A DNA stretch of 63,991 nt, filler included, from Hausera hauseri (lineage: Eukaryota), in NCBI GenBank assembly GCA_046269625.1. It is 10 parts of 10 records of this genome, joined end to end, with 100 filler letters (N's around TTAATTAATTAA, not from the genome) between each part and the next. Parts side by side here need not be neighbours in the genome. Positions count along the whole stretch, not along the records: positions 28,407 to 42,040 come from JBJURY010788756.1; 9 more parts are not named here. One strand, 5' to 3'. Every line of letters starts with the position of its first letter. Position 1 is the stretch's first letter. Under the pieces are notes generated by a model that worked only from the letters and a program-made list of their open reading frames with translations, was not told the origin of the DNA and made no database searches. Positions 1 through 63,991 of the stretch are shown here, in pieces. A program made the position numbers and the translations under genes.

Positions 1-346
1 TGTCTTCCCAATTTGTTGTTTTCCTTTCCGCTTTGGTCTCTATTTGAAACAATCTGCCGTACTCCGGTGGGAGTATTGTGTACACGATCCAATATTTCTC
101 CTCGTTGGATAGTGTTATTCTGTTTACTGACTCAGTGAAATCGATGCATTCCTGACAGTCTTTAATAAACTTTTCCAGGTTTCTCTGTTCTAAGTGGGGT
201 AGGCAAGCCATGTCAGAGTTGAGATATGGGACGAAACGCGGAGTATGTGTAATACCATTTATTTCCAAGTCATGTTGTACATGAAAACCGTGTTCTCCTT
301 CGTCGAGTTAATTATTTGACCGTTTGATAATTTTTTCGGAGTGCAT
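1..346 (-). pseudogene. 5' part of a possible Gag/capsid-like ORF running off the window start
   Basis: Manual translation gives MHSEKIIKRSNN*LDEG...MACLPHLEQRNLEKFIKDCQECIDF...LSNEEKYWIVYTILPPEYGRLF...TTNWED. About 100 codons are open after one stop. The helical pattern loosely resembles retrotransposon Gag. Confidence 0.3.
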
Positions 347-539
347 TATTTGTTAAAATCTAAATAGAAAAATTTTACCGCCTTTATTTGGTAAAAAGAA
401 ACAAATTTTTAACTTATATAATTTATTTGATTTTTTTGTTGGCGTTCACTTAACTGAAACGCCATTTTTATAATATTCAAATTATGTTAACAATTAATAC
501 ACAATTTAAATTTCATCAATCGAGTTTCCCCTTCACATG

Positions 540-3500
540 CATATTCGTACTCAACGCAATTAGTTGCGTGCGAAATATTTTGGCCTGATTCAGTTCCGGA
601 CATCTGCATATTCGGACTCACCGCACTGCGTTGAGTGGGAAAATACTCTGGACTGAACCAGTTCCGGACTCCTGCATATTCGGACTCACCGCACTGTGTT
701 GAGTGGGAAAATATTTTGGACTGAGCCAGTTCAGGACTCCTGCATATTAGGACTCACCGCACTGTGTAGAGTGGGAAAATATTTTGGCCTGATTCAGTTC
801 CGGACACCTGCATATTCGTACTCACAGCACTGTGTTGAGTCAGAAAAAATTTAGGACTGAAACAGTTCCGGACACCTGCATATTCGGACTCACAGCAATG
901 CGTTGAATCGAAATATATTTTGTACTGACCCAGTTTCGGACACCTGCATAGTCGGACTCACCGCATTGTGTTGAGACAGAAAAATTTGGGACTGAGGCAG
1001 TTCCGGACACGTACAAATTCGGACTCAGAGCAATGAGTTCAGTAGGCAAGACTTGGACTGACCCAGTTCCGACCTACTGCATATTCGTACTCACCGCATT
1101 GTGTTGAGTCAGAAAAAATTTTGGAATGAGTTAGTTCCGGACACGTACAAATTCGGACTCAGAGCAGTTAGTTCAGTCGGAAAAATTTGGACTGTCCCAG
1201 TTCCGGACTTCTGCAAATTCGGACTCACCGCAATGCTTTGAATCGAAAAATATTTTGGACTTACCCAGTTTCGGACACCTGCATATTCGGAATCACGGCA
1301 ATGTGATGATTCAGAAAAATATAAGACTGACTCATTTCCTGAGACCTACATACTTTAACTCACCAAATGTAAGTTGAGTCGGAAACAATTTTAGGATGAC
1401 CTAGTTTCGGACACCTGCATATTCGGACTAATGATAATTAGTTGAGTCAAAAATATTTCGGACTGACATAGTTCCGGACATCTGCATATTCGGACTCACC
1501 GCAATGAGTTTTGTGAAAACAATTTCGGACTGATCTAGTTTTGGACAACTGAATATTCGGACTCACCGCAATTAGTTGTGTGAGAAACATTTTGGACTGA
1601 CCCAATTCCGAACAACTGCATACTCGTACTCACCGCACTTTGTTGAGTGGGAATTAATGTTGGTGTGACTTATTTCCGGACACTTGCATTTTCGTACTAA
1701 CGGCAATTAGTTGTGTGTGAAACTGTTGGACTGATTCAGTTCCGGACACCTGCATATACGGACTCACCGCACTGTGTTGAGTCAGAAGAAATTTTGGACT
1801 GTGCCAATTCCGGACACGTAGAAATTGGGAATCACAGCAATGAGTTCAGTCGGAAAAATTTGGACTAATCCAGTTCCGAACACCTGAAAATTCGTACTCA
1901 CCGCACTGTTTTGAGTGCGAAAAAATTTTGGACTGGCCCAGTTCCCGAATCCTGCAATTTCGGACGCACCGCAATGCGTTGAATCGAAAAATATTTTGGA
2001 CCGACCCAGTTTCGGACACCTGCATATTCGGACTAACCGTACTTAGTTAAGTTAAAAACATTTTGGACGGATCTAGTTTCGGACAACTCTATATTCGGAC
2101 TCACCGAAATTAGTTGTGTGAGAAACATTTTGGACTGATTCAGTTCCGGACACCTGCACATTCCCACTCACCGCATTCTGCTCAGTCAGAAAAAATTTTG
2201 GACTGAGGCAGTTCCGGACACGTACAAATTCGGACTCACAGCAATGAGTTCAGTCGGAAAAATTTGGACTGACGCAGTTCCGAGCACCTAAATATTTGTA
2301 CTCACCGCACTGTGCTAAGTGGGAAAAAATTTGGAATGACCCATTTCCGGACTTCTGGAAATTCGGAATAACCGCAATTTGTTGAGTCAAAAACATTTCG
2401 AACTGACCAGTTCCGGAAATTTGCAAATTCGAACTCGCCGCAATTAGTTGTGAGAAACATTTTGGACTGACCCAGTTCCGAACAACTGCATATTCGTACT
2501 CGCCGCACTGTGTTGAGGCAGAAAAATTTTGGACTGAGCCAGTTCCGGACACCTACAAATTCGGACTCAGAGCAATGTGTTCAGTCGGAAAAATGTGGAC
2601 TGACCCAGTTCTCGACATCTGCACATTTGGACTCACCGCAATGAGTTTTGTGAGAAAAATTTTGGACTGATCTAGTTTCGGACAACTGCATATTCGGAAT
2701 CACGGCAATGTGATGAGTCGGAAAAATATTAAACTGACCCATTTCCTGAGACCTAAAATTTTAACTCACCAAAGGTTAGTTGAGTCGGAAACAATTTTAG
2801 AATGACCTAGTTTCAGACACCTGCATATTCGGACTAATCGTAATTAGTTGAGTCAAAAATATTTCGAACTGAGCCAGTTCCGGACATCTGCAAATTCGTA
2901 CTCACCGCAATGAGTTTTGTGAGAACAATTTAGGACTGGTCTACATTCGGACAACTGCATATTCTGACTCACCGCAATTAGTTCTGTGCGAAACATTTTG
3001 GACTGATTTAGTTCCGGACACCTGCATCTTTGTACTCACCGCACTGTGTTGAGTCAGAAAAAATTTTGGACTGAGCCAGTTCCGGACAACTGCTTCTTCG
3101 GACTTACCGAAATTAGTTGTGTGAGAAACATTTTGGACTGAGCCAGTTCCAGACACCTGCATATTCGTACTCACCGCATTCTGTTGAGTGGGAATAATTG
3201 TTGGCGTGACCCAGTTTCGGACACCTGCATATTCGGAATCACGGAAATGTGATGAGTCGGAAAAATATTAGACTGACCCATTTCCTGAGACCTAAAATTT
3301 TAACTCACCAAAGGTCAGTTGAGTCGGAAACAATTTTATGATGACCTAGATTCAGACACCTGCATATTTGGAATAATCGTAATTAGTTGAGTCCAAAACA
3401 TTTTGGACTGACCCAGTTCCGAACAACTGCATATTCGGACTCACCGCACTGTGAAGAGTCAGAAAAAATTTTGGACTAAACCAGTTCCAGCCACCTGCAA

Positions 3501-5319
3501 ATTCGGACTAGCCGGAATGCGTTGAATCGAAAAAGATTTTGGACTGACCCAGTTCCGGACACCTGCAAATTCGGACGCAACGCAATGCATTGAAGCGAAA
3601 AATATTTTTTTCTGACCCAGTTTCGTACTCCTGCATATTCGGACTCACCGCAATGCGCTGAATCGTAAAATATTTTGGACTGAACCAGTTCCGGACACCT
3701 GCAAATTCGGACTCACCGCAATGCATTGAATCGAAAAATATTTTGGTCTGACCCAGTTTCGTTCACCTGCATATTCGGACTCACCGCAATGCGTTGAATC
3801 GAAAAATATTTTGGACTGACCCAGTTACGGCCACCTGAAGATTCGGACTCGCCGCACTGTGTTGAGTCAAAAAAATGTTCGTGTGACACAGTTCAGGTCA
3901 GCTGCATATTCGGACTCACCTCACTGTGTTGAGTCAGAAAAAATGTTCGTGTGACACAGTTCAGGTCAGCTGCATATTCGGACTCACCGCACTGTGTTGA
4001 GTCAGAAAAATTTTTGGACTGAGCCAGTTCCGGCCACCTGCAAATTCGGACAAGCCGGAATGCGTTGAATCGAAAAAGATTTTGGACTGACCCAGTTCCG
4101 GACACCTGCAAATTCGGACTCACCGCACTGTATTGAGTCAGAAATAATTTTGGACTGAGCCAGTTCCGGCCACCGGCAAATTCGGACAAGCCGGAATGCG
4201 TTGAATCGAAAAATATTTTGGACTGACCCAGTTTCGGACACCTGCATAGTCGGATTCACCGCACTTTGTTGAGTCAGAAAAAATGTTTGTGTGACCCAGT
4301 TTCGGACACTTACATATGCGTACTTACCGCAATTAGTTGTGTGCGAAGCATTTTGGCCTGATTCAGTTCTGGACACCTGCATCTTCCTACTCACCGCACT
4401 GTGTTGAGTGGGAAAATATTTTGTACTGACCCAGTTCCTTACTCCTGCATATTCGGAATCACGGCAATGAATTTTGTGAGAACAATTTTGGACTGATCTA
4501 GTTTCGGACAACTGCATATTCGGACTCACCGCAATTAGTTGTGTGAGAAACATTTTGGACTGACCCAGTTCAGAACAACTGCATATTCTTACTCGCCGCA
4601 CTGTTCTGAGTCAGAAAAAATTTTGGAATGAGTTAGTTACGGACGCATACAAATTTGGACTTACAGCAATGAGTTCAGTCGGAAAATTTTGGACTGACCC
4701 AGTTCCGAACTACTGCATATTTGTACTCACCGCATTGTGTTGAGTCAGAAAAAATTTTGGAATGAGTTAGTTGCGGACACGTACAAATTCGGACTCAGAA
4801 CAATGAGTTCAGTCGGAAATTTTGGATTGTACCAGTTCCGGACAGCTGCAAATTCGGACTGGCCGCAATGCGTTGAATCGAAAAAGATTTTAGACTGACC
4901 CAGTTTGGGATACCTGCATCTTCGGAATCACGGCAATGAGTTTTGTGAGAACAATTTTGGACTGATCTAGTTTCGGACAACTGCATATTCCGACTCACCG
5001 CAATTAGTTGTGTGAGAAACATTTTGGACTGACCCATTTCAGAACAACTGCATATTCTTACTTGCCGCACTGTGCTGAGTCAGAAAAAATTTTGGAATGA
5101 GTTAGTTACGGACGCATACAAATTTGGACTCACAGAAATGAGTTCAGTTGGAAAATTTTGGACTGACCCAGTTCCGAACTACTGCATATTCGTACTCACC
5201 GCATTGTGTTGAGTCAGAAAAAATTTTGGAATGAGTTAGTTTCGGACACGTACAAATTCGGACTCAGAACAATGAGTTCAGTCGGAAATTTTGGATTGTA
5301 CCAGTTCCGGACAGCTGCA
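540..5319. repeat. Tandem satellite array, ~67-69 bp monomer (consensus ~ttttggactgacccagttccggacacctgcatattcggactcaccgcactgtgttgagtcagaaaaaa), truncated at linker
   Basis: Equivalent motif starts at 651, 719 and 787 are 68 bp apart. The pattern continues with variants to 5319. Confidence 0.95.
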
Positions 5320-5419
5320 NNNNNNNNNNNNNNNNNNNNNNNNNNNNNNNNNNNNNNNNNNNNTTAATTAATTAANNNNNNNNNNNNNNNNNNNNNNNNN
5401 NNNNNNNNNNNNNNNNNNN
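5320..5419. other. Artificial contig linker (N-run with TTAATTAATTAA)
   Basis: 100-bp spacer with stops in all six frames, identical at nine places in the window. Confidence 0.98.
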
Positions 5420-6370
5420 CCAGTTTGTCCTTTGTAATAGAAATAATCGTCTCTATTCTTCAGATAGTCCTCAATCCTGATATCTTGTGTTTCTAATTGG
5501 TAAGTTCTCGCATTTATTTCAGTTTCTGCTACGAAGAATGCTTAGTAGTTAGTAGCAAACATTACCACATCACGTGACATCATTTCCTTAATAAACTTTA
5601 GTCCATATTGATCGGAGATTAATATGGTGGGGGTAGGATGTTCTAATACATCCTCGCGTCCTTGAATTGGTATCTAGTTTATCCACGTATCTTTTCCCGG
5701 TGGTCTCATTAAACTTGAGTTCTTTTATTGTAATAAAATTACAGCTTCTTCCTGAAGGAGGTTCCCATATTATAACCGAGCTTCTAAAAGCACAGGTTCC
5801 ATCTTGCAAATGGCATTTCTGATTTTCCGTGTATAATTTGGCGACGCTATGAAACATTACTTTTTGTGCTCTCATCTCTGATTCATAGAAATCTACTAGC
5901 ACTATTTGGTTCTACCCCTTTTCCGGTATCATATTCAGCTCCACTACAGTGTCCAGTATGCATGTCTAACTTTCCGACTACCACTTTGTATGCCCTAATT
6001 ATTTTACCAACTTGCATTTCTAATTCCATATTGTCCCATTGCACTCATCCAGTCTCTAGCCTGTTTGCAATGCTGTCGTTCCACGTTCATGGGAATTGGA
6101 GTTGTCGGTTTGATTATGGAAGAATGCCCGTGTGAAAAATACTGCGGGACCGTCGTAACATACATTCCATTCCGTCTAACGATATCAGTTCTTGTTGCTG
6201 ATATAAGAATTCTTTTCTCTCCTTTCTAATTTGTGTGGTCTGGCATCTTCGCACGCTTCCAGATCCATTAGAGAATATCTTTAACCCATCTTGAATTTAT
6301 CACAGTCATATATAGTGTCTGCTCCTAGTTTTTTTACTAGCATCATTATTGTTAACAAATTGACTAACCA
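5420..6370 (-). pseudogene. Decayed viral-type envelope glycoprotein (chuvirus G-like / class III fusogen-like), truncated at contig end
   Basis: A hydrophobic signal WLVNLLTIMMLVKKLGA is followed by DTIYDC...RYSLMDLEACE, ECMLRRSRSIFHTG, VVVGKLDMHTGHCSGAEYDTG and KCHLQDGTC...IIWEPPSGRSCNF. This Cys pattern matches chuvirus-like glycoproteins as I recall them. Stops and frameshifts are present. Confidence 0.65.
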
Positions 6371-7483
6371 GTTGGATTCATTGCCTCTATTTAGAGAGAT
6401 ATTTCGTATCATATCTTCTAACTTATTAGTCACTTTTGCATTTTCCTCTTTTTCAAACAATTTAGTCCACTTTATTTCTTTAGGTATCCTTCTCGCAGCT
6501 TTTATAGCTAATCCAATTGCCTTTTCAAATTCGTTTTCCCGGATGGGATTAGTTCTCCCAGCCAAGTATATTAAGACTTTCCTTAATTCTTCCGTTGTAT
6601 TATCTGTCATAATTCTGTCAATCACCATTTCGTCAGGGAGAGTGCTTTTAGATAATTCGAATCGCGAAGTTTTCATGGTCCGTGCTATATTATATATTAG
6701 TCTTTCTTTTTCAGATAGTACGTCGCCTTGGAGTCCAGTGTAATTAACTATCCTAATTAAATCTCTCATTAGTTCTATAAATTCTTCATTATCTGAGCTT
6801 GGAGTGGGTACTGATAGTTGTCTCAGTTCCTTGATCAAATCTGCATTATAGTCTACTCCTCTTATTTTTCTTGGTCTTCCGACTGGCCGTTTTGGTTTTA
6901 CCGGTGGTAAGGTCTCACTCAGTGGTACCAAATTTTTGTCATATTGCCGTTTGTCTTCATCCGTCTGTAAGTATTCAAAGTACATTGCGGCATCCTGAAT
7001 TCCCATAATTTTCCCAACGCAGTGTTCTATATGTGCCTTCCTTATGGCTTTGTCTTTAGTCTGCTCACTGATGATAATTACTATTATTCAGTTTTCTTCG
7101 AGAGGTATAATCCCTACATCTATTAAAAATTCTGGCTCATCTAATATTCTGCCTCTAAAATACAGTGGATAATTAACTTCTTTTCTATTATCCTTATCCA
7201 TTATCCGTTGTTTTATATACCCAACGGTAGTACAGGCGGTACATTGAAATTCCTCGTCGTCCATTATTTCAGATGATACTTTCACTTTAATTTCCGCTTC
7301 TGGATTATTTTTCAATAGTTTAGCGTATTCCCTTATTAGAAGCTTAGGTACGGCGCTGTATGCAGTGTTTCCACTAGATAACTTAGTTAAGGTTGGAATC
7401 AATTTCCTTAACTTTTCTTCACTTATATTTATTTTCAATACATTACTCAATTCCTTCTCCGCTAACGCGGGGTCAAGCAACAT
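6281..7483 (-). pseudogene. Middle part of long decayed polyprotein ORF (AT-hook-like KRPVGRPRK), same frame as the glycoprotein N-terminus
   Basis: ORFs 7088-7483 and 6281-7006 are in the same frame, separated by one TGA. The frame continues past the TAA at 6281 into the glycoprotein. Confidence 0.55.
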
Positions 7484-9314
7484 TTGGACGTCGAATTTCG
7501 TCTTCTGTGTACCAGTAGGTGATTCGTAAATATGTATTTTGCTCGGTTAGACCTTGGAGATATTCATCCCACTCGGCTTCGTTATCTGCGTCAGGCAATT
7601 CGTAGTTTATTAGTGCTGCATGTTCGACTTGTATTCTTTCGCGTAATTCGCTTAATTGCGGCTGTAAAGTTTTCATGATGGATACCCTAAATCCATCACC
7701 GTTTCCGCAAGCTTGTTGTATCAGCTTTATTAATCGATACATTTCCTCTGGTAGTATCAGGGCTTTTTCGTGATAATTAGTCACTTCAGCTATTCTATCC
7801 CTTTGCCATTTCTGTACAAAGTCTATTTTATCATTCAATTCTGATTCCGTAAGGGAATATTTATTTTTATAAATTTCTGTTTCTTTTAGTAACTCGTTCA
7901 ATTCGCGTCGTCTTTTCTCAGAACGTAACCGGGTTTCCTTTATCAGACGTATCCGATTTGTTAGTCTTTTAGCTATTACTTCGTCAATTTCCGCCATTTC
8001 TGTCAATAATGAGATTAATTTGTACGTTTGGTTTAACACTTCGGCGTCCGGGTCTATTGCGTCCATCAGCCTACTTACGAACTTGACTTCATCGCTTGTT
8101 AGTTGCGGATCATTTTTAATTTCCGTTAGTTCGGAATGGCAATGTAGGTCAAAGCCTGGTGACCATCCTACTGAATTCTGTATATACTGCAGCGTCTGCG
8201 CGAGAGCAATCCGGTGGTCATTACATACTTCTAATGTTTCTATTTCCTGTACAGAAATTTCTTTTAATGGCTTCTGTATCAGATTCTGTATTCCTTCCCA
8301 ACGAAGGTTTACTAAGCTCCGCTGAAGATTATTTAGTTTATTTCTTTTTTTGCAGAAGTCCTTCTCTTCTATCATAGTATATATTTCTGTTAGTGTTGTG
8401 AGATCTTGATCCTGATTCATGAATTCAAGTTCTCGAAATGATTCGAGTTTGATTCGCAGTTTCGCTTCATCTTTCATTGTGCCGATATCTAGTAGCATCT
8501 CTTCCAGTTGATGTTTCATTATCGGCTCGACCACGGCGAACTCCCTTAGTCGTTCGTTAATCACTTCAGCTATAGAAGGTAACAAGTTTGTCCACTTCTC
8601 CAATTGTTTAGATATTTCTGGTTTAGTATATATAATTTCGTCTAAAGACTCAAAAGCTTCTTTTAGTTCGTGATCTGGTCCTCGTATAAATTCTAAAATT
8701 TGTCTCGTGTAGTTGAATTCTTCTTTATACTCATCTAGTTCGAGGAGACAGGCACGTATTATTCTTTGTACTTCTACTTTTTCGAGTTGAACTATACCAA
8801 TCTTTAAGTCATTAATTTTGGCTCGTATTTCCTTTTCTCTTTCAATACGTGTTTTTAAATCTGGATATCTCTGAGGTTTGTCCTTTATTAAGCTGCACAT
8901 TTCCATTAGAAAGAAAATATCGGTCTGGTCTATACTCAGTATTTCTAGGTTGGCATCCGTTAGTTCGTACACTGGCTTATTATGAAGATAAGAAATTATC
9001 GCTTCTTCTATCTCACGCATCAATCCTTCTAAATTACGCCTTACACGTTTTAGTTTTGGGTTACCCTTTAGTGTGTTTAACAGTCCTTGCGCTTTATTAA
9101 TTTGCTCGAGAAACGGTTCGCTTTTATTCCACCATATTTTCGTAAAATCGATGTCATTCGTTATCCACAGTTCTAATTTATTCTGCCAACTTTTTATTAA
9201 TTCTTGCGGCGTTTCGTACAATTCATACTGTATGTCCTCTTCTCCTTTCTGGAGACCGGTTTGGGTTTTCGTTTGATATGCTACTCTACACTGGATTCCA
9301 TCATCAGTACACAC
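7473..9314 (-). CDS. 613-aa alpha-helical/coiled-coil protein of unknown function, probably the N-terminal part of the same mobile-element polyprotein
   Basis: Long intronless E/L/K/I-rich ORF. It overlaps the next ORF by a frameshift, and its frame continues upstream to ~9700 with stops. Confidence 0.6.
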   Translation of the reverse strand: MCTDDGIQCRVAYQTKTQTGLQKGEEDIQYELYETPQELIKSWQNKLELWITNDIDFTKIWWNKSEPFLEQINKAQGLLNTLKGNPKLKRVRRNLEGLMREIEEAIISYLHNKPVYELTDANLEILSIDQTDIFFLMEMCSLIKDKPQRYPDLKTRIEREKEIRAKINDLKIGIVQLEKVEVQRIIRACLLELDEYKEEFNYTRQILEFIRGPDHELKEAFESLDEIIYTKPEISKQLEKWTNLLPSIAEVINERLREFAVVEPIMKHQLEEMLLDIGTMKDEAKLRIKLESFRELEFMNQDQDLTTLTEIYTMIEEKDFCKKRNKLNNLQRSLVNLRWEGIQNLIQKPLKEISVQEIETLEVCNDHRIALAQTLQYIQNSVGWSPGFDLHCHSELTEIKNDPQLTSDEVKFVSRLMDAIDPDAEVLNQTYKLISLLTEMAEIDEVIAKRLTNRIRLIKETRLRSEKRRRELNELLKETEIYKNKYSLTESELNDKIDFVQKWQRDRIAEVTNYHEKALILPEEMYRLIKLIQQACGNGDGFRVSIMKTLQPQLSELRERIQVEHAALINYELPDADNEAEWDEYLQGLTEQNTYLRITYWYTEDEIRRPNVA

Positions 9315-9759
9315 ACATTGGCGTCTGTGACGTCATCTGTGCTTAGTGCACCTTTCTTCCAGGTACCAAAAGACTATCCATTCCCTATTGTTACGGGACC
9401 GGTGCCGACTTAACGATAACGTTTTTCCGTTCCTCATAAACCATATGCTGGTCTTGGTTCACTTTTTTGCCCTCGCCTCGTGCTTCGGCGCTGCATCCCT
9501 TCGACTTCGTCCCTTCAGCTTTCGATGCACTATTGCTGTCCCATCATTTCTATGTGCCACACATGACCGTGCACCATTTTCCTCTAACATATGCTTTTTT
9601 CGTGCACTTCCCCTACTTCCGGGGTGCACCGCGCACTTTTGACTGTTTTTTTGAAATCTCCGTTGCCGATTCTACCTAGCCAGTGCCTGTGTTCGCATCA
9701 AGCACGCTTCTGATTGCCTGCAGGGGAGGAGGGGGTGAGCCAGGACCGGCATTTTGCTG

Positions 9760-10410
9760 CTACTCTTGTCTCTCTAGCTTCTTTTTTGTGTCTGCAGTTA
9801 CCACTCTGTTCATCCAATCAAAAAGAAGCTTCATGAACAGTAATGTCGTGTAAGCGTCTATGCGGTGTTGAAAATCAAAGTCGGTTCGTTGATACGGGAC
9901 CAATATGTCAAGTTTGCTGACTTTGCCCATTCCAACCAAGTGGTGCAAAATGGTTGTATGGCTGACGCTAAACTTTTCAGCCAACGTATGTGATGTGAGG
10001 TTAGGATCAGCTTTGACACAGGCGCGCAAAACGGTCATTGTCAATAAGTGAGGATCGATCATCCTTGGATTATCTTAAAAATTGAATTGGCCAAGTTGAA
10101 ATTTCTCAAACCAATCGTAGGTTGTGCGACGACCAATTGTGCCTTCTCCAAATGCTTGGTTGATACGACTTTGCGAATAACCAGCGTTTAGGCCGGACTT
10201 GTAATCATACAGTAACAGAGTTCGTAGCTGTTCATTAGCAAAAGTCAGTTGATAGGCCATTTTTGAAACATTTGATATCGTAAGAACCTGTGAAAGTATG
10301 ATAATATTCAATTAAAAGATATCGCATTTACTTATATATAAATGAATAAAGAAATTAAGAAATAAACTTATATAAAAGGTTGTGCGAGAACTTTGTTTCC
10401 AACTTGATAT
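9760..10410 (-). mobile_element. Mariner transposon 5' remnant (HTH region, WVP-like motif) with TIR at ~10378-10410
   Basis: LRTLLLYDYKSGLNAG...INQAFGEGTIGRRTTYDWFEKF and HLVGMGKVSKLDILVPYQ...RVVTAD. TIR-like tatcaagttggaaacaaagttctcgcac. Confidence 0.85.
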
Positions 10411-10849
10411 TTGTTAAAATTTATATATATTCATACAGGTAGATTTTGTAACCAATTTCTGCCAATTGTTCGACGCAGATGGTAATGCGTACAAATTCAA
10501 CATGTACAAATAGTCCCATATTGGTTGCAGAGCCTGTCTTGAATGACATCTGTATTAAAAAATTCATCAATTAATGTGAATATGAATTTTAATAACACCT
10601 ATTCGAATAATTTTATATTTTTGTCGAATTTTGATATCAACCAAAGAGAAAACGTTGACAAAGACGATTTAGGACGTTGAATCTCTGTCGTTTCTTGCAC
10701 AATAACCAATCAGTCACCTGCTTTGTCAACAACAACATTTACTTCACTAAGCCATGAATTACAGCAATACGTAAAAAAGTCTTGATTACATACGACCAAT
10801 AAAGACCCAACATGTCGATCAGCTAGCACAACATTCCATCATATAAGCG

Positions 10850-13549
10850 AAAATCCTAAGTCCATCAGACAAAAACTCCGATTACCTTCACTATGCCGTC
10901 GACAGGCAGTCCAAGCAGAATTCTCTGCTCTCAAAGAAAGTGGAATTATACACCGTTCCAAATCGCCTTGAGCATCTCCACTTCATGTAGTTCCAAAAAA
11001 CATGGCACATTCCATCCATGTGGCGATTACCGCTAACGTAATACCGTTACCACGATGGACGCATATTTATTACCATTCTTAAAGGATATCCTATATTCAC
11101 TCCACAAAATCACCATTTATTCAGCTATAGATCTTGAAAAGGCCTACCATCAGATACCGGTAGAGCCACAAGACATTAACATAACTACCATAATCACACT
11201 TTTGAGTCTTTTTGAATATGCATTCATGCCGTTGAGTTTTTAAAACACAGCACAAACTTTTCAACTGCACATAACCTCTATACTTTTAGGTTTACCATTC
11301 GCATACCCATGCATCGACGATATACTGTTCTCATCAACTTCGCCTAAACAGCACGAAGAACACGTTAAATTAGTCTTTCAACGATTGCATAATAACAACT
11401 TGCAAGTCAACTTTGCTAAATGCTCGTTCTTTCAGGAAAAAGTAAACTTTATCGGCCATATTATCACATCCAATGGACATAGTCCACAACCTGATAGAGT
11501 CCAACAACTAAGAAATGTCGATTTACCCAAAACCACAACAGATGTGCGCGGTTTTCTCAAAACCTTGAATTTTCATCCACAAATACGTACCACACTGATG
11601 TCAGCTAACTGCTTCTTTCGCTAAACTAAGAGTAGGAAAAAGAACAGACTTTATACTAGACACCAGACCTTGTAAATTTGTTGAGCTACGTAACAGGCTC
11701 AAAATAGTTGAAATCTTGGCCTACCCAAGGCCTTACGCTGATCTTATCCTAACAACTGATGCATCAAGAGCAGCAGTCGGAATAGTTCTCCATCAAACTT
11801 ACCAAGAAACAAACGAACCACTTGAGTTTTTCTCAAGGAAATTACAACCACAAGAATGTCTCTATTCCACATTTGGTAGACAATTGTTAGGCATTATTTT
11901 AGCACTTAAACACTTTTCACACCTCCGGATCGCCTGCTCCTTTATCATTCAAAATGACCATAAATCTCTTGTTCGTTTTATGAGCATAAAAATCCATCAC
12001 CTCGGCAGGACAGACATATTTCGTATTTGTCAACGTTCAACTTGAAAAATTACTATACTTCTGGCATAGAAAATTTAATTGCTGACTTTTTGTCTCGGTC
12101 GGTTGGTACGATAAGTGTTATGTCTATTTTCTTCAAAGACCAACTATTTCAAAACCGTCCAACCACTGAGATACTCAACCAGTATAAATGAGTCCAAATA
12201 ATCGATGGCGTTGCCATGGGCACCTCGAAACCTGGGAATCACGTACCGACTTTAGCACCAACTCTTCAACAGGCACTTTTCAATCACGTGCATTCATTGC
12301 ATCACCCATGTGCGAAGGCTATTTTCCGCCTTCTTAAAAACCATGTAACCTGGCCATCAATGAGGTCTGACGTACAGGACTGGGTTAGGCAATGTGTTGC
12401 TTTCCAAAAATTTAAGATAGCCAGACATCTTAAGCCACCATTATTTCATTTTCCCTGTACGTTCCGCTTCAAATCTCTCCATTTAGACATTGTCGGTTCT
12501 TTACCATCGGATAACGGTCATCAGTTCGTCATAACAATAATGGGCCGAGCATCTTGTTCATTTGAGGCAATTTCCCTTTGCTCCACTAATACGGATTCCA
12601 TCGCCGATGCTTTTATAAGGATTTGGATCAGTAGGTTCGGTTCCTCACGTTATATTATCACAGGCGAAGACTCCCAATTCGAATCAAACCCAATCGTATC
12701 TTTAGTTAATCGACTAGGCATAAACCACATCCATACAACTCCATACCATCTCCAGTCAAACGGTTTACTGGAACGTTTCCACATAACACTTACAATTTCA
12801 ATATAAATCCTGACAGAAACTCACGTGAATTATACTACCATCCTTCCATTCGTACTACTTGGGTGGCGTAACACTCCATCTACATCTACAGGTTGCGCAC
12901 CAGCAAAAGCACTTTTCGGCACTACAATACGTGCACCTTTGAACTAACTGACTTAGACAATACACCGATTGACCAGACAATACGATCCGAACACAATCAT
13001 TTCGTCCGGCTACGTCTGGACTCCATTTGCAAAATTATACATGGCGACAAGTCATATTTATCCGAATCGACATTTAATGCTAAATTCCTATGGTTGAAAA
13101 ATCCTACATCATCTGAATTTCAACCAAATTACTTAGGACCTTTTAAAGTCCTAAATGTAACGTCACAAACAGTAACAATTTTTAAGAATGAAAAGGAACA
13201 AAACATCCACATAATAAACGTAATACCAGCATTCTTTGTTAATGACTCCCCTGACTCCTCGCCTAAGTTCACACCGACCTTTCTAAACTCTTTCAATCAC
13301 TCATCGAAATTCAGTGCTTCCTGTAACTTGCCAACATTTCAACCTTTCACTTTAAAATTACCATCAACTCAAACCAATACATTAAACAACTTACCGACCA
13401 GTCCTCAATCTGTTGACATTTCAAATCATCACACAATGTCACCTCAACCATTTCAGCGGACAACTAAACAGCAAATCACACAACGTAAGTCGGTTACGTT
13501 TAGCAAGTACAGTAGGAAACAAAATATCGAAAACTACAAGGTCTTATAA
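10850..13549 (+). mobile_element. Decayed Ty3/Gypsy pol (RT, RNase H, integrase)
   Basis: SPLHVVPK, IDLEKAYHQIPV, CIDD (YxDD), LTTDASRAAVG...YSTFGRQLLGI, H-H-C-C integrase zinc finger remnant, LHLDIVG, TTPYHLQSNGLLERFH. Many stops and frameshifts. Confidence 0.93.
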
Positions 13550-13635
13550 ATAGAGAAACCGAACAGGACATAAACCTTGTTCCTTTTTGCGATTTTTTCC
13601 TTTCACTTTTCATTCTTTATAGTAGACATTTTTGT

Positions 13636-13800
13636 TACGGGGATGTAATATGGTGCCGCGATTACGGGCGCCGCCACCACATTTAGCAACAGGTTCACAA
13701 ATCGGTGCCATTAGACAGGCGTTTTATTCGCCACGACCGTTGTTTGGCAGTTTTCGTATGGTTGGACGAAAAGCCTGAACGTTAACGCTTGGTAAAATTC
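13636..13800 (+). repeat. Possible polypurine tract and start of 3' LTR (ggggaTGTAATATGGTGCC...)
   Basis: A G-run followed by a TG-initiated, GC-richer segment lies just downstream of Gypsy pol. No partner LTR is visible. Confidence 0.35.
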
Positions 13801-13805
13801 ATCTA

Positions 13806-14567
13806 TTGAATATTTTTCGCAGAAAAAAGAAGTTAGTTGAAGAAGAATTAATTTACATTGCCGAAACGTTAAAAGAAATAGATGAATTATCTAACCGCTA
13901 TATTTTGTTCGTTAAACTAATTAGGAAAATGAATATAAATTCATCCAACTACTTTGAGTTCTATACTTCAACACCAATGTGCAAAACATTTCACGTTGAG
14001 AATATTATTCCAACTACAATAGACGTCCAAACATTTGATGAACAAAACTTTTGGTCAGTTGATCCACTTTTGATAGAAGACCATTGTAAATCTGGAAAAG
14101 TTTACAAAAATAAACTGGACAATAAACAATAAGACAAGAAACCATTTGATTATTTGGGTGGCAGGAATATCATATTTGATTAACTCTATTCTCCAGATAA
14201 TGTTTATGAAAATCTATTTCTATCACCCGATTTGCAAAAGATGACTATACAAACAAACAACGCTAGTCAATCTGGATTAAAAAAATGTCCACAAAAGTCA
14301 CCAATTCATTTCATTGATGCTAAAGATTGGCAAATGTACATGCAATTTGCAACTGTTAAAAATGCTTCTGTAGCCAGTATTCGTTCACAAAAAAGTTTTA
14401 ATGTTGCTGGATCATCAGGAAAGATCGCAAAAGTGAAATCGAAAAAGATTCATCGGCTACTGAATACTATCTATAATCTATATCAGGAATATACGGAGCT
14501 ATATGAGGACTATGAGAAAGTATACAATACTGTGAACGAAAAGTTAAGCTGTTGGTTAAATATTTGA
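13806..14567 (+). pseudogene. Unknown ~253-codon ORF with two in-frame stops, antisense and 3' to a Gypsy integrase
   Basis: ORFs 13806-14132 and 14232-14567 share one frame (offset 426 nt). Confidence 0.4.
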
Positions 14568-14803
14568 TATCTATAACGAGAAAATAATCCAAACGATTGA
14601 AATGGCGTTAAAAATAGGTAATTGACATAAAATTTCAAAATTATTCAACTGAAATGCTAAATCCGCAAATAAACAGTAAATAATTCAAAATGTCTGAAGA
14701 TCGATTTACTTAGTTTGTACAAAACAATCATAAAAATATAATTACAATATTTAAACAAATCATATTTCTCGGATAAGTGTGACGAAACGAAATAGGCACA
14801 ACG

Positions 14804-15820
14804 TTAGAAAGCCAAATGTTCACTTGAAACTAAAGATATTGATGCATCCATAGTGGCCGAAATTTCAATATCGCTGAAGCCGTTAACTGGATCTCCATCA
14901 GAATCAAATATAGGATTTGATAAATTAATACTTGATTCACTACAATCTGATAGTTCCAACACTGAAAATTCTGGGGTTGGGTAACATGCAACGGGAGTGT
15001 CCATATTGAATGGATCAATCTTCTCGTAGTTTTGTCGAAGCATGTCTGCTTCTGACATGCTTGATATTTTTTGTTCTATAGGATCTTCCGTATCGGAATC
15101 GTGATATCCGAATGCGGGTTTTACATTTAACAAGTGGACTATATGTTCCTCATTGCCGCGTAATATATTGGCGTTTTGCTCAGTGATTTCTATGAGCTTG
15201 TAGGGGCCCGTATAGCACGGTTCAAAACCGTGCCTTTGCTGGCTTTTGTGCCAGATAAAGGATGCGTCTTGTAGGTTCTTGGGCATGATTGGTTTCTTGT
15301 GATTGTTGTGGAATGCAGGTTTCGTGTCTATTGACAGGAAATGCTTCCGGGCTTGGTTGAGAGCAGTATTTGAAATTACTTCCTCGTTGCTCACCAAATT
15401 TTGTGGGAACGTAAGGTGGGCACCAAATAATAGTTGTGCCGGAGAGGCATCAGTGCTAGTGTTCGGAGTGTTTCTCTATCCTAATAGCACGATGGGTAAT
15501 GCATCCAGCCAATTCTTGTTTTCGTGGCATAGGATGTGTATGGATGATTTGAGTGTACGATGAAATCGTTCAATCAAGCCATTCGCCTGCAGGTGGTAGG
15601 GTGATGTGTGAATATGCTTTGAACCAAGCGATTTGGTTAACTGCTTAAACATGGCTGACTCGAATTGGGTACCTTGGTCTGTAATAATGTTTTTGGGTAC
15701 TCCGAACCGAGAAATCCATGTATTTAGTAATACAGCCACAACACTTTGCGTTGTTATTTGGCGGATTGGAATGGCTTCGGGCCATCTTGTTTTCCGGTCC
15801 AGAATGGTTAGGATATACTG
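14804..15820 (-). mobile_element. Second Gypsy pol fragment (integrase core and C-terminus)
   Basis: WISRFGVPKNIITDQGTQFES...TSPYHLQANGLIERFHRTLK, followed by the GPY motif YTGPYKL. Confidence 0.93.
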
Positions 15821-15920
15821 NNNNNNNNNNNNNNNNNNNNNNNNNNNNNNNNNNNNNNNNNNNNTTAATTAATTAANNNNNNNNNNNNNNNNNNNNNNNN
15901 NNNNNNNNNNNNNNNNNNNN
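15821..15920. other. Artificial contig linker
   Basis: N-run with TTAATTAATTAA. Confidence 0.98.
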
Positions 15921-18500
15921 ATATTTTTATCTACAAACAACCTCAGCTTCCTGAAGGCTAATTCTTTAATACACAATACTGATAACATGATTATTAGCTT
16001 TAATTTGAATTATCAATATTCTAAATAGGACAATATAATCTCAAATCATTATTTCAACTTACAGTTAATAAAAACATTCTTGGCGGATTTGTCGAACGAG
16101 TTTATATGTTGGATACAGGGGTCATATATCTCGACTTTAACGCGTACCCACATAAAATAATATCAGGGCACCTATATTCACTAAATTCCGAAATATGAAT
16201 TCCTACTCGTCCCATAATGTGGATTTGTGAGTTAAATAGTCCTAAATTCTAATCATCATCCTAATTTCGTACATGTTCTTCATTCACTATTTAAGCCACT
16301 AGCAATTATCTGTTTAATGTAGCTTCTGTTAAATCAAAACTTTCCATATGTTGTTATTGTATACAATTTTAAACTATTAAATATAATAATTACCCTAACC
16401 CTTAATTTGTATTAGCCATCTATTAATCTTTCATTTCCATTCTTCTTTGTTCTTATTTGCTCATACTTATTATTCATCCGTTTATTTATTGGTTTGGGTT
16501 TTGTTCTAACCACACAATAAATCATCAGCTTCGATCCCATTCCTTCTTTCAAAAGAATTTCCATATATAGCACTTTGATTATTCTATCTCAAAATATTGC
16601 AGTTTAACCACCTATTACCATTTCTCTTACATTTCTTAAATTTACTAGTTTATGCGAACTTATTCAATCAATACCTAATCCTTCATTTTATTCTACAATA
16701 CACTTCATCTTATTCTATAATGACCTTAATCTCCATTGATAACTCATTGCCGGCAACCAACTAAGTCTCATATTTTCTCCTACAATAATATAAGTTAATA
16801 TCTTTAATATATTGTTAAACAATATGAGAGTGCATCAGTATACAGTAGTCATATCGAATACACCTGTTTTGTATTATCGTCAAAGAATATTTTCATCTTG
16901 TCTCCAAAGAATATCCTCATTATTAATATCGTGGATATTATTGTCTTATTATATTTTATTATCACATCGTAACTCAATAAGTAATTGGAAAATTTTATAA
17001 TCATTGTACAAGGAGAGTTATCATCTGGTTCATCAGGTAGCTCTACTTTATATTCGAATTATTTGATTATGTCCAATCCATTAATTTCCTAAATCTCATT
17101 GTAAATGATTTAAGGTTATAGTACAGCTTATATATAAAATTGTAATCAAAATTTCCAAATCAAACGTATATAATACAACGCAATTATCAATATTCTTCCC
17201 ATTAAATCCTTCCATTGAATCTTGATAGATTCGGAATAACTAAATTCAATTTAACAATTTTCAATAAAAAATCATTCATCCAGCCGGACATTGAATTATC
17301 GAATGGTAGTTTCATCATTTTATCGAGTGTCGGTATATTCGAAGTTCATATGTCATTCAAACATCGTCCTTCTTGTCATATCATCTATGAACCATGATAA
17401 TGTGAATCGACTTTTACAGCATTGATGTTTAACCGTTCTCCTTTTATCCCGGTAGAAAACTTGTAATTTTCATGAAAAAATCTCGAATACATTTGTTCGC
17501 AGTACCCGGCCGTTTTCTGTATGAAGATATTTTCTTTCGACATTTTGACAACAATCTCATGATGAATCATCTTGATCGTCACTTGATTTCACCTAGACGA
17601 TTATCTTGTGCAAAATTATATTTTGACAAATTTTACAACATAAATAAAAATAATAAGAATCAGGGGGTAATATATCAACATAAATTTTACCCGTGGTTTC
17701 TGTAGAGAATTCTGAGTCATTAACGTTTCTTTCTGCCATAACCGTGTGAATAACTTTTGATTAAATTAATCTTAGTCAGAATTAATGCTTAGTGTCTATT
17801 CCACAAAAGTTCAGATCTGTTCCGAAATATTTCTACTTGATTGGGCTCTGCAATTTCAATATTAAACGAAATTACAAATTCATTGTAATCAAACACAAGA
17901 CCTACTGTAAGGTCGTTACAATATGAAGATCTGTCTCAAAATTATAAATTAGAGATTAAATTTTGCTGTGTCTTATGTTGGCTTTCAGCTTGCTTATATA
18001 CCAGTTAGCAAGCATTCATAATTGAATTCCATCACTAACTCACAATTGATTTTCAAAATTACTCATAAGTTAAATAGTCACAATTGATCACAAGGGTCGT
18101 CACTAACCGTCAATTTCAAAACACATTTTAAATTTACCGACCATTGAGATTCTAAATTATTCAAATTTCAATGTTCATTAAATGCTCTACGTGAACTTCT
18201 GAAACACCCAATTTGTTAAAACTTACATTTAAAACTTTTTACTCGATGTTGATGTTCATTTAATGCTTTAGATGTTCATTAAATTAACCGGTAAACCGCC
18301 TGCCTTGGATAACAACACATGCACAGCGTACAGTATCAATAATAATGAAATACCCATCACAGGGGTTTCACAAATAAATAAGAGTAAAAAGAAGAATGAA
18401 TTTATTTTACAGTTAAATTAGTGCATTGTCAATGTCAAAAAATTGTTTTTAACATGTGTCAAAATTTTTTTATCATATTGTCAGAATGATAACAATTTTG

Positions 18501-19103
18501 TTATTTGCTGTCTTCAGAATATCTCGACATTTCTGCTGCTAATGTATCTCGACATTTCTCCCCCCCTTTGAAAAGGATTCGGTCCTTCGGATAACTCTGG
18601 GTACTAACATCGATAAAACTGAGAATTTTGAGTCTAAATGTTAACGTCGCATCATAGACTGGATTCATCCAATGGCATAATCGGTGAGTTCGGTTGTCGT
18701 AAGTATAGGAAAAGTGATAGTAAACTGATGGTTGACGGCAATACGGGCATGATATATCGTTCTGGAATGTCATTTGAAGTGCATCAATTGGATCAATGCA
18801 TTGTAGGAATTGGGATCGGAGTTTGTTGAAACATGTTGCACACAAGGTGTGGTTACAATAGAATTGAACTACTGTTATTCCTCCGGTAAGGCAAATTGTA
18901 CAAACATAGGTCGGAAGTTAATCGTAGAAGAGAATTTGCAGTGTTGCCCAAAGATCAGGTGTGGCTAGATCGGAAATAAGATCGATTCGACATTTAGTGA
19001 GTACGGGAAACCAATCTTGTTGTAATGATATTGGCATTGGAGGACTATAAGATATAGTTGGTGTAGGAGTTATTGAAGGTGCCGGTACTGGTAGTTCGGG
19101 CAA
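18501..19103 (-). pseudogene. Pro-rich segment plus RING finger (one in-frame stop)
   Basis: 18918-19103 and 18501-18845 share a frame. CTIC...CNHTLCATC...CPYC is a C3HC4 RING. Confidence 0.7.
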
Positions 19104-19276
19104 TTTTCGAATGATTCGTTCAGGATGATAACGTGGATGTGGTATTGAAGATGATTGTTGTAATAGAGATTGGACATTTATATGGGGTAAAAGTACTTGA
19201 AATGTAATTGGTGGTGGTCTAGTTATTGTGGCTAGAATAAAACGATGAATGGGAATTCAATTCTAACTGGCGATTG

Positions 19277-19815
19277 CTATTCTAATCGAAAGTATCTGGT
19301 TGGTAGTAATTGGGGAATTGGCGTGTTAGTAATGGTAAGCAAGGCTCGTCTAGGGTGATGGAAGTATGAATATATAAATTCGGGGCAAAAATAGCATATG
19401 CTACAGATTAGACGGCGGAGATGGGATTCTAATTGATAACAATGAGAACAATATTCGGCATTACAGCAGCTGAACTGGTAGGCTGTTTTATTAGGCTTTT
19501 GACATAGGCAACAAGTGTGGAGTTGAAAATATGGGATGGAAAAAGGTGTTGATGGATCCCATGTATAGTAATATGTAAAGTGGTCTGCAGGTTCGATAAT
19601 GTCAAACGTTTGGGCATCAAGTAAGGACTGGTCCGTATCGGGCGGAAATACATAATGTTGAATGCAGTACTTAATTTCATATTTACAAATTGGGCAGTGA
19701 GGCATATGATTCGCCTGGAATCGAGCTCCATCTATACAGTATAGGCATAGCATATGCAGGCATGGTGTTAATCTGTACACGATATTGAGGATTGCTCGAC
19801 ATTCCATACATTCTG
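19277..19815 (-). CDS. Double RING-finger protein/exon
   Basis: CMEC...PCLHMLCLYC...CPIC and CCLC...CCNAEYCSHC...CSIC. It is preceded by the splice acceptor ttttgttttctcag. Confidence 0.75.
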
Positions 19816-19907
19816 AGAAAACAAAAATAGGTAAAATTAATTGAGATTTAATTCAATTGTATTAAGATTTGTACGTATGTTATTATCTTCGATATACAAT
19901 GAGTTCG

Positions 19908-20849
19908 TTAGGTATGTAATAACTGTTTGCTCAAATGGATTATGAGTACTGGGTCTGTTGAGAAATTTGCAGCCATAGGGTGATGGCATAGATCGAAAAA
20001 ACAATTGGTACTACTAATAGGCAATTTTAATGAACATAAGAGTAGATCAAGTTGTGATGTTATTATAAATTTATGTTTCAATATATCTTGTATAAGGAGT
20101 AAGAAATTTTCGTTATCGATTTTATTCAGGGTAAGGTGATCGGTTATGCCAGTAAAAGGTGTTCTCCAATCAATAACTTTATGTCTTGGATACATTTGTT
20201 GCTGTAATAAAATTTTGCCTTTATAATCTAAAATGGCAATGTCAATGATGGTCTGGTTAATAGTCATAGGATTAGGTTGAGTGGTGACATAATTATAAGA
20301 TACAAAGGAGAATATGGGTTCTAAATCTGATAGAGATATGTCCTCTGGTATGGAAATGTATTTATTGATCGATGATAATGATTTGAGTATAAACATTGGT
20401 TGGTTATCGTCCTTATTTTGGGTATATAGAAGTTGTGGCTGAGTTACTTCTATAGCATATGTACAGTTATTCGAAGATGAAATTGTAAAAGACGATAATT
20501 CCGTAGGAGGAATAGTAATAATCACACTAGAGTTATTAAGTAGTTCGTGGTTAATGTCAAATATAGGATCATTATAATTGATAGTGACTGTTAATTTGCC
20601 ACTGGCAAGATGTACGGCTATAATATCGAATTTTCGCGGTTGGTCGGTAAGAATCAATTGGGATAAGGAATTGATAATATCAGTGGTTGTTTGTTGGATA
20701 GACATTTGTTTAGCATAAAGTTGAAGTTTCTCAGACTTTAGGTTATTTGGAATCGCTGTTTAATTGGAAAAAACATGACACAATTGGTCTACACTCAGGT
20801 AGGACGCCAAGGCGTCATAAAAAGTTTGTGAATCAGTGTAGGCCTCCAT
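19908..20849 (-). pseudogene. Protein with C-terminal REX4/ISG20-like DEDDh exonuclease fold, catalytic acids apparently lost
   Basis: IAILDYKGKILLQQQMYPRHKVIDWRTPFTGIT...IQDILKHKFII aligns by eye with REX4 VSIVN..G..VYDKYVKP..PVTDYRT..SGI...LKGRILVGH. The frame starts at ATG 20849 with one stop. Confidence 0.7.
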
Positions 20850-21177
20850 TTTCAGTCTGTAATACGAAATATGAAGATAAAAGCTTATTTACTAATCGAA
20901 TATAATTACATAAAACAATAACATATAATATTGTATTACGCGTGAATTGTACACAATGATCATGAGATTAGACATGTCAATAGTCAATAAGAATAAGAAA
21001 TGTCAATGATAAGATGACAGAGACACACAGAAATGTAGAGTGATACTAAAATATATACACACGGATAGAGAGTTAGTAAAATGTCTAGTAAATGTTTATA
21101 CTACTGTTTCACGACGCATAATAGGTAACAGTCGTTCACATTCAAAGGAATCAATCATTGGATCGCGAATCGGAATG

Positions 21178-21906
21178 TCATTGATTGTTAGATTTCGATA
21201 ACTGCGTTTCTGGGTGAATGTCTGGTGGTCGCATTAAGATAGAGACTGCCCCATAAGTTCTGGTTAAGAGTGTAGTAATAAGAGGAGTTTTCTTATATAT
21301 TCCATGTGCATAATTTTTACCGAAGAGATAAGTTTCGTTGTCGAATTTTTTATGCAGGAATGTTTGCAATAGTAAGAATCTCTTAAACGCAATAGCATGG
21401 TGCAGTGGAGTACTGTTTAAATGAGGTTGGTGTAAGACATTGTATTGTTTATTATCGAAAGCGAAATCAATGATTAACATAGCCAGAGCTAACAACAAAG
21501 GAATATCTCCATCCGTATTTGTTACGTGTAATGGAGCATTTGATTGTATAAGCATAAGAATGAACAAATCGTGGCACTCACTCATTATTGCTAGGTGTAC
21601 TATAGTATTGCCGTTTGTATCCTGGAATTTTAGTGCTGTTTCTTCATTCTCTCCTAGTTGTATTATAGCTTCCCGAGCTTTTTCTTCATTTCCGGTTATT
21701 ACTGTCAACATTGATGAAGTTGTTCCAATACTATTAGGCGTTATATAATCCACGGGATTTAATGGTTCATTCTTACATCCTAACATATAGCGTTCAGCAT
21801 TGGACATAACTGCTTTTTCATCATTTTCCACATATGAGCAGTAATCGTCTTCATTCATAGTTGACAACCATTTATCATCTTCATAAATTTCTAAGTCATA
21901 GCCCAT
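21178..21906 (-). CDS. Ankyrin-repeat protein (likely cytoplasmic part of the upstream TM protein)
   Basis: QDTNGNTIVHLAI, TNTDGDIPLLLAL, NSTPLHHAI, KTPLITTL. Confidence 0.8.
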   Translation of the reverse strand: MGYDLEIYEDDKWLSTMNEDDYCSYVENDEKAVMSNAERYMLGCKNEPLNPVDYITPNSIGTTSSMLTVITGNEEKAREAIIQLGENEETALKFQDTNGNTIVHLAIMSECHDLFILMLIQSNAPLHVTNTDGDIPLLLALAMLIIDFAFDNKQYNVLHQPHLNSTPLHHAIAFKRFLLLQTFLHKKFDNETYLFGKNYAHGIYKKTPLITTLLTRTYGAVSILMRPPDIHPETQLSKSNNQ

Positions 21907-21920
21907 ATCATTTAGGGGTA

Positions 21921-22990
21921 TTAAAAAGGTTCCGTATTAGCTGTGGTAGACTGTGACGTGTTTCGACGACGCATGTACATATAAAGAATCACTGTGACTG
22001 TCACGACGAACATCGCAATAATGAGAAAAATTATCCATACCAATGAGATTGCATTGTTGAGATGTTTCAAGCTTCCTTGTTCTGGTACTGTCGATAGATT
22101 TGAGTATAATGCATTGGATTTTTTATATTTAAATCTTCCCTTCTTTATTCTTTCTTTCATCATTTCCTCCAGGGTAGGAAGGTGTATTCTTAAATTCACT
22201 TTTCCTTTACGGGTAATGACCTGAAACAAAGCCATAGTCCTTAATTTACGAAAAGAATTGGAGTAATATTTCTGGATACGAACCGTATACAAGTGTTGAG
22301 ATATTAATTGATCACACTCAATAGTTGTAAAAGTAATCAAATAGCAAGCATTTGGGACATTTTCTAGTAAAATGATATAATTAGAACCAGGTAATTGGAA
22401 TCTCATATAGTCTGTGTCTACTTTAAAATAAATATTTGTTGGTATCAAAGTAAAAGTTCTTGAAGAATCAGCTCCAAGATGATGTTGAGTGTTGTATATC
22501 GAATAATAAGTATTATTCAACCAAAATGTATGTGGGCAAAAAGTAAGTAGTTGTAATGATAACAATCCTTGTTGATCGTTTGCTTGAAGGCAGGATTTCG
22601 TAGGTCCTCTTATTGTTGTTCTTACTCCATATGATGCATCATCATGTCTCTTTATTGCGCAAGTCAAAATATATCGTATATTGGTAGCATGCGGAATCAA
22701 CTTTAAGGTTTTATTTTTAATTATTAATTCTGCTTCGACGAATTGATTTTCTTTATATTCGGGATAGCAATCGGTGTTTGGTTTGAGATGTTTAATATTT
22801 TTTATTTCCTTTTGAAATTCTTTACGATTTTCTTTTGACACAGTAGTGGATGTGATATCTTTTTTTCTTTTTGTTGATTGTTGGTTTTTCTTTTGTATAT
22901 CATTATTAATAGAGGTCGTTTGAGTGTATTTAATTATAGACGTAACTAATTGGTATTTTCTTTCCTTCGTATCCCATCGTGTCCTTATTT
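21921..22990 (-). CDS. Single-pass membrane protein ectodomain plus TM helix, unknown family
   Basis: TM segment AISLVWIIFLIIAMFVVTVTVILYMYM followed by RRR stop-transfer. The frame is open upstream of the tracked start to ~22990. Confidence 0.6.
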
Positions 22991-23073
22991 ATTTTTCTTC
23001 ACTGCTAATCTTTGTTGTGTATTAATTTGTCTAAATTCAAAAATGTCTCCTTTATCCTTTTTGTTCTGATACC

Positions 23074-23173
23074 NNNNNNNNNNNNNNNNNNNNNNNNNNN
23101 NNNNNNNNNNNNNNNNNTTAATTAATTAANNNNNNNNNNNNNNNNNNNNNNNNNNNNNNNNNNNNNNNNNNNN
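23074..23173. other. Artificial contig linker
   Basis: N-run with TTAATTAATTAA. Confidence 0.98.
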
Positions 23174-23752
23174 AGTGCAAAAATGCGACAAATGTGCGAA
23201 CAGCTGGGAATTAAACAGGAATTTACGGCGCCTTATCAACATCAGGCAAACGGCCTGGCAAAAAGAACGATACGGACAATAAGAGACATGATTGCTACGA
23301 CTTTGAGAACAGACGAGAAGAAATCAAGCTGGGCCACCATAATCACGAGAATAGAGTTTGACATAAATACAACTTGGCAGGCAACAATCGGAATGAACCC
23401 CTTTGAAGTAGTGTTGGGGAAGAAACTGTCGTTGCATGGGTTGCATCAAGATGCGAGAGTCCAAAACAACCCAACAGCGGAGCAAAATAGTAAAAAGACC
23501 ACCGAAAGATTACAACTATTGGAAGATCAAAAACTCTGACACCGAATGTTTCAAATGGAGGAAGAGGTATTAGTAAAAAAACCCACACAAAAGAAAGAAA
23601 GATGGGATACATACGAAGGGCCATACCGAATAATTAAATTCCTTACTCCACATCAGGCGGTGCTACAATTTCCGAATAGACTGAAACGCAAGCGAATCGA
23701 GTGGTTGAAAAGAGTGACGTCAAACAATAAAACGAAGAAAGAGGGAAGTTAG
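23174..23752 (+). mobile_element. Gypsy integrase C-terminal fragment ending at a purine-rich tract
   Basis: LGIKQEFTAPYQHQANGLAKRTIRTI, YEGPYRI, and aagaaagagggaag at the end. Confidence 0.85.
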
Positions 23753-24942
23753 AAAATGTGTTAATTTGTTTAAATAATGTCAGTGTTATATTAGAAATAT
23801 AAATTGATGTGGAATCTTCTAGTTCCCTTACCCTCTTAAATATTCAAACATTTATTTTTAAAATAAACCTGTAGGAATGTTTTCCATATTTAAAACCATC
23901 TTTTAGAAATAGCTTAAATTCTATAAGAATTATATTAATAGAATGTTATAGACGATATCTTCTTCTTAAGTTACATTTATTTAAATACACGGTGATTGAC
24001 AAAAAAATTCAACCACACTTTACTTATATAAGACAAGATGCCACATTTTTTATCGAATACCTGAATTTATGCAAAATGTTCTAATTTTCATCACTATAAA
24101 TATACCCTGGTTAGCATTGTTGATGACCATCTATATTTCGTTAATATTATTATAAAGACGCTCAAATTCAAAGTAAAGATTTTAAATCTTAAGATTTTGT
24201 TACTACCAACATAAATACTTCAACATTTTAATCAATTTGGCATATATTCAAAGGTAATTTTCAGGATTATTAGGTAAACACAAAAGTAATGTTGTTTTAA
24301 AATTACTAAATGTTAAAAATATAACACAACTTTCGTGTTAACTTAATAGAATATCAACATAAATAGAAATATAAATGAACATGCTAATATTAGTCTACAT
24401 TTATAAAGGCAAACTTGTAAAATAAAAGGAAGACACGAATTCACACCAATTTAATTTATTAAAATCGCCTTGGCTACAAATTGGTAGATACATAGCATGT
24501 TGTAATTACGTAATACACATTGTTCTATAAAACGGATTAAAATTTTTCAAAATCACATTTAATTTAAGTTCAGAAAAAAATAATTTTGAAAGTAATCAAC
24601 TGTTTCTAATTCTAGTGTCAATCGGATTAAAACATGGATGTTACTAATTTTGGAATTAATTTAAAGCTATATACCAAATCATAAAATGTTTCTTTTTTTC
24701 ATTATGTTGCACAGTTTTGTTTAAACTAAGTCCAATTTTGAATATTAATGCTGGTAAAAATTGTAGCTAACGAATTATTCATTCTAATAAAATAGTAGAT
24801 TTCAAAGAATTTCTATTTAAAGTATTTATGAAAAGTATCTTAATAAAGAAATGTAAATCTTTTTAAATTTGTTTTTAACAATAACGATGAATTAAAAATA
24901 TACAAATTTTTAATTATCTAAAGTTAAATGATTTTAGTTGAT

Positions 24943-25415
24943 ATGGAGTCGCATTACAAGGATTCTCTATCAACAGCCATTGTAAATATGTTAATTCAGT
25001 GTGGTTTTGAGAATTCTTCTAAACGGGCTTTAGATGAAACAATTGGATTAGCATTAACATATTTACGGAGAATAACCACAAAAATTGTTGATTTAACAAA
25101 TGAATGTACGTTTGTTTCACAGTTACATAGGAATTATTCTCATGGGCACGTTTAGGCAATTTGTCAGAGTCGGATATTTTAATTGGTCTTGGTGCATTAA
25201 AATTATACGGTCATAATCTCGATGAATTGTTGGAATTTCTCCATAATTATAATGATATCTTTCCACCAGCGCCAAAAGTTTATTTCGGTCCGATTCCACA
25301 GAAACAAAGCGATCGACAGACGTCTGATGAAGAAAAACCAAATGAAATCGTATCATGGGCCCCAGAAATGAAACATGCACTGGCCAGTATAGGGATGCAA
25401 TTGCAAAACAAACAG
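24943..25415 (+). CDS. Host gene exons encoding a bromodomain-associated (BTP) histone-fold protein, TAF3/TAF8-like; exons 24943-25105 and 25156-25415
   Basis: MESHYKDSLSTAIVNMLIQCGFENSSKRALD...YLRRI joins in frame across a 50-nt GT-AG intron (25106-25155) to NLSESDILIG...LDELLEFLHN. A donor cag|gtag follows at 25415. Confidence 0.75.
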
Positions 25416-25454
25416 GTAGAAATCTATTTGATTTGTTTATAATATTTAAGTAGT

Positions 25455-25575
25455 GTTAAAATGTGCTTTTGGTCCCATCCCGGGGGAGGAATCGATAAAT
25501 CGATTTTGTACATGTGCCGATCGATATTGCACACTGTGCACTATCGATCCATAAAGTGCCTAGCAACGGTTCGAC
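25455..25575 (+). repeat. Partial copy of the atcgat/gtgcac-rich MITE-like repeat
   Basis: Aligns with 27970-28075 (aatcgataaatcgatttt...gtgcctagcaacgg). Confidence 0.75.
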
Positions 25576-25899
25576 CTGTTCTATACATAGGACCCTGGTC
25601 CTTAATTGGTTAAATATGCAATGGTCGAAAAACAATTGTATAAAATGACCCAAAAAGTCGTGAACATTGGATTTTAAAAACTTGACTTCAACTATTGTTA
25701 TCAATTAATATATTTAATGATGTTCCAATGCAACAGACCTGAGGAGCACACAATTTATTAATCCTTCATGAAAATGAATGTAAAAGATATACACATGTAC
25801 AAAGGACCACCGGTTAGTACTTCCACGGACCTTAGTAAATGCTTGAAAGCGTGAGGTCATAGACATAACAAGGGTTTGAAAATAGTCCATATGTAGGTG

Positions 25900-26226
25900 A
25901 TTTCTCCATGTTCTCATGATATCAACTTATAGACATACTGCATCCTTTATGATTTTTCCATTAAAACTATTTTTGATGAGCCAACGAGTTTTTAATTGGG
26001 TTCAGGTCTGCTGATTGAGGAGACCAATCAAGAACTTTCCATCTTTTCTGTGTGATTAAATTTTTACTACTGTTTCTGTGGCAAGGTATCCTGTCACTAT
26101 GTAGCCACAAGTCATTACTATTCCAAAGTAGCTTTGTAATACAGTGCATTACTTTAATGATAAATATACATTTTTGTGATTTATGAAGTTTTGTTCTTTG
26201 TGTTCACGGCTTTTTGAGTCACTGTA
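25900..26226 (-). mobile_element. Internally deleted Tc1-like remnant
   Basis: WKVLDWSPQSADLNPIKN (WPxQSPDLNPIEN motif). TA-CAGTG terminus at ~26226. Confidence 0.75.
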
Positions 26227-26252
26227 CAGTATAGACAATTTTATATTATGCT

Positions 26253-27776
26253 ACATACCTGTGCATATGTTTTTAGAAGGTGTAGAATGAAAATTTATAA
26301 TGTTTAGAGAAATACACTGAAAGGTTGTATAATTAATCTCAAAACTGTGCAGGCACTAGGGTAACTTTTCTCTACGCGCACACAGAAAGACAAATGCGTA
26401 TTGCATTATAATAAGCAGACAGAGATAAAAGTCATATGCAAGCAGGTAAATACAGCCATGCATATATATTGAATATGTGACGGCTGGCAGCATAGTCATG
26501 GTTAGTATTTCAAACTGCGTTGAAATAATTTATCGGTAAGTAACGATATTGTATACTATTATGCTTTCACATATTTTTAGCTATAAAAATGCGGTAAAAG
26601 TTGTTTAATGTTGTTTAATCTGCAGAATATGGTTAAAGTTCCGTTACATAAATGACAGGAGACTGTGGACTTAGGAAGGACAGCAAATTCGCAAGTGTAA
26701 ATTGCCCGAAAGTTGAAAGTATCAAGACGAACAGTACAAAATATTCTTCAAAACATCGTGCTGAACTAGGAATACAGGATTTGCCAAAATCAGGTCGCAA
26801 AAGGAAAATATCTCTAAATGAGGAGAAGTACCTGATATTAAATTCGCGACAAAATCCGAAACTTACAGAAAACAAGTTCAAAATTTGCTACCCTGTGGAC
26901 AAGCACTATCTGTTGACACCATCAAACGATACCTCACACGCAAGAATTTATGTGGGCGAATTGCGGTGAGAAAAACTTTGTTGAAGCCAAAACAAATCAA
27001 AAAGCGGCTGGAATGATGTCGAGCCAGAATGGAATGGACACAACAGCAATAGACTCGGGTGACATTTACCGAAGAATGCAAGTTGGAGCTGTATTCCAAA
27101 TGCGGAGAATATGTTTGAAGAGCTCGTAGAAAAATAATTAAACCATCTATGAAAACGCAGGCAATGAAATATTCCCCGTCGATCATGGTTTGATGAGGTA
27201 TTAGATTTGATGGTGTACCTTACCTGGTACACTGCGTCAGGAATGTGGATTCATAAGAGTACCAGCGATTTGTCGACATTGCCCTACCGATACTGTATAC
27301 GTGAAGGTTCATCTTCCAAGAAGATGGTGCCGGTTGCCACAAATCTGCCTCTACCAAACAGTACCTGCAAAGGAAAGAGATTAGGTACCTGGTAGAATGG
27401 CCCTACCAGAGTCTTGACCTTGGTTTGGTCGAAAACCTATGGGATGACTTGAAGAAAAAAGTGAAGGCCAGGGATCCCAAGATCGCAGATGACCTCTGGA
27501 CGTTTGCTGAAGAAAAATGGAACGCTATTCCGTTGGCTAGAATTCAGGGATTGTACCAGGGAATGACTCTACGAGTCTAGGTCTTAATTGCTTTCATAGG
27601 CGGCAACACTAAATATTGATTGCTTTGATATCTTATAATCCTTGAGTTTGATTCAGTTTTATGTATATAGGTAATACATGTTTTATATAAAAAATCTGCT
27701 ATTTCAGTATAAAAAATCATTTACAACAGTCTTCGATAATTATTTTAAGGGTGCTCAAGACATATGCACGACCGAA
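26253..27776 (+). mobile_element. Decayed full-length Tc1 element
   Basis: DLPKSGRKRKIS, RIAVRKTLLKPKQIKKRLE, FQEDGAGCH, EWPYQSLDL..VENLW, GGNTKY*. Degenerate TIRs gtgcatatgt...(~26260) and acatatgcac (~27765). Confidence 0.85.
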
Positions 27777-27949
27777 ATTCATAATATCTTACATTCTTTG
27801 ATACATAAAGTTAAAAGCCCCATTTCGAAAATTTAAAATTCTATCCTGCTTGTAGAGTTTAAAATTAGCTACAAAAGCATATCTTTATTGCGTTTCTCTC
27901 AGGTTCCAAACATGACCAATAAATAAGGAAAACATAAGATGTGCAGATA

Positions 27950-28306
27950 GTAGGGGGAAAATGGCGGTTCTGGCCCACCCCCGGGAGCGGGGTAATCGAT
28001 AAATCGATTTTGCACATGTGCCGATCGATAGTGAACACTGTGCAGTATCTATCCATAACGTGCCTAGCAACGGTGCCGCTCGGCACCGTTGCTAAGGGCA
28101 CTTTTTGCATTTTTCACTTATCAATCGCTGCACAGTGCATTATTGATCGAATCGATGGGGACAAAGTGCTAATCGATAGAGCACATCAAGGCGCATCAAC
28201 TGGTGCACAGTGCAAGTGTGCAGCACATGTGCTGCACTTAATGTTGTATATGAATGTGCAGTTAGAATTTAAATCGATTGATTGGTTTTCGAATAATTCG
28301 CAAGTG
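27950..28306 (+). repeat. MITE-like repeat with internal perfect hairpin
   Basis: tagcaacggtgccg-ct-cggcaccgttgcta at ~28065-28094. Homologous to 29402-29825. Confidence 0.75.
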
Positions 28307-28406
28307 NNNNNNNNNNNNNNNNNNNNNNNNNNNNNNNNNNNNNNNNNNNNTTAATTAATTAANNNNNNNNNNNNNNNNNNNNNNNNNNNNNNNNNNNNNN
28401 NNNNNN
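28307..28406. other. Artificial contig linker
   Basis: N-run with TTAATTAATTAA. Confidence 0.98.
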
Positions 28407-29401
28407 ATCAATTTTATATTAACGGCCATAATAGGTTTATGTTGGAACATCAAAGGTGAATCTAGGCCATGCAGTTTAATATCCAATTAGATCATATTTC
28501 GTGGGATTGGCCATTATTTCGTAACAGAAATTTTTTGAAATATTAAAATCAAAATTAGCCTAATCCTACTTTGGGCCCTACCTTGATGGCGGCACGGAAA
28601 GGATTCATTTGAATTCCCTTAATGCGGAGCGGAGAGGGGAAAAGAGGGCTGGTAGGAGTCTTAGGCTGAAGCCGACACCCTCCGCGGATCGTATGCAAGA
28701 GGGACGCGGTCGGTGGAAATTTCGTTTGAAATAACGAACGATGAAAGCACGGGAATTAGAATTAACGAGTGACTGATTGATAAAACGGTAGCAGATTCGG
28801 TAGGAGAATCGACATTCAGGGGGTTGGGATTTGTTCTTTCGAATGTATCTGGTTAAAAATGAAAAACGTAGTGAATGTTTTTAGTAATAATAATCAGACT
28901 AAGTTTTCTTTTGTTGTTTTCTTTTACTGGCGAGTTTAAAAATCTAGTTCATTGAAGTATTAGAAACACTTGGAATTTGGAAAATTTTGAAACAGTGAAA
29001 TGATATTAAGAAATCAGTTAATAATTTTCACTTATCTTCGAATATTGAAAATATTCGAATACAAAAATGGAATTATTTAAACAGTTTTCCTTATGATTTC
29101 TTTCAATTGTTGTATGTTAAATAAGTTTGGGCCTCGCCATCTCGAACCTTAATCTAATTACTCAGTTAAAAAGCAACCTTTGGGGTTACCAGATTAATAA
29201 TTAAAGTTAGTTGACCTTATGGAGTTAGGTCTGCCAGGAGGTGCACTGGCGTCACCTTTCCTTATTTATCAGGTTTTATATAATCGTCCTGAAGGCATTA
29301 ATACCAAAGAGGGCCCGAAGATTAGAGCAAATTTCCTATTAAAATACGCTATTTGCTTTAGTTAAGTCATTTAAATTAAACAATCCGTAAGTAGGTAGAA
29401 A

Positions 29402-29825
29402 ATGGGAAGTCTGCACCACCCCCAGGGGGTGTGCGAATCGATAAAATCATGGAGCACTATCGATCGGTAGTGTGCTAGGTGACGGTTCCGTTAGGTACCG
29501 TTGCTAGGCACATTTTTGCACATTTCAAAAATCGATAGCTGCACATTGCACAATTGGTTGAATCGATCGGGACAGAGTGCCAATCGATTGCGCACATTAG
29601 TTCACATTGATTTGTGCACAATGCAGATGCGCAGCACATGTTCAAGTGTGCAAAAATCAATAATATCGGTTTTCCGATATTTCAAATATTGATGATTAAC
29701 ACATGGCACTGGGTGCAATCCATTGAAAATACGGTGCACTATACGAACGTGTAATTAGAATTTAAATCGATCGAGTCGATTTCGAATAATATCAATCCAA
29801 AGTGCAACTGGTGCAGACTTCCCAT
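29402..29825. mobile_element. Non-autonomous TIR element (MITE), 17-bp TIR atgggaagtctgcacca
   Basis: Perfect inverted repeats at 29402-29418 and 29809-29825. Confidence 0.85.
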
Positions 29826-30739
29826 AGATTTTTACGTTCCAAGGAGTCAAAATTCGACAGATGTTTAAGCAGAAACAGATAGGAAGTTCGACATTTTAAT
29901 CCAAGTCTTCTATCTCAGATTTCCAAAATTCGGTGCACAACTCGAATACATATCGATTTTCACCGAATAGTATCAATTATCTTGACAGCCATAAAATTTT
30001 TGAGAAATCTGAGAGCGCAAGTAGATTTCTTATGTGTTAACGCACATATATAGCACTTTTCAGATGTGTCGCGCATATACAAGTGTGCTTTAATCAATAA
30101 TAATGGTTTTCCGATAAAACCTATAAAGTTAATTTTATCACACAATCACGTGGAAATCGAAAAATGTAAAAGCGTACACACAGAAACTAACATGTGTTGC
30201 ATCCGATTATGATATCAGATATTCGAAAACTTGAATACAATTCGAACTTTTCGAATAATTGATTTTTTTTAATAGAAGCAAAAATAAAAAAATCTAAAAG
30301 CGTAGAGGGATAGAAACCCATATATGGAAAATCCGAATATGACGTCAGATATTCGAAAAGAGGATTAAATAAAAAAGCCGAATTTTCTATCGAATTCGAA
30401 TAGCATCGTCGGATTCCCCACGTAGACCAAAAATAGGGTGTGCAAAGTATTTGGAACAGTCTTGAAATGAACAAAACATTGAAAAATTGATTAAATTCGG
30501 TCAACCGAATAGTATTTGAACAATCTGATTACACCATCAAATTCCCCATGTTAGAAAACCTTAAGTAACAAGACGAAAACAAAGGCCACGTAAGACTTCG
30601 GTTCGATTTGTTCAAAATTCCTTACAATTTAAGTTTAATTTTTATTTTCAATTATGACTACACAAATATGAGGTTGTTACAAAGGTTTCAGTATGAGTAT
30701 CAGTATCAAGGTATCTATCTGCAGTACCAGTTTTGTTCT

Positions 30740-31655
30740 ATAATAATGCATGTTATTATATCAAAACGTTAAATGAAACATGGACAAATAGCAAATTTGC
30801 ACTAGGCGAAAAGGGAGCCGAAACATCCCGCAAGATCAACTGTGCGTTTTACCCAGGAACAACAAATGAACACATTGTGTAAAGATGATTTATAAAATAT
30901 CGTAGCGATGACCAGACTTGAAGGTAACGAGCACAATGGTTAGCTTTCGGATGTTGACAACGATAAATTAAAGACCTTTGCAACCATACGCAAGAGATTA
31001 GAAAGTCAAAATGGCTCGATAAATAGGTGCCTCACGAACTGAAAGAATATCAAAAAATCGTTGATTTTAAGTGTCGACTGTCTTTTCTGAGCAGTAAAAA
31101 GGTCTTGTTTCTCGAAACGAATTATTCCGTGCTGTGAAAAGGTGGATTCTTTACTTCAATTGGTGACGCTCAGCTCAATGATTGGATAACTACCAAAGCC
31201 GAATTTGCACTAAAAGAAGATTATGGTGACTGTTTGATGGTCTTCGGTTGGTCTAATCCATCACAAGGTCCTAGATTCTGGAGAAACTACCACAGTGGAG
31301 ATGTATTGCAAACAAGTGGACAAAAAGATTCACTGTCAGCCACACATCGCACAACAGACCCCGAAAAGGTTGAACAAACAAGTCGCGAAACTTTGCCTCA
31401 CCCACTATACTTGCCGGACCTCTCGCCCACTGACTACTACTTATTCAAGTATATCCATAACTTGCTTCACAATGCCAGGAAGATGCCAAAAATGTCTTCA
31501 ACAACTTCAACGTCTTTAGAAATCTGGAGTTTCACGTTGGCAAATGTGTCCTAATTGTAATGGTTATTATTTCGATTGATAAAGTTTTGTTGGAGCCGAG
31601 GTGTGAATTTGTATGTGAAGGTGAAAAACCGCAATAACATTCGAAAAAACCTAAT
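30740..31655 (+). mobile_element. Decayed mariner element
   Basis: (W)VPHEL remnant, PHPLYLPDLSPTDYYLF, 3' TIR aaaaaccgcaataac...aacctaata. Confidence 0.85.
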
Positions 31656-31982
31656 ATTTATAATATTAGAACAGATAAACATTAAATTAGTCAGTACATT
31701 CAAGAGGCATAAGGTGGAGACACACCATCATTTCTAATTTAAATCCCACAGGACAAGAACTGAGAAACCTGTGGAAATCGGCGATGACATAGACGGAAGA
31801 TTTGAAAAAAATCGAGGCAGACGAGTGGAAAATAACTTAAATGGAGTAGTGTTTGCGATGGAATGTGTACAGAAGAACACAATAACAAATATCGTAGGCC
31901 TAAAGTCAATTTCACCCGAGGATTCATGAATTCTAATTCGATCTATGAAGTCAGGAGTTACCGAAAAACGTTTTTCATTTCT

Positions 31983-33659
31983 TCAACAAATAATAATAGT
32001 AAATATTAACATAAATATTAACTTGATCAACTGTCTGTTGCTGATACATAATTTCGACAATAAATCAGAAACGTTCTCCATATCTGTTTCCTTTGCCATC
32101 ATTTCTTCAAATTTAGGTCCAAAATTTCTAATGACATTTCTCATTTCTTCTGTTCGATGGTAACTTACAAAACCATTTTCTCTAAGCGGATAAACTATTT
32201 TCTTTGCTAAAGTAGTTCGAAATCTCGTTATATCCTCCGTTGTAGGGATTCCAGATATTTCTCCCAGAATTTTGTCGTTCGTTATTAGTTCATTGATCAA
32301 AAAGTCCAATACGTCAGATTTTGAAAACAACGCGAATAATGATGAGTCAAAGTAACAAGAATTTGCATTTCCTTGAATTCCAATATTCTTCCCCACATAA
32401 AATTTTGATGGAATACTTGGTACACGATTTGATTCTTTACTTGTAATTACATTCGCATTATTTTCTTCTCGACCTCCTTGTACAAAACGTGGATCTTCCA
32501 TAACATGGTCAATAGATGCCAGAATACCATGTCCTTGTGGACACTTAAATAAACTTTGCTTATCAAATGTACCATCGGTACCAAATTGTTGTCTGTCATC
32601 TAATTCTATTCCATAGAGATATTCATTATCTTCATTTTTACCACTCCATCTTACTGTCCCAAAAAATTCCTTCAATTCACCGTTCACTGGTTTGTAATAT
32701 GTAACAGCACAATTTAAATTGATGGAGGAAAATATTTTCTTACAATCGGGAATTTTACAAGTTTCATATGGAGTATACACAGAAATCGTATTTTCAGGTA
32801 CTATAATGGCTCTATTTTCATCAGTACGAATTAAACGGCACCTCCAAAACGTTCCATCTGAACCATAGGGTATATCTTTGAGCATCTGAATTAAAACCAT
32901 TTTCTCATTGTGAATCATTCCAAACTCTTTTATAATTCCCGTTAATTTTGATGTATCATTAAATGGTGGAATATTAACAAAGACTTTAGAACCCTGACGA
33001 AATTCATTAGATGAAATGAAACCAGTTTTATTCCACTTCAAGGGCTTCATATAATCAACGATTTTAGTGTTCAGAAAATAATGAACTTCTGTATCCAATG
33101 CGACGTTATCCAATGTCGTCACAATCCCACGTTTATTCATGCAGTCAAATCGAATATTATCCTTCAAAACTCCATCCATACTCATTTTAAATTCCATTTC
33201 CATGATTTCTTTTAGAACAGCTTCTTTAATTGGTATTTTTGACGGTTCAATGTTTTCTGATGTTTCTTCATTTGTAGGTAAACGGAAGATATATAAATGA
33301 ATTCCCGCAATTTTACAATGAATGCATTTATCAATGCATTTAATTTCGATATAATACATATCTGATATGTGATGGTCAATTTCATGATTTAATTTCGTCC
33401 TTATGTGATAAACACAATTTTCCTTTTGAGATTCTTTGATATAAACATTTGGACGCGTTATTTTACACAATTTTCTTTCTTTGATTTCTGTATTCATTCT
33501 TTTGAACTTTCGTTTAAATTCAGAGGTATTTTGCGTCCCACTTGAGATGCCAAATGTCTGTCTCAGCATTATTCTTTTCATCCTTTCTATCTTTCTGTCA
33601 TTCTCGTAATTTATCTTCATTCGTTGTTTCAACATCTTGACTTTATAAAGGAACAACAT
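31983..33659 (-). CDS. CYLD: CYLD-like deubiquitinase: CAP-Gly domains plus N-terminal half of USP domain (Cys box present, His box absent from this ORF)
   Basis: CAP-Gly motifs GSDGTF and FGTVRWSG...YGIELDD..GTDGTF...[33 protein letters not shown] matches CYLD [34 protein letters not shown] matches IVNPLRIYGYV. Confidence 0.88.
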   Translation of the reverse strand: [558 protein letters not shown]

Positions 33660-34975
33660 TTTGAAAAAACCAACAATTTATTGATATATTTCACGATATC
33701 TAATACAACTTTTCTTTTTGAAAAAACTAACAATTCATTAAAACATTTTTCAATTTTTAGAAACAGGAAGGACCTTCACAATAACATTGATGTTCACATA
33801 TTCAATCGGATAGTCATTTGCAATATATTTTTCTTCTTGATTCACAATGGTAAAAACACACATATAATAAACTTTACAATTAAACTTCGATTTTGATATG
33901 TGCTCTACTTCACCTTATACCACTATCAGTCGTCTCGACCTCTCCGGCTTGTTTGTTAATCGCCTAGGCGTGTGCATTTTGCCCCCTTCTTGAAGCCACT
34001 CAGGCTTCAATCGATTGAGAGGGTTTGTTTTGATAATAGTTTAGGAATTTGAGACAAGCCATAGAGAATTGAATAGGATTGGACACCCTTATTTTGAGCT
34101 CACCTCATTAACAGTAATGAATAACAGTTAGTCGAAATTAATTTGAATGAGATTGTAATCTTGACATCACTAAGTAAAAAAAGAAAAAAGAAAATTCTTC
34201 CGCTTCGTAATTGACTTCCATATGACTCATTTTCTTGAGAAACATAAACATGCAACAATAAGTTTCAAAAAAAACACAATTGATTTTCTTTATTCTTGGA
34301 ATCTATTCGATTATATGAGTTATCTAGAATTTTCTTAAGTATTATTGTTTATACCAGCACAATTTTCATTATTCTTTTCAAACAATAATTTGTTTCTATC
34401 AATTTTGTTGTTCAATCGGCTCATAATCCACATCGCCATACACCATCGTCCACTGTCTCCACCCCCCGTCATTTCTCCCATCTGTTGTCTGCGTCATCTG
34501 ATATAGCAATACAAGATTAGATCAAGTTAAAGGATTTATTTAAAATTCGAAGGCGTTTTAACGTTATTCATTTTTTGATAGACGAAGAAAGAGGAATGAA
34601 GAAGGCAATTCATGAAGATAGTTACAAGTTTTTTTTTGCGAGTGATTATAAGGTGATAATTTAATCGGGAAGTAAGGTTTTATCAATAAAAAATATAGAT
34701 ACGGATCGATTTTCTAAAGGTTTGTTTCAACTTAAAAAAAAACTACTATTTTCAATCCCAGTTGGGATTTAGTGAAGGGTTGTAGAGAAGTTAGAGTTTC
34801 TCTAGATTTCCGGCATTTGGAAGAAGCGATATTTACGTGAACTCATGAAATTTAGTTCACTCGATTCTTTAATCAGCAAGACAATTTTTCAGTTAATCAT
34901 AATTTCCAAAACTATATATCCCTATATTTACTTGTTATATATATTTATATAGGTTTAACTTAATTATCATCAATT

Positions 34976-37900
34976 TTAACATACATCTCTCTCTACCTTA
35001 CAAACCTTTTTTACTGGTCGTATGACTATTTTTCCATCGATATCAATGTCTACAATTCTGGTGACACCGTCCTTCCCTGGATATATTTGACTGATGGTCC
35101 CAATTTGCCATTGGTTCCTCATTAAGTTATCTTCTAGTAACCAAACTCTATCTCCGATATTAAATTTTGTCACTGTTTCATATTTCTTATGTTGGTTTCT
35201 GTAACTTATTATTATTTCTTCTCTCCATCTCGTCCAGTAATCGTTTGACAGTTTTTGTATATATCGCCAACGTGTGACAGAAGAACTTTCTCGGGTGCCA
35301 TTAATCTCGGCATTAATTTTTCCATCATATCCAGGAATGATAAAGTGATTTGGAGACAATATAACATCATCTTTTAAATCGGTCACTGTACTGGTGATGG
35401 GTCTTGAGTTGATGATACCTTCCACGATGATTAATATTGTTAACAACTCTTCCTCCGTTGTATTTGCACTTCCTAATATCTTGTATATAGCCTTTTTTGT
35501 GGCCTTTATCATGATTTCAAAAACTCCTCCAAAATGTGGTGTTCCTGGTGGGTTAAATATCCATCTGATTTCGTCTTTTTCTAATTGTCGTTTGACGGCG
35601 TATGTGTCAATTTTTATTTCACAAATTTCTTTGTTTGCCCCAACAAAGTTTGTCCCATTGTCGCTCAATATAATGTTCGGCTTTCCTCGACGGTTCATAA
35701 ATCTCAAGAAAGCCCGTATGAATGAATCTGTAGACAAATCCACAGCTAATTCTAAATGGACAGCCCTACATTTCAAACATGTGAATAGGCAAATGTATCT
35801 CTTTTCTCTAGACAAACCTCTACCTCTCTTGATCGAAATTGGGCCTGCAAAATCTATTCCCACAACGCTAAATGCTTTAAGAGGTTCTTGAAGGCGAAAC
35901 TCTGGTAATGGTGCTATCGGTTGTTGAGTTCCTTTAGCACTGTTTTTGCGACACACTTTACAATCATGTTGGACTTTCTTTATTAATTTTTTAAGTCTGG
36001 GGCACCAGTAGGTTTTACTCATCATAGCGTATATGTGATTTAATCCAGCGCAATGTTTGTGTAGTATGTGGCAATGTTTTATCAACCACTTAGTAATTTT
36101 CATTTTATCTGATAATATTATCGGATACTTGATAGACCAATCAAGATACCTAATTAATGACAATCGACTATTACTCCTTATAATCCCGTTTTCATCTAAC
36201 ATAGGGTTAGCTTGTTGAATTTTACTATTTTTTCTCACTTCTTTTCCAATTTTCAATTGACTAATTTCTTCTTTGAAGTATTCTTCCTGTTCACCCTTTA
36301 TAATATTTATGATAACATCTTCTCTAGATAATCCTTTGTTATTTTCTTTTAGTGTCTGTTCGTCAACATATTTAATCCATTCTGAATCACCTTCAATGTC
36401 TATTAATGTAGTACTTATATTTTCATATGTTTGAGTTGAAAACGTTTTTATGACTTTCTTCTCCTTCATCTCCGTTTCTTCTAAGATTTTTGGTTGTTCT
36501 GGCCAGGTTTCTTCCTCTTGTTTCAGAAATGTAGGTCCTTCCCACCATACATCCAATTTCACAATTTCTTCCACAGTGGTTCCTCGGGAGAGGTAATCCG
36601 CCGGATTCTGTTTTGTGTTAATGTATTTCCATTTTGATTTTTCACTTCTCTCTTGAATGAAACCTATTCTGTTCGCTACAAATGGTTTATAATATTTTGA
36701 ATATTGTTTGATCCAATGGAGAACGTTCATACTATCACTCCAATATGTTATTTTTTCATTCTTTAATTGTAAAATTCTTGACACCTTTATGCATAATTTC
36801 ACCCCTATACATGCCGCCATCAGCTCCAACCTAGGGATTGATATAGGTTTTATGGGGGCGACTTTTGATTTCGCTGCTATTAAATTTGTTAGAATTTCTT
36901 TGTCAGATCTATTTCTAATATAAGCTACCGCTCCATAAGCCACACTAGATGCGTCACAGAAAACATGAATTTCTTTTTCTTTGGCATTGTTTATTCCTAA
37001 CCACCTCTTTATTTTTACTTTGTTTATTCCGGGTAGTTGTACTAACCACTTCATCACGCGTAATTTAAGATGCTCAGGAATTGTTTGATCCCAGTCGACC
37101 CCATTCAACCACATCTCCTGTAGTAAACATTTTCCCACTATAGTAACAGTACTCACTAGGCCTAAGGGGTCGAATATTTTAGCCAGGGCACTTAATATAT
37201 TTCTTTTGGTCAATTTACTCTCGTAACTCCCTCCTCCGTCGAATGTTAAATAGTCTCCTATAACATCCCATTTAAGACCTAGAGTTTTTGACGTACAGTT
37301 GACTTCGCTTTTGAATGTGTATTCCTTTGCCTTCTCGTTATCTGGTATTTCGCGATATAATCGCTCTGAATTCGACAACCATTTATGTGTCTTCATTTTT
37401 GCTGTTCCCCATATTTCTTTTAAATGGTAATATAACATGATGGCTTCATCTTCCGTTTCAACGGAGTCAATACAATCATCCATGTATGTCGACTGTTTGA
37501 TCGTTTCAACTGCCCGTGGGTACTTTTCTTCAAATAATTCGGCATTCGTTTGACTTACAAGTTGTGCCAAAAACGGTGAAGCATTTAATCCAAATACTAA
37601 TCTTGTAAATTGATATGTTTCGATTTTCCCATTTCTTCTCCATAGAAATTGTAGGAATCTTCTATCATCAGGTGAAACACTGATTTGTAGGAACATTTCG
37701 GCTATATCACATATTAAAACTATTTCGTTTTTTCTCATTCGTATTAGGATGTCCATTAAATCCAATTGTAACTTTGGCCCCGGATGTAGCAACTCATTTA
37801 AACTTTTCCCCTTTACTTTCGCTGCTGCATCGAATACAATTCTAATTTTCGTAGTGGATCTATCTGGTTTCACAACTGGGAAGTGCGGTAACACCCAACA

Positions 37901-39260
37901 ATTAGCTTCCTTTTCATCTTTCTCCACTAATTCTACGTATCCTTTCTTTATGTGATCTTCAATCACCTGTTCGTAAGCTATTTTTACAGAGTTGTCTGAC
38001 TTTAATTTCTTTTCCAAATATTCCAACCTTTTTTCGGCCATGTTTCTGGACTTTGGAATTTCTTCCATTTCTCTCTTCCAAGGTAAAGAAATCTCGTACC
38101 TACCATCTTCGGTCCTATTCATCTTATTTTTTGTAACTCGAAAGATCTCCTTGTCTAAGCTCGACCAACTTTCCTTTTCTTCAGCTGAATTCTCTATCTC
38201 CCACAATCTCTTTATATCTTCATTCACTTCATCTATTCTCGTCCAATACGTTCTTACCAAATTGTTTCGTATTAAACTACCTCCTCCTCCGTTTAGAACT
38301 CCGACACAAGTCCATCCAAGAGGAGTCAATCGAGCTATTGGTTCTCCTCGTTTTCCCGAAATCTCCTTTATAGAATTGTGGAGATGTATGTAATTGGCTC
38401 CTATAATCCCATCCACACGTTCTCCTTGTCTGATTTCCGTAAATTCAACGTTTCGCAGGTGCGGCCATTTTCTTTTTTCTATTATCCAGTTTATGACTTC
38501 CATGTTTCCCGTTGGTCTACTCATGGTTAATGCGTCAAATTTCTCACTAATTTTACCATCTAAACTTTGCAAGGTCATGCAAACTCTGGTCATTTTTTGT
38601 CTTTTTTGTATCCCTCCAACTACAGCTACTGTAACGTCTTCTGTTTTTCCATTCAATTCTAACGATTGTACAATATTTTCTTCAAGAAAACTGTCCGTGC
38701 TAGCGTCATCTAATAACATGTTTACCCTGATCTTCTTTTTTCTACTGATCAGATACACTGAAACAGTTCTTAGAGCTACTTTATCCGATCCTTTGGATCT
38801 CTCTTTTTCCATATTCGTCATATAAGAATGTTTCTCAGAGTAGTTATTGTTATACGTTTGGCAAGAGTTATCACTTAATTTTGGTCTCGTATCGTCAATT
38901 TTAATGATAGTATCAGATAAATTCTTTATATCTACCTTTTCATCGAAATTTTTTGGATGATCGTTATCTCGATTTGACACATTTGAAGGGTTTACATGTC
39001 TGAATCGACAATCTCTCCCATATTTACAGTTTCCATTTTGAAAAAATATACAGCGTTTTTGGTCAACATTGGTATGACGGTTTAGGTCCTTCATTTCATG
39101 CCGAAACTTACATGAGTTACCAAATTTGCATTTACCATTTAGAAAATATTTACAATTGTTTAATGAGTTTCTTGCGTTTTTCCAATGATTAATATTCTCT
39201 TCTTTTCTTTTCTTTTCAATGTTGTTTCCAATCTTATTTGTTGACTTCTCTATATCTTCC
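34976..39260 (-). CDS. BEL/Pao pol: 2x CCCH zinc finger, aspartic protease, RT, RNase H, integrase
   Basis: LLDDASTDSF protease, CDIAEMFLQI...YMDD RT, VFCDASSVAYGAVAY RNase H, HH-CC plus GIDFAGP/SDNGTNF integrase. The 1372-aa ORF is uninterrupted and its frame is open up to the A7 run. Confidence 0.96.
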
Positions 39261-41330
39261 TTTTTTTGTGAAAAATGAACATTTAGTCAACCGTTCTGGA
39301 TGTCTGATTTTATTTGACGTCAGAACATTTATTCCGTGAACACCTTCGGCGGCGACCCGTTTCAATTCTGCCTCTTTTTCTACCCATACCTTTAATTCTT
39401 GTACATTGCGTTTCTTATTTTTGTCTTCGCGATACCTTTCCCAAGTTAATACCATAATTTCAGGCAGTTTCTGTATTAAGTTCTGATATAATAATCCACC
39501 CTCTAGCTCTATTTCTCGATCTAGATGTTTTAATCTCACAATAACTGAATCTATTAATGTAGCAAAGGCGTCTAAATCTTTAATATTGTGTACGCCGATT
39601 TTTGGAAATTCCATAATTTCCGACATGAGGGAGGCATAGTTTCTCTGATTTCCTCCGTAATAGCGTTCTAACTTTTCGAGTGCCGCTTTGTAAGAGTTTT
39701 CAGAGAGATCGTAGCTTTGAATTAGTCTTTTCGCTTCGCCGTATAAACAGTTCTCCAGTTGAATTTGTTTGTCTATGCTGGAAAGTGAAGTGTTATCCAC
39801 GCATGTTCTAAATATCTGTCGCCATTTTTCAAACTCCGCAACATTACCTCCGAATTTCGGAAGTTCCACCCTTTTTAACTTAGGTGCCAAATAATTATTC
39901 TGAGCTTTTATCTCTAATTTGTCTTCTAAAATTCTAAAATTTTTTGCTTGAATCATCCTAATTACCTCTTCATTCTGCATCTCGATGTTTTTTGATTCAT
40001 CGATTAATTCCGCTAATTCTTCTTTTCTTTTCAATTTTCTAGCAACTAATTTCAACGAGCTAATTTCTATGGATAATTTCCTAAAAATTTCATCATATCT
40101 ATTATTTTGATATTGAAAATCATCTTCTGTTAATCGACTGTTCATGAGTGATTTTCTCTGTACTGTCAACTCACACCTTAGTTCATCTTTAGTCAACAGT
40201 CTAGCCTCGAATTCTTCACTTTCGTTAGAACTCCCCCCTTTCAGTCCACAATTGACGTATATTGTCGCCCCGTGAGGGATATTTTCTATTCTATCATCGT
40301 TTTTCCAGTTCTTTCCATTGTAAATGATCATGTGATTATCTATCTTTATATGGTATTTCGCTGTTATTTCTTTTTGTAACATAGTAATAGTCTTTATTTT
40401 TCCAACCTCAATAACAATTTGTGAATTTTGGTTTACTTTAATAAATATTTGTTTTAATTCTTGTCTTTCAGTTCTTGTCGTCATCTCTTCTATTTTTCCC
40501 TCTTCACTTTCTTTATTATATCTATCATTGTGTCCCGTAACATCATCTATGCCTTTCTTCATAGTTACAATTTTTTTCAATTCTCCGATTTCTACGTTAC
40601 TTGAGTTATCATTCGGTAATTTTTGTCCATCTTCTTTTTCCTCGTCTCGGATGAATCTTCTACATAACTTTATACATTTTTGATCGTCACCAATTTGTGA
40701 TGTGTTCATTTTAAAGGAAGCAATCACTTCGTTCATATTATTTAGATTTTCTACGACATGTCCTTCATGGAATTCGATAATTTTATCTATTATAGTTCCT
40801 GAATGATGATCTATCAGCCAGCAATTTTCTTTCACAAAATTTATTTTGTTATAATCTAATAGAGTATTTTCATGATTTAGTAATTTATCTCCTTGTATAA
40901 TTAGCAAATTATTAAGATTTTTATTTTCACATTTATTTTTCGGGAAATGAATTTTGACAAACAGTTGGTTATTTTTTACGATATTAATTTGCCCAACTAT
41001 CTGTCGCATTACAGCTCTTAATATAGGTCTGGCGTTATATAAAAATATTAATAAGTTCTCCGCGACATTAAGTGAGATCCCAAACGTACATATCTTTAAA
41101 AATAAATGTTCAAAGAGAGATGCAATTTTTATCTTTAATCTCGTGATATTTATGATAATAGAAACGTTATTTATTTTGTTATGATGTAATTTAGTACAGC
41201 AATCACAACAGGAGGGATTGGGACAGGAGTTAGAGACAATAGAAAACAACATATATGACAATTTACAATAACCAACCTTGTTAATATTGAGCTTCATCGT
41301 CCTCCCAATCACGTTTACACTTCTCTGACC
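39234..41330 (-). CDS. BEL/Pao gag (DUF1759-type) with long N-terminal extension containing ubiquitin-like domain(s)
   Basis: LKRVELPKFGGNVAEFEKWRQIF...CLYGEAKRLI...YKAALEKLERYYG. Upstream lies QIFIK...GATIYVNCGLKGG. Confidence 0.88.
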   Translation of the reverse strand, partial: GQRSVNVIGRTMKLNINKVGYCKLSYMLFSIVSNSCPNPSCCDCCTKLHHNKINNVSIIINITRLKIKIASLFEHLFLKICTFGISLNVAENLLIFLYNARPILRAVMRQIVGQINIVKNNQLFVKIHFPKNKCENKNLNNLLIIQGDKLLNHENTLLDYNKINFVKENCWLIDHHSGTIIDKIIEFHEGHVVENLNNMNEVIASFKMNTSQIGDDQKCIKLCRRFIRDEEKEDGQKLPNDNSSNVEIGELKKIVTMKKGIDDVTGHNDRYNKESEEGKIEEMTTRTERQELKQIFIKVNQNSQIVIEVGKIKTITMLQKEITAKYHIKIDNHMIIYNGKNWKNDDRIENIPHGATIYVNCGLKGGSSNESEEFEARLLTKDELRCELTVQRKSLMNSRLTEDDFQYQNNRYDEIFRKLSIEISSLKLVARKLKRKEELAELIDESKNIEMQNEEVIRMIQAKNFRILEDKLEIKAQNNYLAPKLKRVELPKFGGNVAEFEKWRQIFRTCVDNTSLSSIDKQIQLENCLYGEAKRLIQSYDLSENSYKAALEKLERYYGGNQRNYASLMSEIMEFPKIGVHNIKDLDAFATLIDSVIVRLKHLDREIELEGGLLYQNLIQKLPEIMVLTWERYREDKNKKRNVQELKVWVEKEAELKRVAAEGVHGINVLTSNKIRHPERLTKCSFFTKKGRYREVNK

Positions 41331-41557
41331 ATCAATATTGGAGTTATTTGTATTGTTTTCATCAACGGCTCTCTCATCTCGGGGAAGATGCTCAATTTGA
41401 TAGGAGTAGTCTCGAATTTTATTCTTTCGTACTCTGTTGATCTCCGTTGAAACGCTCGATCTGAATTTTTTGAGGGGATTCAGAACCCCATAATAATCAA
41501 CAAGTGTGGTCCTAAAGAGAACCGTTAACATTCCCGTAATCATGTTAATCATTAACA

Positions 41558-41896
41558 ATTGACAAGGTAACTCGTTCCCAGATTTCTCCTTTATAAAAGA
41601 TTGAATTCTCTCTATGGCCGCCAATCGATCTTTCCAGTTGGAAGCGGAAATCTGTGTCATAAATGCCTCATCAAACATTTCAGTTCCTCGACAAATCACG
41701 TCATCATCGGACAGAAGAGACTCGGTCGGAATTTCAGGTTGAGTTGGCGCCCCTTTCGCTGATTTGGCAGGAGGCTTTTTAGTAACGGCTTTAACTGGAG
41801 CCTCCTTTTTCACCGGTGGTTTTTCGGATTTTGACTCCGCTTTTGCAGTCTGGACCGGTGGCTTCTCTACTACTGGAGCAGTAGTTGCAACAGAAT
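41558..41896 (-). CDS. CKAP5: ch-TOG/XMAP215 exon (basic linker plus start of TOG3) interrupted by the BEL/Pao element
   Basis: QISASNWKDRLAAIERIQ...ELPCQLL matches human LDSSNWKERLACMEEFQ...EMPCQAL. K/P/A-rich linker, and acceptor ttttacgacag at 41897. Confidence 0.75.
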
Positions 41897-42040
41897 CTGT
41901 CGTAAAATTTGTAATTTCTTTGTCAAGATTATTTAAACAATGTATGGTAAGAGAAACAAATTCCGAATCGCAATATTGTAATTCGGCCGAGTTTCCGTTA
42001 ATAGTAGAAATTCTAACTTTTGACTCCATGCAGATAATAT

Positions 42041-42140
42041 NNNNNNNNNNNNNNNNNNNNNNNNNNNNNNNNNNNNNNNNNNNNTTAATTAATTAANNNN
42101 NNNNNNNNNNNNNNNNNNNNNNNNNNNNNNNNNNNNNNNN
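42041..42140. other. Artificial contig linker
   Basis: N-run with TTAATTAATTAA. Confidence 0.98.
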
Positions 42141-42499
42141 GCCGTCGACAGACAGGGGATCTGGTCGACTAACAATTACTGAGTCTTTAATTTGTTAGTT
42201 AATTTCACAACAAATAACGAAGGATGAATAGCAATGAAACAAAAATGCATACTTGACATAGTCATGATGACAACAAAGAAAGTGTGTGTTTAAGTCTCAA
42301 ATCATATGGGTATTTATACCCTTAGTACCTCGTGCAGAATATGCAAGAATTTAATGTTTATGACATAAAAATTGATAATTTGTTCAAATTAGGACACAAC
42401 ACAATGTATAATCAAAATAAGTCATAAATAAACCACAAAACGTCTACATCGAAATATTAATAAAAAAATCAAAGTTTCGATTCATTAGATCAATGTTTC

Positions 42500-45400
42500 A
42501 AAGTTTATTGTGACAATTATTTCGACAGTTCGATTCATTTCAAACAACAAAATGGCGACAGATTTTTGAAACAAGATAATTTGCAACCGACAAACAAATG
42601 CAGTTGGAAACCTATTTGTTCCATGAAGCGAAGGAGCTTGTAAAGAAGTATGACATATCTCAAGAACCATATAAGGCTTGACTTGAAAAATTAGATCGGT
42701 ACTTTGGAGGAGATCAGGGGAACTATACAGCACTAGTGACAGATGTAATGCCATTTGATAAAATTAGCGCAAATAACGTCAATGAGTTGGATAGATTTGT
42801 TTCATCGTTAGATTCTGGTATTATACAAATGAACGGAATTAAAAGGTGCTTTGTTGTATCAAAGTTAACTTCAAAAATTATCCGAGATAATAGTGCGGAA
42901 TTGGGAGTGATATCGAGAGGACAAGGACAAAAAGCATAACGTTGTTGAATTGAAAGCTTGGTCAGAAAAAGAAGTACATCTGAAGAGAGTCGTAGCGGAA
43001 GGTGTTTATGGTATTGAGGCTTTACTGCCGTCAAGGATGAAAATACCAGAAAGCGAAAGACAATTAATTTTTTACAGGGAAAAATAATAGTGAATTTATC
43101 GAGTTAGATATTAATGGAATTCAAAAAAGAAGGTAGTTTAAATTTATGAAGTACATGAAACAAAGAATATGCAAGTATTTTCAAAACGGTATGTACCGAT
43201 TTGGAAATCATTGATCAGGATAAGCAAAGCAAATCAAAATTGTAATAGGAATATTCGTGTAAATATTTCTCATCAGGATATTGCAAATAGGGAGAAAATT
43301 ATCTGTATAGTCATTACTCGTTAGTTAAATTCACAAAACAAACAACTCCAGGGTGCTCCCAAACAAGACCTTAATGATAATATATGTAAAAACACCATTT
43401 GCGAAAGTGAAGTTCTGAATTTCAGACCAAAAATGAGTGATCAGTATTGTCAAATGAAAACAGTAGATAAAAAAATTCAAAAACAAGATCGTATTTAACT
43501 GAAAAGGATTTAAAAGCAAATAAGCAGGAGCGAGTGGCTCTTAGAACTGTTCCGATAATACCAAAGAACGGTGATAGAAAAATACAAATAAACATGCTGC
43601 TGGACGATGCCAACACTGATAGTTTTATTGATGATGATATAGTCTTAGAATAGGGAATTAGAGGTAAGCAAAAGGAAGTCATAGTGATGGTCGTAGGGGC
43701 AAAGAACAAAAGCAAAAAATGGAACGAGTACAGATGATTTTAGAAAGCACTGATGGTAGAACTAAAATAAAGTTCAAAGCCTTAACAGTGAAACAGTCGA
43801 CGGGGCGTATAATGACTACTGACTGGTTGAGCGAAAAAGGATATGGCCACATTTGAGACATGCATTTTTCAACAAGGGGGAATTCTAATCATGTGGTTAG
43901 AATAATTGGTGAAAACTACATATCACTACATAGTTCCATCACCGAGATTCATGGAGAGGCTCGATATCCAGTTGCAAGGTAGAAACATTACCTGTACGTT
44001 CTGTACCAGAACATGTGAAATAAAGGATGTTTTGAAGAAATTATGGGAAAGAGCGAATACTGTTGAGGAAAAGGAACGATGGCTACAGTGAGACTATAAC
44101 ATACATAAATTAGCAAAAGGAAGAGGTCAAATAAATAAAGATGGAAGATACGAAGTAAGCCTCTCGTGGAAAGATTCAACAATTAAAGTTCCACAGTCAA
44201 AATATATGGCGATAAAAAGGCCGGAACACTTAGAAAAGAAACTAGCCTCAGAGAAAAATATAAAAGCAGCTTAAGATAAAATATTTTAAATGAATATATA
44301 CATGAAATAACTAATGAACATGACAACCAATGGATTCTGCCGCATTTTCCAGTAATCAGACTTGATAAAATACCATTCAAGGTTTGTATAGTATTTGACG
44401 CTGCGGTCAAAAGTAAGGGAACTAATTTAAATGATCTGCTAAGTCCAGGACCAAAGTTACAGCAAGATCTAATAGAAATACTTATAAAAATGAGAAAGAG
44501 AAAATAGGTCTTAATATGCGACATTGGAGAAATATACATGCAAATTAGTGTCGCACCTGAGGATCGAAAATACTTACAATGTCAATGACGAAGGAATAAA
44601 GAAATTAATAAATTTGAAATCAAAAGGCTAGCATTTTGGCAAAATTGCTCCACATTTCTGGCTCAACTAGTATGTCAAATTAATGCAGAACATTTTAAAG
44701 ACCGATCTCCTAGATCGGCAGAAACTATTTTACAGTCTTCGAACATGGACGACTGTACTGATTCTACAGATACTGAAGATCAAGTGACTGAGTTATATCG
44801 ACAACTAGAGGTTATATGGGAAAAAAGCAAAAATAAAAACGCGTAAGTGAATGTCAAATCCAAGCTTACTCCACGATAAAATACTAATAGAATAATGGAT
44901 TTATTTAAGCTTTCCTTATAAGAATAATCAATGGTTGATTTCCAGCCAACCATCAGTCTCGGTTTTTTGAAGAGGGCGATTTGAAAAGAAGGTTATGCTG
45001 TGCGTCTGGTGGAATTTTGAAGGAGTACTACACTTCGAACTCGTTCCAGAGGGTCATGCAATAAATGCTAAGCTGTATTCTGAACAGCTGCAACGGGTTA
45101 GTGAAATTTTGCAAACGCGCTACCCTGCCTTGATCAGTCTGAAGCAGGCACTTCTCCTGCATGTTAATGCCCCAGCGCACACCGCAAGGACAACTCAGAA
45201 TAAGATCCAGGAGCTCGCCGACATTGAAGTCCTCCCTAATCGCCCATACAGTCCGGACGTCGCTCCATCTGACTACTACATATTCCGGTTGATGGCTAAC
45301 TTTCTACAAGGATGCCAGTTCGAGAATGTCGAGGAGGTGGAAAATGGGTGCGACGAGTTTTTCGCCTCGAAATCAAAGGAACGGTATCGACATGGAATCG

Positions 45401-46223
45401 AATAGTTAGCAAGAAGATGGATCTAAACAGCAGAAAACGATGGCCTTTACTTTGACAGTTAATATTTTTTGTCATTTCTTGTGTTTGTAGAATATACAGG
45501 AGGTGCCTGGAAACATTTGCAAAACTCTAATATTACAGAAGTTAGAAAGATCATCTTGCAAGAAGCATGGTTGCAAGGTTCTGAATGGGATCATAAACGT
45601 AGCGATGAATTATCAAAAATAATTGAAAAATTGTTAACGGATCTAAAGAATTTCAATACTGTTCATTTACCAAGGTACATTTATTTTGCGATACCTCAAG
45701 CCTGGCATATGAGTCTATTGCTTATATCAGGACTAAGTCGACTGACGGATATCAGGTTGTTATTTATTTTACAAATACAAAAGTCGATCCAATAAAAGCC
45801 GTATCAATGCCAAGATTGGAATTAATGGCAGCATGAATAGGTGTAAAAATATGGATCAAAATCTCCAAACGTCTACAGGTAAATAAAGAATCAGCCACAT
45901 TTAATAATTGTGTATTGGATAAAGCAGTATGCTCTAAATTACAAAACCATTGTAGCCAATAGGATAAGTTATATCCGGGAGAAGTCTGAAAGTCATCAGC
46001 GGAATTATATCAACACTAAATAAAATGCGATAGATTACTTATCACGGGGAACGACAGCTTTGGAAGTGAAGGACCTAAATATCTGGTGGAAAGGTCCAAA
46101 ATTTTTGAAAGAAGAAAATGACAGTTGATCAGAACAACCTAAGCTTCTAATTGAGGTTGTACATAAAAAAGTGAAAGCTTTCAATACAGTTGTCGCATCT
46201 AAGAATATAATGTCATCTGACAT
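42500..46223 (+). mobile_element. Heavily decayed BEL/Pao element related to the 34976-41557 copy
   Basis: ERVALRTVPII...INMLLDDANTDSFI, ILPHFPVIR...IVFDAA, PGPKLQQDL, CDIGEIYMQISV, DYLSRGTT...WWKGPKFL, and CKYFQNG CCCH remnants. Confidence 0.88.
44960..45460 (+). mobile_element. Mariner transposase C-terminal fragment nested in the decayed BEL
   Basis: KKVMLCVWWNFEGVLHFEL, LLHVNAPAH, PYSPDVAPSDYYIF. Confidence 0.92.
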
Positions 46224-46323
46224 NNNNNNNNNNNNNNNNNNNNNNNNNNNNNNNNNNNNNNNNNNNNTTAATTAATTAANNNNNNNNNNNNNNNNNNNNN
46301 NNNNNNNNNNNNNNNNNNNNNNN
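46224..46323. other. Artificial contig linker
   Basis: N-run with TTAATTAATTAA. Confidence 0.98.
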
Positions 46324-49300
46324 CAATAAGAGCAACAGGATTCAAATCTGCCAATATTACAGTCAAGTACGATCTGAACAGATCGTACGTAGACATAAAA
46401 GCAAACACGTTAGCGAAAACAACAACAACGCAATTGAGACATATTCCGCAAAATGTGCGCAACCGGTTGGAATCAAAAGTGGAGAAATTCCAACACTAAC
46501 ACTGCAAAGTGCAGTATTATGCACTTGCAGAATTTGAAAACGTTGAAGGTGACAGGAAACAATGGCACCTGCCACATCGAGCTGTACCATATGCCAATGA
46601 TTTTATTGCCGACGTAGGCCAAAAGCTCGGCGAAAAAATCCCCAACTACACGGAAAAGGGTAAGGGATGGCGAATTATAAAAACTGTCATACTCGGCTTT
46701 ACCATAACAAAGTCTAGTGACATGGTATATTTGTCTAGACGGTCATTCATTCCGACACCTGTATCTCTAAAGCAGTCTATGGCGGCACTGAATATACAAA
46801 ATACTGACGACAAATACTGTTTTCTGTACAGTATTCAAGATGTATTGCAGTACAGCGAAGTGACCAGATATGATGCAAATAGTTCAAAACAGTATCAGAA
46901 ATAATTTTGCAATTTGGATTGCAATAAAAACGGGATGCCAATGAAACTGAAATCCATTCCGGCTTTTGAACGGCGTAATTCGACGCTGGTAATCAACGAG
47001 TTTCGGTACAACACAATCGTAGAAATACCGGCAGATAAAAAAATTTACAAAAAACCTGATGCAGATATAAACTGTCCTAGACGGAACCTAATTGGTTGCT
47101 CAGAAAATTTGTTGCTACTGGAAAAAGAAAAGTACCATTACGTTTCAGTGGCAACTCTGGACAGGCTACTGAACATGGAGCATGATCATTTCCTGCAAAA
47201 ACGGATACAGTGTAAATGTTGTCCTGTATGTTTTCATGGATTCAGGTCAAAAACAACACGAGAGAAACATGTGACCCTGTGCAGACAAAATTCGTCAGGA
47301 ACCACTGTGTGTCATTCCTGTCAAACAGAAACTCGCGTTCACTGATTGGTCAAAAACAGACAGTCCGGAATATGTAGTATATACCCATATCGATGCTATC
47401 TTACCACGGCACAACATATATGACCAAAAGCGTGTTGCAATCGCCGTCGGTATGTTGGTTGTCCCAATAAAAGCCTCAGGTCAACATCAATATTATGTTT
47501 TCCACGAATGGAATTGTGTATGCGATTTCTTGGAGCATTTGCAAACCATAGTGGAAACTGAAATCGCACCCTGGTATAGAAGAAATAGCAATAAACCCTT
47601 GATGTGGACAGATGAAGATAAACGCCTGACGTTTGCAGTCACAGATGAATGTTAGCTGTGCCACAAAATATGACCGTTTGGCGCATTGGAACAGCTAGTA
47701 CCGGATCACAATCATTTTACTGGTCGATATCTCGGAACAGCATGTAATTCATGCAATTTGGCAAGGCGTGTGCGGCCATTCTTACCGGTGGTATTTCATA
47801 ACTCCAGGGGTTATGATTGTCACCATATTTTGAAATGGGCAATAAAAGGATTTCAGCTCTTGAAACTGTCCATAATTCCGACTACTACGGAGAAATACCT
47901 GTCACTGCCTGTCCGTATAAACCGGTTCCAGGTACGCTTCCTTGATTCATTGCAATTTCCCAATGAATCATTGCCAAAGCCGGTAAATGCCTTGCCAGAT
48001 GTCCCGATAGCACCTACGCAGTTCCCCGCACATATTGCACTCAGCAATGGCATATTTCCATATGACTTTGCAACATTATATGAACTACTTTGTACAGCAG
48101 AAGAATTACCTCCGCGATGGACAGGCATTGCAGAAGATGAATACCGGAAAGGACAGAGGTGTTGGACAGAACTCGGCTGTAGAAACATGTTTGATTACAT
48201 GCTTCAGTATCTTAAAGTGGACGTGTACTTATTAGCCGATGTGTTCCAAGCGTTTCGATCAAAAGCGTTGGCTGAAGATAGGCTGGAGCCACTCAACTTT
48301 TATTCCATACCGGAAATGAGTTGGGCGTCAGCTCTAATGTCACTGGATCAAGACACTGAGCTGCTGCAAGACCCGGATATGTACGGGCTGTTTGATGTTG
48401 GTATTCGCGCGGCATGACATTCGTCAACAAGCATCAGGTTCGTGCTACCGATAGAACATCACTGCTGTATATTGATATTAATAACCTGTACGGCTGGGCG
48501 CTTTCGCAACCCTTGCCGTACGCTTCATTTGAATGGGTTGTCAACAGGCAAGATCTGGACAATATAATGGTCAACCTACCACGAGCAGACATGGCAGGCT
48601 CAGTCGGATACCTGGTGGAGGTCGATCTTATGGTACCAGATGAGCTGCATGACGTTTTGGATGATTTACCGGTCGCCCCATTTAAGCAATGTCCGCCAGG
48701 CTCAAAAGTGAAGAAACTGCTTATGACGCATGAACCGAAGCTGAATTACGTGGTACTTTGGCGTCTGCTACAGTTCTACATGCAGCTCGGTGTACGCGTT
48801 ACACAGCTGCATCGTGCAATCCGATTTGCCCAGGCTCCCATATTCAAGGCGTACATAGATGGAAATTCGGATAAACGAGCCGCAGCTTGTACAAAGTTAG
48901 AAAAGAACTACTACAAGCTGAAAAAGAATTCTCTTTACAGCAAAACAGTGGAGTATCTAAAAAAATGGCTCAATGTGCGCCTATGTAACTCTAAAAAGCG
49001 GTTGTTTACGCATACCAGCAAGCCACATTTTCGGCGGTCAATGCACATTGCTGATGGATTGGTTGCGGAGCTGTTAAACAGCGAAGAAGTTGTTCTGGAC
49101 TGGCCAAGTTACATAGGACACGTGGTATTGGACCTGAGCAAGTTGCGGATGTATGAGCTGCAGTATCGCGATTTGGCACGTTACCGGCAAATGTTTGGAG
49201 GCTGTGACATTAGTATAATTTCCGGTGACAGACAGCTTTTTCTTGCGGTTGAAAAAGTCAATCGCGAACAGCTACTGCAACAAATGCAGTCAGATGGAGT

Positions 49301-49703
49301 ACTGGACACGTCCAACTATCCACTGGATCATCCGTTCTACAGAAGCGCGATCGCTAACAAAATCTGTTGCTTCAAGGATGAAAGTGAAGGTCAGGTTCAG
49401 TATCGGGAATGGATATTTCTACGCCCAAAATGTTATAGCCTTTTAACTGACGGTTGACTGAAAAAGCGCGGAAAGTGAGTTCAGTTGGCCCAGATGGAAA
49501 TAAACCACGGTGATTATCTCCGTATCTATGAAGAAGAAAAAGGACAATCAAAGGCTGTTGTGTCACAAACGATCATCCGATCGATTGAGCACCAGCTGTA
49601 TACGGTGACCAATACAAAAGTGGCTTTATCATGCAGTTATGATAAGCGTTATTGGGTGGGGCGAAATAAGCGTTGGGCATACGGACATTGGCGTTTGGAA
49701 TAA
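46324..49703 (+). pseudogene. Decayed protein-primed family B DNA polymerase (Maverick/Polinton/adintovirus-like) with endonuclease VII-like insert
   Basis: NIQNTDDKYCFLYSI, DHNHFTGRYLGTACNSCNL, VVFHNSRGYD, FLDSLQF, YIDINNLYGWA, KLKKNSLYSK, (G)DTDS, LRPKCY, KVALSCSYDKRY. Frameshifted. Confidence 0.92.
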
Positions 49704-49919
49704 AACACGCACGCATGAATTCGGTGCAAACATATCAAATTACTGTGACAATTCATTGTGATCTATTTGTTTTATATAAATAATCATATATTTTGTTGTT
49801 TTTCCTTTTGTTTTATTATCATTTAATTTATCTATATAACTTAATGTGACTAGAAACAGTATGAAAACAAATAAAATCAATAAAATTTATTAATCATCAT
49901 AAGCTAAAATCAAAAACAA

Positions 49920-50424
49920 ATTAAGTCAAATCAGCGTAAACTTTCCCAGCTTACATATTGTTGACTTAACACCATGCAGATGCTTGTACCCATTCAACTT
50001 CAATGCTAAATGGCCTATAGCTCCTTCTGATGGAAAAAGTGTTTTTTCTGCTGCTACTGTTTCTCCACCATGTGAACTCACAATTTTCGCATACTTCCTT
50101 TGAGAAAAATCGACGATGTATCTTGGATATTGGTACTCAAGGCCAAATCACTGTCAAATTTTTTATTTGTCTTTCATTGTATCTAAATCATCGTCGCTGA
50201 TCTTTTTCAACAATAGACCATATTTTACCGGTTTGATTTTGACTGTTTGTGTCAATGGCAATTGAATAGTGTTGCGCAGATAATGTAAGATGTACCCATT
50301 ATACAACCGGAAATATGAGCGAATATTCGCTGCACCGTGGCTTTTTTGAGTTACTGTCACTTGCTGAATTCTTTTCCAAAAACGTTTTTTAAATAAGTCA
50401 AATGTGAAATGAAGTTGCATCCAT
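49920..50424 (-). pseudogene. Decayed unknown ORF convergent on pPolB
   Basis: An 85-aa ORF plus a frameshifted continuation (...GHLALKLNGYKHLHGVKSTICKLGKFTLI*). An AT-rich spacer with AATAAA lies between the two 3' ends. Confidence 0.3.
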
Positions 50425-50564
50425 ATTTATATCAAAGGTTTGTTTTCATTGCAAACAATACACATTTGCTTTTTAAGTATTGTCACCTATCACAATGATA
50501 CAAATTACCTCCATGTTACTGAAGTCATTCGTAATAAATGTGTACAATTTCCATTATAGTCCAT

Positions 50565-50664
50565 NNNNNNNNNNNNNNNNNNNNNNNNNNNNNNNNNNNN
50601 NNNNNNNNTTAATTAATTAANNNNNNNNNNNNNNNNNNNNNNNNNNNNNNNNNNNNNNNNNNNN
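50565..50664. other. Artificial contig linker
   Basis: N-run with TTAATTAATTAA. Confidence 0.98.
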
Positions 50665-51113
50665 TAAGGCAAATCTGTTCACAAAAATGCGCATAAGTCA
50701 CTAACAGATTGATTAAGAAATGTCTGATTACTCTTAGATTTCGTATATAATATTTAGGTGCGTGTTGTTGGCGAAAGGTCGGAACGATATACAACTTCAA
50801 AAGATTGTCTCTTATTGCGTGTAAATTCTTCCTTTATCCTTTTGTTATGCAGAGTGAATCTACATTTACTTAAGCTGATTTCATGTAAGCATTTCACTCG
50901 TGTACAAACAAAAAGCCATAAAACAAAAATTCCGATTATGGCCAAGTGTGCCATGAAAAAATATCTGATGACAACTTTAATTATACAATACTAGCTACTG
51001 ATTGTTAAATGACCATCAGTCAATAATTTGACCTCTGATAAATAATATATAACATTTATTCTTAAGATTTTATTACGGTATATATAGTTTTTTTTAAAAG
51101 TTTAGTTGAACCA

Positions 51114-51520
51114 TATATGTGGTCTGTCCAATAAATAAGCGAACTAAGGTCATAAAAATTTTATTTTACAAAATTTAGAATAAAATTACTCAAAGATTTA
51201 TTAACGACTGATTCAGTATTATTGAAATTTTGAATAAACTGTAGCTAAAACAGATGTGTTTGCATGTGATGATTTATTTCAATTTCAGTTCCAGGTATGT
51301 AGATAGATGTTGATATTCGAGGAACCAAAATGGAAACCCAATTGCTCTGCTTCAGTAATTATGAAGGAGCAAATCAGAAGTCTAATTGTAAGAAATCCTC
51401 ATCTGACGTGGAATTAGAATGTGGGATAGCCTTTGATTTAGACTGTCGATATTAAAATGTGGGACGTAAGTTTGCCTAGAAATTGGATATCAGATAGAGG
51501 AATCAGCATTCGAACTGCAT
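51114..51520 (+). mobile_element. Highly decayed mariner-like remnant
   Basis: TIR-like ta-tgtggtctgtccaataaataagcgaact. Only weak transposase traces downstream. Confidence 0.3.
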
Positions 51521-53829
51521 CTTCCCAAGTTTTCAATGAATAGAAAAACCATTTAGACTGGTTCAAACCGGTTGCGTAATTCGAAAAATATTTTGAGAGG
51601 GATATAATTTTGACTGCCGAAATAATACAGTGGATTTGCACAATAATTATTCGGGAAAGGAGGCGGGGTCTCAATCTCCTCCTCTTAGTACGCCAGTCGT
51701 TCGAACAGTTGGAATGGAGAAAACATTTCGAATGGGAAAAACCGTTGGAATAGACGGATGAGTTTCATTAGTGTATCAGTGACCACAATGTAAAATCAAT
51801 GGTGTTCCAAAGTAGGATTAGTGCCTAATTTTACTGTGGAATCTGACTTCACAGTTTTATTTTCATTGGATCTGTCGGCCAAATTGTTTTATTATTGAGG
51901 ACATTAAAATTTTGGTACACAGATAAATTTGAAATTTACGAAAATTTCTTATTGGGAACCGTGTATGCGACAAGTATTGACCATTACACAATAACACAAC
52001 TATTACAAAAGGCCAATTTTAAAAACTGAATGTTCTACTGTTGTAAAATGGACTATTGGAGCATTGTGTAGTTTCTGTTGAATCGGAGAGATATTTAACT
52101 GAAATGAATAGTTCTTACTTTCGAAAAGAAAAGCGTAAATGAAAAATATGCGCTCAAATTTATTTTAGTTTTTTCATTGTTATTTCATTTGAATGTCATC
52201 GCCATATTCGTCCGAAGCTTCTAAATCCTTTAGCACATTTATCGCGTTTCTACAACATACGAAGTCGTTTCATTTCCGAACGCAGTTGCCGGGCACTTTC
52301 TTCAGAACTTGGATAAGGATGTTCCATTTACTCCGATACCTCATCACAGACATACCATCAATTTGAATCTGTTTTATTTATTTTCCTTGTACTCTGACCG
52401 GATACCGATACACACAGCACTATTCCATCCCCACTTAATTAGCTTCATTCAACGTTTTTACAGAGGTATGGTGCTTTGAATATATCTGCTAAATCACAAC
52501 ACTGTGCTTCTATTCGGCATTTAGATTTCCTTAACTGGCGTAGAACGCCATGAACACTGTAATTACTAAACAATAAAATTACAATTTATTTCAAATTTTC
52601 TCTCAACCCGACTCTACTGCATGCCCGCCAGATTCCTACGAATCTTCAAGTTTTGATCACAAAATCTGAATACTTATCAGGCAAACGAGATGTTCTTTGT
52701 GGTCTGTCGTCAACTTCACTCATCTGCATACAAGTCATTTCATTTCCACAAAATTGGCCGTCTCCATCAACGCTTTCTGTCTCAGCATTTTCCACGTCAT
52801 CAGAAAAATCATTGGAAACATAAGGAGGCCTTAACCACTGTTCACTGGGTCCACATTTTTCTCAATATCCCAAATTTGAGACGTGACGGGGAAGAGTTGT
52901 TTAACCCGCATTTAACCCCGTGTTTGGAAGACGAAAATTGATTTTCATTCGTCCTTAGAATTCAACTTTCAGTACACCGCACCTGTTTTACTGATTGATC
53001 CACACTAAATTGCCGGTTTAAAACACGAGATCAATGTCTTCTATTTTACTTGACTGCTTCTGGAAACTTACAAATGGAATTCTTGACACTAATAGTAATT
53101 TTTACCAAACACGTTAGAAGTATTAATATACCAAAAGAGTGCAGAATAAATGACTTTTCTGATCTTGTAGCTATGCTATTTACCGTTCGATGATTTCACG
53201 CGATAATTTCATTAGCTTCAGGTCAATTTACAGATCAAGATTCTGCATTGTAGTCTTTTACGTTTCAATTACAGCGCAAACTGGGAAATCAGAAAATAAA
53301 TGTAATCAGTAAAGTCAAAATACAAAGTCATTAACAATAGCATTAATTACAAATACAAAAATACGTAATGTCACGGATTCGCCAAATCTAAAAATAAAAA
53401 CTAGGTTTAAAAAAATAAGCAAAGTTATTTAAATGAACAAAATTATCACTGAATTCACTTTTTCGAAAAAGATTCAATATCGCAATGTTTCAAATCAAAG
53501 GAGTTCAGAAAGCAAGACAAACAGTTCGGCGTCGAGTATATTTCCGCCTATACACAACACGGCATAGAGTATGTCTCCGTAAACTATTCACGCGGTGTCG
53601 AGTTCAACTCCTCCAATATGATCTACGACGTCGATATTGCCTCCGTCAAAATGCGTTTGTAATCAATAAATATTCTAACCTGAAAAGATTGTCTTGCTTT
53701 TTTACCAGTCGTTTTATTTGACTAGATCTTAGTAGTTGTATTATACGGCTTGTACAAGGTTTTCGTTTAATACAAAACAACTAAACGTATTTTCCATTGT
53801 CCGTCGCCTTACTGAACCTCGCAGACCTA

Positions 53830-54470
53830 AATGCCATTCGTTTTACAATTGAAATTCTGCCATACATTATGCTCATTCTTGTAATCATCATCATCAATGT
53901 CTGAATTTTATAGTGAACTGTAAAATTCCTTTTTCCGCTAGAGTTTTCATCTAATTTGTCCCATGATGTAATGTAATCATAGAGGAAAACTCCTTTAAGC
54001 TTTACTAAGTCAAAAAGTGCTGCAGGGATAATTTTCTTGTTTCTTTTAAATCACCCGGCTGAAGATTTTTGGTTAAACTCTCAAGCGACGCACTTGTAAA
54101 TTTGAAGCTGTTAATAAATCCGAGACTTATTTTCTAGAAGGCTTTCGTTATTGTTATATATTTCTCTACACTGTGACGGATGACATGAATCTTTTCCGCA
54201 TCTTCATCTAATTCTCCAATATGAAAGTGGGAATCATAGCTACTTAAATTGTGATAAACGACAGAAACAAATTTAATAATACGACAACGTAGACTGCATA
54301 AATTACATGCGGCTCCTCTGAAATAGCCTATGATATGAAAAAGATCCCTGAATTTGTGATTGTTTAAAATAAAGCTGTTATTGCATAAATAGCAATTCGT
54401 GGCATTTTCCCATTCAGCTTCTTCATTCAACGTAATAATAATGTATTGTACCGAGTGAATTAGAATTTCT
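53830..54470 (-). pseudogene. pPolB fragment (endoVII-like plus exonuclease region)
   Basis: CYLC...RDLFHIIGYFRGAACNLC, VVYHNLSSYDSH, FINSFKF..ASLESL, KGVFLYDY. Confidence 0.88.
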
Positions 54471-54482
54471 GCATCAACACCT

Positions 54483-54930
54483 ACTTAAAAGTGTAGCACG
54501 AATAACAAGCCATTTTTTTGTGTCAGGTAATCACGTATAATGACACACTGTCTGTATTGCGTGTGTGACAAAATTTATTTTGTTTCATTTATTTTGTTAG
54601 CTATGTCGTCTGAGGAAAACAGAGCTGATGTCATTGCTCTACATAATGAAAGTCATGCTCAGTGTACAATTTTAATACTTTTGAAATCCAATCAGTCAAA
54701 GCAAATTTTTGCCAGTCGCACTTTAAAACGATATGCAGAGACCAAAAGCTTGCAAGATCGCACAAGGAGAAGAGACTTTCGAACAGCTAGAACAATCAGA
54801 CTTATTGCCAGTGTTAAGCAGCTTATTCGACGAAATCGCTTCGTTCACAAAGAAGAATGGCTGCTTCATTCAATGTTTCCCAGTCTACCATCTCCAGAGT
54901 TCTACATTTTGATTTAGGGATGCGTGCAGT
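54483..54930 (+). mobile_element. Tc1/mariner-family 5' fragment (HTH) next to the pPolB fragment
   Basis: MSSEENRADVIALH...RTLKRYAETKSLQDRTRR..RTART..LIASVKQLIRRN. Confidence 0.75.
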
Positions 54931-55099
54931 AATTTCTGTCTCACTGTACTACCGGAAGATACACTGGATTAAAACTTTCAATGATTAATTCATTAATTAC
55001 TTGTCTAGTGGTATGTAGCTCTATATATTGTCAGAGCCGCTGGATATTGACGAAGTGCAACTATAGCAATCAGTCTAACAACATAACGATCGGTGAGCT

Positions 55100-55593
55100 T
55101 ATGTTGCTCTAATGCCCTCACAACATGATCAGTGAATGTTTCAATTCATTTGCGCGACATTTATCTTGTGACAATCTGGAAGATTTTGCTGGTGTATATT
55201 TATCTCTGAAATCTGCCATTGTATTATTCCTCTGGATTTGTTGGCTCACCGAGCGTGTTTCTGATAAACCCCTTCGCATTCTCTCTTCTTTTAATTTTCT
55301 TTCACGTGACCTCTGTTTATTTTTCTGCAGATCTTTGTCTATTATTGACATACACATCAATAAAGAAATCTTTTTCCTCTTCAATTTTTATTGACAGCAA
55401 GGCATCGATGTGTGCAATGTCAAACAGTAAAACTATCTCTCTGAATGCACCTCCTGCAGTTTTTTACGACTCTGAAGAACCTACTTTGTTTTTTTTTTCC
55501 TTCGACGCCATTGAAAGTTTTCCAGTTTTTCTATCACATGATCCTTTCGTGTCTAACTTCTTTCAAGTACACGAATTACTGTATTATGCCTGA
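55100..55593 (-). pseudogene. Decayed DNA-transposon transposase N-terminal region (possibly Sola2-like)
   Basis: The LFDIAHIDALLSIKIEEEKDFF...IDKDL motif is recalled from invertebrate transposases. It is frameshifted. Confidence 0.4.
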
Positions 55594-55693
55594 NNNNNNN
55601 NNNNNNNNNNNNNNNNNNNNNNNNNNNNNNNNNNNNNTTAATTAATTAANNNNNNNNNNNNNNNNNNNNNNNNNNNNNNNNNNNNNNNNNNNN
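55594..55693. other. Artificial contig linker
   Basis: N-run with TTAATTAATTAA. Confidence 0.98.
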
Positions 55694-58030
55694 TTATGTC
55701 GTCCAGATCTTGTCTGTCGGCAACCCCTTCAAATGAACCGTACGGCAAGGGTTGCGAAAGCGCTCAGCCGTACAAGTTATTAATATCAATATGCAGCAGT
55801 AATATGATATTGGTAGCACAGACCTGATGCTTTTTGACAAATGTCATGCAACCGCGAATACCAACATCAAACATTCGGTACATTTCCGGGTTTTGAAGCA
55901 GCTCAATGTCTCGATTCAGCGACATTAGAGCTGATGCCCAACTCATTCCCCGTATGGAATAAAAGTTGAGAGGCTCCAACCTATATTCCGCCAGCGCTTT
56001 GGTACGAAATGCTTAGAACACGTCGGCTAATAAGTACACATCCGGTTTAAGATACTGAAGGATGTACTCCATGTTTCTACAGCGCAGTTCTGTCCAAGAT
56101 TCTTGTGCTCTCCGACATTCATCTTCTGCGATACCTGTCCATCGCGGCGGTAATTCATATGCTGTCCGGAGTCGCTCATATGATGTTGCAAAGTCATATA
56201 AATATATGCCTTTGTTGAGTGCAATATGTGCAGGGAACTGCGTCAGTGCTATCGGCATTTACCAGCTTTGCCAATAATTCATTGAGAAATTACAATGAAG
56301 CAAGGAAGCGTACCTGTAAACGGTTTATACGATCAGACAGTAACAGGTATTTCTCCATCGTAGTCGGAATTATGGATAGTTCACAGTGAGGAAATCCGTT
56401 TATTGTCCATTTCAAAATATGGTAACAATCATAACCCATGAAGTTATGAAATACCACCGGTAAAAATGGCTGCACACGGCTTGCCACATTGCATGAATTA
56501 CACGCTGCTCTGAGATATCGACCGGTAAAATGGTCGTAATCCAGTACGAGACGGTCCAGTGCGTCAAAGGGTAATATTTTGTGACAGGTAATATTTATTT
56601 GTGAATGCAAACGTCAGGCGTTCATCTTCATCTGTCCACATGAAGCGTTTATTGCTATTTCTACTGTACCAGGGTGCGATTTCAGTTTCCACTATGGTTT
56701 GCAACTGCTGCAAGAAATCGCGTACACAATTCCATCCGTGGAAAACAATGAGGTTGACCTGCAGCTTTTATTGGGACAACCAACGGCGATTTAAACATGT
56801 TTTTGGTCATATATATTTTGTGTCTTGGTAAGAGTTTCGATATCGGCATATACTTCATATGCTGTACTGTCTGTTTTTGACTATTCAGTAAATCTCAGTT
56901 CCGGTTTGAGAGGCATGACATACATTGTGGTACTTGACTAATTTTGTCTGCACGGAGTCGCATGTTTCGCCAATGTTGTTTCCGAAATGAATCACCGAAG
57001 ACATACAGGAGACCATTTACACTATCCGCTTTGGAGGAAATGGTCATGCTCGATGTTCATTAGTCTGTCCAGATTTGTCACTGCAACGTTATGGTACTTT
57101 TCACTGTTCCAATAGTAACAAATTTACTGAGCGGCCATTTGGGTTCCGACTTCGACAGATTATGTCCACATGATGGTATTTGTAAATTTTTTCATCCGTC
57201 GGTATTTCTACGGTTGTGTTGTACCGGAACACGTTGATTGTCAGTGTCGGATTACGCCGTTCAAAAGTCTAGTTGGATTTCAGTTTCATCGGCACCCAGT
57301 ATTCATCGAAATCCAATTCGGAAAAATATTTCTACTGTTTTGAACGAGATGCACTATGTCTATCCACTTCGTCATATTTCAATACCGCCAGAATACTGTA
57401 AAGCAAACAGTATTCATCCTTAGTATTTTTCACATTCACTACCGCCAGAGACTGCTTCAGAGCTGCAGGTGTCGGTATGAATGATCGTCCAAACAAATAT
57501 ATTATGTCACTCGACTTTGTTATGATAAAGCCGAGGGTGACAATTCGTATAATTCGCCATCCACTACCATTTTCCATCTAGTTGGCCATTTTCTCCTCAA
57601 GCTTTTCGCCTACTTAGGCAAAAAAATCATTGGCATATAGTACAGCTCGATGTGACAGGTACCATTGTTTCCTGCCACCTTCAACGTTTTCAAATTCTGC
57701 AAGTGCATAATATTGCACTTTGCAGTTGTTGCGTTTGAACTTCTCCACCTCTAATTCCAATCGGCTGCGTACACTGGACGGAACATGCCTCAGCTGTAGT
57801 GTTGTACCCGACATGTTTACTTTTATGTCCACGTACATTTGTTTAGATCGTACTTGACAGTAATGGAAGGTTCTTGCTGTTGTATCTGCTCCTGCTGCTG
57901 TTCGGAACTATTTCGGATTAAGTCGTCAAGATTTGTTGAGGCCTGACGTCTCCTGCTTGTTGAGCAGATAATGGTTTTTCTCGTCGCCATCACTATTTCC
58001 TTTTTGAACCGCTGAAACTGGTTCAAGTGG
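55694..58030 (-). pseudogene. Second decayed copy of the same pPolB family as 46324-49703 (5' portion)
   Basis: VQYYALAEFENVEGGRKQW, DYDHFTGRYLRAACNSCN, VVFHNFMGYD, HIDINNLYG. Collinear with the first copy. Confidence 0.92.
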
Positions 58031-59825
58031 TCCTTGTGCTGGTTATAAAATTGTTCTTAGTTGATTTTTTCAACTATAGAACAAACGGGACAAACGTAGG
58101 TCCGTTAACCGTGCACCTTTGTGGCGCCTTAGTACTGCTCCATTACACTGGCAACCATCAACGTCATCCACTTTACTACTACAGTATCGCGAGTACGTAT
58201 GGAAATGCACAACCATCATCTTTGCATGCGTAAACGGGCCAAGATAATGCTTGTGCATCGCCTGAAAGTCGGGATATGGACATGGAGCCGAAATACTACC
58301 GCACAAATATGAGTCCGTGCCAACGGAGTAATATTTAGCCATCTGCTGATGGCACTGCTCCTGTTCCACATGTATTCGCGAGACGCAATACATGGAATTA
58401 GTATACTTCTGAATGGAAAACAAAATAAAATAAATATTTTATATTAAGTTATAAATACTATAAATTGAAATATGACAACTTATTTGTCGGTCTTGAGAAA
58501 AAAGTCTACTTACTCCCTTATAAACAATTATTCTAAACGCTACAACAACTAAAATCAGATGGAACAGTACATGGAAAGCGAGATTAAGAAATTGACCGAT
58601 GACATTTTGACTGGACATGTGTTTGATGTTCAGTTTTTGTGTGAGCTCGCAGAAACTAGAATAATTAGCCGAAAGGAATATATTGAATAACTTGTCAGAT
58701 CTCTTCATACAACGTATCAAAGATAAAATGAGACGAAAACGGCAGTAACAACGACGGATTAATTTCCTCATTGGACTTGTATTTTCTGCTTCGCTTTGTC
58801 TTGTAATGAAAAAATTGATTGACCGTATTTAATCACACATTTGTACATATTTTGTTGCATTTGTTTGCGTGAATCAATATAATTTATTTCGCGTGTCTTT
58901 GTTTTTGTTGTTGTTACATTTTAGTATAAATACTTGTGCTTCGTTACGGCATGAAATTATAACATGTCTCATTTAACAGAACGGTCTCCGGAGTCACTTT
59001 ACAATCTTTATCGACCTTTACATGAGTGCGATACTGTTCGCCCGAAGAGATATTCCGGCGTGCTGAGGAGAATTGGAAGGCACGAGAACCTTATGAATCA
59101 GGTTGTTGGTGACGGACACAATATTCGGCCAGATTTTTCACACTTATCAGAAATTGGCGTCGTTGGATGACAATACGGTTTCTGGAAGATATTATCAAAT
59201 TTGATTTCAACATTAAAACTTGGCAATTGGCAGATGAGATTTGCTTCAAGCAACATTCCAATGTAACTAATTCCAATGGACTCGTTCATTTTCTTACGGA
59301 ATTGGTTAATGCTAGAGGTTTGTGGTGGTGATCCTAATTTTCTATTGTTAAACTCGCGGATTTATTTGTACCACATAAAATTTTAATATGGACTTGATTG
59401 TCCTTCTGTATTATTCCAAACAAATAAATAATATTACAAATAAAGATATAGGCGTTTTGGCTAATTTAAATGACAAAAACAACAACAAAAGAAGTGATAA
59501 TGGGTAAAGCAGCTGATAATTCGGAGTGCATTTTTCACCCCGATCCATTGGTCTGATCGTGAGGCGGCTATAACATGAAATTTGATTCAACTTACGGGCA
59601 ATGTACGAGACCCATTTCCATCACGAGCACACTTGAACATGGGGAAATTTTACCAGTTTGAAATTTTCCAATTCGATTTTTCCCCATGTTCCTATGATCC
59701 GACTGAGTTGCAACCGTGTCCATTGCAATCGCCAATATCGATTTACCTCTTGTACACATTTTCTGAGTGCTAGCAACATGTTTCGCGTTATACGTGACAC
59801 ATTTCCTGTTTTGCTTCTTTCTCTT

Positions 59826-59925
59826 NNNNNNNNNNNNNNNNNNNNNNNNNNNNNNNNNNNNNNNNNNNNTTAATTAATTAANNNNNNNNNNNNNNNNNNN
59901 NNNNNNNNNNNNNNNNNNNNNNNNN
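59826..59925. other. Artificial contig linker
   Basis: N-run with TTAATTAATTAA. Confidence 0.98.
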
Positions 59926-60094
59926 TTAGACTCCACTCTTCTCTTTTGTATGTTCTTCAATTGTACACACAACTTTTCCACAGTATTAAAATATTCTACA
60001 GCAAAAAAAGAATTCAAATTAAATGATAAGATATTTGGTTGAGATATTTTCATAAGTAACACTTATACAGTAGTATCTATAGAAATTTAAACAA

Positions 60095-60372
60095 AGCGTG
60101 GTGGGAATAGTGAAACCCACTCTGCTCGAGAATGCTTTGTTCTAGGGGATGGAAATAGTGACACCACGATCACGCCAGAATGCTTTGTTTTAGGGGGTGG
60201 GAAATATTGAAACTACGATCACGCCAAAAATCCCTTTGTTTACTAACAAAATTGAAACAAAAGGGGGATGGGAATAGTGAAACCACGATCACGCCAAAAT
60301 GCTTTGATTTTTGGGGTGGGAATAGTGAAACCACGATCACGCCAGAAATCCCTTTGTTTACTACCAAAATTT
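60095..60372. repeat. Short tandem repeat, ~5 units of gggaatagtgaaaccacgatcacgcca...ctttgtt
   Basis: The motif recurs near 60103, 60151, 60200, 60270 and 60318 with variable spacers. Confidence 0.8.
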
Positions 60373-61143
60373 AAACTAATTATTAAGCGCCAAATTCAAA
60401 TTTTTTAAACCACTTCGAATCCGTACAGTACGCGTAATTGTGTGTATCACTCTCATAACCGTGTGCCGCCCATCGTCGCCCTTTTACCGTGTGCGTGTAT
60501 CGCTTTTTTCTACCCCATGACTCATCCCGAACCACTTCTTTTCTTCCTTTTATAGGGGGTAGATATTGGCGCGGTATGCTCACTTCTACCTACTTCTCTT
60601 AGTACATTAATCGGTTTGTTCATGTATCTGAAATCAATATATGCATTTCGCATGCATTTGACACAAAGTATTTGTGCGTTGCAATGGACTCTGACGTTAT
60701 ATATTTGGATATCTTTGATGCATTTGGATTTTATGAAATTGAAGTACATGTATTTGTTGAATTGCAAAAAGGTTGGAATAGACAGCGTTAAAATGACTGT
60801 ATCCAAGGACAATGATGAAATGTCCTTCAATGTTATGACATAGTTTGGAGTTTGCATTTTATTTTCAAACAGATTGCATTTGTATGTTGTATACTACTCT
60901 ATGTATGCATGCGTATTAAGTCAATAGAAAGGCTATTTGATTTTGTCCCATTGGTGATACCAATCGCCCGACGCTTGCAGCAAGGAAAAAGGGTACGAAG
61001 ACAATAAAAGGTCGTTAATAATTTTAGTTTGAAATAGTTCTTCATTATTCTCTCTCCCATCCCAAAAAGCGCCCCTTCTTGCGCAGCATCCTCGCTGATT
61101 TGGCTGGGCTACGTCACGGTTGAGCAATGGCTTCGCGTCGCTC

Positions 61144-61868
61144 TATCTAACGGTTATCAATTTTTTGAACAGTTTTAGTTTCACACTTAAATTTCAGTGC
61201 TTTGGGAAATTTTTTGCACAGTTCCTTTTGCTTTTTCTATAAATTTTTGGACTATGATTTTGCTTCTTTATTATTTATTGATTTTATTTTTTTTTATTTT
61301 TTTACTAAAACGCTGCTTTATTTACTTTAGTAGTTGTACATGGTGCAGTTATGGTTAACTTTTGTCATTTCACAACCACCAACTTGCAACTCCTTGTCCT
61401 CCAGCAATTAAAGAAACAGTTGACCGAAGCCCAAAGCTGCTGAAAGAAAAGTACATTTATGTGAACGGTTTAAGGCCAAAGTTGAAGACCAGACGAAAGT
61501 AATATTTTGCCTGCAGAAATAAAGTGAAGAACTTGTTCAGCAGCCTATAGGGATAATAAAAACAAATGGAGGGCAAGGAGACAGGCGGAGAATATAGAGC
61601 AGCCTAAAACGGAAAAAGAAATGGAAGACAAGGATGTGGAAGTTGGTTGTGTTGAAATGACAAATGTTTACCACAACTGCACCATCTACAACTACTACAG
61701 TAAATAAAGTAGGGTGGTATTAAAAAAAGAAAATAAAAAAAATATAAATATTGAAAAAGCAAAAAATTCAAAGTCCAAAAAATTTATAGAAAAAGGCAAA
61801 AAGAACTGCAAAATATTTCCCAAAGCCCTGAAAATAAAACTGTCCAAAAAATTTACCACCGTTAGATA
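61144..61868. mobile_element. Foldback/MITE with long degenerate inverted arms (~61144-61402 vs ~61622-61868)
   Basis: tatctaacgg.../...ccgttagata termini. ctataaatttttggact pairs with agtccaaaaaatttatag, and tggtgcagtt pairs with aactgcacca. Confidence 0.8.
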
Positions 61869-62879
61869 ATTGGCATTTTGATTGCCTTTGCGCTTTCGTC
61901 TTTGCCGGTGCACTTTACTTCATCCGCTGAAAATTTTTACGTGCATTCTTTCTCTTGACTATTGCTGAACTTGTGTACGACAAATAATTATCATCAGAAT
62001 CTTGAGTCTGTGCGAGATCTTCGCGCACTTTTCTTATAACAATTTATTCATTTCCGCTCCTTACTGATTTGTCCGGTTTGCCTTCTGAAGTGTCCAGATT
62101 GCCTTTGATTTGTTTGCTGTACTGCCCACTCTACTACTCTTCGGATTGTCTAAATCAACTTCTGATTGTCTGTTGACAATGTCCGCTGCTGCGACAATAA
62201 ATTCTTCTTCCAACATTTGTGTATTGTTCATTTTTCGAGCGTTTAGAGACAAAATAATCACAAACGCTGAAATATACTCTTTGAGAAGCTCTTCTTTTCG
62301 AAGCAGAAGGTCTGAAACTGCTGAAACATGGAAAAATTTTAATGCACACGATTTTGTATGCGCACAAAAAATAGAATCACACGTGATTTTTTGATACACG
62401 CATATTCATGCACACAACATTACCTAAAAATGTGATCCTAAACTAGTTTGATTTCTCTTAAAAAGCATAATTTCAAATGTAAATTTCGTTTTAAACAATT
62501 TTCTTTTTTTACATTAATTTTATATGAATGTCAACTTTACAAATACCGCACTTCTGCAGTGCACACTAAGAAAATTGTCACAGAACAATGGAAAAATATC
62601 ACGGAGTTTCATTTTATGGTTCCCATTATTATATATGTCCATTCTGTGAAACTGTTTCGGGACTTTCTTAATCAGAATTTTTTAGTCATCAGAGACCACA
62701 TATCCGATTTCTGTCAAAAGAAAAAAGTTTTTCACAATCAAAAGGAGCCATTGTTGATGGCGACAAAATTGTTCAGATAGAATAATAACAGTGGACAATC
62801 AACCACTGCAGAAGTACAAACAAGAGGAGATCGGAAGCGTTCTAGTATCACTTTGAACGGACGACTTAAGCAATGAAGT

Positions 62880-63991
62880 TAAAGTCATCCAGATAGCATT
62901 GCTTTTAAAAGTCGAATTCGAAAATTTGTACTACCTACAACAGGACAAAATACATTGCAGGATTTTCTGGATTCCATTTTAAATGAATCAGTAGGAATAT
63001 TGGAAGACAATCTGAGAGAGCCGAAGTCTATCAAAGTTTATTTCATGTTAGGAGCCATATATACTGACATAAATGGTGAGGAAACAAAAAGAGCATTTAA
63101 AACAGAACAAGCCAGTTTTGGAACAAAATGCTATTAGTGAATTTTTGGAAAATGAATTTAGACACTTTATACATGAAGCAGAAGAAAGTCAAGAAAAAAA
63201 AACAGCGGTTTGGACACTTTTGGTGACTAAAAATTTAATCATTTGGATACATAAGTATTCTCCATGGAGAGGAAGTTCTTACATTAAGCTGCTTGACTGG
63301 ATTGAAAATAAAAAGGCATGCATTAATGTTAAGAACTGTGATCAATTTTGTTTCAAATATGCATTTTTATCAAAAATTATAGGTCTGAATGCTCAAAGAG
63401 AGGAATTATACAGAGACCTTCAACATTGGTATGATTTCTAATGTATGAGCTTTCCACCATGATTTCATTTTGTTGAGAAATTTGAGAAAATCAATTCAAT
63501 TTCAATTAATATATTTGCGATTGATGATTTACAGGAAATATACCCTCTCAAAGTATGCGAAAGTGAAAAACCAGATCATAGGGACTTGCTTTTACTGGAC
63601 GAAGGGGACAATAATCATTATGTATGAATCAAAAGCCTTTTACGATTGGTCTCTAAACAAGTCTCCAACCACCATGGAAATACTGAAGTGAACAAAAGAT
63701 GCTTGACACATTTCCACGATGATACAGATCAAATGAAAATACAAGAACATAAACAGTGTTTCTATGAAAAGGAGTGCTTACGAGTTGAATTTCAAAAGGA
63801 CTATTGCATAATTTTTAAAGAGTATGAAAAAATGCTCAGAGTACCAATAGTCATTCATTGTGACATTGAAGCAATATTACACGCGATACATGATGTTATT
63901 AAAACTTTTAATTACAGTCCCATAGTACAGCATATCTATTGCATGAACTGTCTTCATTTTGTATGTATGCAAAAGGATTTGATGAAAGGCC
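62880..63991 (+). pseudogene. N-terminal fragment of a further, more divergent pPolB
   Basis: AFKSRIRKF, YSPWRGSSYIKLLDWIENKKACINVKNCDQFCFKYA, FEKIN.ISINIF, HYV*IK, VPIVIHCDIEAIL. Confidence 0.85.

What the first reader, a model, noticed from the sequence alone, without database searches (positions are those of the whole stretch)
31983..41557. Candidate ubiquitin-based retrotransposon system: Ubl-GG-Gag BEL/Pao element followed by a co-oriented CYLD-like deubiquitinase ORF
Seen: on one contig and strand, a Ubl domain ending in LKGG directly precedes Gag. An intact pol follows, then, ~1.3 kb later, a 558-codon CAP-Gly + USP Cys-box ORF. No copy of the candidate 5' LTR lies between pol and this ORF. 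Established: DUBs cleave after C-terminal diglycine, CYLD cleaves K63 and Met1 (peptide-linked) ubiquitin chains and dampens NF-kB signalling, and pestiviruses use inserted ubiquitin as a polyprotein processing signal. Inference: the element may release Gag by DUB cleavage and may carry a captured CYLD for processing or immune modulation. Caveats: the USP domain lacks its His box here, and the ORF could be a neighbouring host exon.
Basis: partly seen in the sequence, partly recalled or inferred. Interest (0 to 1): 0.82.

Follow-up and report, generated by a model that had tools for sequence, protein, structure and literature searches.

The report
Ubiquitin-fronted retrotransposon beside a host CYLD exon
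A BEL/Pao jumping gene here carries a ubiquitin copy ending in Gly-Gly directly in front of its capsid protein, a layout shared by a small lineage of related elements and apparently undescribed, while the nearby CYLD deubiquitinase piece is most likely an exon of an ordinary host gene.

Summary
Everything lies on the minus strand. ORF1 (39234-42029, open to the contig edge) has three parts: an orphan leader of at least 527 aa, a 73-aa ubiquitin-like domain ending in LKGG (40233-40451), and a BEL/Pao Gag (DUF1759). An intact 1372-aa pol follows.

The ubiquitin call is weak by sequence in this copy (Pfam 18.9 bits, cutoff 25.4). Three things support it:
- An end-to-end alignment with ubiquitin.
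- An AF2 beta-grasp model whose best PDB matches are ubiquitin (TM 0.80-0.85).
- Relatives. Five gag proteins carry Pfam-significant ubiquitin at the same position, and L-x-G-G is kept in 8 of 9 (the ninth has LKEG); the next residue is never proline.

These ubiquitin-bearing gags group apart from 118 gags without ubiquitin. I found no paper describing this.

The CYLD part is real: CAP-Gly plus the USP Cys box. It lacks the rest of the USP domain. It starts exactly where an inferred 1250-bp 3' LTR ends (polypurine tract, TG...CA, contig ends), and its codon usage differs from gag and pol. ORF3 codons 1-152 lie inside that LTR.

Verdict: the ubiquitin-GG-Gag finding is supported. CYLD capture is not (about 5-8%). 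DUB cleavage is inferred, not shown.

The parts
40449..42038 (-). Leader of ORF1 (at least 527 aa upstream of the Ubl), open to the contig edge. The first ATG on the piece is at 42029.
   Evidence: 0 stops in 530 codons against 49 and 58 in the other two frames; chance about 1.5e-19. No homolog by PDB, word search, Atlas or Pfam. The AF2 single-sequence model is uninformative, pLDDT 34.
40233..40451 (-). Ubiquitin-like domain, ORF1 residues 527-599, QIFIKV...CGLKGG. The Gly-Gly codons are 40233-40238 and the next residue is Ser.
   Evidence: Translation. Pfam ubiquitin 18.9 bits, below the 25.4 cutoff. End-to-end alignment with ubiquitin, GG in register. An HMM built from relatives only scores it 16.7 bits over positions 1-75. 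AF2 gives a beta-grasp with pLDDT 67-79. Foldseek top hits are ubiquitin, TM 0.80-0.85, 28-29% identity.
39234..40232 (-). Gag: a long helical (coiled-coil-like) N-terminal region followed by the DUF1759 core (39420-39854), up to the ORF1 stop.
   Evidence: Pfam DUF1759 E 9.7e-18. AF2 helices at piece residues 103-210 and 231-399, core pLDDT about 90. P0002 is 74% identical and P0003 44%.
39236..39286 (-). Overlap of gag and pol. Pol is in the +1 frame relative to gag, and the overlap contains a run of seven A.
   Evidence: Frame map; sequence and translation. A second CCCH finger lies in the pol frame upstream of pol's ATG. In relative P0004 the CCCH fingers are in the same ORF as gag.
34976..39094 (-). 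Pol ORF, 1372 aa: CCCH finger, aspartic protease region, RT, BEL/Pao marker domain, integrase, DUF5641.
   Evidence: Pfam: Peptidase_A17 8.5e-49, DUF5641 4.5e-20, RVT_1 3.7e-10, rve 2.3e-5, Integrase_H2C2. No internal stop.
34453..34479 (-). Candidate polypurine tract (23 of 27 purines, G-rich), immediately 5' of the inferred LTR.
   Evidence: Not unique: a second, A-rich purine tract lies near 33570-33605.
33203..34452 (-). Inferred 3' LTR, 1250 bp, TG...CA, with AATAAA at 33682. Its last 456 nt (from the ATG at 33659) are an open frame that supplies ORF3 codons 1-152; the frame is stop-free from 33677.
   Evidence: Contig ends. X2 contig 11 ends at 34423, which is 34452 minus 29. X1 contig 3, coming from the CYLD side, ends at 33228, so shared sequence starts at 33199. 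Both fit 31-mer graph breaks at a repeat edge. At the listed variant sites in 33233-33625 all laid X1 contigs differ from the window, and they are deeper (29-62) than over the CYLD stretch (17-20). Sequence. The 158-codon stop-free stretch (33677-33204): chance 3.5e-7 against 12-14 stops in the other frames. This is an inference; the 5' LTR is not on the piece for comparison.
32019..33202 (-). CYLD-like coding stretch (about 395 codons), most likely one exon of a host gene: a divergent CAP-Gly-like region, a CAP-Gly domain (32502-32672) and the USP Cys-box half (32073-32402).
   Evidence: Pfam CAP_GLY 1e-12. PDB: CYLD USP 2vhf 6.4e-7, and CYLD CAP-Gly entries 7owd, 7owc and 1ixd. P0001 is 55% identical over residues 403-548. 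Atlas nearest clusters are CYLD families, score 0.88. Translation.
31983..32018 (-). Tail of ORF3 beyond the CYLD homology, probably the start of an intron.
   Evidence: Homology to P0001 and human CYLD ends near 32016-32050. The exact donor site is not determined.

Best explanation
The piece holds most of one BEL/Pao LTR retrotransposon. Its 5' LTR lies beyond the contig edge. The element sits immediately upstream of, and in the same orientation as, an exon of a host CYLD gene.

The element belongs to a small lineage whose gag ORF contains a captured ubiquitin. The order is: a variable leader, ubiquitin ending in L-x-G-G, then Gag.

Most likely mechanism (inferred): host deubiquitinases that process natural ubiquitin fusions (polyubiquitin, Ub-L40, Ub-S27a) cut the peptide bond after Gly-Gly, during or soon after translation. 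This releases Gag with a defined N-terminus (Ser in this copy) and separates it from the leader-ubiquitin part. Cytopathogenic pestiviruses use inserted ubiquitin in the same way.

The CYLD stretch is not part of the element. The first 152 codons of the '558-codon ORF' come from the element's 3' LTR, and these happen to read in frame into the CYLD exon. That LTR frame may be the true start of ORF1 in the 5' LTR copy.

My rough odds: architecture and lineage 0.95; CYLD is a host exon 0.85-0.9; cleavage at GG by host DUBs 0.55.
For: Shown:
- Domain content.
- The Ubl aligns end to end with ubiquitin. AF2 gives a beta-grasp followed by a disordered LKGGSS and then helical Gag. Foldseek top hits are ubiquitin itself.
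- P0003 (44% identical gag) has ...HGLKGGS in register.
- P0005, P0011, P0017, P0022 and P0044 have Pfam ubiquitin at 97, 78, 89, 43 and 29 bits directly N-terminal of DUF1759.
- Tails are LKGG, LKGG, LRGG, LRGG, LYGG, LRGG, LKGG and LKGG, with one LKEG. The next residue is S, G, M or N, never P.
- The Ub-bearing rows lie outside a 118-row clade (SH-aLRT 98) in which 27 rows have long N-termini and no ubiquitin.

Inferred from established knowledge:
- UBL domains built permanently into proteins usually lose the diglycine. Keeping L-x-G-G while the rest drifts to 28-29% identity to ubiquitin in this copy points to selection on the scissile tail.
- DUBs cut poorly before proline.

For CYLD being a host exon:
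- The rest of the USP domain is absent from 28407-31983.
- A polypurine tract, TG...CA ends and contig ends place a 1250-bp LTR between pol and CYLD.
- Third-position composition differs: CYLD T .39 / A .35, against gag A .44 / T .24 and pol A .41 / T .26.
- X1 contigs over CYLD match the window with 0-1 differences; at the listed variant sites in the LTR stretch all laid X1 contigs differ from the window, at higher depth.
Against: - No cleavage data. In this copy the tail is GLKGG rather than LRLRGG, and several ubiquitin surface residues are changed (L8, V70, R72), so DUB recognition could be weak.
- The relatives are singletons on short environmental contigs of 1.2-4.4 kb. Their element context and hosts are unknown, and one relative (P0044) has lost the first Gly.
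- The LTR is inferred from one copy plus contig ends. Depth from contigs is unreliable. A second purine tract exists.
- The downstream contig 31125-32060 has depth 5.7 against 17-20 on the CYLD stretch, so CYLD might be present in more than one copy.
- The LTR frame being in phase with CYLD is a coincidence that this reading has to accept.
Confidence: 0.6

Rival explanations
1. The ubiquitin domain is not cut off. It stays on Gag, or on a Gag precursor, as a built-in signal. It could recruit ESCRT or ubiquitin-binding factors for particle release or trafficking, or bind the proteasome or shuttle factors to control Gag level.
For: Engineered ubiquitin-Gag fusions can replace retroviral late domains (PMC2958808, PMC3751857; found). 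N-terminal Ub-Gag changes Gag turnover (PMC3914991). In this copy the hydrophobic-patch Ile44 and Lys48 positions are kept (alignment).
Against: An N-terminal ubiquitin with an intact GG followed by a non-proline residue is a standard DUB substrate (established knowledge). The tail is the most conserved part of the domain while recognition-surface residues drift. BEL/Pao elements are not known to bud.
Confidence: 0.25
2. One reading: the CYLD-like ORF belongs to the element as a captured deubiquitinase in the env position, and it processes Ub-Gag or modulates host signalling. A softer form: the 3' LTR drives an LTR-CYLD chimeric transcript that benefits the element.
For: Same strand, 1.3 kb after pol. 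One uninterrupted frame runs from inside the multi-copy stretch into CYLD, with a chance of about 3.5e-7 for the LTR part being open. CYLD cuts peptide-linked (Met1) ubiquitin (established knowledge). The depth of the CYLD contigs (17-20) exceeds that of the contig just downstream (5.7).
Against: The USP domain stops after the Cys-box half, and nothing downstream on the piece encodes the rest, so as an intronless element gene it would be dead. A polypurine tract, TG...CA ends and contig ends put an LTR between pol and CYLD. Codon composition differs from gag and pol. No CYLD-like sequence was seen in any relative, though their contigs are short.
Confidence: 0.07
3. The locus is not an active element but a 5'-truncated or domesticated copy fused to host coding sequence. 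The leader (at least its first 430 residues) would be host-derived, and the long ORF1 a host-element chimera.
For: Leader residues 1-430 have third-position T above A, like the CYLD exon and unlike gag and pol. No 5' LTR is on the piece. In relative P0017 an HSP90 fragment lies in the same ORF upstream of ubiquitin.
Against: Gag and pol are both free of stops over 2300 codons. The leader has no detectable host homolog. Contig sets show many near-identical pol and LTR pieces, consistent with recent activity.
Confidence: 0.1

Closest known systems
BEL/Pao LTR retrotransposons (Belpaoviridae, e.g. Pao, BEL, Sinbad, Cer7-13)
   Same: Gag of the DUF1759 type, the Pao marker domain PF05380, RT, integrase and the DUF5641 tail, in gag-then-pol order.
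   Different: A ubiquitin domain with an intact GG sits in front of Gag, behind a long leader. CCCH fingers occur at the gag/pol junction. I found no description of a natural ubiquitin-Gag fusion in the searchable literature.
Cytopathogenic pestiviruses (BVDV) with ubiquitin insertions in the polyprotein
   Same: A host ubiquitin coding sequence is captured into a polyprotein. Host ubiquitin C-terminal hydrolases cut after GG and create the N-terminus of the downstream protein (established knowledge).
   Different: Those are RNA viruses, and the insertions are recent, sporadic recombinants. Here the module is old enough to have diverged to 28-29% identity to ubiquitin in this copy, and it is kept across a lineage.
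Cellular ubiquitin fusion genes (polyubiquitin, UBA52, RPS27A, FAU/FUBI-eS30)
   Same: Ubiquitin or a Ubl ending in GG is fused head-to-tail to another protein and removed by DUBs.
   Different: In the cellular genes ubiquitin is at the very N-terminus. Here it is internal, preceded by a variable leader. The leader is at least 527 aa in this copy, 162 aa in P0003, and includes an HSP90 fragment in P0017.
DDI1/DDI2 (UBL plus retropepsin-like protease)
   Same: A ubiquitin-like domain joined to retroelement-derived protein sequence.
   Different: DDI1 is a host gene. Its UBL is a permanent domain and is joined to a protease rather than to Gag (knowledge; PMC7072860 seen).
CYLD (CAP-Gly plus USP deubiquitinase)
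   Same: The neighbouring ORF has CAP-Gly followed by a Cys box, [13 protein letters not shown], that aligns with human and zebrafish CYLD structures.
   Different: Only the N-terminal half of the USP domain is present on the piece. The sequence is very divergent (31.6 bits to 2vhf).

Membership tests
BEL/Pao LTR retrotransposon | Gag of the DUF1759 type | tested here: met
   PF03564, E 9.7e-18, 65 bits against a 25.4 cutoff.
BEL/Pao LTR retrotransposon | Pol with the Pao marker domain (PF05380), RT, integrase and DUF5641 | tested here: met
   166, 40.3, 25 and 72 bits. rve (25 against 32.6) and Integrase_H2C2 are below their cutoffs but in the expected order.
BEL/Pao LTR retrotransposon | Two long terminal repeats with target-site duplication | tested here: inconclusive
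   No repeat pair on the piece. The 3' LTR at 33203-34452 is inferred from the polypurine tract, TG...CA ends and contig ends. The 5' LTR lies beyond the contig edge.
Ubiquitin (cleavable type, C-terminal diglycine) | Beta-grasp fold most similar to ubiquitin | tested here: met
   AF2 model pLDDT 67-79 over the domain. Foldseek top 50 hits are almost all ubiquitin chains, TM 0.74-0.85 for single-ubiquitin chains.
Ubiquitin (cleavable type, C-terminal diglycine) | Sequence match at the curated threshold | tested here: not met
   The window copy scores 18.9 bits against the 25.4 cutoff. Five relatives at the homologous position score 29-97 bits. So the window domain is a diverged descendant, not a canonical ubiquitin.
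Ubiquitin (cleavable type, C-terminal diglycine) | L-x-G-G tail in register, followed by a non-proline residue | tested here: met
   The window has LKGG followed by S. The tail is kept in 8 of 9 lineage members.
Ubiquitin (cleavable type, C-terminal diglycine) | Actual cleavage after GG by a deubiquitinase | not testable with these tools
   Needs expression and protein analysis.
CYLD deubiquitinase | CAP-Gly domain(s) N-terminal to a USP domain with the catalytic Cys box | tested here: met
   CAP_GLY E 3e-12. Cys box aligned to 2vhf residues 4-102, E 6.4e-7. The best CAP-Gly PDB hits are CYLD's own.
CYLD deubiquitinase | Complete USP core with the His box | tested here: not met
   tblastn with P0001, which has the C-terminal half, finds nothing in 28407-31983. 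The rest is presumably on exons beyond the piece.
   The inferred 3' LTR lies between pol and CYLD, which argues against this. The LTR is not confirmed by a second copy.
Scans of related loci found nothing. Only contigs of two runs could be laid.

The most novel reading that the evidence does not exclude
The element and CYLD are functionally coupled. Either this family carries the CYLD front half, or the 3' LTR's open frame makes an LTR-initiated chimeric CYLD. In both cases a Met1-linkage-competent DUB would act on the element's own peptide-linked ubiquitin-Gag junction.
Probability: 0.06. Interest if true: 0.85.

Novelty: new variant of a known kind. Interest (0 to 1): 0.55.

Why it matters
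Retroelements are thought to mature their Gag and Pol with their own aspartic protease. A lineage that has kept a ubiquitin-GG module in front of Gag across deep divergence would mean that part of its polyprotein processing is handed to host deubiquitinases. That would be a natural counterpart of the pestivirus ubiquitin insertions and of laboratory ubiquitin-fusion constructs.

It would give a simple, testable dependency of a retrotransposon on a host pathway. It would also offer a way for elements to express extra N-terminal proteins (variable leaders, some apparently with captured host fragments) from a single ORF.

The CYLD neighbour is a caution: suggestive adjacency, but most likely coincidence.

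Tried and rejected
- **Leader identity.** PDB phmmer, word search, Atlas, Pfam at E up to 5 and an AF2 single-sequence model (pLDDT 34) gave nothing. My impression of a TOG-like motif near leader residue 130 has no tool support and is dropped.
- **A second, decayed ubiquitin in the leader** (ORF1 residues about 373-394). It scores 0.4 and -0.6 bits, not significant.
- **LTR pair on the piece.** None at seed 11 or with blastn word size 7.
- **DNA context of relatives.** One alignment was too diverse to search with. One metagenome scan and two viral-contig scans found nothing.
- **Host identity.** A DUF1759 paper on Trichinella suggested a guess. I dropped it because the contig sets of the two holder runs are 1.2-1.6 Gb.
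- **Copy number.** Reading it from contig depth gives mixed signals. I use it only together with contig positions.
- **Other scans.** tRNA and Rfam scans of the piece found nothing. The mariner-like ORF at 31234-31554 has no Pfam hit.
Full report
**Layout.** All features are on the minus strand of the piece 28407-42040.
- ORF1 runs 42029 to 39234 (931 aa). Its frame stays open to the contig edge at 42038.
- Pol runs 39094 to 34976 (1372 aa).
- ORF3 runs 33659 to 31983 (558 aa).
- Pfam finds DUF1759 (BEL/Pao gag; E 1e-17) and a sub-threshold ubiquitin match (18.9 bits, cutoff 25.4) in ORF1.
- In pol it finds Peptidase_A17, RVT_1, rve, Integrase_H2C2, DUF5641 and a CCCH finger.
- In ORF3 it finds CAP_GLY.

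**The ubiquitin-like domain is real.** ORF1 residues 527-599 (40233-40451) align with ubiquitin from Gln2 to Gly76, with the terminal GG in register. An HMM built only from the relatives' domains scores the window domain 16.7 bits over model positions 1-75.

An AF2 model made on an 11-row alignment gives:
- a beta-beta-alpha-beta-beta-beta unit (pLDDT 67-79);
- a disordered LKGGSS;
- about 100 residues of long helix;
- a confident helical Gag core.

Foldseek's best PDB matches to the model are ubiquitin chains (TM 0.80-0.85 on the target, 28-29% identity, rmsd about 2 A).

**The module is conserved in a lineage.**
- The word search found P0002 (74% identical, gag part only) and P0003 (44% identical). 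P0003 has ...HGSTVQIIHGLKGGS aligned to the window's ...HGATIYVNCGLKGGS.
- A profile search of 1.84 billion representatives gave 3331 gag hits.
- Among the best 150, P0005, P0011, P0017, P0022 and P0044 carry Pfam-significant ubiquitin (97, 78, 89, 43 and 29 bits) directly N-terminal of DUF1759. P0039 and P0004 begin inside the tail of the domain.
- The nine tails read LKGG, LKGG, LRGG, LRGG, LYGG, LRGG, LKGG and LKGG, with one decayed LKEG. The following residue is S (six times), G, M or N, never P.
- On a tree of the gag core (128 rows), the seven Ub-bearing rows included in it, together with two N-terminally truncated rows and one long-branch row, lie outside a 118-row clade (SH-aLRT 98). 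That clade holds 27 rows with long N-termini and no ubiquitin. P0039 and P0044 were left out of the tree because less than 80% of their gag core is covered.

This is compatible with one old capture of ubiquitin. All relatives are singletons on short ENA or JGI contigs, so their hosts are unknown.

**Mechanism (inference).** Ubiquitin-like domains that are permanent parts of proteins usually lack the diglycine, whereas ubiquitin fusions that are processed keep it. DUBs cut poorly before proline. Both points are established knowledge. Here the tail is the best-kept part of a domain that has otherwise drifted to 28-29% identity with ubiquitin in this copy.

I therefore think host DUBs cut after GG and free Gag from whatever is upstream. 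That upstream leader is variable:
- at least 527 aa here (an orphan, but with 0 stops against 49-58 in the other frames);
- 162 aa in P0003;
- containing an HSP90 fragment in P0017.

Ubiquitin may thus act as a host-operated separator between a leader protein and Gag. The main rival is an uncleaved ubiquitin that recruits ubiquitin-binding machinery, as engineered ubiquitin-Gag fusions do (PMC2958808, PMC3751857, PMC3914991).

I found no paper on a natural ubiquitin-Gag retroelement.

**The CYLD part.** ORF3 residues 330-386 are a CAP-Gly domain whose best solved relatives are CYLD's own CAP-Gly. Residues 420-529 align with the start of the CYLD USP domain, including the catalytic Cys motif. 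The Atlas's nearest clusters are CYLD families. One database relative, P0001, is 55% identical over residues 403-548 and continues into the His-box half. tblastn finds none of that half in the 3.6 kb downstream. The ORF is therefore a front fragment that needs further exons.

**Where the element ends.** I infer the 3' LTR as follows.
- A G-rich polypurine tract (34479-34453) is followed by TG at 34452.
- In run X2 a contig coming from the pol side ends at 34423, exactly 29 nt past that TG.
- In run X1 the contig coming from the CYLD side ends at 33228. This places the start of shared sequence at 33199, four bases past a ...CA at 33203.
- Both ends are what a 31-mer assembly graph does at a repeat edge. 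That Logan uses k = 31 is my own knowledge.
- Between these points, at the listed variant sites all laid X1 contigs differ from the window, and they are deeper (29-64). The CYLD contigs match the window with 0-1 differences at depth 17-20.

This gives a 1250-bp LTR (33203-34452, TG...CA) lying between pol and CYLD. ORF3 codons 1-152 lie inside it.

That LTR frame is open far beyond chance: 3.5e-7 for the 158-codon stop-free stretch 33677-33204, with 12-14 stops in the other frames. My explanation is that in the 5' LTR copy it is the beginning of ORF1, as Ty1 GAG begins in its 5' LTR. This would also fit ORF1 being open to the contig edge. It cannot be tested on this piece.

Third-position composition also separates CYLD (T .39, A .35) from gag and pol (A .41-.44, T .24-.26).

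**Caveats.**
- Contig depth is a poor measure. The contig just downstream of the CYLD homology (31125-32060) has depth 5.7 against 17-20 on CYLD, with a break at 32060/32084. This could mean more than one CYLD copy, a polymorphism, or RNA in a run of unknown kind.
- A second purine tract exists at about 33570-33605.
- No RNA run was available.

**Verdict.**
- Ubiquitin-GG-Gag in a BEL/Pao lineage: real, conserved and apparently undescribed. It is a new variant of a known kind.
- DUB cleavage: likely (about 0.55) but untested.
- CYLD as part of the element: not supported (about 0.05-0.08). It is most likely a host exon, with the element inserted right at its upstream edge.

Noticed in passing
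window 39236-39286 (-): Gag and pol overlap by about 50 nt. Pol is +1 relative to gag, and the overlap holds a run of seven A. The pol frame already encodes a CCCH finger upstream of pol's first ATG. In relative P0004 the CCCH fingers are in the same ORF as gag. I cannot tell whether this is programmed recoding, slippage, an assembly issue or a break.
   Followed up: partly
window 33204-33677 (-): The last 474 nt of the inferred LTR form an open frame (158 codons, chance 3.5e-7) that runs in phase into the CYLD exon. It may be the start of ORF1 in the 5' LTR copy, and it could give an LTR-CYLD chimeric product at this locus.
   Followed up: partly
window 40740-42038 (-): Leader residues 1-430 prefer T over A at third codon positions, like the CYLD exon. 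Leader residues 431-527, the Ubl, gag and pol prefer A over T. The leader may have a different origin from the rest of the element.
   Followed up: partly
window 31234-31554 (+): A 106-aa ORF with a PHPLYLPDLSPTDYYLF-type motif, which recalls the C-terminus of mariner/Tc1 transposases (from memory; no Pfam hit). X1 contig depth spikes here (63 against 8-18 beside it), so it is probably a repeat remnant in the DNA downstream of the CYLD exon.
   Followed up: partly
window 32060-32084: X1 contigs break here, at the end of the CYLD homology. Depth drops from about 20 on the CYLD side to 5.7 downstream. This is unexplained: copy number, a polymorphism, or spliced RNA in a run of unknown kind.
   Followed up: no
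P0017 and P0004 (relatives, no locus): In P0017 one contiguous ORF reads HSP90 fragment (44.8 bits), then ubiquitin, then gag. In P0004 a CFAP58-type coiled coil follows gag, the CCCH fingers and the protease. These are either chimeric assemblies or host fragments carried by, or fused to, these elements.
   Followed up: no
window 29616-30359: Two pairs of diverged direct repeats (64 nt at 29616 and 30053; about 77 nt at 30154 and 30282), 75-78% identical, in the non-coding DNA downstream of the CYLD exon.
   Followed up: no
window 33659-33759 and 34262-34305: Three copies of a 44-nt motif inside the inferred LTR, two of them 57 nt apart around the AATAAA at 33682.
   Followed up: no
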